A stretch of 63,216 nt of DNA, counting the filler, from Sphacelaria rigidula (Eukaryota): the NCBI GenBank assembly GCA_964200075.2. It is 6 parts of 6 records of this genome, joined end to end, with 100 filler letters (N's around TTAATTAATTAA, not from the genome) between each part and the next. Parts side by side here need not be neighbours in the genome. Positions count along the whole stretch, not along the records: positions 31,661 to 42,112 come from CAXNAA020006464.1; 5 more parts are not named here. One strand, 5' to 3'. The number at the start of each line of letters is the position of its first letter. The stretch's first letter is position 1. The translations under genes were made by a program, and so were the position numbers. This document shows positions 1-63,216 of the stretch, piece after piece. The notes beneath the pieces were generated by a model. That model had not been told where the DNA came from and did no database searches. It saw only the letters and a list, made by a program, of their open reading frames with translations.

Positions 1-1330
1 GATCGGCTCCGACCACTCGCCACGGACCTGTCCACGTGGACATCAACTTTGGCGTCACACCTTGCCTCCGAACACGGGCATACAAGACGAAATCGCCAAC
101 TGCAAACTTGGGTAACACAGCCTGGCCCTGAGCAAGCTTGCGTTTGGTTTCGCGAGACACCGCGACAGCAGCTTGCACTTCGTTACAAAACCGCACTTGC
201 TCGTCAACCACGCCTCGAACCTTGTCACGCAACGAATCAGCATCCATGATACCGACGTTCCATTCGCAGCCAGTGACAGAAGCCAGCGCGGAAAACGCTG
301 TACGCGGTGTACGCCCAAACATCACACAATGCGGAGTGTTACGGTAGCGCTCACGGAAAGAAGCATTCAACGCCCACTGAGCGGCTGGCAAAACATCAAC
401 CCATTCAGACAGCGACCGTCGCTGTTCCGGCAGAATAGACCGCAACGCACGAATAACCTCTTTCACCATGCGTTCACTAACACCATTCGACCAAGGGGTA
501 TACGCAACAGCAAATTGGTGTTGCACCTTCAGCGCATCGCTCAGCTGCGCGATCACTCGATTCTTGAAGGGCGTGGTGGTATCACTAACCCAAACACGCG
601 GCACCCCCAAAGTCTTGCACCAATGGAGTAAGTGCTTTGCCGTAACCTCGGTGGCGCAAGCCTCGGTCGGCTCCAAGCAAATGAAATTGAACAAATCATC
701 CATGATAACCACAACGTACCGAAAACCATCCTCCTTAGGCCAAGATTTAGCACCGTCAGGTCCGCTACTTCTGACGTACATAAAATCAAAGTGAACAAGT
801 TCACCCGGCGGAATACCATACACAGTATCGCCATACGGACGAGGTACAATCGCACCAGCACTAGTGTCTACACAATCCAAACACTGGCTAACGAACTCGC
901 GAACGTGGGAATCCATGTGAGGCCACACACAGTGTTCTTTCGAACGAAACAGAGTCGGCGCCACACCACGATGACCAGCCGACGGCATGTGAGCGCACAC
1001 CATCAAGCGAGTTTGAAGAGCCTTATTATCCGACGGAATCCACAAAACATCACTTCTGCCAACACGTACGCGAAACAAACCATCGTCAGCCAAAGTAGCT
1101 TGACCGAAAGTCGCAGGAAAGGAATTAGCACTGTCGCCGACTGTTTTGCGCGGTGCAGTACGAATGGCATCTAACTAGGGCAGCGAATCATCGGCACCAC
1201 ACGGGCTGTACACGGCAACGGAATGAACAGGCACGGTAGGAACCTTCACCAAGCCAGACAACAAATCTCCCCAAAAGAGTGCGTTCTCCAGGAATGTGTT
1301 CACTGACATACCGATATTGTTGTTGGACTC
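1..1330 (-). pseudogene. pol: Gypsy RNaseH C-terminus plus integrase (stops/frameshifts)
   Basis: AHMPSAGHRGVAPT...WPHMDSHVREFVSQCLDC zinc-binding region, DDE core, GPY/F-type motif. Confidence 0.88.
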
Positions 1331-1334
1331 CCAG

Positions 1335-2851
1335 CTACTCCCGCACGTCTTCAAGGCTTGGCATCACCCCCGGAGACTGTTCCACTTGAGCGTTCACCGC
1401 CTGATAGCCGCTGACCAAACGGACTGTGTCCCTCTTCGGCACCGCGATCGCCGCACTCGCCCACGCAGCCTGAATATTCCTAACCAACAAACCGAATGCC
1501 ACCCAAACTGCGATGCATGAAGCAAGCCACACGGTCTTCACTGGGTCGGGCCGGCAAAACTTGGCCTTCACAGCCTCCTTCATTGGCCCCACGCGCGCTG
1601 GCGGATCACCACGCAGCGCACGACGAAATGTATCTACGCGACGAGCCGAATTATCGCGCAGACAATGTGCGCCACCGGCGTTCAGGCCCTTCTGCTCGGC
1701 CTGATGCACGCTATCCTCAAGCGCACGTTCTCTTGCACCTCTCTCCTCTGCTGGGTCCATGAACATATCAGGCCCCCGATCGACCAAGCGCTCTACCGCT
1801 TCATCTGCAGGAGCCTCCTCCTCACTGGCGCTCTGGAATGATCGTATGGATACGATCACACGCCCTACAGCAAGGTAACTGGGGTTTTCCACGCCGGTTT
1901 GCACCGGCACAGCACGCGGACGTAACTTCTCCAACGCCAGCGGGTACAAATCAATCCCGAGCTCCTTCATCGTCGCCATCCCGAATAGAACACGTTTTCC
2001 CTACCGGGCATGACAGTGAAAGTAATGGGCTGCAACTCCACAGTCCCCCACGGCGTACGCACGCTGACAGTAACCGGCACCGTTTTATGTGTAACCGTCA
2101 CGGGAGCACCCGTGGCGGTCTGCGCTGTTTGCGGTCCGTTTTCGGACGGAATCTGAAGCTGAGCGCCGCTAAACTGTGAAGATATTTGCTCTAGCAACCC
2201 CACACCGATCGACGTGAGTGCGGACCCAGAATCCAGAATAACGCGGGCCATCAACGAACCTACGAAATCAGGCAAGGAAAAATTTGCGCGTAAGCATTCA
2301 GCCTTGCGAGCGACAGGTACCACGCCTGCCGAAGAACCCTGTTCGGTCCCAAGAGCCACCTGACGCCAGGGCTGCCCTCCAGCCCTTGACATCGATAGCT
2401 GCGAATCTTCGGTCCAACCAGACCAAGTCGCCGAATATGTGGACGGCGCTGATACAGCCGTCGCAGCAGTAGGAGATATATCAGACACGGATCCTGCCTG
2501 GCCGAGGGATTGCGAACCATTCGCTCCAGCACTCCCCACCGAAGTATTTGTATTTCCCACGTACACTGTCCGCCCCGACACGGACGAACCATAAGATCCA
2601 GAGCCACCACCTGATGACGTCGTGGAAGAAACAGCAGCGGAGGAACCACCATCCACTGCCGATTGCGCGCTACCGCGGCCGCCGCGGCCGCGTCCCTGAT
2701 TGGCACGGCCCCGTCCACCGTGACGACCGACCCGAGATCCTGGTAAGCCTCGTGCATTACCCTGTGCAGCGCCTTGAGCGCGAGGCTTGGGGCAGTCCTT
2801 GATTATATGTCCGGTGTCGCCGCAGTTGTAACACGCGCGAGTGGACGACAC
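1335..2851 (-). pseudogene. pol: Gag zinc knuckle, aspartic protease and RT N-terminus (frameshifted)
   Basis: ORF 1967-2851 has CX2CX4HX4C and ILDSGS; ORF 1335-1979 has WASAAIAVPKRDTVRLVSGYQAVNAQVE, then RT breaks off. Confidence 0.85.
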
Positions 2852-3555
2852 TGTTTCTGTTTCTGTTGCTGTTTGCGGCGCATACCACCTGCACTTATTG
2901 CAGAGTCGCGCCGACCATGTGCTTCAATGAACTTCCATTGGTCGGCGGCATCAAAAATCTTGTTGAACACCACCGTCGGGTTGTTTTTCCAGCCGTTAAC
3001 ATACGTTAGTATACTTCTGACATACGCCTTGAATTCTGAGAGCAAAATCCCGTCCGCCAAAGCTATGGAAACCGACTCGGCCGGGCCTGGCAACCAACTC
3101 CTGTCCTCCGCACGGTACATGGCTTGCACCGTCAGGTTCTCTGCGAAATACTTTCCCATCGCTGGAGTGACCATCATCGCACGATCCTTTACAGATTTCC
3201 CACTGCTTTGTGGCATAATAAGAAGTATACGCAGGTCTGCTGCAGCCCGCGTAGCGTCATGCTTTTCGCCGGTTGTGGTGTACCCGGCATGCTTCTTCAC
3301 AGAGTCAAGCATTTCGTCGGGGGTCATAGCCCGACCGTCCTTGTACATGTCTTCGAAGCAGCGGCGAATGTATGTGAGGATGAGTTGACTTATGCTTACC
3401 CTCTCATGCCCCACATTAGCGAGATTCAAACGCTGTATGTAGTCAAGATATGTGGCATAGAAATTCCTTGACGCCTCCTCCGTTCACACTTCGCCATACG
3501 TTGGCGGCTCTAGTGATTCACCTGACACCCGCGGCGCTGCCGCCGCTTGAGCCAT
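2803..3555 (-). pseudogene. gag: Gag (copy 1, disrupted)
   Basis: Begins MAQAAAAPR at the LTR edge; near-identical to 4578-5186; leads into the CCHC knuckle. Confidence 0.8.
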
Positions 3556-4008
3556 GTCGACTATGCTTCAAACACTTCACTGAGAGACTCTTGCCTGACT
3601 TGTGCGTCCTCCAGCCCACGGAGCGTCCCCCTCTGCTGGGCGCTGCAAGTTGTCTCTCTGTCTGCGGGCTAAACTGGCTCTAAGCTGCAGCCCACTTTCT
3701 CCTCAGCCAAAACTCCGCTCACAGAGTGCCGGAAGAATGATATCCAGATATTATTGCCTCTGCCAGACGATCTGGACAGGAGGGCTATCTACGAGGGACT
3801 CCTAGAGTAGCACCGGCCTCTTGCTCGACAAGTCTTTTCTTCTAACTTGGAATATTGCGGAGTGATCCTCAACAGACCACATCAATAGCCCGACAGCAAG
3901 GGGCCACACAGATGAGAGTTATCCATCCAGGATCCCCTGTCCCCTGCCACTGCTCCAATCATGCATGCGATTATACTGAAACCCACGGCTTGGTATCATT
4001 TGGCTACA
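3555..4008 (-). repeat. LTR (~454 bp)
   Basis: Minus strand TGTAGCCAAATG...GTCGACA; homology with 5186-5643 ends at these termini. Confidence 0.85.
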
Positions 4009-4359
4009 ACTCGAAATATTTCACACCTGGACAATGACGATATATGGTCAATAGTTGCAATAAGCAAAGGATAATTGGCATCATGTCGTCTCGAAAATAA
4101 AGTTGGAGTTCCTAACGGCGTTACTGACACATACATGCGTAAGTGAGCGGTATAGCGTCCACTCTGACGGGGAACATGCCACACACATACTACAACTATA
4201 CAGTTGTAAGATTCTAATAATACTGCAGACATACTACGACGGTACCGCTGTAAGGTTACAATCATAATCCATGTCAGGTATGAATGAGTGCTAATACTGC
4301 GTGAAGTGTAGGCCTGTTGCAACTATTGTCGCGAAATCTTTGCGGTCAACGGGCCCATC

Positions 4360-5643
4360 CCTCGAGACAGCAGACTGATCTCGAGGAAGGGGCGGGGTTG
4401 AACATGTGCCGAGAATGCATGGATGATGCTCTGCTCCCACAATGCCATTCACACGTTCTCGCGAAGACGGCTGCTGTTTCTGTTGCTGTTGCTGTTTGCG
4501 GCGCATACCACCTGCACATAGTTGTTGCAGAGTCGCGCCGGCCATGTGCTTCAATGAACTTCTATTGGTCGGCGGCATCAAAAATCTTGTTGAACGCCAC
4601 ACGTCGGGTTGTTTTTCCGGCCGTCAACATACGTTAGTACACTTCTGACATACGCCTTGAATTCTGAGAGCGAAATCCCGTCCACCAAAGCTATGGAAAC
4701 CGACTCGGCCGGGCCTGGCAGCCAACTCCTGTCCTCCGCACGGTACATGGCTTGCACCGTCAGGTTCTCTGCAAAAAAGGCTGGAGTGACCATCATCGCA
4801 CGATCCTTTACAGATTTCCCACTGCTTTGTGGCATAAAAAGAACTGTACGGAGGTCTGCTGCAGCCCGCGCAGTGTCATGCTTTTCGCCAGTTGTGGTGT
4901 ACCCGGTATGCTGCTTCATAGAGTCAAGCATTTCGTCGGGGGTCATAGCCAAACCATCCTTGTACATGTCTTCGAAGCAGCGGCGAATGTATGTGAGGAT
5001 GAGTTGACTTATGCTTACCCTCTCATGCCGTATTAATCCCCGTGAATTCGCGAGATTCAAACGCTGTATGTAGTGAAGATATGCTGCGAAAAAAACGCGT
5101 GATGCCTCCTCTGTCCATACTTCGCCGTACGTTGGCGGTTCTAGTGGCTCACCCAACACCCGCGGCGCTGCCGCCGCTTGAGCCATGTCGACTATGCTTC
5201 AAACACTTCACGGAGAGACTCTTGCCTGACTTGTGTGTCCTCCAGCTCACGGAGCGTCTCCGTTTACTGTGCGCTTCAAGTTGATCTCCTCCTGTCTGCG
5301 GGCTGAACTGGCTCTAAGCTGCAGCCCACTTTCTCCTCAGCCAAACTCCTCTAACAGAGTGCCGGGAGAATATCTAGATATTGTAGCCTCTGCCAGACGA
5401 TCTGGACAGGAGGACTATCCACGAGAGACTCCTCCAGTAGCACTGACTGGCCTCGTGCTCAGCAAGTCCTTTCTTCTAACTTGTTATTATCACGGAGTGA
5501 TCCTCAACACACCACATCATGAGCAAAACAGCAAGGGGCCACACAGATGAGGGTCATCAATCCAGGATCCCCTGTTCCCTGCCACTGCTCCACTCATGCA
5601 TGCGATTATACTGAAATCTACGACTTGTTATCATTTGGATACA
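4360..5643 (-). mobile_element. gag: Second 3'-truncated copy of the same Gypsy family (LTR 5186-5643 plus gag 4578-5186)
   Basis: LTR TGTATCCAAATG...GTCGACA; 202-aa Gag ORF collinear with copy 1. Confidence 0.85.
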
Positions 5644-5899
5644 GACAGCAGCTTGCATTCGTTTTTAGGCTAGCCAAGGTAGTGTTGATGATGTTCTCGG
5701 CCCCGCAACATTTCCGACGGCCTTTTTCCCGGTTTTGCCATCACTTCGCCAAACCGGCGCTGATCGAGTCAACATTCGCGCGTACGAGTTCCATTCTCAC
5801 TCTACAAGTCCTTCCTTCATATGTTGCGTATGACATTCTCGTTACCCGGTTTCGAACAGTGAGCCTTCATCATACACGTCTTCTGAAGGTACGTGGAAC

Positions 5900-6400
5900 G
5901 TGGCATCATCCTGGGAGAACTTCGTGATTTTTCTCTCGGGGTTAACGGACATGAGCACCCGGATTTACACCGAACCGGCAAAATAAGAACGATTTATGTC
6001 GGGCGGCTTGGCGAATACGCCGTATTGCCGAACACGTCATACACACGTGAGATATCACCGGATGCGTATTGCCGAAAGCCAATTAAGGAAATCGAAACGA
6101 ATTCTGACATTCATTGCTAAACTGACGGGGACATGAGGTGCTGCACAATGCAGACCTCGGGGTGTGCAACAGGCCCAACACGCAAATCAACAATTATTGC
6201 AAGCGTTTACGGATGGCCGCAGTCTTCTGGTTCGAACAACCCATCACCATATACATCGGCCATTCCCTGTGAGAAGACTGCCTCTTGTGGGAAGGAACAA
6301 GATTTAGATACCCAAAGTGCCAATTTTGACCCTTTCTTAGGCGGCGTTCTTCGCGTAAAGAGACGACTGCCTAGCGGGTAAGGTTATCTCGGGATGATGA
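5900..6400 (-). pseudogene. Possible CACTA/Plavaka-like transposase remnant
   Basis: Fragments SSHREWPMYMVMGCSNQKTAAIRKR..LICVLGLL and RVYDVFG resemble the WPxY...N...R motif; heavily decayed. Confidence 0.3.
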
Positions 6401-6536
6401 CTCCTCCTGAGGTTTGAGGGAATTCCGGCACACTTTGGCGATGTTGTGAACGCACAGTTTGACGGTCGACCAACAACCAACGAATGGACTGCACTAACCT
6501 TGCACATTTATTCCCGAAAAGAGTGACCACTCTGAA

Positions 6537-7297
6537 CAAAGTTTCCGAGAGATTGAGTCTAGCATTGATTGAGAGTGATTTCTATCATTCGCTTGAACTT
6601 GACCCATGTTTCATGTTCTGTGTGCTTTTTTCGCCTGTAACTGGACACGGGGTTTAACAAATTGGGGCTGAATCTTTTGTTGAGGATGAGAAACCCGGAG
6701 AATTGAAATCTCCGTATCCACACCAAACATTTGACATATGGTTCCATTTCTTTACTTGCTGGTAGCTATTGACAACTACTATAATACACGCCATGGAAAT
6801 CTTGATTTCGATAACCGAAATGTTGGGATCCTCGGTGAAAAACCTTTGGGGGGAATTTCGGCGATCTGCTTAATTCCCCAAAATTGTTGCTTCACCTACG
6901 ACCCCAACATGCCGGTTGTCGGGATCTCAATTTGTATGACGTGTAGTAATTGTCAATAGCTACCGATAGGTGAAGGAATGGAACTATGACTCGAAGCTTT
7001 GGTGTGGATACGAACATTTGATTTTGATTTCTCCGCGTTTCTCATCCTCGATAAAGAAATACATCCCCAATAATTTGTAAAACACCGTGTTACTGTCGTG
7101 TACTTACAGCTACATGTGCACGCCGAGATATATTCTACTCAGCGACATCAAAGGCTTCAGTGACAAGCTACTACAAAAAGTGTCTTGGGTCTCGCAGAAC
7201 GCTTGGAGGGGCATTGCGGAACTGAAACGATTGAATCAATAAATTGACCGCTTCTCACTCTCAAATGTTTCCTAGATTTGCAATCTCACAAAAACAT
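6537..7297. mobile_element. MITE family M1 (TIR ~CAAYGTTTTCGTGAGATTGAGAG) carrying a nested inverted-repeat element
   Basis: Ends match 36923-37218 and 26990-27251. Confidence 0.6.
6643..7091. mobile_element. Nested MITE with ~90-bp imperfect TIRs (CACGG...CCGTG)
   Basis: 6645-6730 is the reverse complement of ~6996-7090 (ggtgtggatacg, tttctcatcctc). Confidence 0.65.
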
Positions 7298-7429
7298 TGT
7301 TGTAGGCTCACCATGGCGGAAAGAAGAAAGATCGCACCAACCTTGTTCGCCACCTGCGTTGCAATTGATACGAAGCGGCCGAAGTAAGTACAACCAAAAA
7401 GACAGAGCACAGAGCCTCCCTTATTTACT

Positions 7430-7547
7430 CGTCACGACTCTGGGGGTGCCGCGTGTTTGGGTTAGTGATACCGCCACGCACTTCAAGAATCGAGTGATCG
7501 CGCAGCTGGGCGATGCGCTGAAGGTGCAACACCAATTTGCTGTTGTC
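7430..7547 (+). pseudogene. Gypsy integrase core fragment
   Basis: LGVPRVWVSDTATHFKNRVIAQLGDALKVQHQFAV; reverse-complement match to ~505-610. Confidence 0.8.
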
Positions 7548-9623
7548 ATGAAGATGCATACTAGCCTGTGGTCATGCCGCTTCAGAGCCGTTGTCGGAGT
7601 CTGGCTTGCGGTAATATTGGGAATCCAGGTAGACAAGGAACCCCGGTAGACAAGACTACAGGTCTGTTCAGAGTTGGTCGGATACGAATGTGAACCTGTA
7701 TAATTACAGGGATGGATTTGTCTTTGATCGTGCTACACGATCAAAGCCCCCCCCACCAACCACTATCAACTGCTCCTCTATTGCCCTCCAGCAAAAGAAG
7801 TCTAACTATCGATGAGACGCATTGGGTTGAATTGGACTGATTGAGTGGGTACTGGAGTTAGAATGAAGATAATCAAGAGAGAAGTAAAGAACCTATTCGC
7901 GTGAACCTCGTCTGATATTTGGATACTGAGCGGGTCACACGGTATCTACAAGTTGTAGCAGCCAGACGGTTGTACACTTGTCTGCCAAGCTTGTGCCTTG
8001 GGTTGCAAGCTGTGTCCTTGCATTATACTGCCGCTGCTCTTTATTACATTGGCGTTTGACTAAGGAGCTTTTTCTTTGGCTATTGCGTTTCTTTCTTGTA
8101 CCGATTTGTATCCCTAGCTGCCAGCTGTGTACTCCAGTTTTTTTATTATTTGCCCCCTTCCCCTTCGGAGTTGTAGTCAAATCCACCGCCAGGTAGTCAG
8201 TAGCTCTCGAGCTTCTGCCCCGTGTGTCCCTCGGTAAAGTGTATTCGTGCCCTGCTACTTGCAATTGCTGTAGCGCTCGACGCCACATCTTGTGTGGTCA
8301 ACGTGGGGTCAACGCGCACTGCTTGCTATTCTTGCCGTGCTGTCAATTTGACATCACCTGCACAAGGCCCCACGGTATCAGTTTCGCCTGCACGGCTGTG
8401 AATCTTTTCGTGATTCACCAGCCCGGCTCGACCACCGCACTAAGCCATCGTTGGCTCGTGTATTTGGTCTTGTGGCCTCCTTTCCTTCTACAGAATAAGT
8501 CTTCTACTACAGTTTTGTACAGAACACCAGTGCACAAAGGCGCACTGTTGTTCATCGCCAGCCGTTGTTCCTGACCTGAGCTCCTGCCAAGCCGGCACGC
8601 TGCTGCTCTTATTTTTCCGTATCGATTGTACGCGACTGTTGTACCTTTCCTTCACGAAATTACTGAACAAGTACAAACCGTGTTCACACAGTGTGATAAC
8701 GGACATCTGCACACGAACCTTGGAGTGTTCCGGCACTTTACCTTCGTTGCTCGTAGCGACCTTGTTGTTGTTGTAGCTTTAGCTTCGTTGCTGGTGGCTA
8801 CTTTGTTCTTGTTGTCCTCTTGTGTACTTCGCACAACCGTAAGGCAACGCGGTACATCACCGTGGTAAGTAACAATACACAGCATAACGTAATGAGCTTT
8901 TTCTCCTTTGACCCCTTCTCGATCGAACAAATTTATTGTTCCGAGACGGTTTCGTTGAAATACTACCAGTTGAAACATTTCAACCTCCGTTACGTGCTAT
9001 TTGAACAGACAGCACCCGAAATCAGTGCCCCTTGCCTGCGCACTAAAACTTTTTCGGCACCCGCTCCTAGCGTTGCCCCTGTTGTGCATCACATCGCCTT
9101 TGTTCCGCATACACACGTTGTCCCAACTTCGTTGGATAACAAGCCTTCGCTCTGCACTCCGCAGTCCGAGTTCGCGGTCTACAACCCAAGCTTTGTAAAA
9201 GTTTTGTGCTGCCTTACGCTGCACACTTTTCGTGCGCATCTGAGAATATATATATATATATATATCTTTAGTTCTTTTCATTTGCACACCGCCAGTCGGT
9301 CCTCAACTTGTGCTGGAATCATACATTTATAGTCTGCCCGTGACGCTACATCCGCAACACGTGTAAGTTGTTCTTCCACGTACCAACGCTGCTACAGACA
9401 ATCGGGTCTTCGCTTGTCTTCGACAATATACGTCTGTTCTGTGCACAACCCCGTGCTAGCTATTACCGCCACAACTTGAAAAAAGTTGTATTAATCGGAC
9501 CCCGGACATCGCTGTTACAAACCGCAATTCGCTGGAATAAATTACTCAAGTAAATCAGGTTCAGGCGCTATTAGGCTTTATTATCCAGTATTTTCCGGAT
9601 CAAGCTTCGGCTTCTGCACGTAG

Positions 9624-10454
9624 CATCATCTGGTGTCACGCTCCTTTGATTAGAGCCGCAGATCAGCATACTGCGCCTTCCTTTTTAAGCACAAAGGCTG
9701 CGTACGATTATCATGTCACACAAAATAACGCTGGCTCTTTCCCTCAATTGGGAAACCAACCGCTTCGCCGGACCCGGAGTCAAACTACTGGCGGTTCAAA
9801 ATCTTTCAAGATAAGCGGCACGTCTCCTTCGACAAATGGCCGCACGTATGCGAGCGCTGTTCGTTCTTCGAGATCTGAAGACCAACATTCGAGCGAAGCT
9901 CATACTTCAACGCTTGAAGGCCAGACTTTGACGCCGAGACCTGTTTTCTCACGTTCCGACCCGGACTCAGAGAACATGGTAGTGGAACCGGCCGAGTCAT
10001 TGGTTCCTGATGCGCATGTCAGTGAGCCCATAACGGTGGGTTCTGTCGCACACTCCTCGCTGGCCCCTGCTCTCCCGAATCCCAATGTGGAATCCGGAGT
10101 TAGGATTGTGCCCTCAGTCGGGTCGTTGCCCCTGGACACACGTATCCAGCTCGGCTCTGTCACGGTTGCTTCAACCTTGGCACCCCGTCGCTTGACGGCT
10201 GACAACTCTCGAGACGATTCTGTCCCAACGAAGCGCATCGCTTCTGGAGCAAGAGACTTTGTCACACGGGCTGCTTCCGTTACGGACCCCCTTCGCACGA
10301 CTCTTAATAGTCCCATGCGCCCTCCTACGCAGTCCAATGTCGGACCTGCAGTTGCGGCCATGCATGCTGCCATGCAAACTCTGCATCGCACCTCCTCGGC
10401 GTCGTCGCCATCGCCAGCGCCAGCTCTCATCGAGGCATTTACGGCTTTTTGCCA
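9624..10454 (+). mobile_element. Probable 5' part of another LTR retrotransposon: LTR end, PBS-like site and Gag-like Ser/Pro/Thr-rich ORF (9646-10454, runs into gap)
   Basis: CATCA-tc-TGGTGTCA (tRNA-Leu-like PBS start) at 9624-9638 directly precedes a 270-codon open frame containing LRRTRSQT; no diagnostic domain is reached before the contig end. Confidence 0.4.
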
Positions 10455-10554
10455 NNNNNNNNNNNNNNNNNNNNNNNNNNNNNNNNNNNNNNNNNNNNTT
10501 AATTAATTAANNNNNNNNNNNNNNNNNNNNNNNNNNNNNNNNNNNNNNNNNNNN
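10455..10554. other. Artificial contig spacer (N44-TTAATTAATTAA-N44); also at 21008-21107, 31561-31660, 42113-42212 and 52665-52764
   Basis: Identical 100-nt spacer with stops in all six frames; segment lengths 10454, 10453, 10453, 10452, 10452, 10452. Confidence 0.99.
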
Positions 10555-10625
10555 CCAACTCGTCTGTGTCGATGAGATATTGCTTTTAGAGCTTAAATCC
10601 GTTTTTAGGCTGGCCCAGCTCGTAG
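10555..10625 (-). mobile_element. Terminal fragment of the TA-flanked TIR family (same as 23543-26465)
   Basis: Reverse complement of 23541-23610, ending AGGCTGGCCCAGCTCG-TA. Confidence 0.8.
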
Positions 10626-11079
10626 GTATATGTTGTACTTTTTCCCTTCGATTCGTGCAGTATGAATCGCGTTATTCATGTACATGTTTCCCATCTGCCA
10701 TGCATACGAGGTGAATCAATCGCACGTGTATATCCCCTCTCATACACGCAGCATGAATCATGATCACATGTTCCTCACCTTCGATTCATACGAGATGAAT
10801 CAATCGTGCATGTTTCCCAATTTTCCCTTCATCCAGCATGAATCATACGTACATGTTTCCCACCAATGATTCATACAGGAATTATGATTCGTCTATATTT
10901 TGCACTCTTGATTCGTGTGACGCTACTTGAGGTGTAAACATTCTCAGTTCGTGATTCTTGCGGCATGACCCTGAACGTATAAGTTTGCCATCCGTGATTT
11001 ATACCGGATGCCTCTTTGGTACATGATCCGCATTCAACATGCATGGGGAGTTAATCCGTATGAACTCTGGTTCGTCCGA

Positions 11080-11363
11080 AGCGTGGAAGGTCACACACAG
11101 AAGTTGTCAAATTTTTAATTTGTCTGAATTATCTAGCCTTCTTCTGCGGTGCTTGCCTTCGTTTATATGACGGAACGGGGTTCGGCGGTCTCTTTCCGTC
11201 GTCGACCGTGAAATCGAATTTTGTGTGGACACGACAAGGTCGCTCTTCACTGTTGAGCGCGATGTGAGAAATCCCAGATGGTGTGACTTCACCGAGATTC
11301 GAACCCACGATCCAACCGCCAGAAGGTGTCGAGGTTACCAACTGAGCCACAAGGGCGACCGGC
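11080..11363 (-). mobile_element. tRNA-derived SINE family A
   Basis: Head GCCGGTCGCCC..TGGCTCAGTTGG (A box) and GGTTCGAATC (B box); body repeated at 14705-15025, 17705-18040, 22955-23300, 41418-41770; fragments at 31725-31810, 43800-43925, 57270-57490. Confidence 0.85.
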
Positions 11364-11713
11364 TGTACCGTGCTGAGTGCTGATCTAAATACTCCAGAGC
11401 GAATTGCAAAGCAAGAACTGGAGTGGGCCGGGGGGGGGAAGATGGGCCGGCTTATGTCTTTAGACTACGAACTCGTCCCGAGGAAGAGGGGGTGCTATCT
11501 AAAGTATAATGGAGAAATACAAATAAAGAGAGTGGTGCGTGTCGTGACGTTTCGCTGCTGGACTATCCCCTCTCCTTCCTCTTCCCCCCTCCCCCCCCCC
11601 CCCCCCCCGCCCCCCCTCCTTCCTCGGGCCTCGGCCCCGCCCGGCAGAGGGCCGGGGAGGGNNNNNNNNNNCTCTCCTTCCTCTTCCCCCCTCCCCCCTC
11701 CCCCATCCGGAAG

Positions 11714-11833
11714 GTCATTGTTGCTAGGGAGTACGGCCAGCGGGACAATGGAGCAGGCGAGAAGGCACAGCCAGATGCCTGCCGTGGTGGGGAACCTCAG
11801 GTACGCCCAGTGCCGGACTGACGCACTGATCTG
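11714..11833 (+). CDS. Internal exon A of host FAD-binding oxidoreductase-like gene
   Basis: AG|...|GTAAG, 120 nt, phase 2-2; SLLLGSTASGTMEQARRHSQMPAVVGNLRYAQCRTDALIW joins the next exon in frame (TG+G = Trp). Confidence 0.65.
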
Positions 11834-12339
11834 GTAAGGCCGGGTACTGGCGTAGCCTACTTTTTTATGCGGCAGTACAGACAGTGCTGTACCGTCTAGT
11901 ACTGTCTGTACTCTGCGCTGTCCATGCCTTTCACGTTACCCACATCTTGTTTAGTACACAGCCGCTGTACTACTGTGTGCAAACTGACAATTACATCCTA
12001 TACTGATGTATGCGGCAGTACAGGCAAGCACAGTGCTGTCTATGCTGCACGATTTCGACAGCACGGTTGATGCCGACAGATCATCAACGCCCGACGCCAC
12101 CCCCCGTGCGTCGGGATAGCAAAGCCAAGTCTGTTCTAGCGTGTGTGTTGCGCTGGAGACGTTCGAAATAGCTGCCAGGAGACTCCCCCGGATGGAGTAG
12201 AGGGGCTCTAACATCTCATATGCGTCTCTCCTGCCGTGTGTTCCAGCGGGTGATTCTAATCTCGCCGCCTTTTGGTTGGAAAATACCGTATTTTCAAAAT
12301 ACGCTCCGGAAAAACAAAGAAGTATTGGTGCCGGCTCGT

Positions 12340-13100
12340 GTTTTCTTCAAAATACCAGCCGGCAGCGCCCATCTCGATATGAAATATAATCCTCGACTTT
12401 TTTTTGTTTTTCTGGGATTTTCGTAAAGATGCCAACCGCAAAAAAGAAGCGGCTTAGGCTACTTATCATGTATTGAAAAAAACTCGTTCAAAAATGCCTT
12501 TTTCGCCCTTCTCCGTCGTTTTTCTCCCGAAAAGAGGGCTAGGCGGATGGTGACACCTTGGAATGACTTGCTCTATTCTCTATTCGCTGAGGCCGTTTCA
12601 GAGCACCTTTGCGTTTCCCGTAGGTCACAGTTTCGTTCTTGGCCAGAAATGCATTTTGAATACTAATTGGTCAAGTTATAAAAAAAACAAGGGAAAACTG
12701 ACATTTTCTTTATAACTTGACCGTTTGTTATTGAAAATGCAAGATTGGCCAAAAAGAAAGATGTGACGTACGCCAAACACAAAGGTGCTCTGGAACGGTC
12801 CCAGCGAGTAAAGCAAGCCATTCCAAGGTATCAACATCCGCCTAGCCCTCTTTTCGGGGGGAAAATGACGGAGGAGGGCCAAAAGCGCACTCTTCAACAA
12901 ATTTTTATTTTGTGATACGTACGAAGTAGCCTTAGATTTTTTCCGGCCGTTTTCTAAGAAAATGCAGCTCGAAAAGACCAACCGTAAGAAACGATCGACT
13001 GATGATAATAATGTCATCGCATCGGCCGTATATTTACGTTTTGATTTTATTTTTTTCGCCTCCCTGTGCAATTTTTTTCCCTGCCGGCTTTGGTGGAAAA
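12340..13100. mobile_element. Intronic foldback/MITE with long imperfect inverted arms
   Basis: ~12440-12662 is the reverse complement of ~12728-12960 (gagggctaggcggatg/catccgcctagccctc; agagcaccttt/aaaggtgctct). Confidence 0.75.
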
Positions 13101-13404
13101 GGGAGAGTTTCGTTTGCTCGTACAGTACTCGTAGTATTCATGTTTTCAATATTGGATTTGTGTCAACATTGTAGTATATTGTAGTATAGTCAGTAAAAGT
13201 GGTATACATTGAAAGTCCCACTACAGTGCGGTCCTCCAAAGTGAGGGGTCCCACATCAGTGCGGTCAAGACCACTAGTCACGAGTCCGAGCGGGAGTTCA
13301 CTTACACCGGTATACCATAAAAATGCGAGGCGGTCCACGGTATGCGATCTTCTTTAACTTGCTTTTTTATGGCAACCCTGTGCGGTAACTCCGATCCATG
13401 TGTG

Positions 13405-13584
13405 ATGACCCCAATCATTGTGCAATGACCCCAACCACCATGCGATGACTCCAACCGCTTTACAATGACTCCAACCACTTTGCAATGACTCCAACCACTT
13501 TGCGATGATTCCAACCACTTTGCAATTACTCCAACCACTTTGCGATGACTCCAACCACTGTGCGATGACTGCGACCACTGTGCG
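13405..13584 (+). repeat. 20-bp minisatellite (GATGACTCCAACCACTTTGC) x ~9
   Basis: Head-to-tail copies with no spacers. Confidence 0.9.
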
Positions 13585-14415
13585 AAAATCGAATCGTATC
13601 GCTGGGTTTATATATTTTTACGCACACCCCTGTGCGAGAACTCCAAAACGCCCGATACTGAATAAAAATCACAGCGGCAATACTTGGTGTTTTCAACCCA
13701 TACCCCCACACCCCTGCGCTGACTCGCACTTTTGCTGTGGTGTGGGGTCCCTGAAGTGGGGTCATGCCGGGCTGGCGACCCATCGCCTTGTACAGGGACG
13801 GACCCCCCAACCCTTCATTAAATAGTCATGGGTATTGTCGTAAGAGTGTCGCACTTGAATGGGTCGATTTTGAACGTCGACCGGCGGGAATCAACACTTC
13901 GAAGAAAAATAATAACAGACGTTTTTTTCTAGACTAAATATCTGACATTTTCGAACAGTTTCTAATTTTCCGAAAAATGTGGAAGCGAGTTTCTTAACAA
14001 GGTCAGGCAAATAGTAAGTTGAAGACTTACGGATCACTCCGAAAATCTAGAGTCGGATGTTTTTTTTCGGAGAAATCGGGAAAATAATTCCAATTCATCC
14101 GAAAAAGTCTGGAAAGTCTGAAGGAAAAATTCTCATTAAATAATGTCCCTATTTCAAAAGAGAAGACGTAACCTTCCCGTCTATCGGCCAAAAGTCAGGC
14201 AGACTCATTGCACTTGCATACCGGCATTATCTTTTTTTCTTGTGTTTTTTTGTCATATATTTTTCTTCTTCTCTTCTTCCCTTCATTTTCCCTTTTTTCT
14301 GTTTCTCACGCTGGTACTTTTTTCTGTGTTGTAGCTGTTTCCGTTTCTGTTTCTGATCTGTGATCCTTATTCCTCCCCCCCCCCCCCCCGATATTCATTT
14401 TTTTATAACCAAAAG

Positions 14416-14596
14416 GTACAGTACCCGACTGTGGACGGGGTCGATGCAAGGTTGGGCCGCGCGCCGCAAGGAAGCGTGGGAGCGTGCGTTTGGTCCCGAA
14501 GAGGTTCGGCTGCCCGCGAAGGACTGGTCGGTGTGCACGTTAGAGGAGAGAGATAGGATTGGGGCCAGCGTACTCCGCTATCGCTTCCGTCTCGAG
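14416..14596 (+). CDS. Exon B: start of cytochrome-b5-reductase-like FAD-binding domain
   Basis: AG|G TAC...GAG|GT; WSVCTLEERDRIGASVLRYRFRLE resembles CBR FKLxEKxxISHDTRRFRFAL. Confidence 0.8.
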
Positions 14597-14704
14597 GTGC
14601 CCACGCTATAGAGAAATGTACACCGACGCGTTCTCCGAAAATACCTTTTTTGTGTCACGCAGTCATGCGCATCCGTGCCTGGTTATGTCTGTGTCTGAGG
14701 TCAC

Positions 14705-15025
14705 CCATGAATTTCTGGACGCCAGTCTACACCGTTCGGTATATTTTGGCGTATCTAACACAGGAGGAAGGTCACACACAGGAGTTCTCCCTTTTTCTGG
14801 TCGGTCTCCGCCCTCCTTCTGGGGTGCCCGCCCTTCGTTTTATCGCGAGCAGGGGTCCGGCGGCCCCTTTTTGTCGTCGACCGCAGTGAAAAAAATTGTG
14901 TACTCACGACATGGTCTTCCTCCACTGTTGGGCATGATGTGATGGAAAATCCCCAGATCGTGTGACTTCGCAGAGATGATGGGTAAGTTACATAGGCTAC
15001 CAACTGAGCCCCCGGGTCGACCGGC
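14705..15025 (-). mobile_element. SINE family A (B box deleted)
   Basis: Homology to 11080-11363. Confidence 0.8.
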
Positions 15026-16991
15026 TAACATTCATGCACTCAAGGTATTTGGCCCGAAAGTGGTGGTCACTTTCTTCACGTTTACCCACCATGAATGGAT
15101 CGTACACGGGTGATGAAACACGTCGTCAGCTCATGAGCCGCTACCTATTGTAAGTAGTCGAGGAGGACTCTTAGATCAGTAGAGCAAGAACACAAAATAC
15201 GTGACCACGAGGTCATGATCCGGATCAGTACACTAATAAGAAGTAATATTTGGGTAGCTCACGAGCTATAATAGTTGTCCAACGTGTGAGTGGTTCTACG
15301 ATCATGGGGTGGGAGAGGATAGGAGTTCGGTGTTTCGGGCCTCTCCTTGCAGGAGGGATCTTGTTCGAAGCATCGATGCAGACAGCCAAGTTTTATTCTG
15401 AATGTCTCAAGTATCAACAAGCATAGCGCACGCGGGTCATTCCCTCCCACTTGACAAGGTTTTTATTCACCCCAATACATGTTTGGCAGGCCCATGTCGA
15501 GTGCGTTGAGGTTGCGTAAGGCACCGCCGGTAAAACTCCTCAGTTTCGTGCAATCAACTCCCCCCGCCCCCCTCCTCCCGTATATCCCCAGGATGACTCG
15601 CAAGTTTGCAAGGGTTGGGTGAATCATCCAAGGGTGTGTTGGGCATGGAAATTACCCAGGTGTTTACTCTCCCGACTTTTGTATTGCGATGATCCGATCT
15701 CCAAAACCTACACACATATTGGGTTTTTATAGTTGGGTACGATCGTGATACTCTACCCGATATCTGGGTATAGTTAAGTAGGATCTCAATACTTTACCCC
15801 CAAGTTTTGGGTACTTACAAGACGAGTTTTCAAAAATACCCAAATGATCCTAACTGCTCGAACAACCAAATCTGCGATTTCTGAAGCCTAACTGCTCGGA
15901 AGAGAGGAACATGTTGACCTCGGGCGAAAAAAAAAGCTCTACTCAATTTTTCGCGGTGTTTTGCGTGCCGAGGGTTTGCGTGTCTGAGGGTGTAACGCTG
16001 AAAGTAAGGCCTGCAGGGCACAGGTCCAACAGATGCTATCATAGGTATTAATAGCAGTTTTGTGCTTTTGACGTAAGGTAGTCTTCTACCGAGGGACGAC
16101 ATTTTGTTTCTTCAGCACGCTCAAAACTCATGAGCTTCACGTGAGAAGTGACCGACTGTGGAGGCAGCAGGAAGCGGTGGCGTGGAATACAGACGATTGG
16201 TCGCTGGTCCGCTGTGTGAGAATTTCACGGTTCGAATCACCAAATACCCCGATTTTCCAGGCCTGGTTGCTCGAAAGAGAGAAGAATGTTGACCGCTGGT
16301 CAAAAAGGTCTCCACGCAACTTTCGTGCCATTCCACGTACCTGGGCTGCGCGTGCCTGGGTTGCAACGCTGAAAACAAAGCCTATGGATTGATTCGTACG
16401 GTACGAATCAATTACACTAAAATCAAGTCATTTCCAGATGAATCATCAAATCGTCCGACCCTCGGAGGATTTTAATGGTAAGCGAAGCTTGGAAAACGAA
16501 CCATGGCGCGAGGGTCCCGTCACCCTCCTCCTTCCTCCGGTAACGTAAATATCATTTCAAAAATTGATTTTGAGAGCATGTTTAAAAACAAAAATCGTAT
16601 TACGTGGATTTCCAAATCCAAAAAGCTCAAACATATATAAATGTATGTATGTATTAACCTTCAAGCTCCCACCAGCCGTTTTCATGGGGTGGAAAGTACG
16701 GGTATTGGGCGATCGCGTCGGAAATTCTCGTCGGGAGTCTTGTGCTCTCACATGTTGCATTTTTGGAAGAACTGCGTTCTTATTCCCGACAAAAACCGGA
16801 ATCTCGGGGAAAAAAATACATATCTGTTCACAGGACCCCTTCCCCCCCCCCCCCCCCCCACCCCCCCCCCCCCCCCACCCCCCCCCCCCCCCTCCCCCCC
16901 CCTCCTCNNNNNNNNNNTTTTTTTAAGAACTGCGTTTTTTTTCCCCACAAAAACCGGAATTTCGGGGAAAAAAAAAAAAATCTTTTTCCAC

Positions 16992-17022
<31 letters not shown>

Positions 17023-17096
17023 TCTTTACTACATTGACACGCGTTGTGTTTTCTACCTTGACGTGCATGCGCTGTATACTGATGCGGGGAAAACAG

Positions 17097-17171
17097 GGCG
17101 GGCCTAACGCGGTGCTTCCGCTGGAGCTGGGACAAGAGCTCACGTTGTGTGGTCTCGATCCGTACAATCAG
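17097..17171 (+). CDS. Exon C (FAD-binding domain)
   Basis: CAG|...CAG|GT, 75 nt, phase 0; GGPNAVLPLELGQELTLCGLDPYNQ resembles VLGLPxGQHIxL. Confidence 0.8.
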
Positions 17172-17704
17172 GTATCGTACAGGGGTGGTGTGCTTTGCTC
17201 CATACATGAGCAATGCCACGGTAGGGGTCGCACGTTTTTGGCGAAAACGTTTCTCGGGGCTGCTCGGGGTGTCATACGAGTCATTTTTGAGAATCGTCAT
17301 CATTTTTTACTCGAAAAAGACTGAAAATGATGCCGATTCACAAGGAGGCCCCCGTGTGCAAACACCATATTTCTGGGAGTGCGGTCCCCGGAGACTTGGG
17401 TTGCACAGTAAGCCCTATATATTTGTGCTCCTACAAAAAAGAGATCCAGAAACAAGAAGTGCAAACCCTCCCGTAGCATTACTCACATGGTGTACTTTTT
17501 TTGTGCAAAGCTCGATGATTTTTATATTGTCGGTAGGCTCATTGATTGATTGATTGATTATCTCACATGAGCTGATGACAACAATCCAGCGTACTGTAGC
17601 GCACTCATGAGATGAGATGAGGAGTAAGGGTGAGACGTTGTCTGGATTTTTTTTCATCTGGCGGAGATGGGATGCCGCGGTGTATCTGTGTGTCTGTGTG
17701 TGTT

Positions 17705-18040
17705 GTCCCATCCATTCTCCACGACAGTCTACACCTTTCGGTGTATGTGGGCGTTTCAGCCGGGGTCACGCAGGAGGAAGGTCAACACGAGAGTTTCAAT
17801 ATTTGTTGTGTTTCCGTGCTCCATATTTCTTCTGTGGTGCTCCAGAAGAGTTTGGCGGCGCCCGTCCCTCGTCGACGACCGTGAAGTCGAACTTTGTGTA
17901 CCCACGACATAGTCGCTCTTCACGGTCGGGCATGATGTGAGGGAAAAATTCCAGATCGTGTGATTTCGTCGAGATTCGAACCCACGCCCCAATCATCAGA
18001 ACGTTTCGACGTTACCAACGTAGCCACCGGGGTGACCGGT
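17705..18040 (-). mobile_element. SINE family A
   Basis: B box GGTTCGAATC plus body homology. Confidence 0.8.
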
Positions 18041-18811
18041 TAGATAGGACGCTTCGCTTTTGGTTATTTTGGGTACATTCATGTTGTGATGACGGCTGAG
18101 TTCCATCGGGAGTCAGTTGATGAGCGACAATCGCAGTGTTGTTCTGTCTCGGGGACGTGTAGCGTGTGACCGCGGCTGGATCCCTGGAGCGTCAGTTGAA
18201 GTGCGACAATCAAATCAAATTAAGAAAATAAAAATCGCTAAATCAAATCAATATAGAGGGAGAGGGTTGTAGAGGTGGATACGGAGTCTATTTTCTTAGA
18301 TGAGAAAAAGACGTTCTATTATTGTTTCACGGGAAGCAACGTCCGACGCCATTATTGTGAGGGAAAATGGAGGAGAATGGAGGCAAACAGATTGCCTTAA
18401 TTTTGTTGTTTCAGTGTTGGTTTTTTCGTGAGTGGTGGTGTAGATCAACCAGCAATCGAAATGATGTGACGGTATGGGCACATCGCAGCTTGCATTGAAA
18501 ACTGAAGTCAAAATCTGGTGTGAAATCTACGGCGTGCGCCCCCCGTCATGCTCCATGTTGACCAGCATGTCAGATGCGCCCGTGATTGGTGCTTGCAAGT
18601 TGAGGCACCAAAAAAAAGGCAACTGCTCCCCCACCCACCATTCATGCGACTCGCCGAACACACCACGGCGCTTCGCGCTTGGTGATCACGAGCCTGGTCC
18701 AGCGAAAACCCGGCGTGCTCCGTTCCGATTTCGTAGGGATGCGAGGTCAATGGTATTATGACTATGGCCTGAAAAATAAAAAAACCCTCTTCCCCCTCCC
18801 CCCCTCCCCAT

Positions 18812-19400
18812 CCAGCCTTGTCCGGCGAGAACCCGGCGCGCTCCGTCCCGGCTTTGTAGGGGCGCGCCCCCGATAAGGTTGACGTCGGTTGGCGATGATG
18901 CTATAAAATACGCTACTCACTGCGTCAGCTAGGCAACCAGGTTACCGCTTTGTTTTGGCGCGCTTGCGGGGTTTTTTTGCGGTAACCATGATGATTGTCG
19001 AGCTAGATCATGTTGTGCGGTGTGGGAGAACCTCAACTCCGCACAATGGGGATGATCGCACTGCGTAGTGTTGGAATGGTGAGACACCCATGGAGCAAGG
19101 TATAAGCCGTGGCTGTCTCTGGAAGTGGCAACACTAGATAATGAAGTAACTCATTGTAGGCTGTCATCCCAATGCAAGATAATCAGTAGGCCTCGGGCCG
19201 AACATGCTTGGCAGGATGCAGCTCACCCTTCATGCGACTCGCCCAACACATCACGGCGCTTCGCGCTTGGTGATTGGATTGCGAGCTTGGTCCGGCGAGA
19301 ACCCGGCGTGCTCCGTCCCGGCTTTGTAGGGATGCGAGATCAATGGTCACATGACTATAGCATGCATGATCTTGAGTACATCTCCTCCCTTCCCCCTCCC
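18812..19400 (+). mobile_element. Non-autonomous retroposon family B (full length, ~560 bp, C-run flanked)
   Basis: Near-full copies at 30912-31452(-), 52765-53310 and 60203-60771; partial copies at 18640-18770, 20350-20530, 21108-21305, 21320-21620, 41225-41412, 42035-42112, 52600-52664. Confidence 0.85.
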
Positions 19401-19419
19401 CCCTCCCCCCTCCTCGTCC

Positions 19420-20110
19420 ATAGTCGAGAAAGTATAAAGGGCATGGGAGGAAACCAACACTAGATGATGTTTATAGGTGAATGTGGGGAGTATAAGACAA
19501 AAATAATAGGTATGATAAAACTAAGGGAGAGACAAGCGCTAAAATGGAATGTAGACGAGGAAGAGCACCTGAAGATATACCTGGGGTTGAGAAGGGGGAT
19601 AGGAGTGAAAACACATCTGCACGGTCCGATGGACTACGCAAAAAAATTAAACTCAATTTCGCGTGAGGGACCCAGACCTGCCAGAAAGAAGACAAAGATA
19701 TACCGGTAGTCGGGTGGAGGAGGAAGTATCGTAGATGCACCGAATTGCTCCTGTGGCAAAGCAATAGAGAGTAGAACTCATATGGTGGCAGAATGTGAAC
19801 TATACAAGGAGGAACGGGACGCGTTTGAAGGGGAAATGTGGGAACTAAACGAAGGTGGCATGGAATCGTTTGGCACACTAGACAGTAGCGAAAAAGCGAT
19901 CGCTATACTAGGGAGATAGATGGTGGCCATAGACGACGGGTCAGGGAGGGTACAAGATATGTAAAAGTTTCGTCTGTAGTGTATGAGAAACATAATGGGC
20001 TTTCAAATGTTGGCGTCTCTACCAGGAGCAGGAATGGTGCTCCGTCTCGAAAGGCATGCGTGGTCAATGGTCGAATGACTTGAGCAAGCAACAAACGAGT
20101 CCCACTCCCC
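19420..20110 (+). mobile_element. 5'-truncated LINE 3' fragment
   Basis: Homologous to 45990-46630 (DEEEHLKIYxGLRxGIGxKxxLH..CxCG..ESRxHxVAEC). Confidence 0.85.
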
Positions 20111-20610
20111 CATCCGTCCGACTGTCCGAGATATAGAAAAGATTTTGTGTACGACACGGTAATGTAAGGAAGAAACGCAATGAGCGCCCAATTATTGGAG
20201 ATATCTGTTTGTAGGAGTAGGACCGGTACTCCGTCTCGAAAGGGATGCCTGGTCAAAGATCAAAGGACTAAGGCAAACAACGAATGGCTACTCCCCCCCC
20301 CGCGCGCGCGGGATGCAAGATAGTCGGTTCGCTTCGTGCGAAGCACTCTCAGCTAGATGTGGCTCATCCTTCATGCGATTCGCCGAATACATCACGGCGC
20401 TTTGCGCTTGGTGGTTGATTGCGAACCTGGTCCGACGAAAACCTGGCGTGCTCCGTCCCGGCTTCAAAGGGATGCGAGGTCAACGGTGTTAGGACTGGGA
20501 ACGCAATATTATGAGTACCCCTCCCTTTCCCCTGCCGCGCCCCTCACCTCTCTTCCCCAACTCCCGCCTTGTGCACCGTGCAATCCGCCCCACCCGTAAC
20601 GGTTATTTAG

Positions 20611-20767
20611 GTGGTGCACAGTAGCTTCGTTCCTCTGTCACCTCGGCAACAAAGAGGCTATTTCGACATCGTTGTGAAAAGAGACGTGGGCGGCCAGCTA
20701 GATGATGGGTTAGGGACTACCCGAAGCGAAAAGGAATTCTCCCGCTTCCTCGACAATCTTCCAGTAG
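20611..20767 (+). CDS. Exon D (FAD-binding domain end; donor after 20763 or 20767); downstream exons not on this contig
   Basis: TAG|; VVHSSFVPLSPRQQRGYFDIVVKR...EFSRFLDNLPVG resembles VVRSYTPxS..KGYFDLVIK..GKMSxxLDxLxxG. Confidence 0.82.
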
Positions 20768-20904
20768 GTGTGCATGTATGTGGGGACTTTGTTTTCTGTT
20801 GTCTTAAAACCTCCCCCCCCCTCCTCCCTCCCCCCGTAGCTGTGCCTGGTCTCGCAAGGGATGCGTGGTCAATGGCCAAATGACTAGGGCGAGCAGCAAA
20901 TGAG

Positions 20905-20947
<43 letters not shown>

Positions 20948-21911
20948 ACCCCTCGCCCACCCCATCACCTCTTGCCACCCCCACCCCCCCCCCCTCCCCC
21001 CACCCCCNNNNNNNNNNNNNNNNNNNNNNNNNNNNNNNNNNNNNNNNNNNNTTAATTAATTAANNNNNNNNNNNNNNNNNNNNNNNNNNNNNNNNNNNNN
21101 NNNNNNNCTTTCGGGCCGAACAATCTTAGCAGGATGCAGCTCACCCTTCATGCGACTAGCCGAACACACCACGGCTTCGCGCTTGGTGATTGAGTGCGAA
21201 CCTGGTCCGGCAAAAACCCGTTTTACTCCGTCCCGGCCTTGTAAGGATGCGAGGTCAATGGTCTGATAGCTATGGCATGCATGATCATGAGCACACCCCT
21301 CCCCTCAACTGGCAAAGGGGATCGCCATACTACGTAATGTTCAAATGGTGAGACACCCATGAGGCAGTGTGTAAGGTATGACTGTCTCCGGAAGTGGCGG
21401 TACCAGAAAATGAAGCAGTACATTGGAGGCTGCCATTTATATGCAAGGTACAATTAGTAGGCTTGGGGCCGAACAACCTTAGCAGGATGCAGCTCACCCT
21501 TCATGCGATTCGCCGAACACATCACAGCGCTTCGCGCTTGGTGAGTGATTACGAGCCTGGTCCGGCGAAAACTCGGTGTGGTCCGTCCCGGCTTTGTAGG
21601 GGCGCGAGATCAATTGGCTTCATTTTTCATCAAAATTGGCGTGGTCGAGGCCTTCCGGTTCACGACAAAACCTATTCGCGGTAAAACCCCCCGACAATCA
21701 CGACAGCCTTGTTCATTCTGCTTACAAAAAGAAGAGCAGATTTGCCAAGGGTGCACGAAAAAGATTCCCCCGCACCTACGTACCCCCCCTTCCCCTGGAG
21801 AGCCGGAAAAAACATGTATATTTTATCTCCTCTGCTTCCCCCATCTCAATTCGTGTGTACAATGCCCGTTACAGGGGTGGCAAATCTCTCCGTTCAGGCA
21901 TCACAGACCCT

Positions 21912-22085
21912 CCACACGCGGCCATTCGGCTACACCCCAAAACGCCTCCGGAGAGATGCGTGGCCCTCCAGGGGAAAAAGAAGCCTTCGAAGACCTTTAA
22001 TCCCTCTGGAGGAAACCAAACTCCACCGACCCGGAGGGCCGCGCACCCCTCCGAAGGAATCTGGGGGTATGCGTGGCCCTCCAGA
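21912..22085 (+). mobile_element. MITE family M2, partial
   Basis: Left TIR CACACGCGGCCATT.GGCTAC plus internal CCTCCAGGGG/CCTCCGGAGG repeats. Confidence 0.75.
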
Positions 22086-22493
22086 GCCGTGTGTCCCTCC
22101 CCCCCTTGGCCTTATTATACTTGAATATATGACACATTTGTCATAACCAGCACAGAAGCAGTATGAAGGTGTCTGCACGCCGTTGCATCGGCTGAAGGAG
22201 TTAATCTTAATTCACAAGACACAGACACGACCTGTTGTTTCTCGAATCTCCTCCAGTGACTGTTCCCACCCGATAAATTACCTTTGGTGCGCACGCCTAT
22301 CTTGTTGCATACGATAGGTCAACATAGGGGGCACGATGGCACCCCGGGGGCCTTCGCATTGAAATAAATACATATGCGATTATTATGCGTATACATTGTC
22401 ATTATCCATGAGGTGTCCCAGTCAGTAGAGATCAACACAATAAATATTGTTTGCCAGTTTAAGAGAGGAGGCAGCTTGCCTGATGTAGCCGTG

Positions 22494-22826
22494 CACACGC
22501 GGCCATTTCGCTACCTCCAAAATTCCTCCAGGTGGGAAAAATTTTCGAGCCTCCAGAGGAATTGAACGCCTCCGGAGGGGTGCGAGGCCCTCCAGGGGAG
22601 ATTTTTCGGTTTCCTCCAGAGGGATTACTGCCTCCGGCGGCTTATTTTTGCCTCTGGAGGGCCACGCATATCCCCAAATTCCTCCGGAGAGGTACGCGGC
22701 CCTCCAGGTCGGTAGTGTTTGGTTTCCTCCAAAGGGATTGAAGGCCTCCGGAGGCTTGTTTTCCCCCTGGAGGGCCGCGCATCCCTCCGGAGGCATTTTG
22801 GGGGGTAGTCAAATGGCCGCGTGTGT
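22494..22826 (-). mobile_element. MITE family M2 (TIR CACACGCGGCCATTTGGCTAC)
   Basis: Both TIRs present; another full copy at 43091-43415. Confidence 0.85.
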
Positions 22827-22954
22827 GGTGGTTGTATTATTATTATTTTGACGTGCAGTGCATTCTTGCAGATTTTTACCTGCCGACCCCCTTACACTTC
22901 CCGATTTCTAATTATTATTTTCCCCTTGAGTTCAGCACGAATAATGCTTACGAG

Positions 22955-23300
22955 TACCCCCCGGTGGCTCAGTTGGCAACCTCGAAACCTTCTGACGGTT
23001 GGGTCGTGGGTTCAATTCTCGGAGCGATCTGGGATTTTTTCTCACACAATGCCCAACAGTGGAGAGCGACCATGTCGTGGGTACACAAAATTCGAATAAA
23101 CGATCGACGAGGGAAAGGAACTGCCAAACTCATCTCGCGATAAAAAATGAAGGGAAGCACCGCAGAAGGACAGTGGGGTATTAAACAAAAGAAAAAAGAA
23201 AAAGCTCCTGTGTTGACCTTCCTCCTATGTGACCGTGGCTGGTACGCCCACATATATATACCGAAAGGTGTAGACCGGCGCCCAGAATAGATGGGACCTT
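22955..23300 (+). mobile_element. SINE family A
   Basis: TGGCTCAGTTGG, GGTTCAATTC and body homology. Confidence 0.8.
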
Positions 23301-23542
23301 GTATTTGAAAAAAAACGAGCCTGAGATTCTTAACTACGAAATTCTCAACATAATTATACTGTATGTATGTTAATTTAGAGAGTTTCGGAAAACGCTTTTT
23401 TGTCATTTAAGAGTGCAAATATCTCAGGATCAGAGTACAGAATAAAATAAAATAAAACATCGAAAAACAGTTAGGGGGATACCACAATTGACGGAGGGGG
23501 AAATAACTTTTCCTTACGCTCATGTCGCACTCTGTAATACTA

Positions 23543-26465
23543 CGAGCTGGGCCAGCCTGAAAACGGATTTAAGCTCTCAAAGTAATATCTCATCGACACA
23601 GACGAGTTGGGCTGTGATCCGCATATCGTATTAATCGTCTAATCAAGGGGAAGGTGCTCATCTGCTCAAAAATCTTGGCCGATATTTTATCGTTGATTAA
23701 ACCCCATGCCTAGTAATTCCTGTACCGTACGGAGATAGCGTCCAAACTAAAATGAATATGAGACCCCGAACGATACATTCAGCGGATGATGGCAATGTTT
23801 GGTGTGGACCTTCCCTGGAGCACGGGAAGACGATATACACCCTCACCTCCACCCGATCCGTAATCTATCTCGAGATATGGCGCACGTAAGTTTTCAACAT
23901 AAAATCAATAATTACGAGCAGATGCGCTAGACTAGCTAAATGTGGATATCGTGGATATCGCGTCTCAGTTTTTGAGAGTTGTACTATGAAATTTCGCATG
24001 GAGAACCGCTCGTGCATAGTAAATGCACCAACACTTTGTATTTTTTTCGTATATTCTTCATTTTTTTTTTCAATTTTTCGTGGTTTAAGTTGAGTTTTGA
24101 GGACAAATGAACATTGCTCCTGAGCCTTATCTCAATTTTTTAGCTCAATTTGTAGGATTGTGATTTGAAACTTAGCATGGAGGACCACGAAAGTGTGCCG
24201 AAAAAAAATGGGCTTCAATTTTTTGTCAGGAAGGTACGGTGCTCTCGTGAAAAATGGTATTTACCATACTATTGTAGATTGCCCTAAACCAGTGAAAAAA
24301 AATCAACCTCACCCACTGAGTTTTGCAAGGGTAGGTCGTGTAGAGTATACCCAATACTCAGTGTTTTTGAAGAGCCATACTTTTAGTACTCGAAGTATGA
24401 GTAGAGTATTTGAGGTCGTACTCTACCTTTTCAAGTAATCGAGTAGAGTATTTGAGATCATACTCAGTCTACTCGAAATTTGAGTAGAGTGTTGAGGTCA
24501 TACTCAAGTAATATGCTATACTTGAGTACTCCTGAGAATGCTTACTCAATGATCGAGTGGAGCATTTATTTAAGGTCGTACTCGATCTACTCAACGTTTG
24601 AGTAGAGTATTATTGGAAGCCGTACTCAACGTACTCGAAATTTGAGTAGAATATTTGAGACCATACTCAACCTACTCAAATTTTGAGTAGAGTATTGAGG
24701 TCATACTCAATTGATACTCTATACTCAAGTATCACTGAGAGAGCTTACTCAATATTTGAGTGGAGTATTTGAGGTCGTACTCGACCCACTCAAAATTTGA
24801 GTAGAGTATTTGAGACCGTACTCGACCTACTTGAACGTCGAGTAGAGTAAATACTTGAGTATTTTACTCGAGGACTCAAAATTTGAGTAGAGTATCGGAG
24901 GCCGACTCGACCTACTCAAAAATTGAGTCGAGTATCTGAGGCCGGATCCGACGTACCGAAAACCTATAACTTCAACTTCAATATTCAAGTTCGTACGCAA
25001 GATACTCAAAATCGGGTAGAGGAAATACCGAGGTATTCCTAGAGTTGCCCGACCCCATGATGAGTGTTGATTCAAGGTCAAACTGTCTTGTCAAACCGTG
25101 GTCAGTAGAGTCGCTCATTTTTTTGATAATACCTACTCGACTACTCGTCTACTCGATTACTCGATAATGATGAGTAGCGCTCTGTACTGAAAGTAATATC
25201 GAAGGCGTTGCGAGGTATCGAGTATAAACTGCCGTGGGTGGGGGCTGGTGAGATGCGGCGCTGGGGCAAGTAGGTTCGTTCACCTGCACGCTTCTTGATT
25301 TTTTATGGCCATCATTCGCTCGTACTCCTTGTTGGCTGTGATGTAACACCGTCCATCTAATTGATGGCCATCGTTCGCCCATGCATTCAACATAATCTCT
25401 TTGAACTTACGTCACGAAGTCGCCGACTGTCAGGGGTACTCACCATACCCAAGGGGAACTCTACACTCAAGTATTACTGGGAGTACTTACTCAATATTTG
25501 AGTACAGTATTTGAGGTTGTACTCAACCCACTCAAAAATTGAGCAGAGTATTTGAGACCATACTCGACCTACTAAAAAATTGAGAAGAATATTTGAGGCC
25601 GTACTCGACCTACTCAAAATTTGGGTAGAGCATTAAGGTCATACTCAAGTGATACTATATACTCAAGTGATACTCTATACTCAAGTATTACTGGGAGTAC
25701 TTACTCAATATTTGAGTACAATAGAGTATTTGAGGTCGTACCCAACCTACTCAAAATTTGAGTAGATTATTTGATACCATACTCAACCTACTCGAAATTT
25801 GAGTAGAGTATCTGAGACCGCATACCCGACCTACTCAAAATTTAATTAGAGTATCGAGGTCATACTCAAGAAGTGATACTCTACACTCAAGTATTGCTGG
25901 GCGTACTTACTCAATATTTGAGTATAGAGTATTTGAGGTCGTACTCGACCAACTCAAAATTTGAGTAGAGTATTTGAAGCCGTACTCGACCTGCTCAAAC
26001 GGTGAGTCGAGTAAGAAGTACGTGAGTATTTTTCTCGAGTAGTACTCAAAAGTACATACTCTACTCGACCCACCCTTGGAGTTTTGTCAATTATGCCCTA
26101 TCGGGGGCCCACAAAATTTTCAATAACACAAAAACCGAACGTGGGCCTGTGAGTGGCCTGCGAAATAATGTTCCGAATTTCCACCGATCCGGTTTTTAAA
26201 AGGCGAATGCGCCGGTCAATATTTATTTAGAGTTGCGAGCGCACCCTTCTTTTTTTTTCATGAGTTGAGGGCAATAATAAGTTTTCAGGTATCAGTAAAA
26301 TACCCTTTACTCATGAAAAATGATAGGTTTGGTACACTCATAATATATATTTTTCATGCCCTATGAATTAACTGTTCATACCATTATTTTTACGCTCCAA
26401 CTCTAATTATTGGCCGGCGCGTGGGCCTGCAAACTTCAAATCCGCCTCTAGGCTGGCCCAGCTCG
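23543..26465. mobile_element. Non-autonomous TIR element with TA TSD (Tc1/mariner-like), host to the nested hAT
   Basis: TA|CGAGCTGGGCCAGCCT ... AGGCTGGCCCAGCTCG|TA; no transposase ORF. Confidence 0.8.
24326..26078. mobile_element. Non-autonomous hAT element with large subterminal TACTC/GAGTA repeat arrays
   Basis: TIR CAAGGGTAGGTCGTGTAGAGTA vs TACTCTACTCGACCCACCCTTG; perfect 8-bp TSD GAGTTTTG (24318-24325, 26079-26086); ~40-bp repeats at ~24340-24960 and ~25455-26070. Confidence 0.9.
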
Positions 26466-26989
26466 TATCATTGTAGCGTTTAAGTTACAACAATAATAGG
26501 CTATTCGAAGCACATTGTTACAGTAGACGCGACTACAGCACATGATCAGAGGGGCCGGGTGTGAGTGTGTGTTGCATTGCCGTATGCTGTAAGACGTGTT
26601 GGGCAAAGAAAGTGTGTTCCACTCGACATTTTCTGCGGTACACGCCGATAACTCTCATGAAAGCCGTTCAAAATCAAAACCAACCGCGCCCGATTTTGAA
26701 CAGGTTGCAAAGAACTTATATGAAGCAAAAAGCTAGTAATGCTTTTGAGGGTATAATAAATGGCCTCACGACTTTGATTTTTGGTAGGTGGTGGGCGGCT
26801 ACTTGTGATCAAAATCGGGTGGCTATTGTGCTCGTCGATATTGAGGAGAATCACTAAAATATGGAAGGACGAGGGTCTTGAATAATAATATCTTATCAAG
26901 GCTTTTATCCATGTGAGGCGAACACCGCACGCAGTCGGTGCCACTGGAGCCACCGAAAGTGAACAAAACAAGACATTTTTTTGCAAGAG

Positions 26990-27251
26990 CATGCTTTCGT
27001 GAGATTTGAGAGTAGAAGATACGATTGGGAGAGAGAAGTGGTCAATTCATGAATGAATGAATCGTTTCAGTTCCGAAATCATCCTCCACGAGGCCTGACA
27101 CGCTTTCTGTAGTAGCTTGCCACTGAAGCCCTTGATATCCCTTGGTATAAGATATCGACTTGTAGCTGTAAGCACACGCCAGTGTTACAGGCAAAGAAGA
27201 ACACACACAGCATGAAAAGTTGGTTCTTCTCTCAATCTCACGAAAACAGTG
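26990..27251 (-). mobile_element. MITE family M1
   Basis: Reverse-orientation homology to 36923-37218. Confidence 0.7.
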
Positions 27252-30200
27252 TTCAATCCTACGGCAACGTTGTTGTTCAAGTTTGCGTTGACAGTGAGAT
27301 CGGACACGCTGCAACAACTCACTCGATTCTTCTCTTCTCCTAGCAGCGCTGGTTTTGGTCTGTTTCCCCCGTCGCCTCCAACCACACCCGTGGCCATGCA
27401 CCCCCACGGGTCCGGCCCGATTGCTCTCAGTTCTCCATCGGCATTCGTCACACGACAGTGGCTCTCCATCACGGCCTGTTAACTGAACATGAGGTAGCGG
27501 CGCGGGTCTAGCGCGGTAGAAGTGCGGTGGGGCAGAGCCGCGCGCCTAACAAACGAGGTACAGACAACTGGACGATAGCCTAGACGTTGCGGTCTAAGTG
27601 GCTTCCTTCGAACTGTCTGGTCGTGTACGATATTCGTGCTGATAGGGTCGTGGTTCTATGTGTGTGGGGGGATAGTGTAGAACACGGAAAGCAACGACGA
27701 GTGCGGCCAAAGGCAAACAGGAGTAGTTGACGGCCCTGGTCGCTTTCCTGAAACCCTTGTAAGCGTTCTGTTCGATGGTTGTTTAGCCATTTTCCAAACA
27801 TCTCAATCGGTGTCTAACCGTACTCTACTTCGGACTGTACTGCTGCTGTCTGTAGCCAAGCTGTAGCACACACTGTAAAGAACACATTCTCTCCACAACT
27901 TGCCTGTGATGAGCGACTGTCGTGATAAATATGTGTGCGTGTGCCGCATCAAGCGTGCACTTGCACATCGTATGCGTGTAGTGCAACATGTACGTGCGGG
28001 CACGCACCTAAATGAACAGATAATTGTAAAATATTATACCCACTCACAAACAGATGTGCGAACCCAGCACCCAGCTACGACAGGAGGAAGAGTGAAGTCA
28101 TCACCCACCCCCCCCCCCGTTACCTGCTTATACATTGTATATATATTGAGTGTTCAGTTGTCAATCTGCTGTCATCATATGCCCTTAGCTAGGCAACAGC
28201 ACAACAACCGTAAAAGCACTGCAGTACGCGCCGAGAGTTCGTTCGGCCGTTGCCGTGTTGCAGGCCGAGATGGATATGGGGCTCTCTGCTGCTTGCGGAT
28301 AATCCTTTGAATTGAACACATTTTCGGCCAATGCATGTTGCAGCTCGGTTCACAACGGGTACAAAACTCGATTTCGATCAGCTTTGCTGGAGGAAATCGT
28401 CAGCCACAGCTACTATGTTGCTGGGTGTTAGGTGAGCAGGAGACATGATCATGGGTGCGCAGTTCTAGTGCTGGTTGTAGTGCATCGCTGCCTGTATGCC
28501 TCTTCAAGGTCGTGCATCACGTTTCTTCACAACGTAACCCGACACATCGATCTTATTTTTTGGTGCAGTCAGGTGCAGTGTTGCGCGGGGGATACTGTCA
28601 CGTTGTTCACCACCACCCCCAAAACGATACCCCACGTAGGAAAGACTAAGGCTACGATAGTCCCCTCCCATCCCCGCCCCCGAAAAAAAAGGCTAGTGTC
28701 ATGAGGCAAAATCTACACGTGAATCGAAATGAAAAAAAGCCGGGCACAATGAGAAGCTGGGAATTCTCACGCTTCGAAAATTGCTATCGCCTAATCCCTG
28801 TTGCGCTTGTCGCCCACATTCCGCGCCAGCGCTGTGTTCCTAGCTTCTGTCAGCCACGATTGGACGTCCTTCAGGCTCACTATTCGTCTCGCCTCAAGGT
28901 TTGTTATTACTTTTCCGCGTGCTTCTACGACGAACCTCGGGTCGGTAAAGGTAGGATCAGGAGTGACACCTACAGTTTGAGGTGTGGGACCACGCACACG
29001 GATGGACTTGGTCTTTTGCCTATCGCTATCGCGCCCATGTCGCTCGAAGGAAAGCAGAAAACAATTATCCCGGCTGCATGATAAGCAATCCGAATTTGAT
29101 TGGTAACTCTGCAAAAGCGCAGCGGCGCGCGCGCTAGTGTAATCCACACAACCCAGGAATATCCCCACCTCTGCAACCCGTGCAGCACCGAGGTTACGCC
29201 AGCATTTGCCTTCGCCGAGCCCCCGTCGATGACGCGCCACGCACAGCCGCGAGGCCGGGTCGTGTGTCTGACCACAACATGAGCACGTACACCACTCGCC
29301 TTCAACAAAGGGGAACGTGATACCACACTCATCGCGACCACAGCCCCGCTTCGGTCTGCCTCGACCACTGCTTCTACTGACGGGTTTCGACTTCGCCGGC
29401 GCCGACTGCTCCCTCCTATAGCTATCACGATTTCCGAGATGGCCTTGTGCACTACGGCGTCCCGTCGTTATCCTCCCTCGTTTACCGCGCCTTCGATGTC
29501 TGCTACAACCATCATGGGGGGATGGCGTGTCTGCTTTTCCCGATCCCTCGTAACCTCGCCTCTAGCCCGATTCGTTGGCATCGATGCAACCTCCTCCTCG
29601 GCAGGCCTTGCCGTAGATGAGCTGAGGCGAGGTCAGGTGCAGCAGCACGTCTAACCTTCTTGTTACTTTTCGCTTCGATTCTGATGTGGAAGCGTTGGGA
29701 AGTGTTGGTTTCGAAGAGCACGGCGAGCCCGGTCGCTTGTCACAGTGTCCGAGGGCGTTGAAAGCCCCCCTGGCAACCCTCCGGGAGGCCCCAGTGATGC
29801 ATTATATGGGGAACGGATGCCGATGCCACCTCGGGGTAATGTACTGTCTTCAACCGATGTTCCCTTGTCCGATTCTTGTGCTGCTATGTAGCTTCCTGTT
29901 GCTCAGGCCACGTTCCCCATGCGGTACTCACGTCCGAGTGATTTATTATATTCCTTTTCCATCTCGATGCCGATTTGTGAGCATGCGGGGGTGTGCCTCT
30001 TCCGGGTCCGGGCGGGGTATGTCTGTTCTTGACGTTGGAAGATAAAGAAGAGCCCTCTACCTTCGCGGGTTTCCCGCGCGCACTTCTTCCGCCTTCGCGT
30101 GTGGATTGTTGTCGACCGATTTGATGCAAATAGCTTCCGTGTGTTTATGTCAGACTCCCAGGTTCTAGAGACGGTGTAGGTTGGGCCTTCCCTGGGCGAT

Positions 30201-30484
30201 CGACTCCCTACTTTTTCATTCTGCGAGCTTCGCCGGTCGTCACGCCCCCCCACCACCTCGTCGGATTCTACAGCAGCTGCACCATCAGCGACCGCGCCTG
30301 GCGCCCCAGAGTCACTGAACAGTGCAAGTGCGATCGCCCTGTATTTCCCATTGGACTGGGATTCAACTCCTCTCGCACTACGCCTCCTCTGCCGGCGTGC
30401 CCCCCGGCGATTATCCTCATATTTTCCATCGGCACTGCATGCTTTAAGGCTGTCGGTCGACAACTTCTCGGGCAGGATGCCACA

Positions 30485-30812
30485 TCCGTGCTGTGCTGTG
30501 CTGTGCTGTGCTGTGCTGTGCTATACTGTACTGTACTGTACTCAGGTGGGGTGTACTGTACTGTTTGTACAGTACACGGCAGTCCAGAGGGCCCATGAAC
30601 CGGTGCCGAGCAAATTATACTCCGGGGTATAGTTTTACCAACATCAACCAACACGTTTCGTCTGCGGCATGGATGGGCGATCAGCACAACCTTTTCCTGT
30701 GAAAAGATCGAGCTCTCTAGGTGGTGAAAGCCTCCACCGTGTCCCTGCCGGTGGCGTCACGTGAACGCGACGCTCTTCCATGACACCGGCGGCCAGGTTT
30801 CACGGGGGGGGT
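30485..30812 (-). mobile_element. SINE-like repeat family C with (CAGTA/CAGCA)n tail
   Basis: Homologous to 51120-51470 (ccggtggcgtcacg...acaccgg..caggtttcacg); pentanucleotide tail at 30488-30540. Confidence 0.6.
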
Positions 30813-30911
30813 GTACTCATTTGTGGCTTGCCTCAGTCGTTTGACCATTGACCACGCATCCCTTCCGAGACGGAGAAACCTGGGAGGGGGGGGGGGGGGG
30901 GGGGGGGGAGG

Positions 30912-31452
30912 CTACTAATGACCATGCATGCCACAGCCATCAGATCATTGACCTCGCATCCCTACAAAGCCGGTACGGAGTAAAACGGGTTTTCGCCGGA
31001 GCAGGCTCACACTCAATCATCAAGCGCGAAGCGCCGTGGTGTGTTCGGCGAGTCGCATAAAGGGTGAGCTTCATCCTACCAAGATTGTTCGGCCGGAACG
31101 TACTGATTACCTCGCATTTGGATGACAGCCTACAATGAGCTGCTTTATTTTCTGGTATCGCCACTACCACGAACAGCCACGGCTTATTCACTGCCTCATG
31201 GGTGTCTCACCATTTAAACACTATGTTGTACGATCATCCTCATTGTGTGAAGTTGAAATTCTCCCACGCCGCACAACATGATCTAGCTCGACTACGACCA
31301 CGGCTACCGCAAAAAACAACGCAAGCGCGCAAAACAAAATAGGTAATATGGTTGCCTTTTACAGCGTAATCGCCAACCAAGGCCAACAACATCGGGGGCC
31401 CGCCCCCACAAAGCCGGGACGGAGCACGCCGGGTTCTCGCCGGACCAGGCTG
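30912..31452 (-). mobile_element. Family B retroposon between G-runs, flanked by LINE 3' tails (30805-30875, 31455-31560)
   Basis: Reverse complement of 18812-19400. Confidence 0.85.
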
Positions 31453-32337
31453 CCGGGGGGGGGGGCGTACTCGTTCATTTGTTGCTTGCCTTAGTCGTTT
31501 GACCATTGACCACGCATCCCTTTCGAGACGGAGCACCGTTCCTACTCCTAATAGAGACACNNNNNNNNNNNNNNNNNNNNNNNNNNNNNNNNNNNNNNNN
31601 NNNNTTAATTAATTAANNNNNNNNNNNNNNNNNNNNNNNNNNNNNNNNNNNNNNNNNNNNGGAGTGAAAGGCCGCCTACGCCGCTGTAATGGCTGCCTGT
31701 ATCTTGGGCGAAGCTGTATGGTAACAAAGCCGCGGCTGGTGCGCCCACATATACCGAAAGGTGGAGACCGGCGTCCAGAATTCATGCGACGACAACACAC
31801 ACAGCACACTCGACGTTGCGCAGTACAATTTCCACGTCGTGTTCGTACTGTCTGTAGAATTTGTTTGTCCACGGTGGGGTACATTTTCCATATATTGTGC
31901 AGGGGCAAGATCTGGGCGAATTGCAGGTGAGGCAATCGCCGAAATATGCACCTGCAAGATCTGCTCCAGTGCACTGTAAGTTGACATCGCTAGAAGGACG
32001 CTACCATAACCATCTTGCCGGCTGCCAGACTGTCACAGACTGTCAGGACGTAGGATCCGCTAGCATTGCGACTGTCTGTACGGGGGTGTTACCCTCTTGT
32101 CAGATACGTTTTGGAGTATGATACTCGATGTAGATCATCCTTGTACATGGGCACCAAACGCTGAGAGTTCTCACTCAAGACTTCGATTCGGAGGATGACA
32201 CTTGATGGTCAGCAGCAACTGCTGTTTGTCGAGGTCCCCCTTGGAGCAAGATGCGTTTGGTGTCCGTTTGACGAAGTTATCCCCCAAAAAACGAAATCGA
32301 CAGGGGTTTTAGACTGGAAAAATATAGCAAAAAGAAA

Positions 32338-32432
32338 CACCGCAAGAATCCGATCGCAAGAATCCTGACGCAAAAAAACTATCGCAAGAATCAGGTCGCA
32401 AGAATCCTGACGCAAAAACGGAGTCGCAAAAA
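32338..32432 (+). repeat. Short tandem CGCAAGAATC-rich duplication (~43-bp unit x2)
   Basis: tcgcaagaatcctgacgcaaaaa repeated. Confidence 0.7.
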
Positions 32433-33071
32433 ACAAGTTGGGCGATTTTTTGCCCGCAGCAGAAACCAGCTTCACTTCGTGAAATTGGAATATATAAATT
32501 CGTATAGGGCATTCGGAACATAACCAAGTACACACGCTACGCTCTCTTGTCATAACCTCTGAGGACACCAAAAATAAGGACACTCCCCGCTTAAAAGTCA
32601 CCTTTTATACAAAAGCAACGTGCCCCGCAGGTAGCAAAGATACAGGGGGACTTCAGAATACAAACCGCGGAAACCCCTGAAAAAGGAAAGCCTCGCCGCA
32701 CGCGTACGTCAGCGTGCCGCATATGTTGTGTACGAAAAGCAAAAAAGTATGAGACTAACGCAAAGGAGTCATGTTTCTGTAGACTAATCAAAAGACAAGA
32801 GTTTTGCAAAAGCCACATAGATTCACGAAGGTAAAAAAACAACAAACAAAATATCTTCGTTGTAGCCTGTATTATAGTTAGCACCATGACGTGGTTTTCC
32901 CGGGACGTTGTGTGCCATTCCTCTTGTCCGACTGATGCCCCTCTCCAGGACACTTGATTTGACCCATAGCACACCTCCATTAACCCCGGGGATGGTAAAT
33001 TATGGCCCCCTGAATCGTAGTGACACCTTCCCGGGATAAGGACACCTTTGAACAAGAAAACGTGTGTGTTC

Positions 33072-35870
33072 TTATAGCGGGGTCGACTGTATCCTCTTTA
33101 TGCGCATTTTCACCATACGGGTACAACAATCGTGCAACTCTCCCTTTGCGAAAGGTTTCGAGAGGAAGAAATCGGCCCCAGCATCCATCAGGTCATTCCT
33201 CGAGGAGTCCGTGAGATCCGCGGTGAACCCCGTTATGGGGACTTTCGGTAAGCCATTCTCCGACTCGTAATTTCTTATGTTTCTTATGCACTCCACACCA
33301 GATGCGACGGGCATGTGATGATCCATAAGCACACCATCGATGGTATCGTTCGACTCGCACATGGACTTCACCAGTTCGTACCCCAGGAGGCCGTTCTCTG
33401 CCGTCCTGATCACCGTGGAGTCTCCCATACATGTCGTTATCTGTTTCGTGATGAGTTTCAGGTTTATCTTGTTGTCGTCTACTATCATGAAGGTGGTCAC
33501 ATCGGGTACCGATTCCATTCCATCCTCTTCCGAGTTTCCCGTGCTGATGTTTGTCGTCGATGCCAACAGACGGCCGGCTCTTTCCATAGGTATAATAACC
33601 ATGATATGTGTCCCCCTTTTTACCGTGGAAGCCAGTGCCATTTGGCCCTTCATGGCCTTTACGTTTAGTAGACATATGTGAAGACCCAGACCAGTGCCTT
33701 GATAGGTCTTCTTCACCCCGATCGAGACCTGTGTGTAAGGGTTGAAGAGAATCACCAGATCCTTCCTCGAGATTCCGCACCCGGTGTCTTGAATAGATAG
33801 ACACACCCATGTACATCCACGCGTTTCCCTGTCGGAGACTCCCTCTTCTACCACGTGGACGGCTTCGTAGGGACCAAAACATTCTTTTCGGTATGTCAGC
33901 GCCGAACCTAGACCCTCGAAGGACCTAGATATCACCCTGACGGATCCTCCCCTCTCCGTGAATTTTATCGCATTCTGGCATAGGTTGTCCATGATGTGTT
34001 TTATCTTGAGAGGATCTCCGTAGACCAACAGGTTCTGCCCCAGTCCACCGTCTTCTACGAGTAACACGCCATTATTCGAGCCGAACGACCGCATGGTCTC
34101 TATCGTGGAATCCAGAACCTGGCTAATCTTGATGACAGACATATCAGCCTCGTTCTTGTGGTTTCCCTTAGCGATGTTGAGTATACTGTCTAGCGTGCGC
34201 ATCATCGTGTTTCCGCAGTCAAGAGCCATCTTCGTGAAGCCCCTTCTCTCGTCAGGGCTCATGTTGACGTTGTCGTTCAGGATGTGTAGCGCGCTCATCA
34301 CTCCGTGGAAAGGGGTCCTGAGTTCATGTGACATGTGGGCGAAGAGCTCGTAGTCCTCTTGGGCCCTCCTCATTATGCTGTTGTGCTCGGAGTTGTGATC
34401 CTCCCTAACCTGCATGAAGTCATCCAACATGTCGATCAAATCTCTGTCGAAGCTCGTCCAAGATCTAGGCATCTCCTTCCCCTCTTGGATGTACTTTTCG
34501 AACGATTTCCTCGGACAAGGCAGACCGTCCTCCTCCACGGAGGGATGTAACTCGTCCGGGTTCCCTCCCCAGGAGACGTCTTTACAGTCCGGCGCACGCG
34601 TTAGAATTACCGCATTTCGTCCTCTTTTAACGCAGGCGTAGGACCGTAACGGGTTCTCGACGACACCCAGGTGTACTCCAGGGAGAGACCCTCCCTTCAC
34701 ATACTTTATCGACCAATCCATATCGCCCCCGCTGTAGCACGTCCCCGCCTCCTCGTCCACGACAGCTAACGATTCCGCGTCGAAGATGGACAGTATATCC
34801 TGTAGGTTGTCCCTAAAACAATTGCTCAGGGGGTCCCTCTTTTTGTCGGCGCTCATCACCTCCTCTAACGTTTTCCCGCGTAGATGTCGCGTGTTTCGGT
34901 TGTGACTCTCGATCTGCGACGCCGCCACCGATGCTAGTCGCTGGATCATGATGCGTCGTTCCGGGGAGGGCCACGTGGGCTTGCCGTATGCGTGGTAGGC
35001 CACAAGACCCCATAGGTTGCCGTCGACTACTATCGCATTAGACATCGACGACACCACGCCCATCCCTTTAAGGTACATATTGTGCGGACTGACGCACCCC
35101 CTCAGGAAACACTTTGTAAGGTCCACCCCTTGATCGCCGACGAGGATACACGGGTCCAGTTCGACGTTAGATATCAATCGGAAGTGGTTCGACAGGTAAA
35201 CCGCCCTGGCATTCGCGGGTATGTCCCCAGCTGGGAATCTCAGCCCTTTGTACCTGGACCGGATACTGGTCCGTACTTTCTCATGTATGACTTCTCCCGA
35301 GTTGTCTTCCAAGAACCTGTACACCATACCTCGGTCGTAGTCGGAATCCTTCATGATGGAGTCGCAGAGTGTGGAAACTACCATGTCGATGCTCTGACAT
35401 GACGTAATCCTTTTCGCGATCTCTCCCGTTTTCAGCATGATGGCATTGGCTTCGGACTGAATGTTAGCATCGATGGGTTCGAGTTCTATCAATAACGTCC
35501 CGGACGGTGACGACGAAACGGTCATGTGTACGTCGGAAACCATGCCATCGCCGGAGTGAAGAAGACCTGCCATCCTCTGACATCTATACATGTAACCCTT
35601 GGTCTGGTTTGTGTTGGTGTCACTCGCCATCACCACGGAACGCATTGTGGATTCCATCGTTTCGACGACAGTGGGTTCGAAGAGGACGTGTAACGATTTC
35701 CCCAGAACCTCTTGGATGGGCAATTGCTTGACCCAGGACCATTTGTGTAGGTTGTTCGAAACGGAAACGATGCTTAAGTCGGACATTTTCACGGCCACAA
35801 CAAGACCGATGTCCTGTATGTACCCGATGCGTAACACGTCCTGTTCCTCGCATCTTTTAAGAGAAGCCAT
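33072..35870 (-). CDS. Phytochrome-like hybrid sensor histidine kinase (PAS-GAF-PHY-HisKA-HATPase_c-REC), intronless, phaeovirus/brown-algal type
   Basis: 932-aa uninterrupted ORF. N-terminal C7 in CEEQDVLRIGYIQ (BphP CxxEPIHIPGxIQ); GAF YDRGMVYRF, PAGDIP(213-218), LRGCVSPH263NMYL, LWGLVAYH; PHY WGGNP and PRKSF; H-box MSH515ELRTP; N-box NLCQNAIKFT; G1 DTGCGI; G2 GTGLGL; REC VDD, LMD850HHMP, TA, K905P. Confidence 0.96.
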   Translation of the reverse strand: MASLKRCEEQDVLRIGYIQDIGLVVAVKMSDLSIVSVSNNLHKWSWVKQLPIQEVLGKSLHVLFEPTVVETMESTMRSVVMASDTNTNQTKGYMYRCQRMAGLLHSGDGMVSDVHMTVSSSPSGTLLIELEPIDANIQSEANAIMLKTGEIAKRITSCQSIDMVVSTLCDSIMKDSDYDRGMVYRFLEDNSGEVIHEKVRTSIRSRYKGLRFPAGDIPANARAVYLSNHFRLISNVELDPCILVGDQGVDLTKCFLRGCVSPHNMYLKGMGVVSSMSNAIVVDGNLWGLVAYHAYGKPTWPSPERRIMIQRLASVAASQIESHNRNTRHLRGKTLEEVMSADKKRDPLSNCFRDNLQDILSIFDAESLAVVDEEAGTCYSGGDMDWSIKYVKGGSLPGVHLGVVENPLRSYACVKRGRNAVILTRAPDCKDVSWGGNPDELHPSVEEDGLPCPRKSFEKYIQEGKEMPRSWTSFDRDLIDMLDDFMQVREDHNSEHNSIMRRAQEDYELFAHMSHELRTPFHGVMSALHILNDNVNMSPDERRGFTKMALDCGNTMMRTLDSILNIAKGNHKNEADMSVIKISQVLDSTIETMRSFGSNNGVLLVEDGGLGQNLLVYGDPLKIKHIMDNLCQNAIKFTERGGSVRVISRSFEGLGSALTYRKECFGPYEAVHVVEEGVSDRETRGCTWVCLSIQDTGCGISRKDLVILFNPYTQVSIGVKKTYQGTGLGLHICLLNVKAMKGQMALASTVKRGTHIMVIIPMERAGRLLASTTNISTGNSEEDGMESVPDVTTFMIVDDNKINLKLITKQITTCMGDSTVIRTAENGLLGYELVKSMCESNDTIDGVLMDHHMPVASGVECIRNIRNYESENGLPKVPITGFTADLTDSSRNDLMDAGADFFLSKPFAKGELHDCCTRMVKMRIKRIQSTPL

Positions 35871-36922
35871 GATGCCGATATCGGATATATATGTATCTAG
35901 TGATACTCTCGTCCGCTGTTGAAGAGCTGAGAATCGCGGGATGCTGACAGGCGGGCGTCGGGCTGGAGACGAGAGTAGGCTCGCGACGCGTTAGGTGTCG
36001 ACTCGGATAGAATGGTCACGCACCGTCTCCGAGGGCGCGAGAAGTGCTTCCTTACCCTTGTGTACCCCAGTCAGCAGCAGGTAGTTTTTCGAGATGTCCC
36101 GCTCAGCTGGTGAGCAATAGGCAGAATTCCTGTGCTTGGATACCTTACGCCCGCTGATGAAGCTACGCGCTTAGTAAGTCATGGGCTGAAGTCCAGCTAC
36201 CGTCCTTTCCTTCTTCCCCTTTCCGAAGATTGCTGTGACTTGCTGCGCAAATGGGCACAGGGAAACGCATGTCGTCGATCAAAATCGAGATTGGTGGCTG
36301 TTGAGCACATTCAGATCTGAGACACTCACCAAGCCCAATACCGTACTGCTCCGTCTAAATGTAAGAATCTGCGACAGCTATTAAGGGTGAAATTCCGCGA
36401 CTCGCCAGCAGTGCTGCATGAAACGGCGGGATTCGCGTTTCGGAAAACTGTTCAACGAGTTTTACGGTGTATGTGTTGGAGCGGGGGACATTTAAGTCGT
36501 GTAATGCGCATTTTGCAACCACGCACCAGGAGCAGATCCATGACCGGTCCATGGAAATGAACCCTGTATTTCTAGGGAGGGTTCTGCTGCTGATGGACCA
36601 TGCGTGTGAGAATAAATCTGCCACTGCGGGCATGCGTGTGCAAAGTACGGCATAGAAGGAAGTGCACAAGTGCTGCTGGTGGCATGTGTCCAAGGCGAAA
36701 TATTCCTTTGCTCGAAAATTAAGGCGTGACAATCGATCAAATCAATCAATCGAGAAAAAACACTTGCTGTAGTACGTCGTAGCGCAGGTCGGTGGCTGGT
36801 ACAATCCCGCTCAGTTGTGTGGGAGGGGTTAGGCCCTATTGAACAGACAAGCTGGGCACATTGTCGACGTATATTCGACGCTGGTGTCTCACTTTCCCTG
36901 TCCCATGAGCTTGCGCGGTTAA

Positions 36923-37218
36923 CAACGTTTTAGTGAGATTGAGAGTGGAGCGCTGATTGAGAGTGACTTTGATCATTCGCTTTGACTTGGCCAATTTTTT
37001 ATTCCGTGTGTGATTTTCTTTGTCTCCATCACTGGCGTGTGCTTACATCTACACGTCGACATCCCAACCAAGGATATCAAGGGCCACAGTGGCGAGCTAC
37101 TACAAAAAGTATATCGGGCCTCGCGGAGGGGCATTTCGATACTGAAACGATTCGTTCATTAATCGATTGTTTTTCACTCTCAATCGTATCCTCTACTCTC
37201 AATCTCACGAAAACATTG
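36923..37218 (+). mobile_element. MITE family M1
   Basis: TIRs caacgttttagtgagattgagagt / actctcaatctcacgaaaacattg. Confidence 0.8.
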
Positions 37219-38255
37219 CTAGTTGCGGTCATAGTGCACGAACGATCTCGAAGCCGTCGACGAATGTTTTTTGGGAATTTTGAATGTCTTTCGGGCTGAT
37301 CCGAATACTTCTTATCTTCTCCCACGGAGTTGACCAATACACCCTCGAGAATGACCAGAAGCCGAAGTAGGCGGCGAGGGTTTGTATGTCCTCGCGTTGT
37401 AAATATTTCGAAGAAGCTGCAATTTTTTTCGCCCCGTTTCAAACTGCTTCTCCTCTCATTCACTTTAGTCGTTGTCCGGGAAGGCCCAGGCCTCTGTGCT
37501 CCCATCCTCAGGACTACCCACAACCCGATAGGAAGGTGCCGACAACAATGAAAGATACCGCTACCTCCTTGCACATATTGGAGATTGTGCTCTTTGGCAC
37601 CGAGCAATAATGTCTGTATATTTCTCCTCCATTTTATACCTTACGCCAAACGTTTCTGGGTGCAATAGATCCGAACGTACGGTGAGCGTCCATGCAAACG
37701 TGACTGCACATGCTTAGCGGACAAGCAAGAATACTCAAACTGCTGCGAGTATAGAGTTGCAGGCTTGAGGCATTGGTCTCCCACATCGAACACGCCAAGG
37801 GTGGGAGGTAGCGGAGACGATGGAAACGTCACGATATGTAGCATTCCAGAGAGTGCCACAGAGAAATAAGAACGATAGTGTTCACCCAGGGGGGCGTCAG
37901 GACCGGAATTGTGGCACCCCCGTTCCCAACCAATTTGTTTTTGGTCGTGGTTGTTTTGGAAAAGGCTGTTTCATATAGCGTGTGGCCAATGTGCGTCACG
38001 TTGGTCGCGGAGTTCATCTAGAGTCAAACGTTAAGCAGGTGTGGCTGAGTGCATCCGAATCGGTGTTTACGTGTGCCGATAACAGTACCACCGGAGGGGT
38101 AATGCGGGCGAGGAAGCTCCTCGACCGTGTCTTTTTTGTGTCTTCCTCCCGCTATTCCTAAGTGGTCGAGAGATCGGCATCAGGTTACCACCACACACAC
38201 CACTTGCCAGCCCTCCCCTCGGCGCAAGAACGGCAGGCGGTCAGTTGTACAGTTC

Positions 38256-38294
<39 letters not shown>

Positions 38295-39206
38295 GAGATA
38301 TGCGGCTTGGCTTGCCGCATCTTGACTGATGTATTCGTGTCTTCTCTCGCGCGCTGACCAGTGCAACGCTCGATTCTTTCCTGCCTCTCGTGTTGGACAG
38401 GACGTGCCCCTGTGCGCTAGAGAACACGCCATCGAAAAGCAGGGCGGTGTTCCTGTCACCGCTACCGTTATCACGTGCACACGTGCGAGCAATGACAGTT
38501 GCGCGAAGATTCAATGGCATGTGAGGGGTGCTATTGTAAGCATCGTGTAGAAGTCGCCGCAAGGGCAGTGGTACAGGTTACGATTCCTAGGGCCGAAGCT
38601 CATGATAATAGGGTGGCGCGTGCACTACGCCAAGTTGACAGGGAGCTTGAGTGGGCCGGACCTCCACATTGCCTTGAGCGAAGCTTGCGGACGCTCGAGG
38701 TGCCTACCCCACATGTCTGCCGTGAGGCAGTCTAGCCGAGCCTCCGGGTAATCGGCACATGAATGCGCTCGCGGGAAAATTGTTGGCTCAGATTTTTTCC
38801 CTTCTTCAAGGGAATAAATGATGAAATGGTCAGGGCAATGTAGCATGGAACTCACGACCACAGAGACCTTCTCGGCATGCTCGGTGAAACAAGATACACG
38901 TAGCTGCGGCTTAGCGGCTGGCGTGGCCCACATGGAGGCTGGCATACTGTATGCTACCAGCTGCTTGGCGCTGTTTTTGACGTATTTAATGCGCGTTGTT
39001 GGCAGGGATGGTGCCTTTAATTTTTCGATCATCCTTTACTCTGCCGAGGCTACCACAAGCTTTTGCCTGACGCGGATATGATTCCACCGCGAGCAAAGGG
39101 CGTTTCCGTGACATGTGGACTACTTGCCCATTTGTGGCTCATGTCGCCGAGTGCTGATCAAACAAGTCTTGCCTAAGATATCGTAGTTTGGAGCTGAACC
39201 AGGGGA

Positions 39207-40572
39207 TTCTTGAAATTGCTTTTGTAGTTGGCGATTTCAAGCAACTTTTTGCATGGCATCGCTAATCCCAGTGGGCGTTTGATACCAAAAAACGGGAGAT
39301 ACTTGGCATCCGCTCTATATTCCGAAATAAACCCATCTCTACGCTCAATATTGAACGACTTAGGGGCTGATCGGTCTTCGGGGGTCCTGCGACTCCTCAG
39401 CTCCAGGTTTTGATACTTGAAACGTTTTGCTCAATTGGAGCAATCCCGATCTTTCTCGTGAAATAATGAAAATACGTTTGTTTCATTTCTCCCTCCTCAT
39501 TGCGCTACAGCAAAAAGACTGTGTTTTATGGCGTTTGAAAAAACTGTGCTTTTTTACCTCTGACGGTCGATAATACCCCCCTGATGAACGAGTTCCTTAC
39601 TCTCTTTCTGGCAGGGAGCCACACTCAACCCTCGTCCTGACTTTCGCAAGAACGAAGGCTTCCGCTGGGTTAATATACCACTTCTCCGAAATGGTGCTGC
39701 AGACAAGCGTTCACATCCGCCCAACGGGCTAGTGCTACTCGTCGAGACCCCCGCGTCCAAATGTATATCATACCGACTCCGTATTACCCTGATAACACCA
39801 ACTTGAGGATTGTGTCGTGAGCACCGCCTGTTTCTTTTCCCGATTTCGTTCGACGCTAGGACTTTCGAGTGCTGAGGATAAACAACACTATACGGGAATA
39901 TTAAGGAAAGTATCCAACTACGAAAATTGCCCAACCGAGCTCTGAATAGCACAGGGGGCATGAACTACACCCAATCGATCTCGTGAATATTTTGGTCCGC
40001 CTCGTGTTGCTTTTTCTCCATTCATCGCGCTAGAGCGAAAAATAATATTTGTTAGGACCAACAACAGTCAATCACACTCCCTGTCAATCTTTCAGTAGGG
40101 TATCTTCCTGAATGTTATCGTGTAGTATATCCTTAGCACTCGACGTCCTAGTGTGGAACGATATCGGGGGATAAGCCGGTAGTGCTGACGACACAATCCT
40201 CAAGTTCGTGTCATCGGGGTGAGACGGAGTAAGGATCTCATGTATCAGGGGATATTATCGACCGTCACTGGTCCAAAAACCTTCGGCTCCAGCCCAATGA
40301 GTAGGGAGAATTTGGGATGATCAGTTTTGCTTCAATCGTGCAAAAATACTCAGAAGTCAGAACCCGGGGCCAGGGTAGTCGCAGGATCCCGAGGACCGGT
40401 CAGCTCGGAAGTATTTCAGCATTGGATAAGGAGATGAGTTTTGATTCAGAATATGGAGCAGATGCCTAGTATCTCCCGATTGCTAAACTTTGGGATAGAA
40501 TGTTCAATGGGATGAGCGATGGCACGCGAAAACACTCTTGAAAATCGTCGACTACAAAATGATTACAAAAAA
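39207..40572. mobile_element. Foldback element with long degenerate inverted arms
   Basis: 39215-39450 vs 40320-40560 and 39555-39915 vs 40098-40275 are reverse complements (cttgaggattgtgtcgt/acgacacaatcctcaag; cggtcgataata/tattatcgaccg). Confidence 0.8.
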
Positions 40573-41417
40573 GAAACAGTCAGCTCGAAACTACTGCAGC
40601 CGAGAGAGATTCCCATTTTGGTTTTTCGTTTTTTTTCTTAGCAAGCTTCATACAAGCAAGGAAAAGGACGTCGGGTGTGTGTCACGCGTAACGAGAAGGC
40701 ACGGCTCTATTGACACAAACCTACTACCAGACAAGTATCGTGACATACGTGCGTGATGCTCAGGTAGCCGTGTTGTCGCGACAGGCTCCTTGGGTGGTAC
40801 TTCGATCCTGCGCCGCCCGAGAGGTCATGCTCACAGCAGCAACTTGGTTTTTTGCTTATAGCGCATGCTGTTGTTCCCCTCTCTACGGCCCACACAATTT
40901 ATTGTCGCTGACGGTACGCAGCTGGTGATGTGTTGAAGAAGGGTGTATAGAAATTCAATTGAAGCTGTTTTGATACCCTTAAAACGGGTGCCAGAAAAAC
41001 GCCAAGAGAACGCACTTTGCTCAGCTCCCCAGAAGCATGAAGGAAAACGACGCCACCGTCTTTGTCGAGCGCCTACTAGTGAAGCCGGTGACAGACAAGA
41101 TCGTTTTCCATTAATCAATTCCTCCATTTTCACCCCCTGTGACAGGTCTCCAGCAAAGAAATTGCGATCCCGCAACATGGCAAGTGCGCTTTGGTTCTCC
41201 TGAATATATTCCCCTATATAACTAGTACGCTTCGGGCCGAACAATCCTACAAGAATGTATCTCACCCTCCATGCGACTCGCCGAACACATCACGGCGCTT
41301 CGCGCTTGGTAATTACGAGCCTGATCAGGCGGTTACCAGGCGAACTCTATCCCGATTTTGAAGGGATGCGAGGCCAATGGTTTATGACTGCGGCGTTCAA
41401 GATCATCATGAGTTCAC

Positions 41418-41770
41418 CGGCCGGTCGCCCTGGTGGCTCTGTTGGTCACTTCAAATCCTTCTGACGGTTGGGTGGTGGGTTTGAACGGTGGTGAAGTCAC
41501 CTGATCTAGGATTCTTTCTCACACCATGCCCAACGGTGGAGAACGACTATGTCGTGGGTACACAAAATTCGACTTAGCGGTCGACAAGGAAAAGTGACTG
41601 CTGAACCCCTCTCGCGATAAAAAAACAAAGGCAAGCACCGAAGAATGAAGGCGGAGTACTAAAACAAGATGACAAAAAATCCTGTGTTGCCCTTCCTCCT
41701 GTGTGACCACGGCTGATGCGCCCATATATACCGAAAGGTGTAGACTGGCGTTCAGAACAGATGGAATGAC
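41418..41770 (+). mobile_element. SINE family A
   Basis: gccggtcgccc head plus body. Confidence 0.8.
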
Positions 41771-43090
41771 ACCATGCACAACATCACCACCACCCCCCCC
41801 TAGTCAATGGTCTTATAACTATGGCATGCATGATCATGAGTACACCGCCCCCCACCATCTCCTCCCCCCGCCATACTGTTTCGATCGATGGTGCAAAATT
41901 TCCATGATGCTGTTTGTAAAATAAAAATCGATGCCTCCCTGGTTGTTGCTCCGTCTGGAAAGGGATGCGTGGTCAGTGGTCAAACGACTGAGGAAGGCAT
42001 AAAATGAGTACGCCACCCCCCCCCCTGGTTCACTGGTTAGACACCCATGAGGCAGTGTATAAGCCGTGGCTGTCTCTGGAAGTGGCGATACCACAGAATA
42101 AAGCAACTCATTNNNNNNNNNNNNNNNNNNNNNNNNNNNNNNNNNNNNNNNNNNNNTTAATTAATTAANNNNNNNNNNNNNNNNNNNNNNNNNNNNNNNN
42201 NNNNNNNNNNNNTCTCAGACACGTGGAATGGCGCAAAAGTTGCGTGTATACCCCTTGGACCAGCGGTCAACTTCTTTCTTCCTTTTGGGCAATCAGGCCG
42301 AAGAAATCGTGGATTCGGCGATTCGTTGTTGTGATGATTCGTCCTAACCGACAACGATTCCCGGCAGTTCGCTCGCTGTCAGAACGTAACCGATACCACT
42401 CAACGAACAGGACGATGCGCGTGCGTTAGTAGTGCTGTCAAGGGTCTGTCGAGAGATTTTTTTCGTACACGGAGCCCCCCCCCCCCTCCCCTCCCGGAGG
42501 ACATTTTTTTCCAAAAATTGTCATGATTTTCAGTACATATTTTTACTTTGTGTGTGTATTTTTTTGGATATATAGAGATCAACAAACACTGACAAATACC
42601 GAAAGGTCTGGCGGGCTTTGCGAGGTTCGTATATTTGCTTCTGCTCTTTGCCCGCCCTGTCTCGATGACCTCGTTTGCCAACAACGCTCACAGACATCAA
42701 TGTACAATACACGAGCGCACGGTAGCGACAGTCTGTAGCCAAAGTAGTAACATCATCTCACGCCTCGCCAAATTTGCCCGGACTACTACTAGTGGTAGGT
42801 AGTCGAGGCACACGACACGGAACATGAATCCATGAATGTAATCATGGTAGGTGATTACCTTGGAGGGGCGGTGTGTCCGTCATGTCAGCGGTTTCCATGC
42901 CAAGGATCTCGGTATACACGACAGCTGATCGCATCCGCCAACGCTTCGGCAATATACTAGGGGACAGCAGGCTGGGTGTCCCCCCCCTCAAAAACTCGAA
43001 TTTTTTATCTTGGGGGCTACGTGTCCCGAAATATTTTTTCGACAGACCCTTGGTGCAGCACAGTTATTTAACAGATCAAGTTTAATATTA

Positions 43091-43415
43091 CACACGCAGT
43101 CATTTGGCTACACCCCAAAATGCCTCTGGAGGAATGCGCGGCCCTCCAGGGGGAAAACAAGCCTCCGGAGGCCTTCAATCCCTCTGGCGAAAACCAAACT
43201 CTACCGACCCGGAGGGTCGCACACCCCTACGGAGGAATTTGGGAGTATGCGCGGGCCTCCAGGGGAAGAAGTAAGCCTCCGGAGGCGTTTAATCCCTCTG
43301 GAGGAAACCAAAAAATCTCCTCTGGAGGGCCGCGCACCCCTCCGGAGGCATTTAATTTCTCTGGGAGGCTCGAAAAGTTTACCCACCTGGAGGAGGTAGC
43401 CAAATGGCCGCATGT
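43091..43415 (+). mobile_element. MITE family M2
   Basis: TIRs and internal repeats as at 22494-22826. Confidence 0.85.
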
Positions 43416-44309
43416 GCATGGTTTGATCAAAAAATGATTGTGTTTTACGTCGATATATATACGTAGCGTCACGCAAAATGATGATTCGCCGAAGGGCGTC
43501 GCCAGACCACCCTGCGAACACTTGTGCACTCAAGGGTGCACCGCACCATGTACTAGTCACCTCTGTACGCACACGAGGCATGGTTGATAACCACCTACTA
43601 CTGTAGGAAGCATTCCTCAACACAAGAGATGTATACGTGCAACCTATCTACAGAGAGAGTGACGCCAATTTTTCCGGCACGCTCGATCGAAACGCAAAAT
43701 CACCATCATGGTCGTTGCCCGCTCCCGATGCCGAGTCTTCAATCCAGATCCCGGCTGAATACCTTACACCCTCGGCATTGGACTACATTGTCAACAAATG
43801 TACTGCGTACAGTGTGTGTTGTGTGTTGTCGTCCCATTAATTCTGGGCGCTAGTCTACCCCTTTCGGGATATGTGGGCGCATCAGCCGGGGTCACACAGG
43901 AGGAAGGTCAACGCAGGAGCTTTTTTCTACAGTGTGGAGTACATTGTACGTTGAAATAGACGCAATGCACGATACTGTACGCAAAACTTTCTCACAATGT
44001 AATCTATTGTTTCTGTGGAATACTCCGACCCGCCGCCGATGGGTCCATCTGGTCCACCGTCACAGCAATTGCAACTGATCGGATCTGTTTCCCGCTCCGA
44101 CTTCCTCACCGTCGCCCTCCCGCGCTTCCGCCCTCGCGCCAGTACGACTCCCCACCATGAGTGATACGAACCGCTGCCCCCGACGCGTTGCTCGCTCCAC
44201 TCGTCTCGCCCTTTCGATGGTACGCCGTGGACCCGCCCCTTCCATCGTTTGCCGTGGATCCGCCCCTTCCATAGTGAGAGAAACAAATGAAGATTTCGAT
44301 GGCGCGATG

Positions 44310-46652
44310 AAACACATGTGGGTAGGGATAAGAGGGATTATGGGAAACCAGGCAAGGAACATAGACAAGGGATAGCCACACTCCGGGTACGGAACGGTAA
44401 AATGGTCAGCAGTTCGAAGGGGAAGGGGGAAGTGGTAGTCAAGCACTGCCGTAAACTAGGAACAGCAAAAACTAACACGAAGTTCGACACGGAATTCGAA
44501 AAAGAGATCAACGAGTGGGCAGAAACAAATGTAGAGACGTCAAAACGGGAGGATAGTGGCTTGAAAGAATTGCATAGAGAATATAGTAGAGATGAAGTAA
44601 ATAAACTAAAGAACAAAAAGGCAGCAGGGGTAGACGGGATGGGGAATTAATTTCTGAAGCATGAGGGGGAAGGAATGGGTACCATGATGGCTGTGCTGTA
44701 TAACTGGATATAGGAAAACGAGTACACACCCAAGAGGTGGAGAGAAGGAGTAATTGTCAATTTTTTCAGAAAAGGAGGTTAGGCTGACCCAGGGAACTAT
44801 AGAAGGGTAACGCTACTGAGCACGGTAGGGAAAACATTCTGTAAGGTTCTGAACGATGGAGTAGGAACGGTGCTAGAAAAGGACAAAAAAATCAGCGAGG
44901 GACAAGCAGTTTTCAGACCAAACCGTAGTTGCGTAGATCATGTGTACACACTGGGTAACATTATTCAGGGTAAGAAAGACGCCGGGTTGACAACGTACTG
45001 TTTCTTTCTGGACGTGCAAAAGGCTTATAACACAGTATGGAGAAACGGGCTGTGGGAGAATTTGTAGGAAACTGGGATCAGAGGAAAGATGTGGAGAATG
45101 GTAAAGAAGATGACAGAATATGCCAAAAGTGCCATGATGCTAGACAGGGAAATATTGAATTATTTTGATATTTTACAAGGAGTTGTACAAGGATGTACGT
45201 TATCACCCACTTTATTCAAGGTATTCATCAATGACTTGATACTAGCAATAGAAGCAGAAAATCAAGGAGTCAAGGTGGGTGAAGATGTGATAACAGGTTT
45301 GATGTTCGCAGATGATTTTGTGGTAATTTCAGATACACCAGAAGGATTGCAACAGCAGATACACAAGGCACTAGAATACACCAGGAAATGGAGAGTGACA
45401 GCGAGTGTCAACAAATGCGCGGTATTCGTCTGTAACGAAGATAAGAAAAACCCGGTAAAATTCAAGTGGGGAGAAGAGGAACTGCCGATTGTAGACCAGT
45501 ATACATACCTTGAAGATATCTCAAAACATTGTTCTTGGGATGCACACATAAACAAAGCAAGAGAAAAGGGTAAGGCACAGATAGGTAGGTTGGACGTGAT
45601 TCTCAGAGACTCGCACCTAGACACTAGGATTCAGAGATGTTTCCTGGTGAGCGTGATCATACCAAAGCTGGAATATGCAGGAGAAGTATGGGAGATGAAC
45701 GTGAAAATGGTGAAGAAGTTAGAAACAGTACAGATAGTAGCAGCAAAGAAGATGCTTGGATGCTCGAAAACGACGAGTAATACAGCACTGAGAGAAGAGT
45801 TGGGAATGTACTCACTTGAAAAAAACAGAGACATGAGGAAATTAAGATGACAATATAGCTTGAAGAGCATGCAGAGAAAAAGACTGCCAGCTATACTGTA
45901 GTTGATAGGGCTGTATGGAAGAAAAATACGAAAGGGCATGCTATAAGGTGCGATAGAGAAGTCGAGAAAGTATGAAAGGAGATAGGCGGAAACATAGACG
46001 GAAAACTGTCCATAGGTGAAGGCGCGGGGTATAAGACAAGAGTAAGAGACATGATAGAAATAAGGAGGAAATGAGCGCTCAGACGTGAGGTAGACGAGGA
46101 AGAACACCTGAAGATATACGGGGGGTTGAGAGAGGGGATCGGAATGAAAATATATCTGCATGACCCCATGGACGCGGCGAAAACGTTGAAACTGCGACCT
46201 CGGGTGGGGGACCTGGACCTGCCAAAAAGAAGGAAGAAATATACCAGTAGTCGGGAGGAGGAGGAAGTAGATGGACAGAACTGCCCCTGTGGCGAAGGAA
46301 TAGAGAGCAGAAGTCATATAGTGGCAGAATATAAGCTATACAAGGAGGAATGGGACATGCTAGAGGGGGAAATGCGGGACGTGAACGAAGGGAGCATGAT
46401 ATCATTTTATGCATCAGACAGCAGCGAGAAAACGATGGCTATACTAGGAGAATGATGGTGGCCACAGACAGCGAAACAGGACGGGGATAAGATATGTAAA
46501 AGGTTTATGTGTAATGTATAGAGCGGAGCCGGAATGTTGAAGGTGTCTCTATGAGGAGTAGGAACGATGCTCTGCCTCGAAAGGGATGCGTGGTCAATGG
46601 TCAAACGACTAAGGCAAACAACAAATGAATACCCCCCCCCCCCCCCCCCCCC
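44310..46652 (+). mobile_element. 5'-truncated non-LTR retrotransposon (LINE): RT pseudogene, Cys/His C-terminus, oligo(C) end
   Basis: KAAGVDG, DPGNYRRVTLLS, QAVFRPNRSCVD, FLDVQKAYNTV, GVVQGCTLSPTLF, MFADD, YTYL; several stops; ends ...CAAATGAATA-C21. Confidence 0.95.
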
Positions 46653-47339
46653 GCCCATAATGAGATTGGCCGCGTGCATCGCTATTTCCGCCGGCGGTAT
46701 CACCAGTGGGGGTCGCACCGGTCGCTCACAAAAAGGGGGCGGGGGGAAGAAGCAGTGGATCTGTCCACCGCAGCCCAGCGTGCAGTTCCTCAAACACTTG
46801 CTCCTTCAGCCCGGTGACTTCTTTGCACCGCCTCGGCCGGCTTGCATGAACATCTGAGGGTTTTCAGGTTCCCGGACGTATCAACGTACTCGTGGTTTTA
46901 CAAGTAAACAACAATGTTGTCCCGCGTGAGCTCCACCACCCTTCTGCTCGCCGATTTTCTACCGCTGTTGTGATGGACCCTCCTCTCTGGCTCCACGCCC
47001 CATCCGCACCTGTTGAAGCCCACTGTGGGCATCCTGCCCCGAGAGCACCTCCCCAGTACTGGAAAATTGCGTCGGACTTACCCATGTGCTTCCTTCAGGC
47101 GTCCAAGTCTGGGCAGGAGTACGAAGTCATGTGCACATGTACCATGGTGATGCACAGGTGGATCTTGTTCACATACGACTCCGAGTCCTGGCGGGATGTG
47201 TTGAACAGAAGTCCCGTCGGGTGGCCTAGTACTTTCGTTCCCGTCCCTCAGATACACGATCGCGCTCAATACCCTGTCCACCAATATGTTCCGCGGGCTG
47301 CCGTTTATAATGCATTTGGCAGTGCCTTGCACCGCGTCG

Positions 47340-47480
47340 GAGCCCTGCGGCGTAACACAACCGGAGGATATAGCCAAGAGTATGAGTGCCCACTGATCAG
47401 TATCGCGTCGGAGTCCTGCGGCGTCATACATCCAAAAGGCATAGCCAGGAGTACAAGCATCCACTGATCAGCATCGGAGG
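47340..47480 (+). repeat. Degenerate ~71-bp tandem duplication
   Basis: gag.cctgcggcgt...atagcca.gagta...cactgatcag occurs twice. Confidence 0.7.
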
Positions 47481-48899
47481 AAGCCACGAGCCTCTTCTTC
47501 AAGTGTTCTCCAAACAACCTCCCGGAGTGGATGATGAAGTTAACTGCGGAGATCTCTCTCTCACCTACACCAGGTTCAGCTGCGCTGCGGATACTCCGAT
47601 CAGGCCCACTACCAAGAAATCACCACAGCAGATGAGATTGCGAGTCACGACTAGGAGGAGGGGGAGCGCCACACTTAGCAGATATTAGTCTCTCTCGCTG
47701 CCTGCGCATGTCACAAGATACGATGATGGAGTCGCCCGAACCCCCGCGCTGGCGCCAACCCCCGCGTGCGGCGGAGTCGTCGTCGTCGTAGGTGGCGGCG
47801 GCGGCAGCACCCCGCTTGGTCCCCCGTCTGTCACCGCAGCAGGATATATCCGCGGGGACACCCCTGCCAGACCTCTACCATCGGTACCTCCGCCCACCTC
47901 TCTCGCGTCATCGGCGGCATCGCCGCTCCCCCCCCCGCCCCCACCTGCCTGACGCAGCCGCTGAATTCGACCGGCGAGCCGCCGCCGTCGGCCTGCCGCC
48001 AACAGCACTCATGCCTTACGCCGCTACCCCCGTTTCCGCCGCCGCCACCCCTCCTGCTGGCGCGCCCATCACCACTGCCGTATTTCAGTGCCGGGACGCA
48101 CCCTCCACCCCACAGCCAAAAACACCGGCGCATCCCACCGCGTCTGGCATCGCTTCTGCCACTCTCCCACCCCTTCGTTCGCCTGCTACCGTCGCCGCCG
48201 CAGACTGCCGGGTGGGTCATGCAACCCTATCGCCGAGGAGACCCGTACCGGCAGCCACTTCCTTCCTACCTCGCCCGCTAGTAACCGCTGCGGCGCTGTA
48301 ACCCTGGACAGGTCCATCTTGCTCCTCATTGACAGCATTCACGCAGAGTGCCGTACCCGCCACAGACCCGCGCCCGCCGGTCGCCGTCGTCGTAGCTCAA
48401 CCCGCTTTCCCCTCCAACGTGCCCCCATTCTCTTGCCACAGTCGTTGGCGTGAAGCCGCTTCGGGCAGGCGACATTTTCACTCCCGTACTTGACGATCAA
48501 GAGCCCATTGCTGTTCTCGAGTAGAACTCACTCGAAAGTACCGGCGGCCAGGAAACTCCGCACATGTTTGTTGTTTTCCCGAAAAAAACTCTAGAAGCTT
48601 GACCCACAGGGAAGGGCCTTCGACGTGGGCTGGAACTTTGCGTCGTCCTTTGTACTTTATCCGTTCGCGAGTGATGCTGCGGTAGGGGTGCACAAATTCT
48701 TCCTGAGGCTATGATTGTTAGGAGCCCTTCATCTCATCCAAAGCACGACTTATGAAATATGTGAAAGTACGCCAGGATTACTCTTCCAATGTGCTAGGGA
48801 TATCCCGAATGAGTTTGCAAACGAAGATACCCTGATCCATATTCTTGTGCATCTAGAATCGTTAGGAGCCCCTGAACCAGACAAGATTTTGCGCAAAAA

Positions 48900-51625
48900 G
48901 TGAACTCCTACCGTAGCATTGCTCTCGCCCCCGTTGCTCATGGCCATCAACAATTCCCACGGTCTCGAGGTAGTCGCATGCAAGTACCAACAGCTCGATC
49001 CCGGCGCCGGTCCGTTCAGTACGCGCCTCAGACGTATGGTAGATCTCGATGCCGGATACCCGGAAACTATAACCGCCTGAGGAGGTTCCTGTTGCGCCTC
49101 CACGGCGTAGTTGGTGGCATGATATTGTGCTACGTAGGATGGATCCAGCTGTTCTGCATCATATCCCTTTTGTTGGACTGGTCTGAGGCTGAGCAGGCAA
49201 CAGGGCGGTACCGATTCTAACGGGCAAATGGGCAGCCTGAGGCAAGGATGGGCGCGCATCAGGGACACAGACCTCGACAGGTCTGCCCGTTCGGACTACT
49301 CACTGTGAGCACATTAAAAAAAGTCTAACATGAGTGCATCAACAGTTTCAATATTTTAGCAACGACAGACAGAGGCAAGCTGTCAGTTGCCTGCGGATGA
49401 GGGTGTGGGGGTGGTTGCGGTCGTTTCCCAGCGTTGTCGCTACCAGAGCACAGCTCGGTAGTACATATCCCTTTCACCTCCATTGGAATTCAGAGTAGTG
49501 GACCGTACGGTCGCTCCGAGCTTGATAAGTACTCCCCCACCTTCTTCTCCGCTCAAAAGGGATGAGTGGTCATTGGTCAGACAACAAAGGTGAGCAAAAA
49601 ATGAGTACGCCCCTCCGACCCCCCCGCCCTTCTCCTGGGAAATATTGGGTACCCTCACAAACCCTCGTCAAGTGGTAAGCAGCTCCTACGTATGCATGGT
49701 GTTATTGTGGGTTTTGGACCTCAGCGCCAAGTTCCTGCCTTGAATCTTCGTCGGTTTGCTTGTGATGTTCTTGGGTGGGATCGTATGTTCCCTGTGCGTT
49801 GTTACGCCCTTCTTGGTCTTATCGTCCAACAAGTAGCATGCGATATCATCGTCCAGATTTTTCTGCCGCACGTCGGAGCACGACAGAGCGGCCACTGCCT
49901 GCGGATCGCTGACCATTCGCCCGTTCAGCGCATGCAGGATTCCTTTTCCGGCCGGCGTACAGGCCGGAGTACTGTGTAGGCTCTGCTATACCTCGGTCAC
50001 GTGGGGTTGGCGCTTGAGGAACAACTCCGACGGTCATTACGCCCCTTCGCCACCTCCTCGGTTTCTGAAACTGCGCCATTAGCGGACGCGCCTGACATCT
50101 CTGAGGTACTGAACTGTGCAGTCGCCGTGCGTTCGTTGTGGGCGGGGGATTTAGCTCCTTTCGCGCTTCCGTGACCGGCGTGGCCCCCAGTGATTCCCCT
50201 CAGATTTTTCACCGATACTGCACGTTTCGTATGTATCGGTCGATATCTGCTCTTAACCGCGGATGTGGCATGTGTCGTACGGGATGGTGGTCGGAGTGGT
50301 GCAGGTGCTTCACTACCTCTCCGGAGGGGACGGTACAATGACAGATGGGTCCAATGTGTCAGCCGTCTCGTCTGTTTAGAACGGCGAACGTCGGATGCGG
50401 GGACTCATGCGAAGGTCTGTTATGGTCAAATCTAGGTGTCCTCGATTTCGTTCAAAGCCATAACCACCACCGGACACAAGAGAAAATGAGTCAGTTGCGT
50501 GTGGTCTTCAGTAGGTATAGCTTGCAGGGCAGTAATGCAACAGGGGACTCGTGGCGCTCTTACCTCGGGATTGATTGTGGTGCTGTATGTCATGTTCTGA
50601 CTGCCGTGGCCGACGTCTTGAGAAGGCACCCAGACATCGCATATCACGAGTGAGCCTTGGGGGTCCTCCGCATCTACCGTTAGGGAATGTGCCGGAGGGC
50701 GGGTGAGTGGAGGGTCAAAGCACGAATGATTATGATCCAGCGTGTCTTTTATCGTCCGGATCTCATGCTGTGCCATCCAATGGTAACGGTGTTGTGGTTT
50801 TCGCCGCCATATCGATGGTCGCGGCGTGCGACCGTGATACTGTAGTACCGCTCAAAGTCATAACACGAAATCAATGTCCATGTCAACTCCGTTCATCCCG
50901 TTTCACGTATAGGGTCGTTTGAACGGAGGGGCACGTTCCCAGCATACACTCCTTCTGCCAATAGCGGTACCAGCGGCGATGTGTACCTTCGTCCATGGAG
51001 GACGCAACACAGAATTATACGGAACCTACGACCGCCACATACGCCCTACAAGTGTAAATGGCGTTTCCTTGCAGTCGAGGCACTTCAGCACCAAGCTCCT
51101 GACGTCGTGGACTTTGCAATGCTCTGTACTGCAACTGCACTTGACTGCACTAAGTATTATTGTACCGTGCTGTACAGTTCTGGGATGTAATGTACTGCGC
51201 GGGGCTGTAGCGTACTCGGGTGTGCTGTACTGTTTGTACTACGTCAGGCACTCCAGAGCTTTCATGTACTGGATTGGAGAAAAATTTAAGCCTTTTCAAA
51301 CATCAGCCAACTCGTTTCATCTGTGGTGGGGATGTATTTCAGCGAATCTTTTTGCGACGGGATTTTTTTTCTCCTGAGATGATGAAACACTCCTCCGTGC
51401 TCTACCGGTGGCGTCACGCGAGCGCGGTGCTCTCCCATAACACCGGAGGCTTCAGGTTTCACGAGGGGGGGGGGAGGGGGGGGTGTCCACCCCAGGCCGC
51501 ACAGATTCTGTAAATACTCGTTGCAGACAGTACTATTACCGTTGCAATTCGCTAGAGGAACCGTATTTCTATTTGCCAATACCCCTCAACTGTCCTCACA
51601 TCCACTCCTGACACCAGAGTGATGC
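48900..51625 (-). mobile_element. Highly decayed LTR retrotransposon internal region with tRNA-Leu PBS
   Basis: TGGTGTCAGGAGTGGAT on minus at 51600-51616, 3 nt after ...CATCA; weak protease-like LLVLACDYLE near 48970-49000; interrupted by a family C repeat and a LINE tail. Confidence 0.45.
51600..51616 (-). promoter_or_regulatory. Primer-binding site complementary to the tRNA-Leu 3' end
   Basis: Matches canonical TGGTGTCAGGAGTGGGAT apart from one missing G. Confidence 0.7.
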
Positions 51626-51904
51626 CGTTTGGTCCGTTGCTTCATGTACTGCATGTGCGGATCCTCCGCGCGAAATCGGGATATTTGCCGTCATCCACCG
51701 TTCTCGCGGAGGTGTTTATAAGGTGGAGGCTTTTTAAAAGCTATACGCATATCTTTCCCCCAGCGAAACAATCAGAGGTTGGTATCTCCTGAATACCGTG
51801 AATAATGGCGATAGTAAGTGATGTACAGTGCCAGAATATTGAATGGGTACAGTACGGTAACCCCACCGCAGCAGGGGCCGAGGCAAGTTGTATGTGATCA
51901 CAGT

Positions 51905-52090
51905 GAAACCAAATAGTTGAGCACACTGGAACCACATAGTTTTTGGCCACCCTAGAACCATGCAGTTATTGACCACACTGGAACCGAGTAGTTACTTGAA
52001 ACGCTGAAACCAAGTGGTTGCTCAACACTCTGAAACCAAGTTGTCACTGAATACTCTTCAACCATGCAGTTGTTGACCACACTGGACTCA
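51905..52090 (+). repeat. Degenerate ~26-bp tandem repeat (GAAACCAAGTAGTTGAxCACACTG)
   Basis: About 7 imperfect units, probably within the LTR. Confidence 0.65.
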
Positions 52091-52764
52091 GAAAATGCAA
52101 TCGCAGAATAGGCTCAAGTGATACCATGGGTATGGATCACACGTCATGATTCGAAAGTGGATGATTGCGATCCCGACCTTGCACCATAGTGTTTTCGGAC
52201 TCCATACACTTCGTAAGCATAATGAAAATCGTAGCACCAAAGCCCTTCGGTTTGAGGTGATCACGCACTGGGCATCCCTAGGAGAGGATGACGTTGCTCA
52301 ATAATATTTGAGTGTGCCAACGGAGAAAAATAATGGGGTTTCTGCCCTACTACCACCAGGCGATCCTTAAAACGGGAACGGGATTTTTATACGGGAGCAA
52401 ACTAGGATCGAAATTGTGTATGATATTGAACCTAGTACCCGACAAAGTAGCCTTGAAGGTAACCCTTAACGTGTTTCAGGGTCAACAGCATTTACAGTTT
52501 TGACCTCTGTTCGTTTTCATAATAGGAGAACCTCGTCCCCATTTTCAGGATCGCCTGTTTACTTTCCCCTCATTCTCGACATCCTCTAAGGCGCGCGCGG
52601 AGGGGGGGGGAGTGTACTCATGATCATGCATGCCATAGTCATCAGACCATTGACCTCGCATCCCNNNNNNNNNNNNNNNNNNNNNNNNNNNNNNNNNNNN
52701 NNNNNNNNTTAATTAATTAANNNNNNNNNNNNNNNNNNNNNNNNNNNNNNNNNNNNNNNNNNNN

Positions 52765-53310
52765 CGTCCCGGCTTTGCTAGGGGCGAACCCCCGATGGGG
52801 TTGGCGTCGGTTGGCGATAGCGCTATAAAACACGCCACTCACTGCGTAAGCTAGGCAACCAGGTTACCGATTTTTTGTGCGCGCTTGCGTTTTTTTTTCG
52901 CGGTATCCATGATGGTAGTCCAGCTAAATCATGTGGTACGGCGTGGGAGAACCTCAGCTCCGCACAAAGGGAATGATCGTACCACGTAGTGTTGAAATCG
53001 TGAGACACCCATAAGGCAGTGTGTAAGCCGTGGCTGCCTCAAGAAGTGACTATATCAGAGAATGTAGCAACTCATTGTAGGCTGGCATCCGTAATCAAGA
53101 TTATCAGTAGGCTTCGGGCCGAACATTCTTGGCAGGATGCAGCTCACCCTTCGTGCGACTCGCTGAACACCACGGCGCTTCGCGCTGGTGATTGAGTGCG
53201 AGCCTGGTCCGGCGAAAACCTGGTGTGTCCCGCCCGGCTTTGCAGGGACCCGAGGTCAACGATCTTGTGACTATGGAATGCATGATCATGAGTACACCCC
53301 CCCCCCCTCC
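52765..53310 (+). mobile_element. Family B retroposon
   Basis: Homology; ends CATGAGTACA-C11. Confidence 0.85.
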
Positions 53311-54299
53311 TGGCGCTGTAACACAAGCCACCAGAACGTAGGCATAAGATGTACAGACTCTCACCGTATATATACCAGAGACCGTCACCAGACAAAAGAA
53401 TTCCCCGGACAAATAGACACACTCGACACGCAACAACCTGAACAACCGATTTTGTCTCCCACAGTAGGACACGAACTGGATATAGATATTACACAAAAAA
53501 AAAACTCCTTTTTGTTTTGACTCCTTCCCTTTTATTCTTCTGTTTTCTTCACCTTTCTTCTTATTTTCCTTTTCCTTTTTCCTCTTTTCTATACTGTTTT
53601 TTGTTTCTGCTTGTTCTGGTTTTTCCCGCTACCAAAACACAGCCCGGACATAGACATGGGATGACGAAGCTCACCACTTTTTTCTGTGACCTACCAGAGC
53701 ATAGCCCGGACATAGACATGGAATAACGAAGTTAATCGTCTTTTCTCGCATGAACCAGAACACAGCCCGGATATGCCGCGCCCCGGTGGTGTAATGGTCC
53801 GCCTGTTGCCATTAGGGTGGGGAGAACGACGGATCGACTCCCGATACGTTGGGAGTTTTCTTCGTAGTGTTTGATTTCCACCGTGGAGAGCGTGAGAGCG
53901 TAAGTAAGCAAAGTAGTCGACTGAGTTTGTTTGACGTGAGTTGACGCGATGCGGGAGTGCTGATGGTCATGATCCAATCCGCGAAACCAAAATGCAACGC
54001 GTATACCGGGAGAGATGGGTTGATCGCTTGTGACCACGGACTCATCCCGAGGAAGGGGAGGGGTTCAAAGAGCGACAAACAAGGAAATAGTAAAAATAAA
54101 GACAAACAGCCCGGACATTGACATGAAATAGCGAGAAACACAGTTCTGTTTCCCCATATCAAAACGGAAAGCAACCGAGATTCTTCTCCCCATATCATGA
54201 CAAAAGTGAGTCATGAAATAAAACCAAAACCCAGACCTGTAAGTAATAGCGTGAAGGTTGGCCATCTTCCGTGCAAATCGAAAATGCAAGAGATATTAC

Positions 54300-57200
54300 A
54301 AGTACAGATAATGTGGGGTCACCCCGACATGTTGAATTCACATGGAGGTTGGGTCTCGTGGTGAGATACCCGTAAAACGTTTCCGGTTTCCATTGGCCGA
54401 CGGGAACCTGGTAAGATATTTTCCTGAAATTCCCGAGATCGGATGCACAGGCATCCAATGAAGGGAATGGGTATATAATGCATGACATAAACGTCGAGAC
54501 CTATCTCACACATGACACAAACATCTTACCAATGACCGACCACATGACATATAAGAAGGAGCACCAAGCGGTGTGTAAACTTCTTGAGATCTTGGAGGAT
54601 AGAAGCTGGCACGAAGTGTGGGAATCGCTGGCCAAGCTTTCGGCAGCGAAGATTTAGTCGGGAGCATTGGTAGAGTAGCGACCCATGGTGAACCGTACAT
54701 GGAGTGGGAGGAAGTGATCGTGTACGGGACATCCCGATGTGTGAAGAAGATCTTGTGTTACGCAAGTCATCCTTGAAAATTACACGATTGGAATGACCTC
54801 CTCGGCGGAAAGTAACCAGTACAGCAGTGGGGCAACAAGATAGAAGATGCGATCGTGGGACGCCTTCACGGTTCACCATGCAAATCGCCTACTGTGGTAT
54901 GCGGGGGGGGTACTGTAGTACGTGGGGGAGGGTCAGGACTCGAAGCTTCTACCTACACGATAACTTGTTGTATGGTACAAAAGTTGGTGCGGATACATCT
55001 TCAGTACATATTATGCTTAAAACGGTTAACAGTCCGTCAGTGGACTGTGCGCTAACGATTCGCTGAGCATCTGTCCGTTTTCGGTTCTTGGTATGTTTGG
55101 AATGGTACATACCCATGCACAACCCATTTCGTAGCTTGATCCTGTGCGAGTCAAAACTAGAAAGCAAGTGCGAGCACAGACAGCGCGAAACATGTGCAAG
55201 AAGGCCGGATGTTCCCCACTAATATGGCGGAATCCACGCCACTGCGAGCCACATTATTCTTGATATTTTTGGTGCAATATTGGCGATGGTCTGATTTCTC
55301 GCGACTGATCTTTCTATCTGCTCAGGGTAGCTTGTGTCGTGCGACGGAACCAAGGGGCGTATTGTACTGTACACTAGGCGAAAGAAGCACACGCATTAGT
55401 AGAAAAACCGACTGGTACCGTTCTTCAAAATATCAACTCATGAGTGCGCCTAGAAGTGTAGATTTATTCTTTCCGTGAGAGAGGGGGCGAGAATACAGAA
55501 GGGGGCTAGGTGTATACAATCATAACTTCGAACCCATCGGGACCTCTTGACCGCGATGATGAAATGATCTATGTATGATCGACGACGCAGTTTTGCCTTG
55601 TTATCTCTACCTGCCATCAACCCTTTTGGGATCGGGCCTCCAGAACGACCAATGAGGCTGGTCAGGAATGATGTGTCTGGCGTCTGCACGAAACAGTGGC
55701 GTGTTGCTGAAAATCCGCATATGTAACCGCAGGGTTATGACAAAGGCCGACAGTTCCAATCCATGTTCAGGTGCAGGGTGCGCAGTAGGTGGTGTACATC
55801 TAATCTAGTAAGCAGTATGTGTCGTGGTCAAGAGCTTCCAACAGGATGCGACGACCGGTGGGCCGCCCGCCACTTGTGGCTTTGAATGATACTTTTGTCC
55901 CCATCACCTTGCCACACAGCCCTTTGTGGTCGGGGTGAGCCGCCATTCCCCACCTTGTTGCATGCGGCAAATTCTCTTCGAACGGTATCAGCGTTGCGGC
56001 GCGCATGCATATAACAGTATATTACAGTGCAGTCTAGTACGCCTCTCCAACTGAAGCAGCAGCTGCCGCTGCATACTCCCTTGCACGTTCTGGGCAATTA
56101 TCAGCTACCAAAATCAGCTGCCTATATACAGCTTTGTCATCCCCGTCCACAACATACATGTGGACTGCACACTGCATGTCATCCGCAGAGGGATACGCAG
56201 AATTGATGACAGTAGCTCCTTTTGTCTTTCCACAGCCCACCTGGATTTTGTACCTCGTAAAAATGACCACATGGTGGCATGTACACTCCTTCCCGATTTT
56301 TCCCGGCCCACCCGGTGTTATTGTAAATTACTACGTTTGAGTATGGAAGTGAGACTCAAAGAACATTCAGGAACAACTCGGGAACGGTATACTGAGTGCA
56401 AGTGATACCATAAAACCAAGCCGCGATCATCCTGCACTTGGAAACCTGTAGAGCCTTATCTGGGCCAGGGATAGGGCCCCCACAAGATCTTTGCAGTGGC
56501 ATCACACTCGACAACAATCCCTTCGCTGGTCGTTCGGGTCTGGTCGATAATTTTCGCCTCGCCGTGATTGGGCAGGTCGCTCGAAGACTTATTTTTAATT
56601 ATTTCACTAACACAGGGTCAACCTTGTGTTAGTGGGGTCCGGCCCCATAAGGGTTGATCGATTCAACACGTTGTACATATTGCGCGACGATGTCTCGGCC
56701 GAGCGATCCAAGAACAATGGCCGAGTAACATCCGCAGCGAAATGGAACATGACTCACGGACGTGGCGACCATAGATAATCCAAGGGAAAAAAGTTGTATG
56801 CCGGAGCCACGAACAATAGTGGGCCTCGTTTATCTGCCGCTGGGATTCACACAACAGTTATGACAAGATCAAAGCCAAGCAACCACCCTACCAGTACCAT
56901 AAAACCAATTCGGCACTTTTGTTTTTGAGTGTCACAGTCGCGACTTCCATCGCGGCTAGAGAACCAACGGGTGTCTATGGCGGAGGACATAATGAAAAGC
57001 AAGGATACCGGGAAGGCGCCATTGGACACAGCGAGTAACACGGCAAGGGTGATGGTATACCGTCTGCACGTATAGTTGCAGCTTCGTCAGGTGAGAAGGA
57101 TGACCACATGGAGTCGGGAAGGCCATAGATCTTTGAGGATTGGAGCCGCTGCTCCTCGGGTAGCGTGTGCGCGAGGATGATCGTGAGTACCAACAACACA

Positions 57201-58900
57201 GAAGCAAATCGTGGCACTGTATGCAGAAATCGTGCGCGAGAATGTATAGACCTTGTACCTGTTTGAGAGACGATACCTACGACTTGAACGCCATGTGATC
57301 GACTCTCCGTTGTTTTAGCTCTTGTATCGCAAAATTCGATATGGATGTCGACGATCGAAAGGAACAACCGGACCCTCGTTACGACAAAATATGAGGCAAG
57401 GACCGCGGAAAGAAGGTGGAGGGCTGAAACAAACAAGAACCTCCTGGGTGATCCCGGCTGGTGTGCCCACATACACCGAAAGGTGTAGGTGACCAGGATA
57501 AATCGGATGACAAGCCACACATACGTAACGATATATATATTTCACGAGCTGGGCAGGCCTACACACGGATCTGCACGTAGATCTGGATGCAGCGGCTTAG
57601 CTTTGAGGACTGTACTCTGCTACCCGGTACGATATCCCAGAGGCATTACGAAAACAACGTTTTTGAATCACGTTGACTTTTTTTTATGGGTCAAGTGCGA
57701 AACACAGGATGCTTCTTTCCCAAAAACGTGCTGAAGTCATGGGACTTGTTTTTTACCCCAAATGATTGTGTTCGCGATGCTCCTATGATGCACCGTACCA
57801 AGTTTCGAAGCACACCTCTCAAAACTGAGCTGCTAAATCCTGGCTCAGCGCACTTTGTGCCTGTTCCCAGAGTATCCTGAATAAAGACTGGGATCTTTTG
57901 CGCGCTATACATGTCGAAAGGAATGACGAATCAAATCATGGTAAAGGTATCGATCATTTTACCCGTGCCCCAAAAAACGTCCACACCAAGAAGTACCATC
58001 ATCCACTGATCATATTTTTCGAGGTTTGATATCCATTCTATTGTCAAGATATCTCAGCACGTCACGGGATTCATCCGACATGGCGTTTGATCAACGAGAA
58101 AGTATTTGACCGGACGGTTGCGTGGAATGGCATATTTTCCTTGTTTAGACGATTCACCCTTTTGGAACCGATGATGGAAAAGTGACGATTCACAATCGAC
58201 GTTTCTTCTGCAAGATGTGTTTGTTTTTTTGCAGGTTTGATGATGTAGCCTACCAAAACGGTGCACCACTCCCGGTTCAAGTATACTAATGTGACAGATT
58301 CGTGCACCGAACTCGAAGTGACATTTTCCCGCGGTGACGAAAGCTCCCATATGGGAGTGTGTAAATCGTTACTTTTCCATCAACGGTTCCAAAAGGGTTG
58401 ACGAGATGTGTGGATCACCGCTCAATTCGTCTGAGTCGATGAGATAATGACTGTAACACAGTTCGAATCTGTTTTCAGGCTGGCCAAGCTCGTAAAACAA
58501 CCCGGCGGAGACACCCCAACATGCTGCTGACGTAAGCGTCGCAAGTGAACTGGAATGTGATGTTGCTGTATCTGCAAATACCTGCTGACCCGGGGAAACG
58601 ATTCTTCCTTCTATCTCCGAGATACTGGTATCGCCCAGCCGTGGTGGCGCTTTGGCGCTCAACTTTTTTTTCGGAAGTTCCCGTGGTGGTTACTTCGACG
58701 TTTTCGTTCGAATGTTCGGCATCATTTGTTTGCCAGACGTACTGTCAGCGTGTCATTGCAACGAGGGACGCTAAGTTCAATACCTCACACTTCGGGACAG
58801 CCACGGCTACAACATCCAGCAGCAAGAGTTGGTTCTACTCTCGCTCCGCAGTATCTGCGCAGTGATCTGGGCAATATCTGCGCATTGATGAGTCGTTCCA
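54300..58900 (-). pseudogene. Decayed Mutator-like transposase
   Basis: Ordered fragments IEGRIVS (~58610), SAIDTRWFSSRDG (~56960), AKIIDQ..CC.C (~56520), HMYVVDGDDKAVYRQL (~56140; DGD motif), QWKPETFYG (~54380); recognised by eye. Confidence 0.4.
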
Positions 58901-59269
58901 AAACAATGTCATCCATGATTTGAATTGGGTAAAGGCATGTTGCTGGCGGGGCCCCGCTTCCCAGAAACTCAAGGCACATGACTTGCGTGCTTAATTACTT
59001 TTACAACACCTTACCGAAAAGGGCTGTGTAAACATTGAGCAACTTTGTTTCATTCTGTCTACTCGAGCTTACTCCGGGGAGTGTCTCCGTGCACGTACGC
59101 CGGGTACGCCTGCCTTGCGAGCACGGCTGGATCGACAGCAGATCAATTCACGAGACAGTCGGGTAGATCAATCGTATCGATAGAACGTGCTGGCCACCCA
59201 ACGCCCCCACATCCTCCCCGAACATGTCCCCTACCAACGCTGTTCTGACTTGACCTCCTCCGCTAATGT

Positions 59270-59960
59270 CGGAACTTCCTACCATGCACCGGGGGTAGTT
59301 GTGCTTGCAACGGTATCACCCGTACGCATTACTCTAGAACCTGACACACCGCCGCTTCTTGCTGGCGAGTGCTTGGGGCGCGGGTGCGATTGTCACCACA
59401 ACCACGACCCCACCGACATGTCGCTAACATACAGACGAGATACGCTGCAGCGCCCGACGCGAGAACCCATCTGCATATGGCTGGATGACGACGGCCAGCT
59501 CGATACCATCCTGGGACTGGAGCCGGACTGGGGAAAGCTACCTCGGTGGAAATCCAGTGGTGTGGACGACACAACGCGGGACGGGGAGACGGTCGTGAGG
59601 TGGTCGAACATGGTGAAGGTGGGGAGGTGTCGCCCTGCCCACTCTTACCACGTTCCACCACCCTGCGACCGTCCCCGCGTCCCGCTTCATATCGCCCACG
59701 GCACTGTATTGCCACGGAGGTAGCTTCCCCTCGTCCGGCTCGTATCCCGGGATGATATCAGCTGACCGTAGTCGTCCATCCACATGCAGATCGGCTCATT
59801 AGTTGCGGCACGGCAGGAAATCACGTCGGGGTCTTGGCGACATGTCGGCGGGGACCTTCGTGTGGTGACTACCGCACCCGGCGGTGTGTCAGGTCCTATC
59901 GTAGAGCGCGCGGAAGATGCCGTACTTGGCACAAGCACAGCCGGTGCATGGTAGAACGTT
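59270..59960. repeat. ~690-bp GC-rich imperfect palindrome with almost no spacer
   Basis: ctaccatgcaccgg/ccggtgcatggtag, cctgacacaccgccg/cggcggtgtgtcagg, gagccggac/gtccggctc, agctacctc/gaggtagct; centre ~59628. Confidence 0.85.
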
Positions 59961-60202
59961 TTGCGCTAGGACTAAGAGTGCGGCGAAGAAGACCTCGAGG
60001 TGTGGAGGTACCGCAGTGAAGGACGAGGAGGCGGGGGGCGAGGGGCGAGGTGAGCTGTGTAGATTGATGTTCTCGTTCGATAGTGTTGCGGTGGTTTTTT
60101 CGGCATCTTCCACTGACTTGGATACATGAAGAATCGCATGGATTCCGCAGCTGAACTGTACGAAATATCACAGGTCGACATCCCCTCCCCCCCCCCCCCC
60201 CT

Positions 60203-60771
60203 GCTCCAACGAGAACCCGCCTCGCGCCGTCCCGGCTTTGTTAGGGCGGACCCCTGATGTGGTTGTCGTCGGTTGGCGGTGGCGCTGTTCAACACGTCAC
60301 TCACTGCGTAAGCTAAGCAACCAGGTTAGCATGGTTTTTCGCGCGTTTGCGGTTTGTTTCTGTGGTAAGGATGATGGTAGTCGAGCCAGACCATGATGTG
60401 CGCCGTGGGAAAACCTCAACTTCGCACGATGAGGATGATCGTATTATGTGGTGTTCACATGGTGAGACATCCATGAGGCAGTGCATAAGCCGTGGCCGTC
60501 TGTGGAAGTGGCGATGTCAGATATTTAGGCAACTCATTGTAGGCTGTCATCCAAATGCAAGATAATCAGTGGTCTTCGGGCCGAACAAATTTAGCAGGAT
60601 GCAGCTCACCCTCCATGCGACTCGCCGAACACACCACGGCGTGTCGCGATTGGTGATTGAGTGCGAGCTTGGTCCGGTGAAAGCCCGGCGTGCTCCGTCC
60701 CGACTTTGTAGATATGCTTGGCCGATGTCCTCATGATTATGGCATGCATGATCATGAGTACACCCCCCCCC
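60203..60771 (+). mobile_element. Family B retroposon (full length, C-run on both sides)
   Basis: Preceded by a C-run at 60182-60201; ends GAGTACA-C9. Confidence 0.88.
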
Positions 60772-63216
60772 GGAACATCTCGCTCACCATACCTTCCGTC
60801 ACTCCCCTCGAAATATTGTGCCTGAAGCTGGGCACGTTCCAACATGTTGCTTTTCGATGTCTGTCAGCCATGGAGATGTCGGCAACACTGTGCTTGTCGC
60901 GTTTTCTATCCTTGAGATGCTCGTATGTTAACCCGCCTAATCGAAGCCCTGGTTCCCAAGGCCGAACCCACCACCTATACTTCCAAACTCTTGGATGAAA
61001 CAGGCTACCGTACATCCGTGCGAGCCATCCGTCAAACGGAGAATTGAAGCCCGTGCTTTTTTTTCATCGGGCAAGACCCCAGAAAATGTGGTGTGCCGAT
61101 CCCCGAGGCCTAAGGAAGAGTACAAGACCCGGTTCTCGTGGTTTTCTCAGACCTGGCGCGACATCCGCAACGCGGAGTCAGAGATCGCAGAGGACAGCAC
61201 AGTGGCCATAGTGCTTCCGGGCGATTACTGATGAATGGGCCAGGTGTTATAGCGGTAGACGAGTCGAGTACAGGGGTCAACCATGGCATTTGAGGTTCGA
61301 TGCGGGGTTCGTTTTTGTTTTGTTCGCTTTCGCTTTGGCTTTTTCTCTTATCGTCGGTGAAATTCCGCATACAGTAGATACTCAGTGCGTCGTTGTTATC
61401 ATGTGCGGCACTTTATGGCTCGCTGGTGGTTTCAGTATTTTGCTGTCCAACTCTTGGGACAACATGCATCTTGCCGCTGTGTTTTCAACATCATTGGTTC
61501 GTTTCTTCGTCATGATCATGTTCCCCACTAAAAGAAACATGTGTAAAATAGTGTGAACATGGAGTCTCGAGTGATCAGCTTCCAGCTAGAGCTAATGATG
61601 TGACTGCAATCTTGGGCGTGTCACGTGAAGCCTCCAAATGGCTGTTGGTATCGTTCCTCTTTCGAATGCTTCAAAAGCAGCGACGATGCGAGCAATCCTA
61701 GCTAGATATCCCAAAACTCTTCGCGAAGCATGGAATGGACCGGCGGTTGGCTTCTGTTCTGTGGAGCGTTCATGCTGAACGTTTATTCCACTTCAAGAGT
61801 TAGAACGTCTCAACCTTGCTCGAGCTCGACAACCCGAATGACATACATGCACCAGGTCGCGCCAACGCACGAAACGCACACCGATATGTTGCAATCCAAC
61901 AACGTAAAAATGGCATATGAACTAAGTCGGTCAATTGCTGGCGCTCCATCGCCCGAAATTCTATGCACCACCCACACTGGATGTCTCAAACGTCAGCACA
62001 TCTCCATAGGCCATCAATAGCCGGCGTCGCAGTTGGGACACCTTTCCATAGAAGACCAAAGCGGAGACCTCGACCTTTACACAAACACAAGCACCGGCCA
62101 GGACAAACACGGCAGAAATGGAACAAAGGCACCCAAATCGATGATGGATCGAATGCTCAACCTGAAGACATTATTTCTCGTGTTGGATAAAAGCAACGCA
62201 ACATGTGCACCCAATGGAAGTCGGAACACTCTAAGCACTCAACTTACATTGAAATGCCGATCAGCCATACACCATCTCCCGCAGTACAGGCAAAGCAATA
62301 AGCGCCCTTCGCTCCTCCCTCCACAGCACAGCACACAGAAATCGAGAGTATGCATGTTTGGGTGATATCGTAGGTGACGGGCTGTACCACTCCTTGGGTG
62401 GTGAGTTTCCGGCCTCATCATGCTTTCGCCGAGAAAGCAGCAAATGAATGACGCCTTGCCGGAGTATCCCGTTGCCTGTGGCCTGTGAACTGGACGTCAT
62501 TTTGGGAAATTGCACGTTCCAAAAAGTCGAGTTCAAAAAGCAGCCATATCCCGGCCGAGAGACATTCACGCTCCGTCACCAGTTCTGGCACTGTACACCC
62601 GCGTGATGATGGCGATACACGCAAGTGGTGCATAGTACGGTGACCACGAAAATTTGTCATATTCAAACAATGACTCGTCGAGACTACAAAATTGATAAGT
62701 TTGCTTGCGATGCTGCTACTTGATTAAAATGTTCAGTATTTTAGTATTGTGGTATTCCAATTTTCAAATTGGTTGTTGTCTCAGGCTATTCCAGATTCGG
62801 CATTAGATTGCTGTGACAGAAAACACTCTCGTTTTTTTCGGAATACTTTTTAAAAAACGAGCAAAAAGTTTAAAAAAACGAAGAGAACTTTTTGAAAAAC
62901 AAGCAGAACTTTTCGTAAAACTGCTCGAACCATGACGCCATTATATGGAGTACAGGGTAGTATACTCAAAACAAGATAGTTTTGCAGTGGTGTATGCAGT
63001 ACAGAGTACTACACTCAACACAAAATAACACAGCAGTTATGCAGCATCACGAGAAATCACGCGCCGTTCTAATCGCGTTCCGCACGAGAAAGAGAAGAAG
63101 CAACAGCAGCAGTATCAGCAGCATCTTTACTGCCAGCAGATGTACGCGGCTGGGGGTGGGTCTAAATCAGCCGGTGCCGATTCGTGTGTGTGTCAGCGCT
63201 GTCCAGCACGGTGGCT

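What the first reader, a model, noticed from the sequence alone, without database searches (positions are those of the whole stretch)
33072..35870. Intact intronless virus-type phytochrome hybrid kinase alone in host repeat DNA
Seen: a 2.8-kb ORF with no introns, stops or frameshifts, with chromophore, kinase and receiver residues intact (C7, D216, H263, PRxSF, H515, D850, K905). Everything else on this contig is decayed TE or host SINE/LINE sequence, and the host gene on contig 2 has 75-181-nt exons split by ~2.5-3.4-kb introns. Established: phaeoviruses (EsV-1, FsV) encode intronless phytochrome-like hybrid kinases and integrate into brown algal genomes, and brown algal phytochromes group with them. 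Inference: a virus-derived photoreceptor separated from its provirus (no other viral ORF recognisable in 10 kb). It is either under selection as a domesticated host light sensor or was inserted recently.
Basis: partly seen in the sequence, partly recalled or inferred. Interest (0 to 1): 0.8.

Follow-up and report, generated by a model that had tools for sequence, protein, structure and literature searches.

The report
Intronless virus-clade phytochrome kinase, brown alga
An intact, intron-free light-sensor kinase gene of the phytochrome lineage that brown algae share with their giant viruses sits alone between host repeats in a Sphacelaria-like seaweed, and it looks like a conserved resident gene rather than fresh viral debris, a situation already described for other brown algae.

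Summary
The ORF is real: 33072-35870 on the minus strand, 932 codons. It is the longest open frame in the 63-kb window, three times the next longest.

The nearest relative is an unnamed Sphacelaria rigidula protein at 88% identity. All other relatives are at most 38% identical. In a 40-row ML tree the pair falls in a clade (100/99) of brown-algal genome sequences plus the Feldmannia viruses FsV and FirrV-1. An AU test rejects placing it with the cellular phytochromes of Ishige, Tribonema and Chromulina (p 3e-7).

The rest of the 10.4-kb piece has no Pfam-recognisable ORF, viral or transposon. High-copy host repeats bracket a unique 4.2-kb unit.

Three results point to purifying selection at a shared locus:
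- Differences from the S. rigidula protein avoid conserved columns (p 8e-7).
- Both frames are open.
- Public runs carry the locus with its flanks.

Expression is hinted at, not shown. The direction of virus-host transfer is unresolved. Virus-related, intron-poor phytochromes are already published for Ectocarpus, so this is a new member of a known kind.

The parts
33072..35870 (-). Complete intronless CDS (932 codons plus stop) of a phytochrome-type hybrid histidine kinase (P0001)
35622..35852 (-). PAS_2 domain (aa 7-83). The candidate bilin-binding Cys7 lies at its start.
   Evidence: Pfam E 2e-6; C7 aligned to the N-terminal Cys of 8u4x
34911..35387 (-). GAF domain (aa 162-320) with the D216-I217-P218 motif and H263
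   Evidence: Pfam E 8.7e-9; invariant columns
34419..34622 (-). PHY domain, the part matched by Pfam (aa 417-484), with the tongue motifs W434-G-G436 and P453-R-K-S-F457
   Evidence: the model's photosensory module superposes on the Agp2 photosensory module at TM 0.80-0.81
34161..34349 (-). HisKA dimerisation and phospho-acceptor domain (aa 508-570) with H515 in SHELRTP
33582..34019 (-). HATPase_c catalytic domain (aa 618-763) with N629, D695-x-G-x-G699 and G727-T-G-L-G-L
33129..33488 (-). Receiver domain (aa 795-914) with D798/D799, D850, T883 and K905
35871..36216 (-). Upstream non-coding stretch carried by contigs of other runs, contiguous with the start codon. It holds an in-frame stop at 35988-35990. 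It is a possible 5' UTR.
   Evidence: (records 16, 24, 32)
32406..33071 (-). Downstream non-coding stretch carried by contigs of other runs, contiguous with the stop codon. It is a possible 3' UTR.
   Evidence: records 9, 10, 17, 25, 26
36920..37221 (.). High-copy MITE-like repeat with 31-nt terminal inverted repeats, about 1 kb upstream of the ATG. It marks the upstream edge of the unique unit.
   Evidence: very high summed depth in all four runs
31700..32427 (.). High-copy dispersed repeats plus a 14-nt minisatellite (32330-32427). They mark the downstream edge of the unique unit.

Best explanation
This is a resident nuclear gene of a brown alga close to Sphacelaria. It encodes a bacteriophytochrome-type photoreceptor fused to a hybrid histidine kinase.

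Lineage: it belongs to the phytochrome lineage that brown algae share with phaeoviruses. It has sat at this locus long enough to exist as diverged, still-open versions in related material, and it is kept by purifying selection.

Likely mechanism (inferred from family knowledge, not shown here):
1. A linear tetrapyrrole, most likely biliverdin, is bound through Cys7 and buried in the GAF pocket (D216-I-P, H263).
2. The chromophore photoconverts between two states.
3. The PHY tongue (WGG, PRKSF) refolds and passes the change down the helical spine to the HisKA/HATPase_c dimer.
4. This switches autophosphorylation of H515.
5. The phosphoryl group moves to D850 of the protein's own receiver and then to a separate phosphotransfer protein and response regulator.

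Origin: the gene is probably the surviving, domesticated piece of an old exchange with a phaeovirus. The direction of that exchange is not resolved.
For: Shown here:
- Intact 932-codon frame, three times longer than any other in the window.
- Six-domain architecture, all domains above Pfam cut-offs.
- Continuous alignment of residues 6-649 to the bacteriophytochrome kinase 8u4x, E 3e-36.
- All catalytic and chromophore motifs present.
- AF2 model with mean pLDDT 77.3. Its best PDB matches are bacteriophytochromes, and the Agp2 photosensory modules superpose at target TM 0.80-0.81 and 3.7 A.

Lineage:
- In the 40-row LG+C20 tree, window+S. rigidula has support 100/100.
- The pair sits inside a 10-row algal-genome group (98/98).
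- That group is sister to a 7-row group holding FsV and FirrV-1 (95/92). The joint clade has 100/99.
- The 69-row LG+G4 tree gives the same groups.
- The AU test rejects union with the Ishige/Tribonema/Chromulina clade (delta lnL 57.2, p 3.4e-7).

Residence and selection:
- An 88%-identical S. rigidula protein exists.
- Of 865 comparable columns, 100 differ. Only 2 of 116 columns that are at least 90% conserved differ, against 24 of 137 of the least conserved (Mann-Whitney p 8e-7).
- With 100 missense differences, neutral drift would give 4-5 stops, so P(none) is 0.007-0.017.
- Of the 36 variants listed inside the ORF, 14 are synonymous and 22 are not. The ORF has 628 synonymous and 2168 non-synonymous sites, so pN/pS is about 0.45.
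- GC3 is 0.66, against 0.49 GC in the flanks.
- 9 of 11 listed runs, from 3 studies, hold the stretch.
- Contigs of runs X5, X7 and X8 bridge the stop codon and the start codon into the same flanks.
- 17 of 19 changed codons in those runs equal the S. rigidula residue, so the two versions share one locus.

Host setting:
- High-copy repeats shared with other pieces bracket the unit.
- Other pieces carry Gag-knuckle and reverse-transcriptase remnants.
- 0 of 37 flank ORFs has a domain.

Hint of transcription:
- Contigs of three small runs, guessed by the tool to be RNA, cover parts of the ORF, about 350 nt upstream and about 660 nt downstream.
- Their depth relative to run X2 differs more than tenfold between repeat families. 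I read that as unlike a plain DNA library.
Against: - No run is on record as RNA, so expression is not shown.
- pN/pS of about 0.45 is only weakly below neutrality: the binomial p is 0.03-0.09 depending on the transition bias assumed. In addition, 26 further variants were not displayed by the tool.
- The piece is only 10.4 kb and ends in repeats, so a provirus further away cannot be excluded.
- The S. rigidula version carries Ser for the nearly invariant Pro of the DIP motif, and G215R. That could mean relaxed constraint in that version.
- The EsV-1 phytochrome and the labelled Ectocarpus PHL/HK genes could not be placed in the tree.
- Most clade members are unnamed, so it is unknown which 'algal-genome' rows are themselves integrated viruses.
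- The groups used in both AU tests were named after the tree had been seen.
- Chromophore binding, photoconversion and kinase activity are all inferred.
Confidence: 0.65

Rival explanations
1. The ORF is a piece of an integrated phaeovirus (an ordinary endogenous viral element). It would be transcriptionally silent and intact only because it arrived recently or by luck. The rest of the provirus would lie beyond the ends of this short piece or be too decayed to recognise.
For: - The gene is intronless and falls in the clade that holds the FsV and FirrV-1 kinases.
- Sphacelariales genomes are reported to hold integrated NCLDV sequences, most viral-region genes are monoexonic and silent, and most viral regions sit on short contigs (Denoeud et al. 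preprint, passages read).
- The piece ends in repeats after 10.4 kb.
- No run on record as RNA holds it.
Against: - 0 of 37 flank ORFs of 70 aa or more has any Pfam domain. No flank ORF exceeds 187 aa over 6.2 kb upstream and 1.4 kb downstream. I recall phaeovirus genomes as gene-dense, roughly one gene per kb.
- High-copy host repeats lie within 1 kb on each side.
- A diverged but open counterpart shares the locus and its flanks.
- The differences avoid conserved columns.
- The nearest named viral protein is only 33% identical.
- The AU test disfavours a direct union with the viral group (p 0.014).
Confidence: 0.15
2. The gene is an ordinary, vertically inherited brown-algal phytochrome that never passed through a virus. 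Phaeoviruses picked the gene up from their hosts, and intron loss or intron poverty is a feature of this host gene family.
For: - The algal-genome group (10 rows, 98/98) and the viral group (7 rows, 95/92) are reciprocal sisters, so the tree does not give a donor.
- Union of the window's pair with the viruses is disfavoured.
- The gene sits in host DNA and is conserved.
Against: - A second, clearly cellular brown-algal phytochrome (Ishige okamurae) groups with Tribonema and a chrysophyte in another clade. The virus-associated clade is therefore an extra lineage in brown algae.
- Path lengths inside the algal-genome group are 2.2 from the window to P0158 (printed) and about 2.4 to Ectocarpus sp. 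6 or Pylaiella (my sums branch lengths). These exceed the between-class distances in the cellular clade: Ishige-Tribonema about 1.6 and Ishige-Chromulina about 1.9, also my sums. I read this as faster evolution or several captures.
Confidence: 0.2
3. The ORF is bacterial or fungal contamination, or an assembly chimera.
For: Bacteriophytochrome-like architecture with an N-terminal Cys.
Against: - Bacterial and fungal sequences fall outside the 36-row eukaryote/virus clade (100/100 split from the outgroup). Their identity to the window protein is 21-26%.
- The ORF is flanked on the same piece by repeats shared with five other pieces of the window.
- Contigs from runs of 2 studies (X2; X5, X7, X8) bridge the ORF ends into these flanks.
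- An 88%-identical protein is filed under a brown alga.
Confidence: 0.01

Closest known systems
Ectocarpus phytochrome-like hybrid kinases (EsilPHL1; EsiliHK3/7/8/9 of Kabbara et al. 2018) and the Ectocarpales genome sequences found here (P0163 Ectocarpus sp. 6, P0013 Pylaiella, P0014, the P0010 cluster)
   Same: - Same PAS-GAF-PHY-HisKA-HATPase_c-REC architecture and about the same length.
- Same 10-row clade (98/98).
- Intron-free or intron-poor, and related to viral copies (PMC6324907, passages read).
   Different: - Only 31-35% identical.
- The Sphacelariales pair is its own deep branch (stem 0.80).
- Its H-box region reads FAHMSHELRTPFHGV, as in the diatom and chrysophyte rows, and not FFANMSHELRTPLHA, as in the Ectocarpales rows.
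- Which Ectocarpus named genes correspond to which rows could not be checked.
Phaeoviral hybrid sensor kinases: Feldmannia species virus (YP_002154771.1, P0167) and FirrV-1-H1 (P0183)
   Same: Same domain order and length (915 and 923 aa). They form the sister group within the joint 17-row clade (100/99).
   Different: - 33% and 29% identity.
- Encoded in virus genomes, whereas this gene lies in repeat-flanked host DNA.
- The AU test disfavours a direct sister relation (p 0.014).
Cellular ochrophyte phytochromes (Ishige okamurae AKT74329.1, Tribonema minus, Chromulina nebulosa) and diatom phytochromes (Seminavis robusta)
   Same: Same photosensory module and hybrid kinase output. Identity is 32-38%.
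   Different: They form separate clades. Union with the Ishige/Tribonema/Chromulina clade is rejected (p 3.4e-7). The Ishige and Tribonema proteins are longer (1165 and 1151 aa).
Bacteriophytochrome histidine kinases with solved structures (8u4x PsBphP, 9eut PaBphP, 8upk SaBphP2, Agp2 photosensory module 6g1y)
   Same: - N-terminal Cys, DIP/His pocket and PRxSF tongue.
- HisKA/HATPase_c output.
- Fold match at E 1e-28 to 1e-36, with target TM 0.80-0.81 for the photosensory module.
   Different: - About 20% identity.
- This protein carries its own receiver domain.
- It is encoded in a eukaryotic nuclear genome.

Membership tests
Phytochrome photosensory core (PAS-GAF-PHY) | The three domains in order | tested here: met
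   - Pfam PAS_2, GAF and PHY are all above their cut-offs. PHY is matched only over profile positions 105-172.
- The continuous alignment 6-649 to 8u4x and the fold match cover the whole module.
Phytochrome photosensory core (PAS-GAF-PHY) | Bilin-attachment Cys (N-terminal in the bacteriophytochrome type; GAF Cys in the plant/cyanobacterial type) | tested here: met
   C7 aligns to the N-terminal Cys of 8u4x and to Cys in relatives. There is no Cys next to H263 (S-P-H), so the protein is of the N-terminal-Cys type. Covalent binding itself was not tested.
Phytochrome photosensory core (PAS-GAF-PHY) | GAF pocket D-I-P motif and the conserved His | tested here: met
   D216, I217 and H263 are invariant. 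P218 is present here but is Ser in the S. rigidula protein.
Phytochrome photosensory core (PAS-GAF-PHY) | PHY tongue motifs W(G/A)G and PRxSF | tested here: met
   W434-G-G436 and P453-R-K-S-F457.
Phytochrome photosensory core (PAS-GAF-PHY) | Reversible photoconversion of a bound bilin | not testable with these tools
   Needs recombinant holoprotein and spectroscopy.
Hybrid histidine kinase (HisKA / HATPase_c / REC) | H-box His and the N, G1 and G2 boxes | tested here: met
   H515 in SHELRTP; N629; D695-T-G-C-G699; G727-T-G-L-G-L.
Hybrid histidine kinase (HisKA / HATPase_c / REC) | Receiver with acidic pocket, phospho-acceptor Asp, Thr and Lys | tested here: met
   D798/D799, D850, T883 and K905.
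Phaeovirus / brown-alga phytochrome lineage | Groups with phaeoviral and brown-algal genome copies, apart from cellular ochrophyte and diatom phytochromes | tested here: met
   The 17-row clade has support 100/99. The alternative placement is rejected at p 3.4e-7. The only named viruses in the tree are FsV and FirrV-1; EsV-1 was not recovered.
Phaeovirus / brown-alga phytochrome lineage | No or few introns | tested here: met
   A single open frame aligned end to end with relatives.
Endogenous viral element (integrated phaeovirus region) | Contiguous array of viral, monoexonic genes including NCLDV core genes | tested here: not met
   0 of 37 flank ORFs has a Pfam domain. Only 10.4 kb could be examined.
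Endogenous viral element (integrated phaeovirus region) | Transcriptional silence | tested here: inconclusive
   No run is on record as RNA. Contigs of three runs guessed to be RNA cover parts of the ORF.

The most novel reading that the evidence does not exclude
Sphacelariales captured a phytochrome from a phaeovirus lineage of their own, independently of the Ectocarpales captures, and turned it into an expressed host light sensor. That sensor now segregates as strongly diverged haplotypes, one of which has a natural DIP-to-DIS change in the chromophore pocket. It might be the receptor behind the long-day control of gametangium formation reported for Sphacelaria rigidula.
Probability: 0.2. 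Interest if true: 0.55.

Novelty: new member of a known kind. Interest (0 to 1): 0.3.

Why it matters
Brown algae are one of the few groups in which giant-virus integration is thought to have supplied working signalling genes to a multicellular host. Clean cases are hard to document.

This locus is compact and easy to test. It is a complete photoreceptor kinase of the virus-associated lineage. No viral neighbours are recognisable within the piece. It is embedded in host repeats and conserved between related strains or species, in an order (Sphacelariales) outside the well-studied Ectocarpales.

If expression and photochemistry were confirmed, the locus would extend the 'viral gift' model of histidine-kinase evolution to phytochromes of an early-branching brown-algal order. 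It would also provide a candidate receptor for red, far-red or green responses in seaweeds.

As it stands, the finding fits published patterns (Kabbara 2018; Denoeud 2024 preprint; the 2026 New Phytologist review). It is useful annotation, not a surprise.

Tried and rejected
Searches that found nothing useful:
- Viral-contig scans with P0001 and with alignment A1: 3 and 6 pattern matches, none confirmed as a relative.
- tblastn against the phage collection: 41 records, all matching only the kinase/receiver half at 25% identity or less. Uninformative.
- A named EsV-1 phytochrome: not recovered in three word-index searches or among the 30 representatives looked up by name. The tree therefore lacks it.
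- Window's own genome: none held. Earlier findings: not open.

Expression:
- No RNA holder is listed.
- In runs X5, X7 and X8 the unique flanks 36380-36847 and 37316-38251 have no cover, while X2 covers them. It could mean transcript ends, diverged flanks or thin sampling.

Flanks:
- Pfam on 37 flank ORFs: only two sub-threshold hits (E 0.055 and 0.064).
- No tRNA and no Rfam family, so a tRNA-derived SINE is not supported.

Ideas checked and dropped:
- Retroposed (processed) gene: I saw no poly(A) tract in the 770 nt after the stop (read by eye).
- Splice junction as the explanation for the loose end at 34834 with raised depth in X5, X7 and X8: there is no canonical AG or GT at that place. 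It remains unexplained.

Technical and literature limits:
- The 69-row tree under the mixture model did not finish. It was replaced by LG+G4 and by a 40-row mixture tree.
- Rockwell 2014 and Fortunato 2016 are not held. What I say about them comes from other papers' passages or from recall.
- Supplementary tables S19 and S20 of the Denoeud preprint, which may already list this gene or its S. rigidula counterpart as algal or viral, could not be seen.
Full report
**1. What is there**

The window is not one sequence. It is six pieces of about 10.45 kb joined by N44-TTAATTAATTAA-N44 spacers. The finding lies in the fourth piece, 31661-42112.

On the minus strand an ATG at 35870 opens a frame that runs to a TAA at 33072, 932 codons. 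The stop-to-stop frame is 972 codons. It is the longest of the 15 frames of 200 codons or more in the window. The next are 321 and 318 codons, so this is not a chance ORF.

Pfam finds six domains, all above their curated cut-offs:
- PAS_2, aa 7-83
- GAF, aa 162-320
- PHY, aa 417-484
- HisKA, aa 508-570
- HATPase_c, aa 618-763
- Response_reg, aa 795-914

Against the PDB, 155 distinct chains match. The best is the bacteriophytochrome kinase 8u4x, at E 3e-36 with one continuous alignment over residues 6-649.

An AlphaFold2 model built on a 22-row alignment has mean pLDDT 77.3. Its best Foldseek matches are full-length bacteriophytochromes. The Agp2 photosensory modules superpose at target TM 0.80-0.81 and 3.7 A.

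- C7, aligned to the N-terminal Cys of 8u4x
- D216-I-P and H263
- W434-G-G and P453-R-K-S-F457
- H515
- N629, D695xGxG and GTGLGL
- D798/D799, D850, T883 and K905

There is no Cys beside H263, so the protein is of the N-terminal-Cys (biliverdin) type. The ATG at 35870 has an in-frame stop 40 codons upstream.

The database's own gene model for this contig (P0002, 904 aa) starts at M29 and so omits C7. Relatives align from residue 5 onward, so M1 is the better start.

**2. Surroundings**

None of the 37 stop-to-stop ORFs of 70 aa or more in the flanks reaches a Pfam cut-off. The two weak hits have E 0.055 and 0.064. The longest flank ORF is 187 aa. There is no tRNA and no Rfam family.

A blastn of the six pieces against each other shows that this piece shares dispersed repeats with the others only at 31730-31810, 36920-37220 and 41200-42112.
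- The 36920-37221 element has 31-nt terminal inverted repeats, so it is MITE-like.
- A 14-nt minisatellite lies at 32330-32427.
- A nested foldback lies at 39290-40481.

In public runs the stretches 31700-32400 and 36848-37315 have summed depths hundreds to thousands of times those of the ORF. A unique unit of about 4.2 kb (about 32640-36850) therefore holds the gene and is bracketed by high-copy repeats.

Other pieces of the window carry a zinc-knuckle ORF (1970-2923) and a reverse-transcriptase ORF (45068-45847).

The 'SINE/LINE' label does not. About 4 kb upstream (37316-41200) is simply unannotatable.

**3. Relatives**

A word-index search gave 130 hits at E 0.001 or better among 7680 candidates.
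- The top hit other than the window's own model is an unnamed, partial protein of Sphacelaria rigidula (P0003, 912 aa, 88% identical).
- Everything else in that list is 35% identical or less.

The exhaustive search of 1.84 billion representatives found 3413 proteins at E 1e-30 or better. The best non-self hits are P0158 and P0159 (35%). No listed full-length hit exceeds 38% identity.

Names recovered for 30 representatives:
- phytochrome of Ishige okamurae
- Tribonema minus
- Chromulina nebulosa
- Ectocarpus sp. 6
- a cluster holding Ectocarpus fasciculatus
- two viral proteins: the hybrid sensor kinase of Feldmannia species virus (33%) and FirrV-1-H1 (29%)

Names from the search tables added Pylaiella littoralis, Ectocarpus sp. 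12 and the diatom Seminavis robusta. No protein named for EsV-1 came back from any search.

**4. Tree**

Row selection. From 78 candidates I kept the 69 of at least 700 aa; nine shorter rows were dropped. For the 40-row tree I chose a subset after seeing the 69-row tree and left out 29 rows to save time.

Both the 69-row LG+G4 tree and the careful 40-row LG+C20+F+G4 tree give the same picture. Supports below are from the 40-row tree:
- window + S. rigidula, 100/100
- a 10-row group of brown-algal genome sequences, 98/98
- sister to a 7-row group with FsV, FirrV-1 and five unnamed proteins, 95/92
- the joint clade, 100/99

The Ishige phytochrome groups elsewhere, with Tribonema and the chrysophyte (100/99). 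Diatoms form a third clade.

AU tests:
- Holding the window's pair with the Ishige/Tribonema/Chromulina clade costs 57.2 log-likelihood units (p-AU 3.4e-7).
- Holding it with the viral group costs 12.3 units (p-AU 0.014).
- Both groups were named after the tree had been seen.

So 'virus-type' is right in the sense of clade membership. The tree does not say who gave the gene to whom.

Path lengths:
- Window to P0158 is 2.2 (printed).
- Window to Ectocarpus sp. 6 or Pylaiella is about 2.4 (my sums branch lengths).
- These exceed the between-class distances in the cellular clade: Ishige-Tribonema about 1.6 and Ishige-Chromulina about 1.9 (also my sums).

I read this, as inference, as faster evolution or several separate captures.

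**5. Age and selection**

P0001 and P0003 differ at 100 of 865 comparable columns. Differences fall in 24 of 137 poorly conserved columns but in only 2 of 116 columns that are at least 90% conserved in the other 20 sequences (Mann-Whitney p 8e-7). Both exceptions, P218S and A221V, are changes in the S. rigidula protein.

Given 100 missense differences, neutral change would be expected to bring 4-5 stop codons, so P(none) is 0.007-0.017. GC3 is 0.66 against 0.49 GC in the flanks.

Nine of the 11 listed public runs, from three studies, hold the stretch. I laid four of them.
- Run X2 (depth about 50) covers all 30 bins.
- The small runs X5, X7 and X8 carry short low-depth contigs over parts of 32406-36216.
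- Some of those contigs bridge the stop codon (32840-33192) and the start codon (35838-36146) into the same flanks.

The tool listed 36 variants inside the ORF and withheld 26 further ones. Of the 36, 14 are synonymous and 22 are not, against 628 and 2168 sites, so pN/pS is about 0.45. That is only weakly below neutrality (p 0.03-0.09).

Seventeen of the 19 changed codons equal the residue of the S. rigidula protein. The window type and the S. rigidula type are therefore versions of one locus, mixed in mosaic fashion among the runs. This argues against a recent, private insertion.

**6. Expression**

No holder is on record as RNA. The tool only guesses that X5, X7 and X8 are RNA. What can be said is that their contigs cover parts of the ORF, about 350 nt upstream and about 660 nt downstream.

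Their depth relative to X2 varies more than tenfold between repeat families. One 234-nt bin inside the ORF (34742-34975) is raised in them but not in X2. I read both as unlike a plain DNA library, but this is a hint only. The lack of cover on the unique flanks is recorded under Tried and rejected, as the tool requires.

**7. Mechanism**

Inferred from the family:
1. A bilin is bound at C7 in the GAF pocket.
2. The chromophore photoconverts between two states.
3. The PHY tongue refolds.
4. The signal passes along the helical spine (helices 473-491, 495-533 and 539-570 in the model) to the kinase dimer.
5. H515 autophosphorylates and the phosphoryl group passes to D850.
6. It then passes to a separate phosphotransfer protein.

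The recombinant Ectocarpus phytochrome is reported to photoconvert between red and green light (Rockwell 2014, as cited in PMC11774855, passages read). The colour pair for this protein is unknown.

**8. What is known**

- Kabbara et al. 2018 (PMC6324907, passages read) showed that Ectocarpus phytochromes EsiliHK7/8/9 have zero or one intron. They cluster with EsiliHK3, which lies in an integrated virus. The authors proposed exchange with large DNA viruses.
- The Denoeud et al. preprint (10.1101/2024.02.19.579948, passages read) supports viral origin for several kinase classes. It reports integrated viruses in Sphacelariales.
- Li et al. 2015 (PMC4525182, passages read) placed the EsV-1 phytochrome nearer diatoms, without support.
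- A 2026 review (PMC13150293, passages read) states that phytochromes in macroalgal viruses suggest acquisition by viral infection.
- Searches for phytochrome together with Sphacelaria or phaeovirus found no paper that describes a Sphacelariales phytochrome gene. The preprint's supplementary tables, which I could not see, may list it.

**Verdict**

This is a new member of a known kind: a conserved, probably functional, virus-lineage phytochrome of a Sphacelaria-like brown alga.

Noticed in passing
window 10455-10554, 21008-21107, 31561-31660, 42113-42212, 52665-52764: The window is six pieces of about 10.45 kb joined by N44-TTAATTAATTAA-N44 spacers.
   Followed up: yes
window 35787-35870 (codons 1-28): The database gene model for this contig (P0002, 904 aa) starts at Met29 and so drops the conserved N-terminal Cys7, the likely chromophore attachment site. 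Relatives align from residue 5, so the longer model is the better one.
   Followed up: partly
window 35217-35228 (codons 215-218): The S. rigidula protein, and contigs of runs X5 and X7, carry G215R and P218S. This turns the nearly invariant D-I-P pocket motif into D-I-S, a natural variant that may alter chromophore chemistry.
   Followed up: partly
window 34742-34975, loose end at 34834: In runs X5, X7 and X8 this bin has summed depths of 55, 38 and 10, against depths of 0 to about 6 in the neighbouring bins. X2 is flat there. One X5 contig leaves the window sequence at 34834. No canonical splice signal lies there. Unexplained.
   Followed up: partly
window 33277-35605 (within the ORF): Runs of the coded organism A are mosaics relative to the window. 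Some segments are identical and others are about 3% different and S. rigidula-like. X2 also has two changes (Y292F, H293Y) found in neither version. This suggests strongly diverged haplotypes or recombination at this locus.
   Followed up: partly
window 36920-37221: A 302-bp element with 31-nt terminal inverted repeats. It is shared with pieces 1 and 3 and has very high summed depth in all runs: a MITE-like high-copy repeat.
   Followed up: partly
window 39290-40481: Nested inverted repeats (arms 39290-39331/40440-40481, 39550-39580/40248-40278 and 39776-39833/40173-40230) form a foldback of about 1.2 kb of unknown nature.
   Followed up: no
window 1970-2923 (-) and 45068-45847 (+): ORFs with a zf-CCHC zinc knuckle (E 1.9e-7) and an RVT_1 reverse transcriptase (E 1.1e-13). 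They are retroelement remnants in other pieces of the window.
   Followed up: no
window 32330-32427: Five overlapping copies of a 42-nt unit at 14-nt spacing, a minisatellite at the outer end of the downstream non-coding stretch.
   Followed up: no
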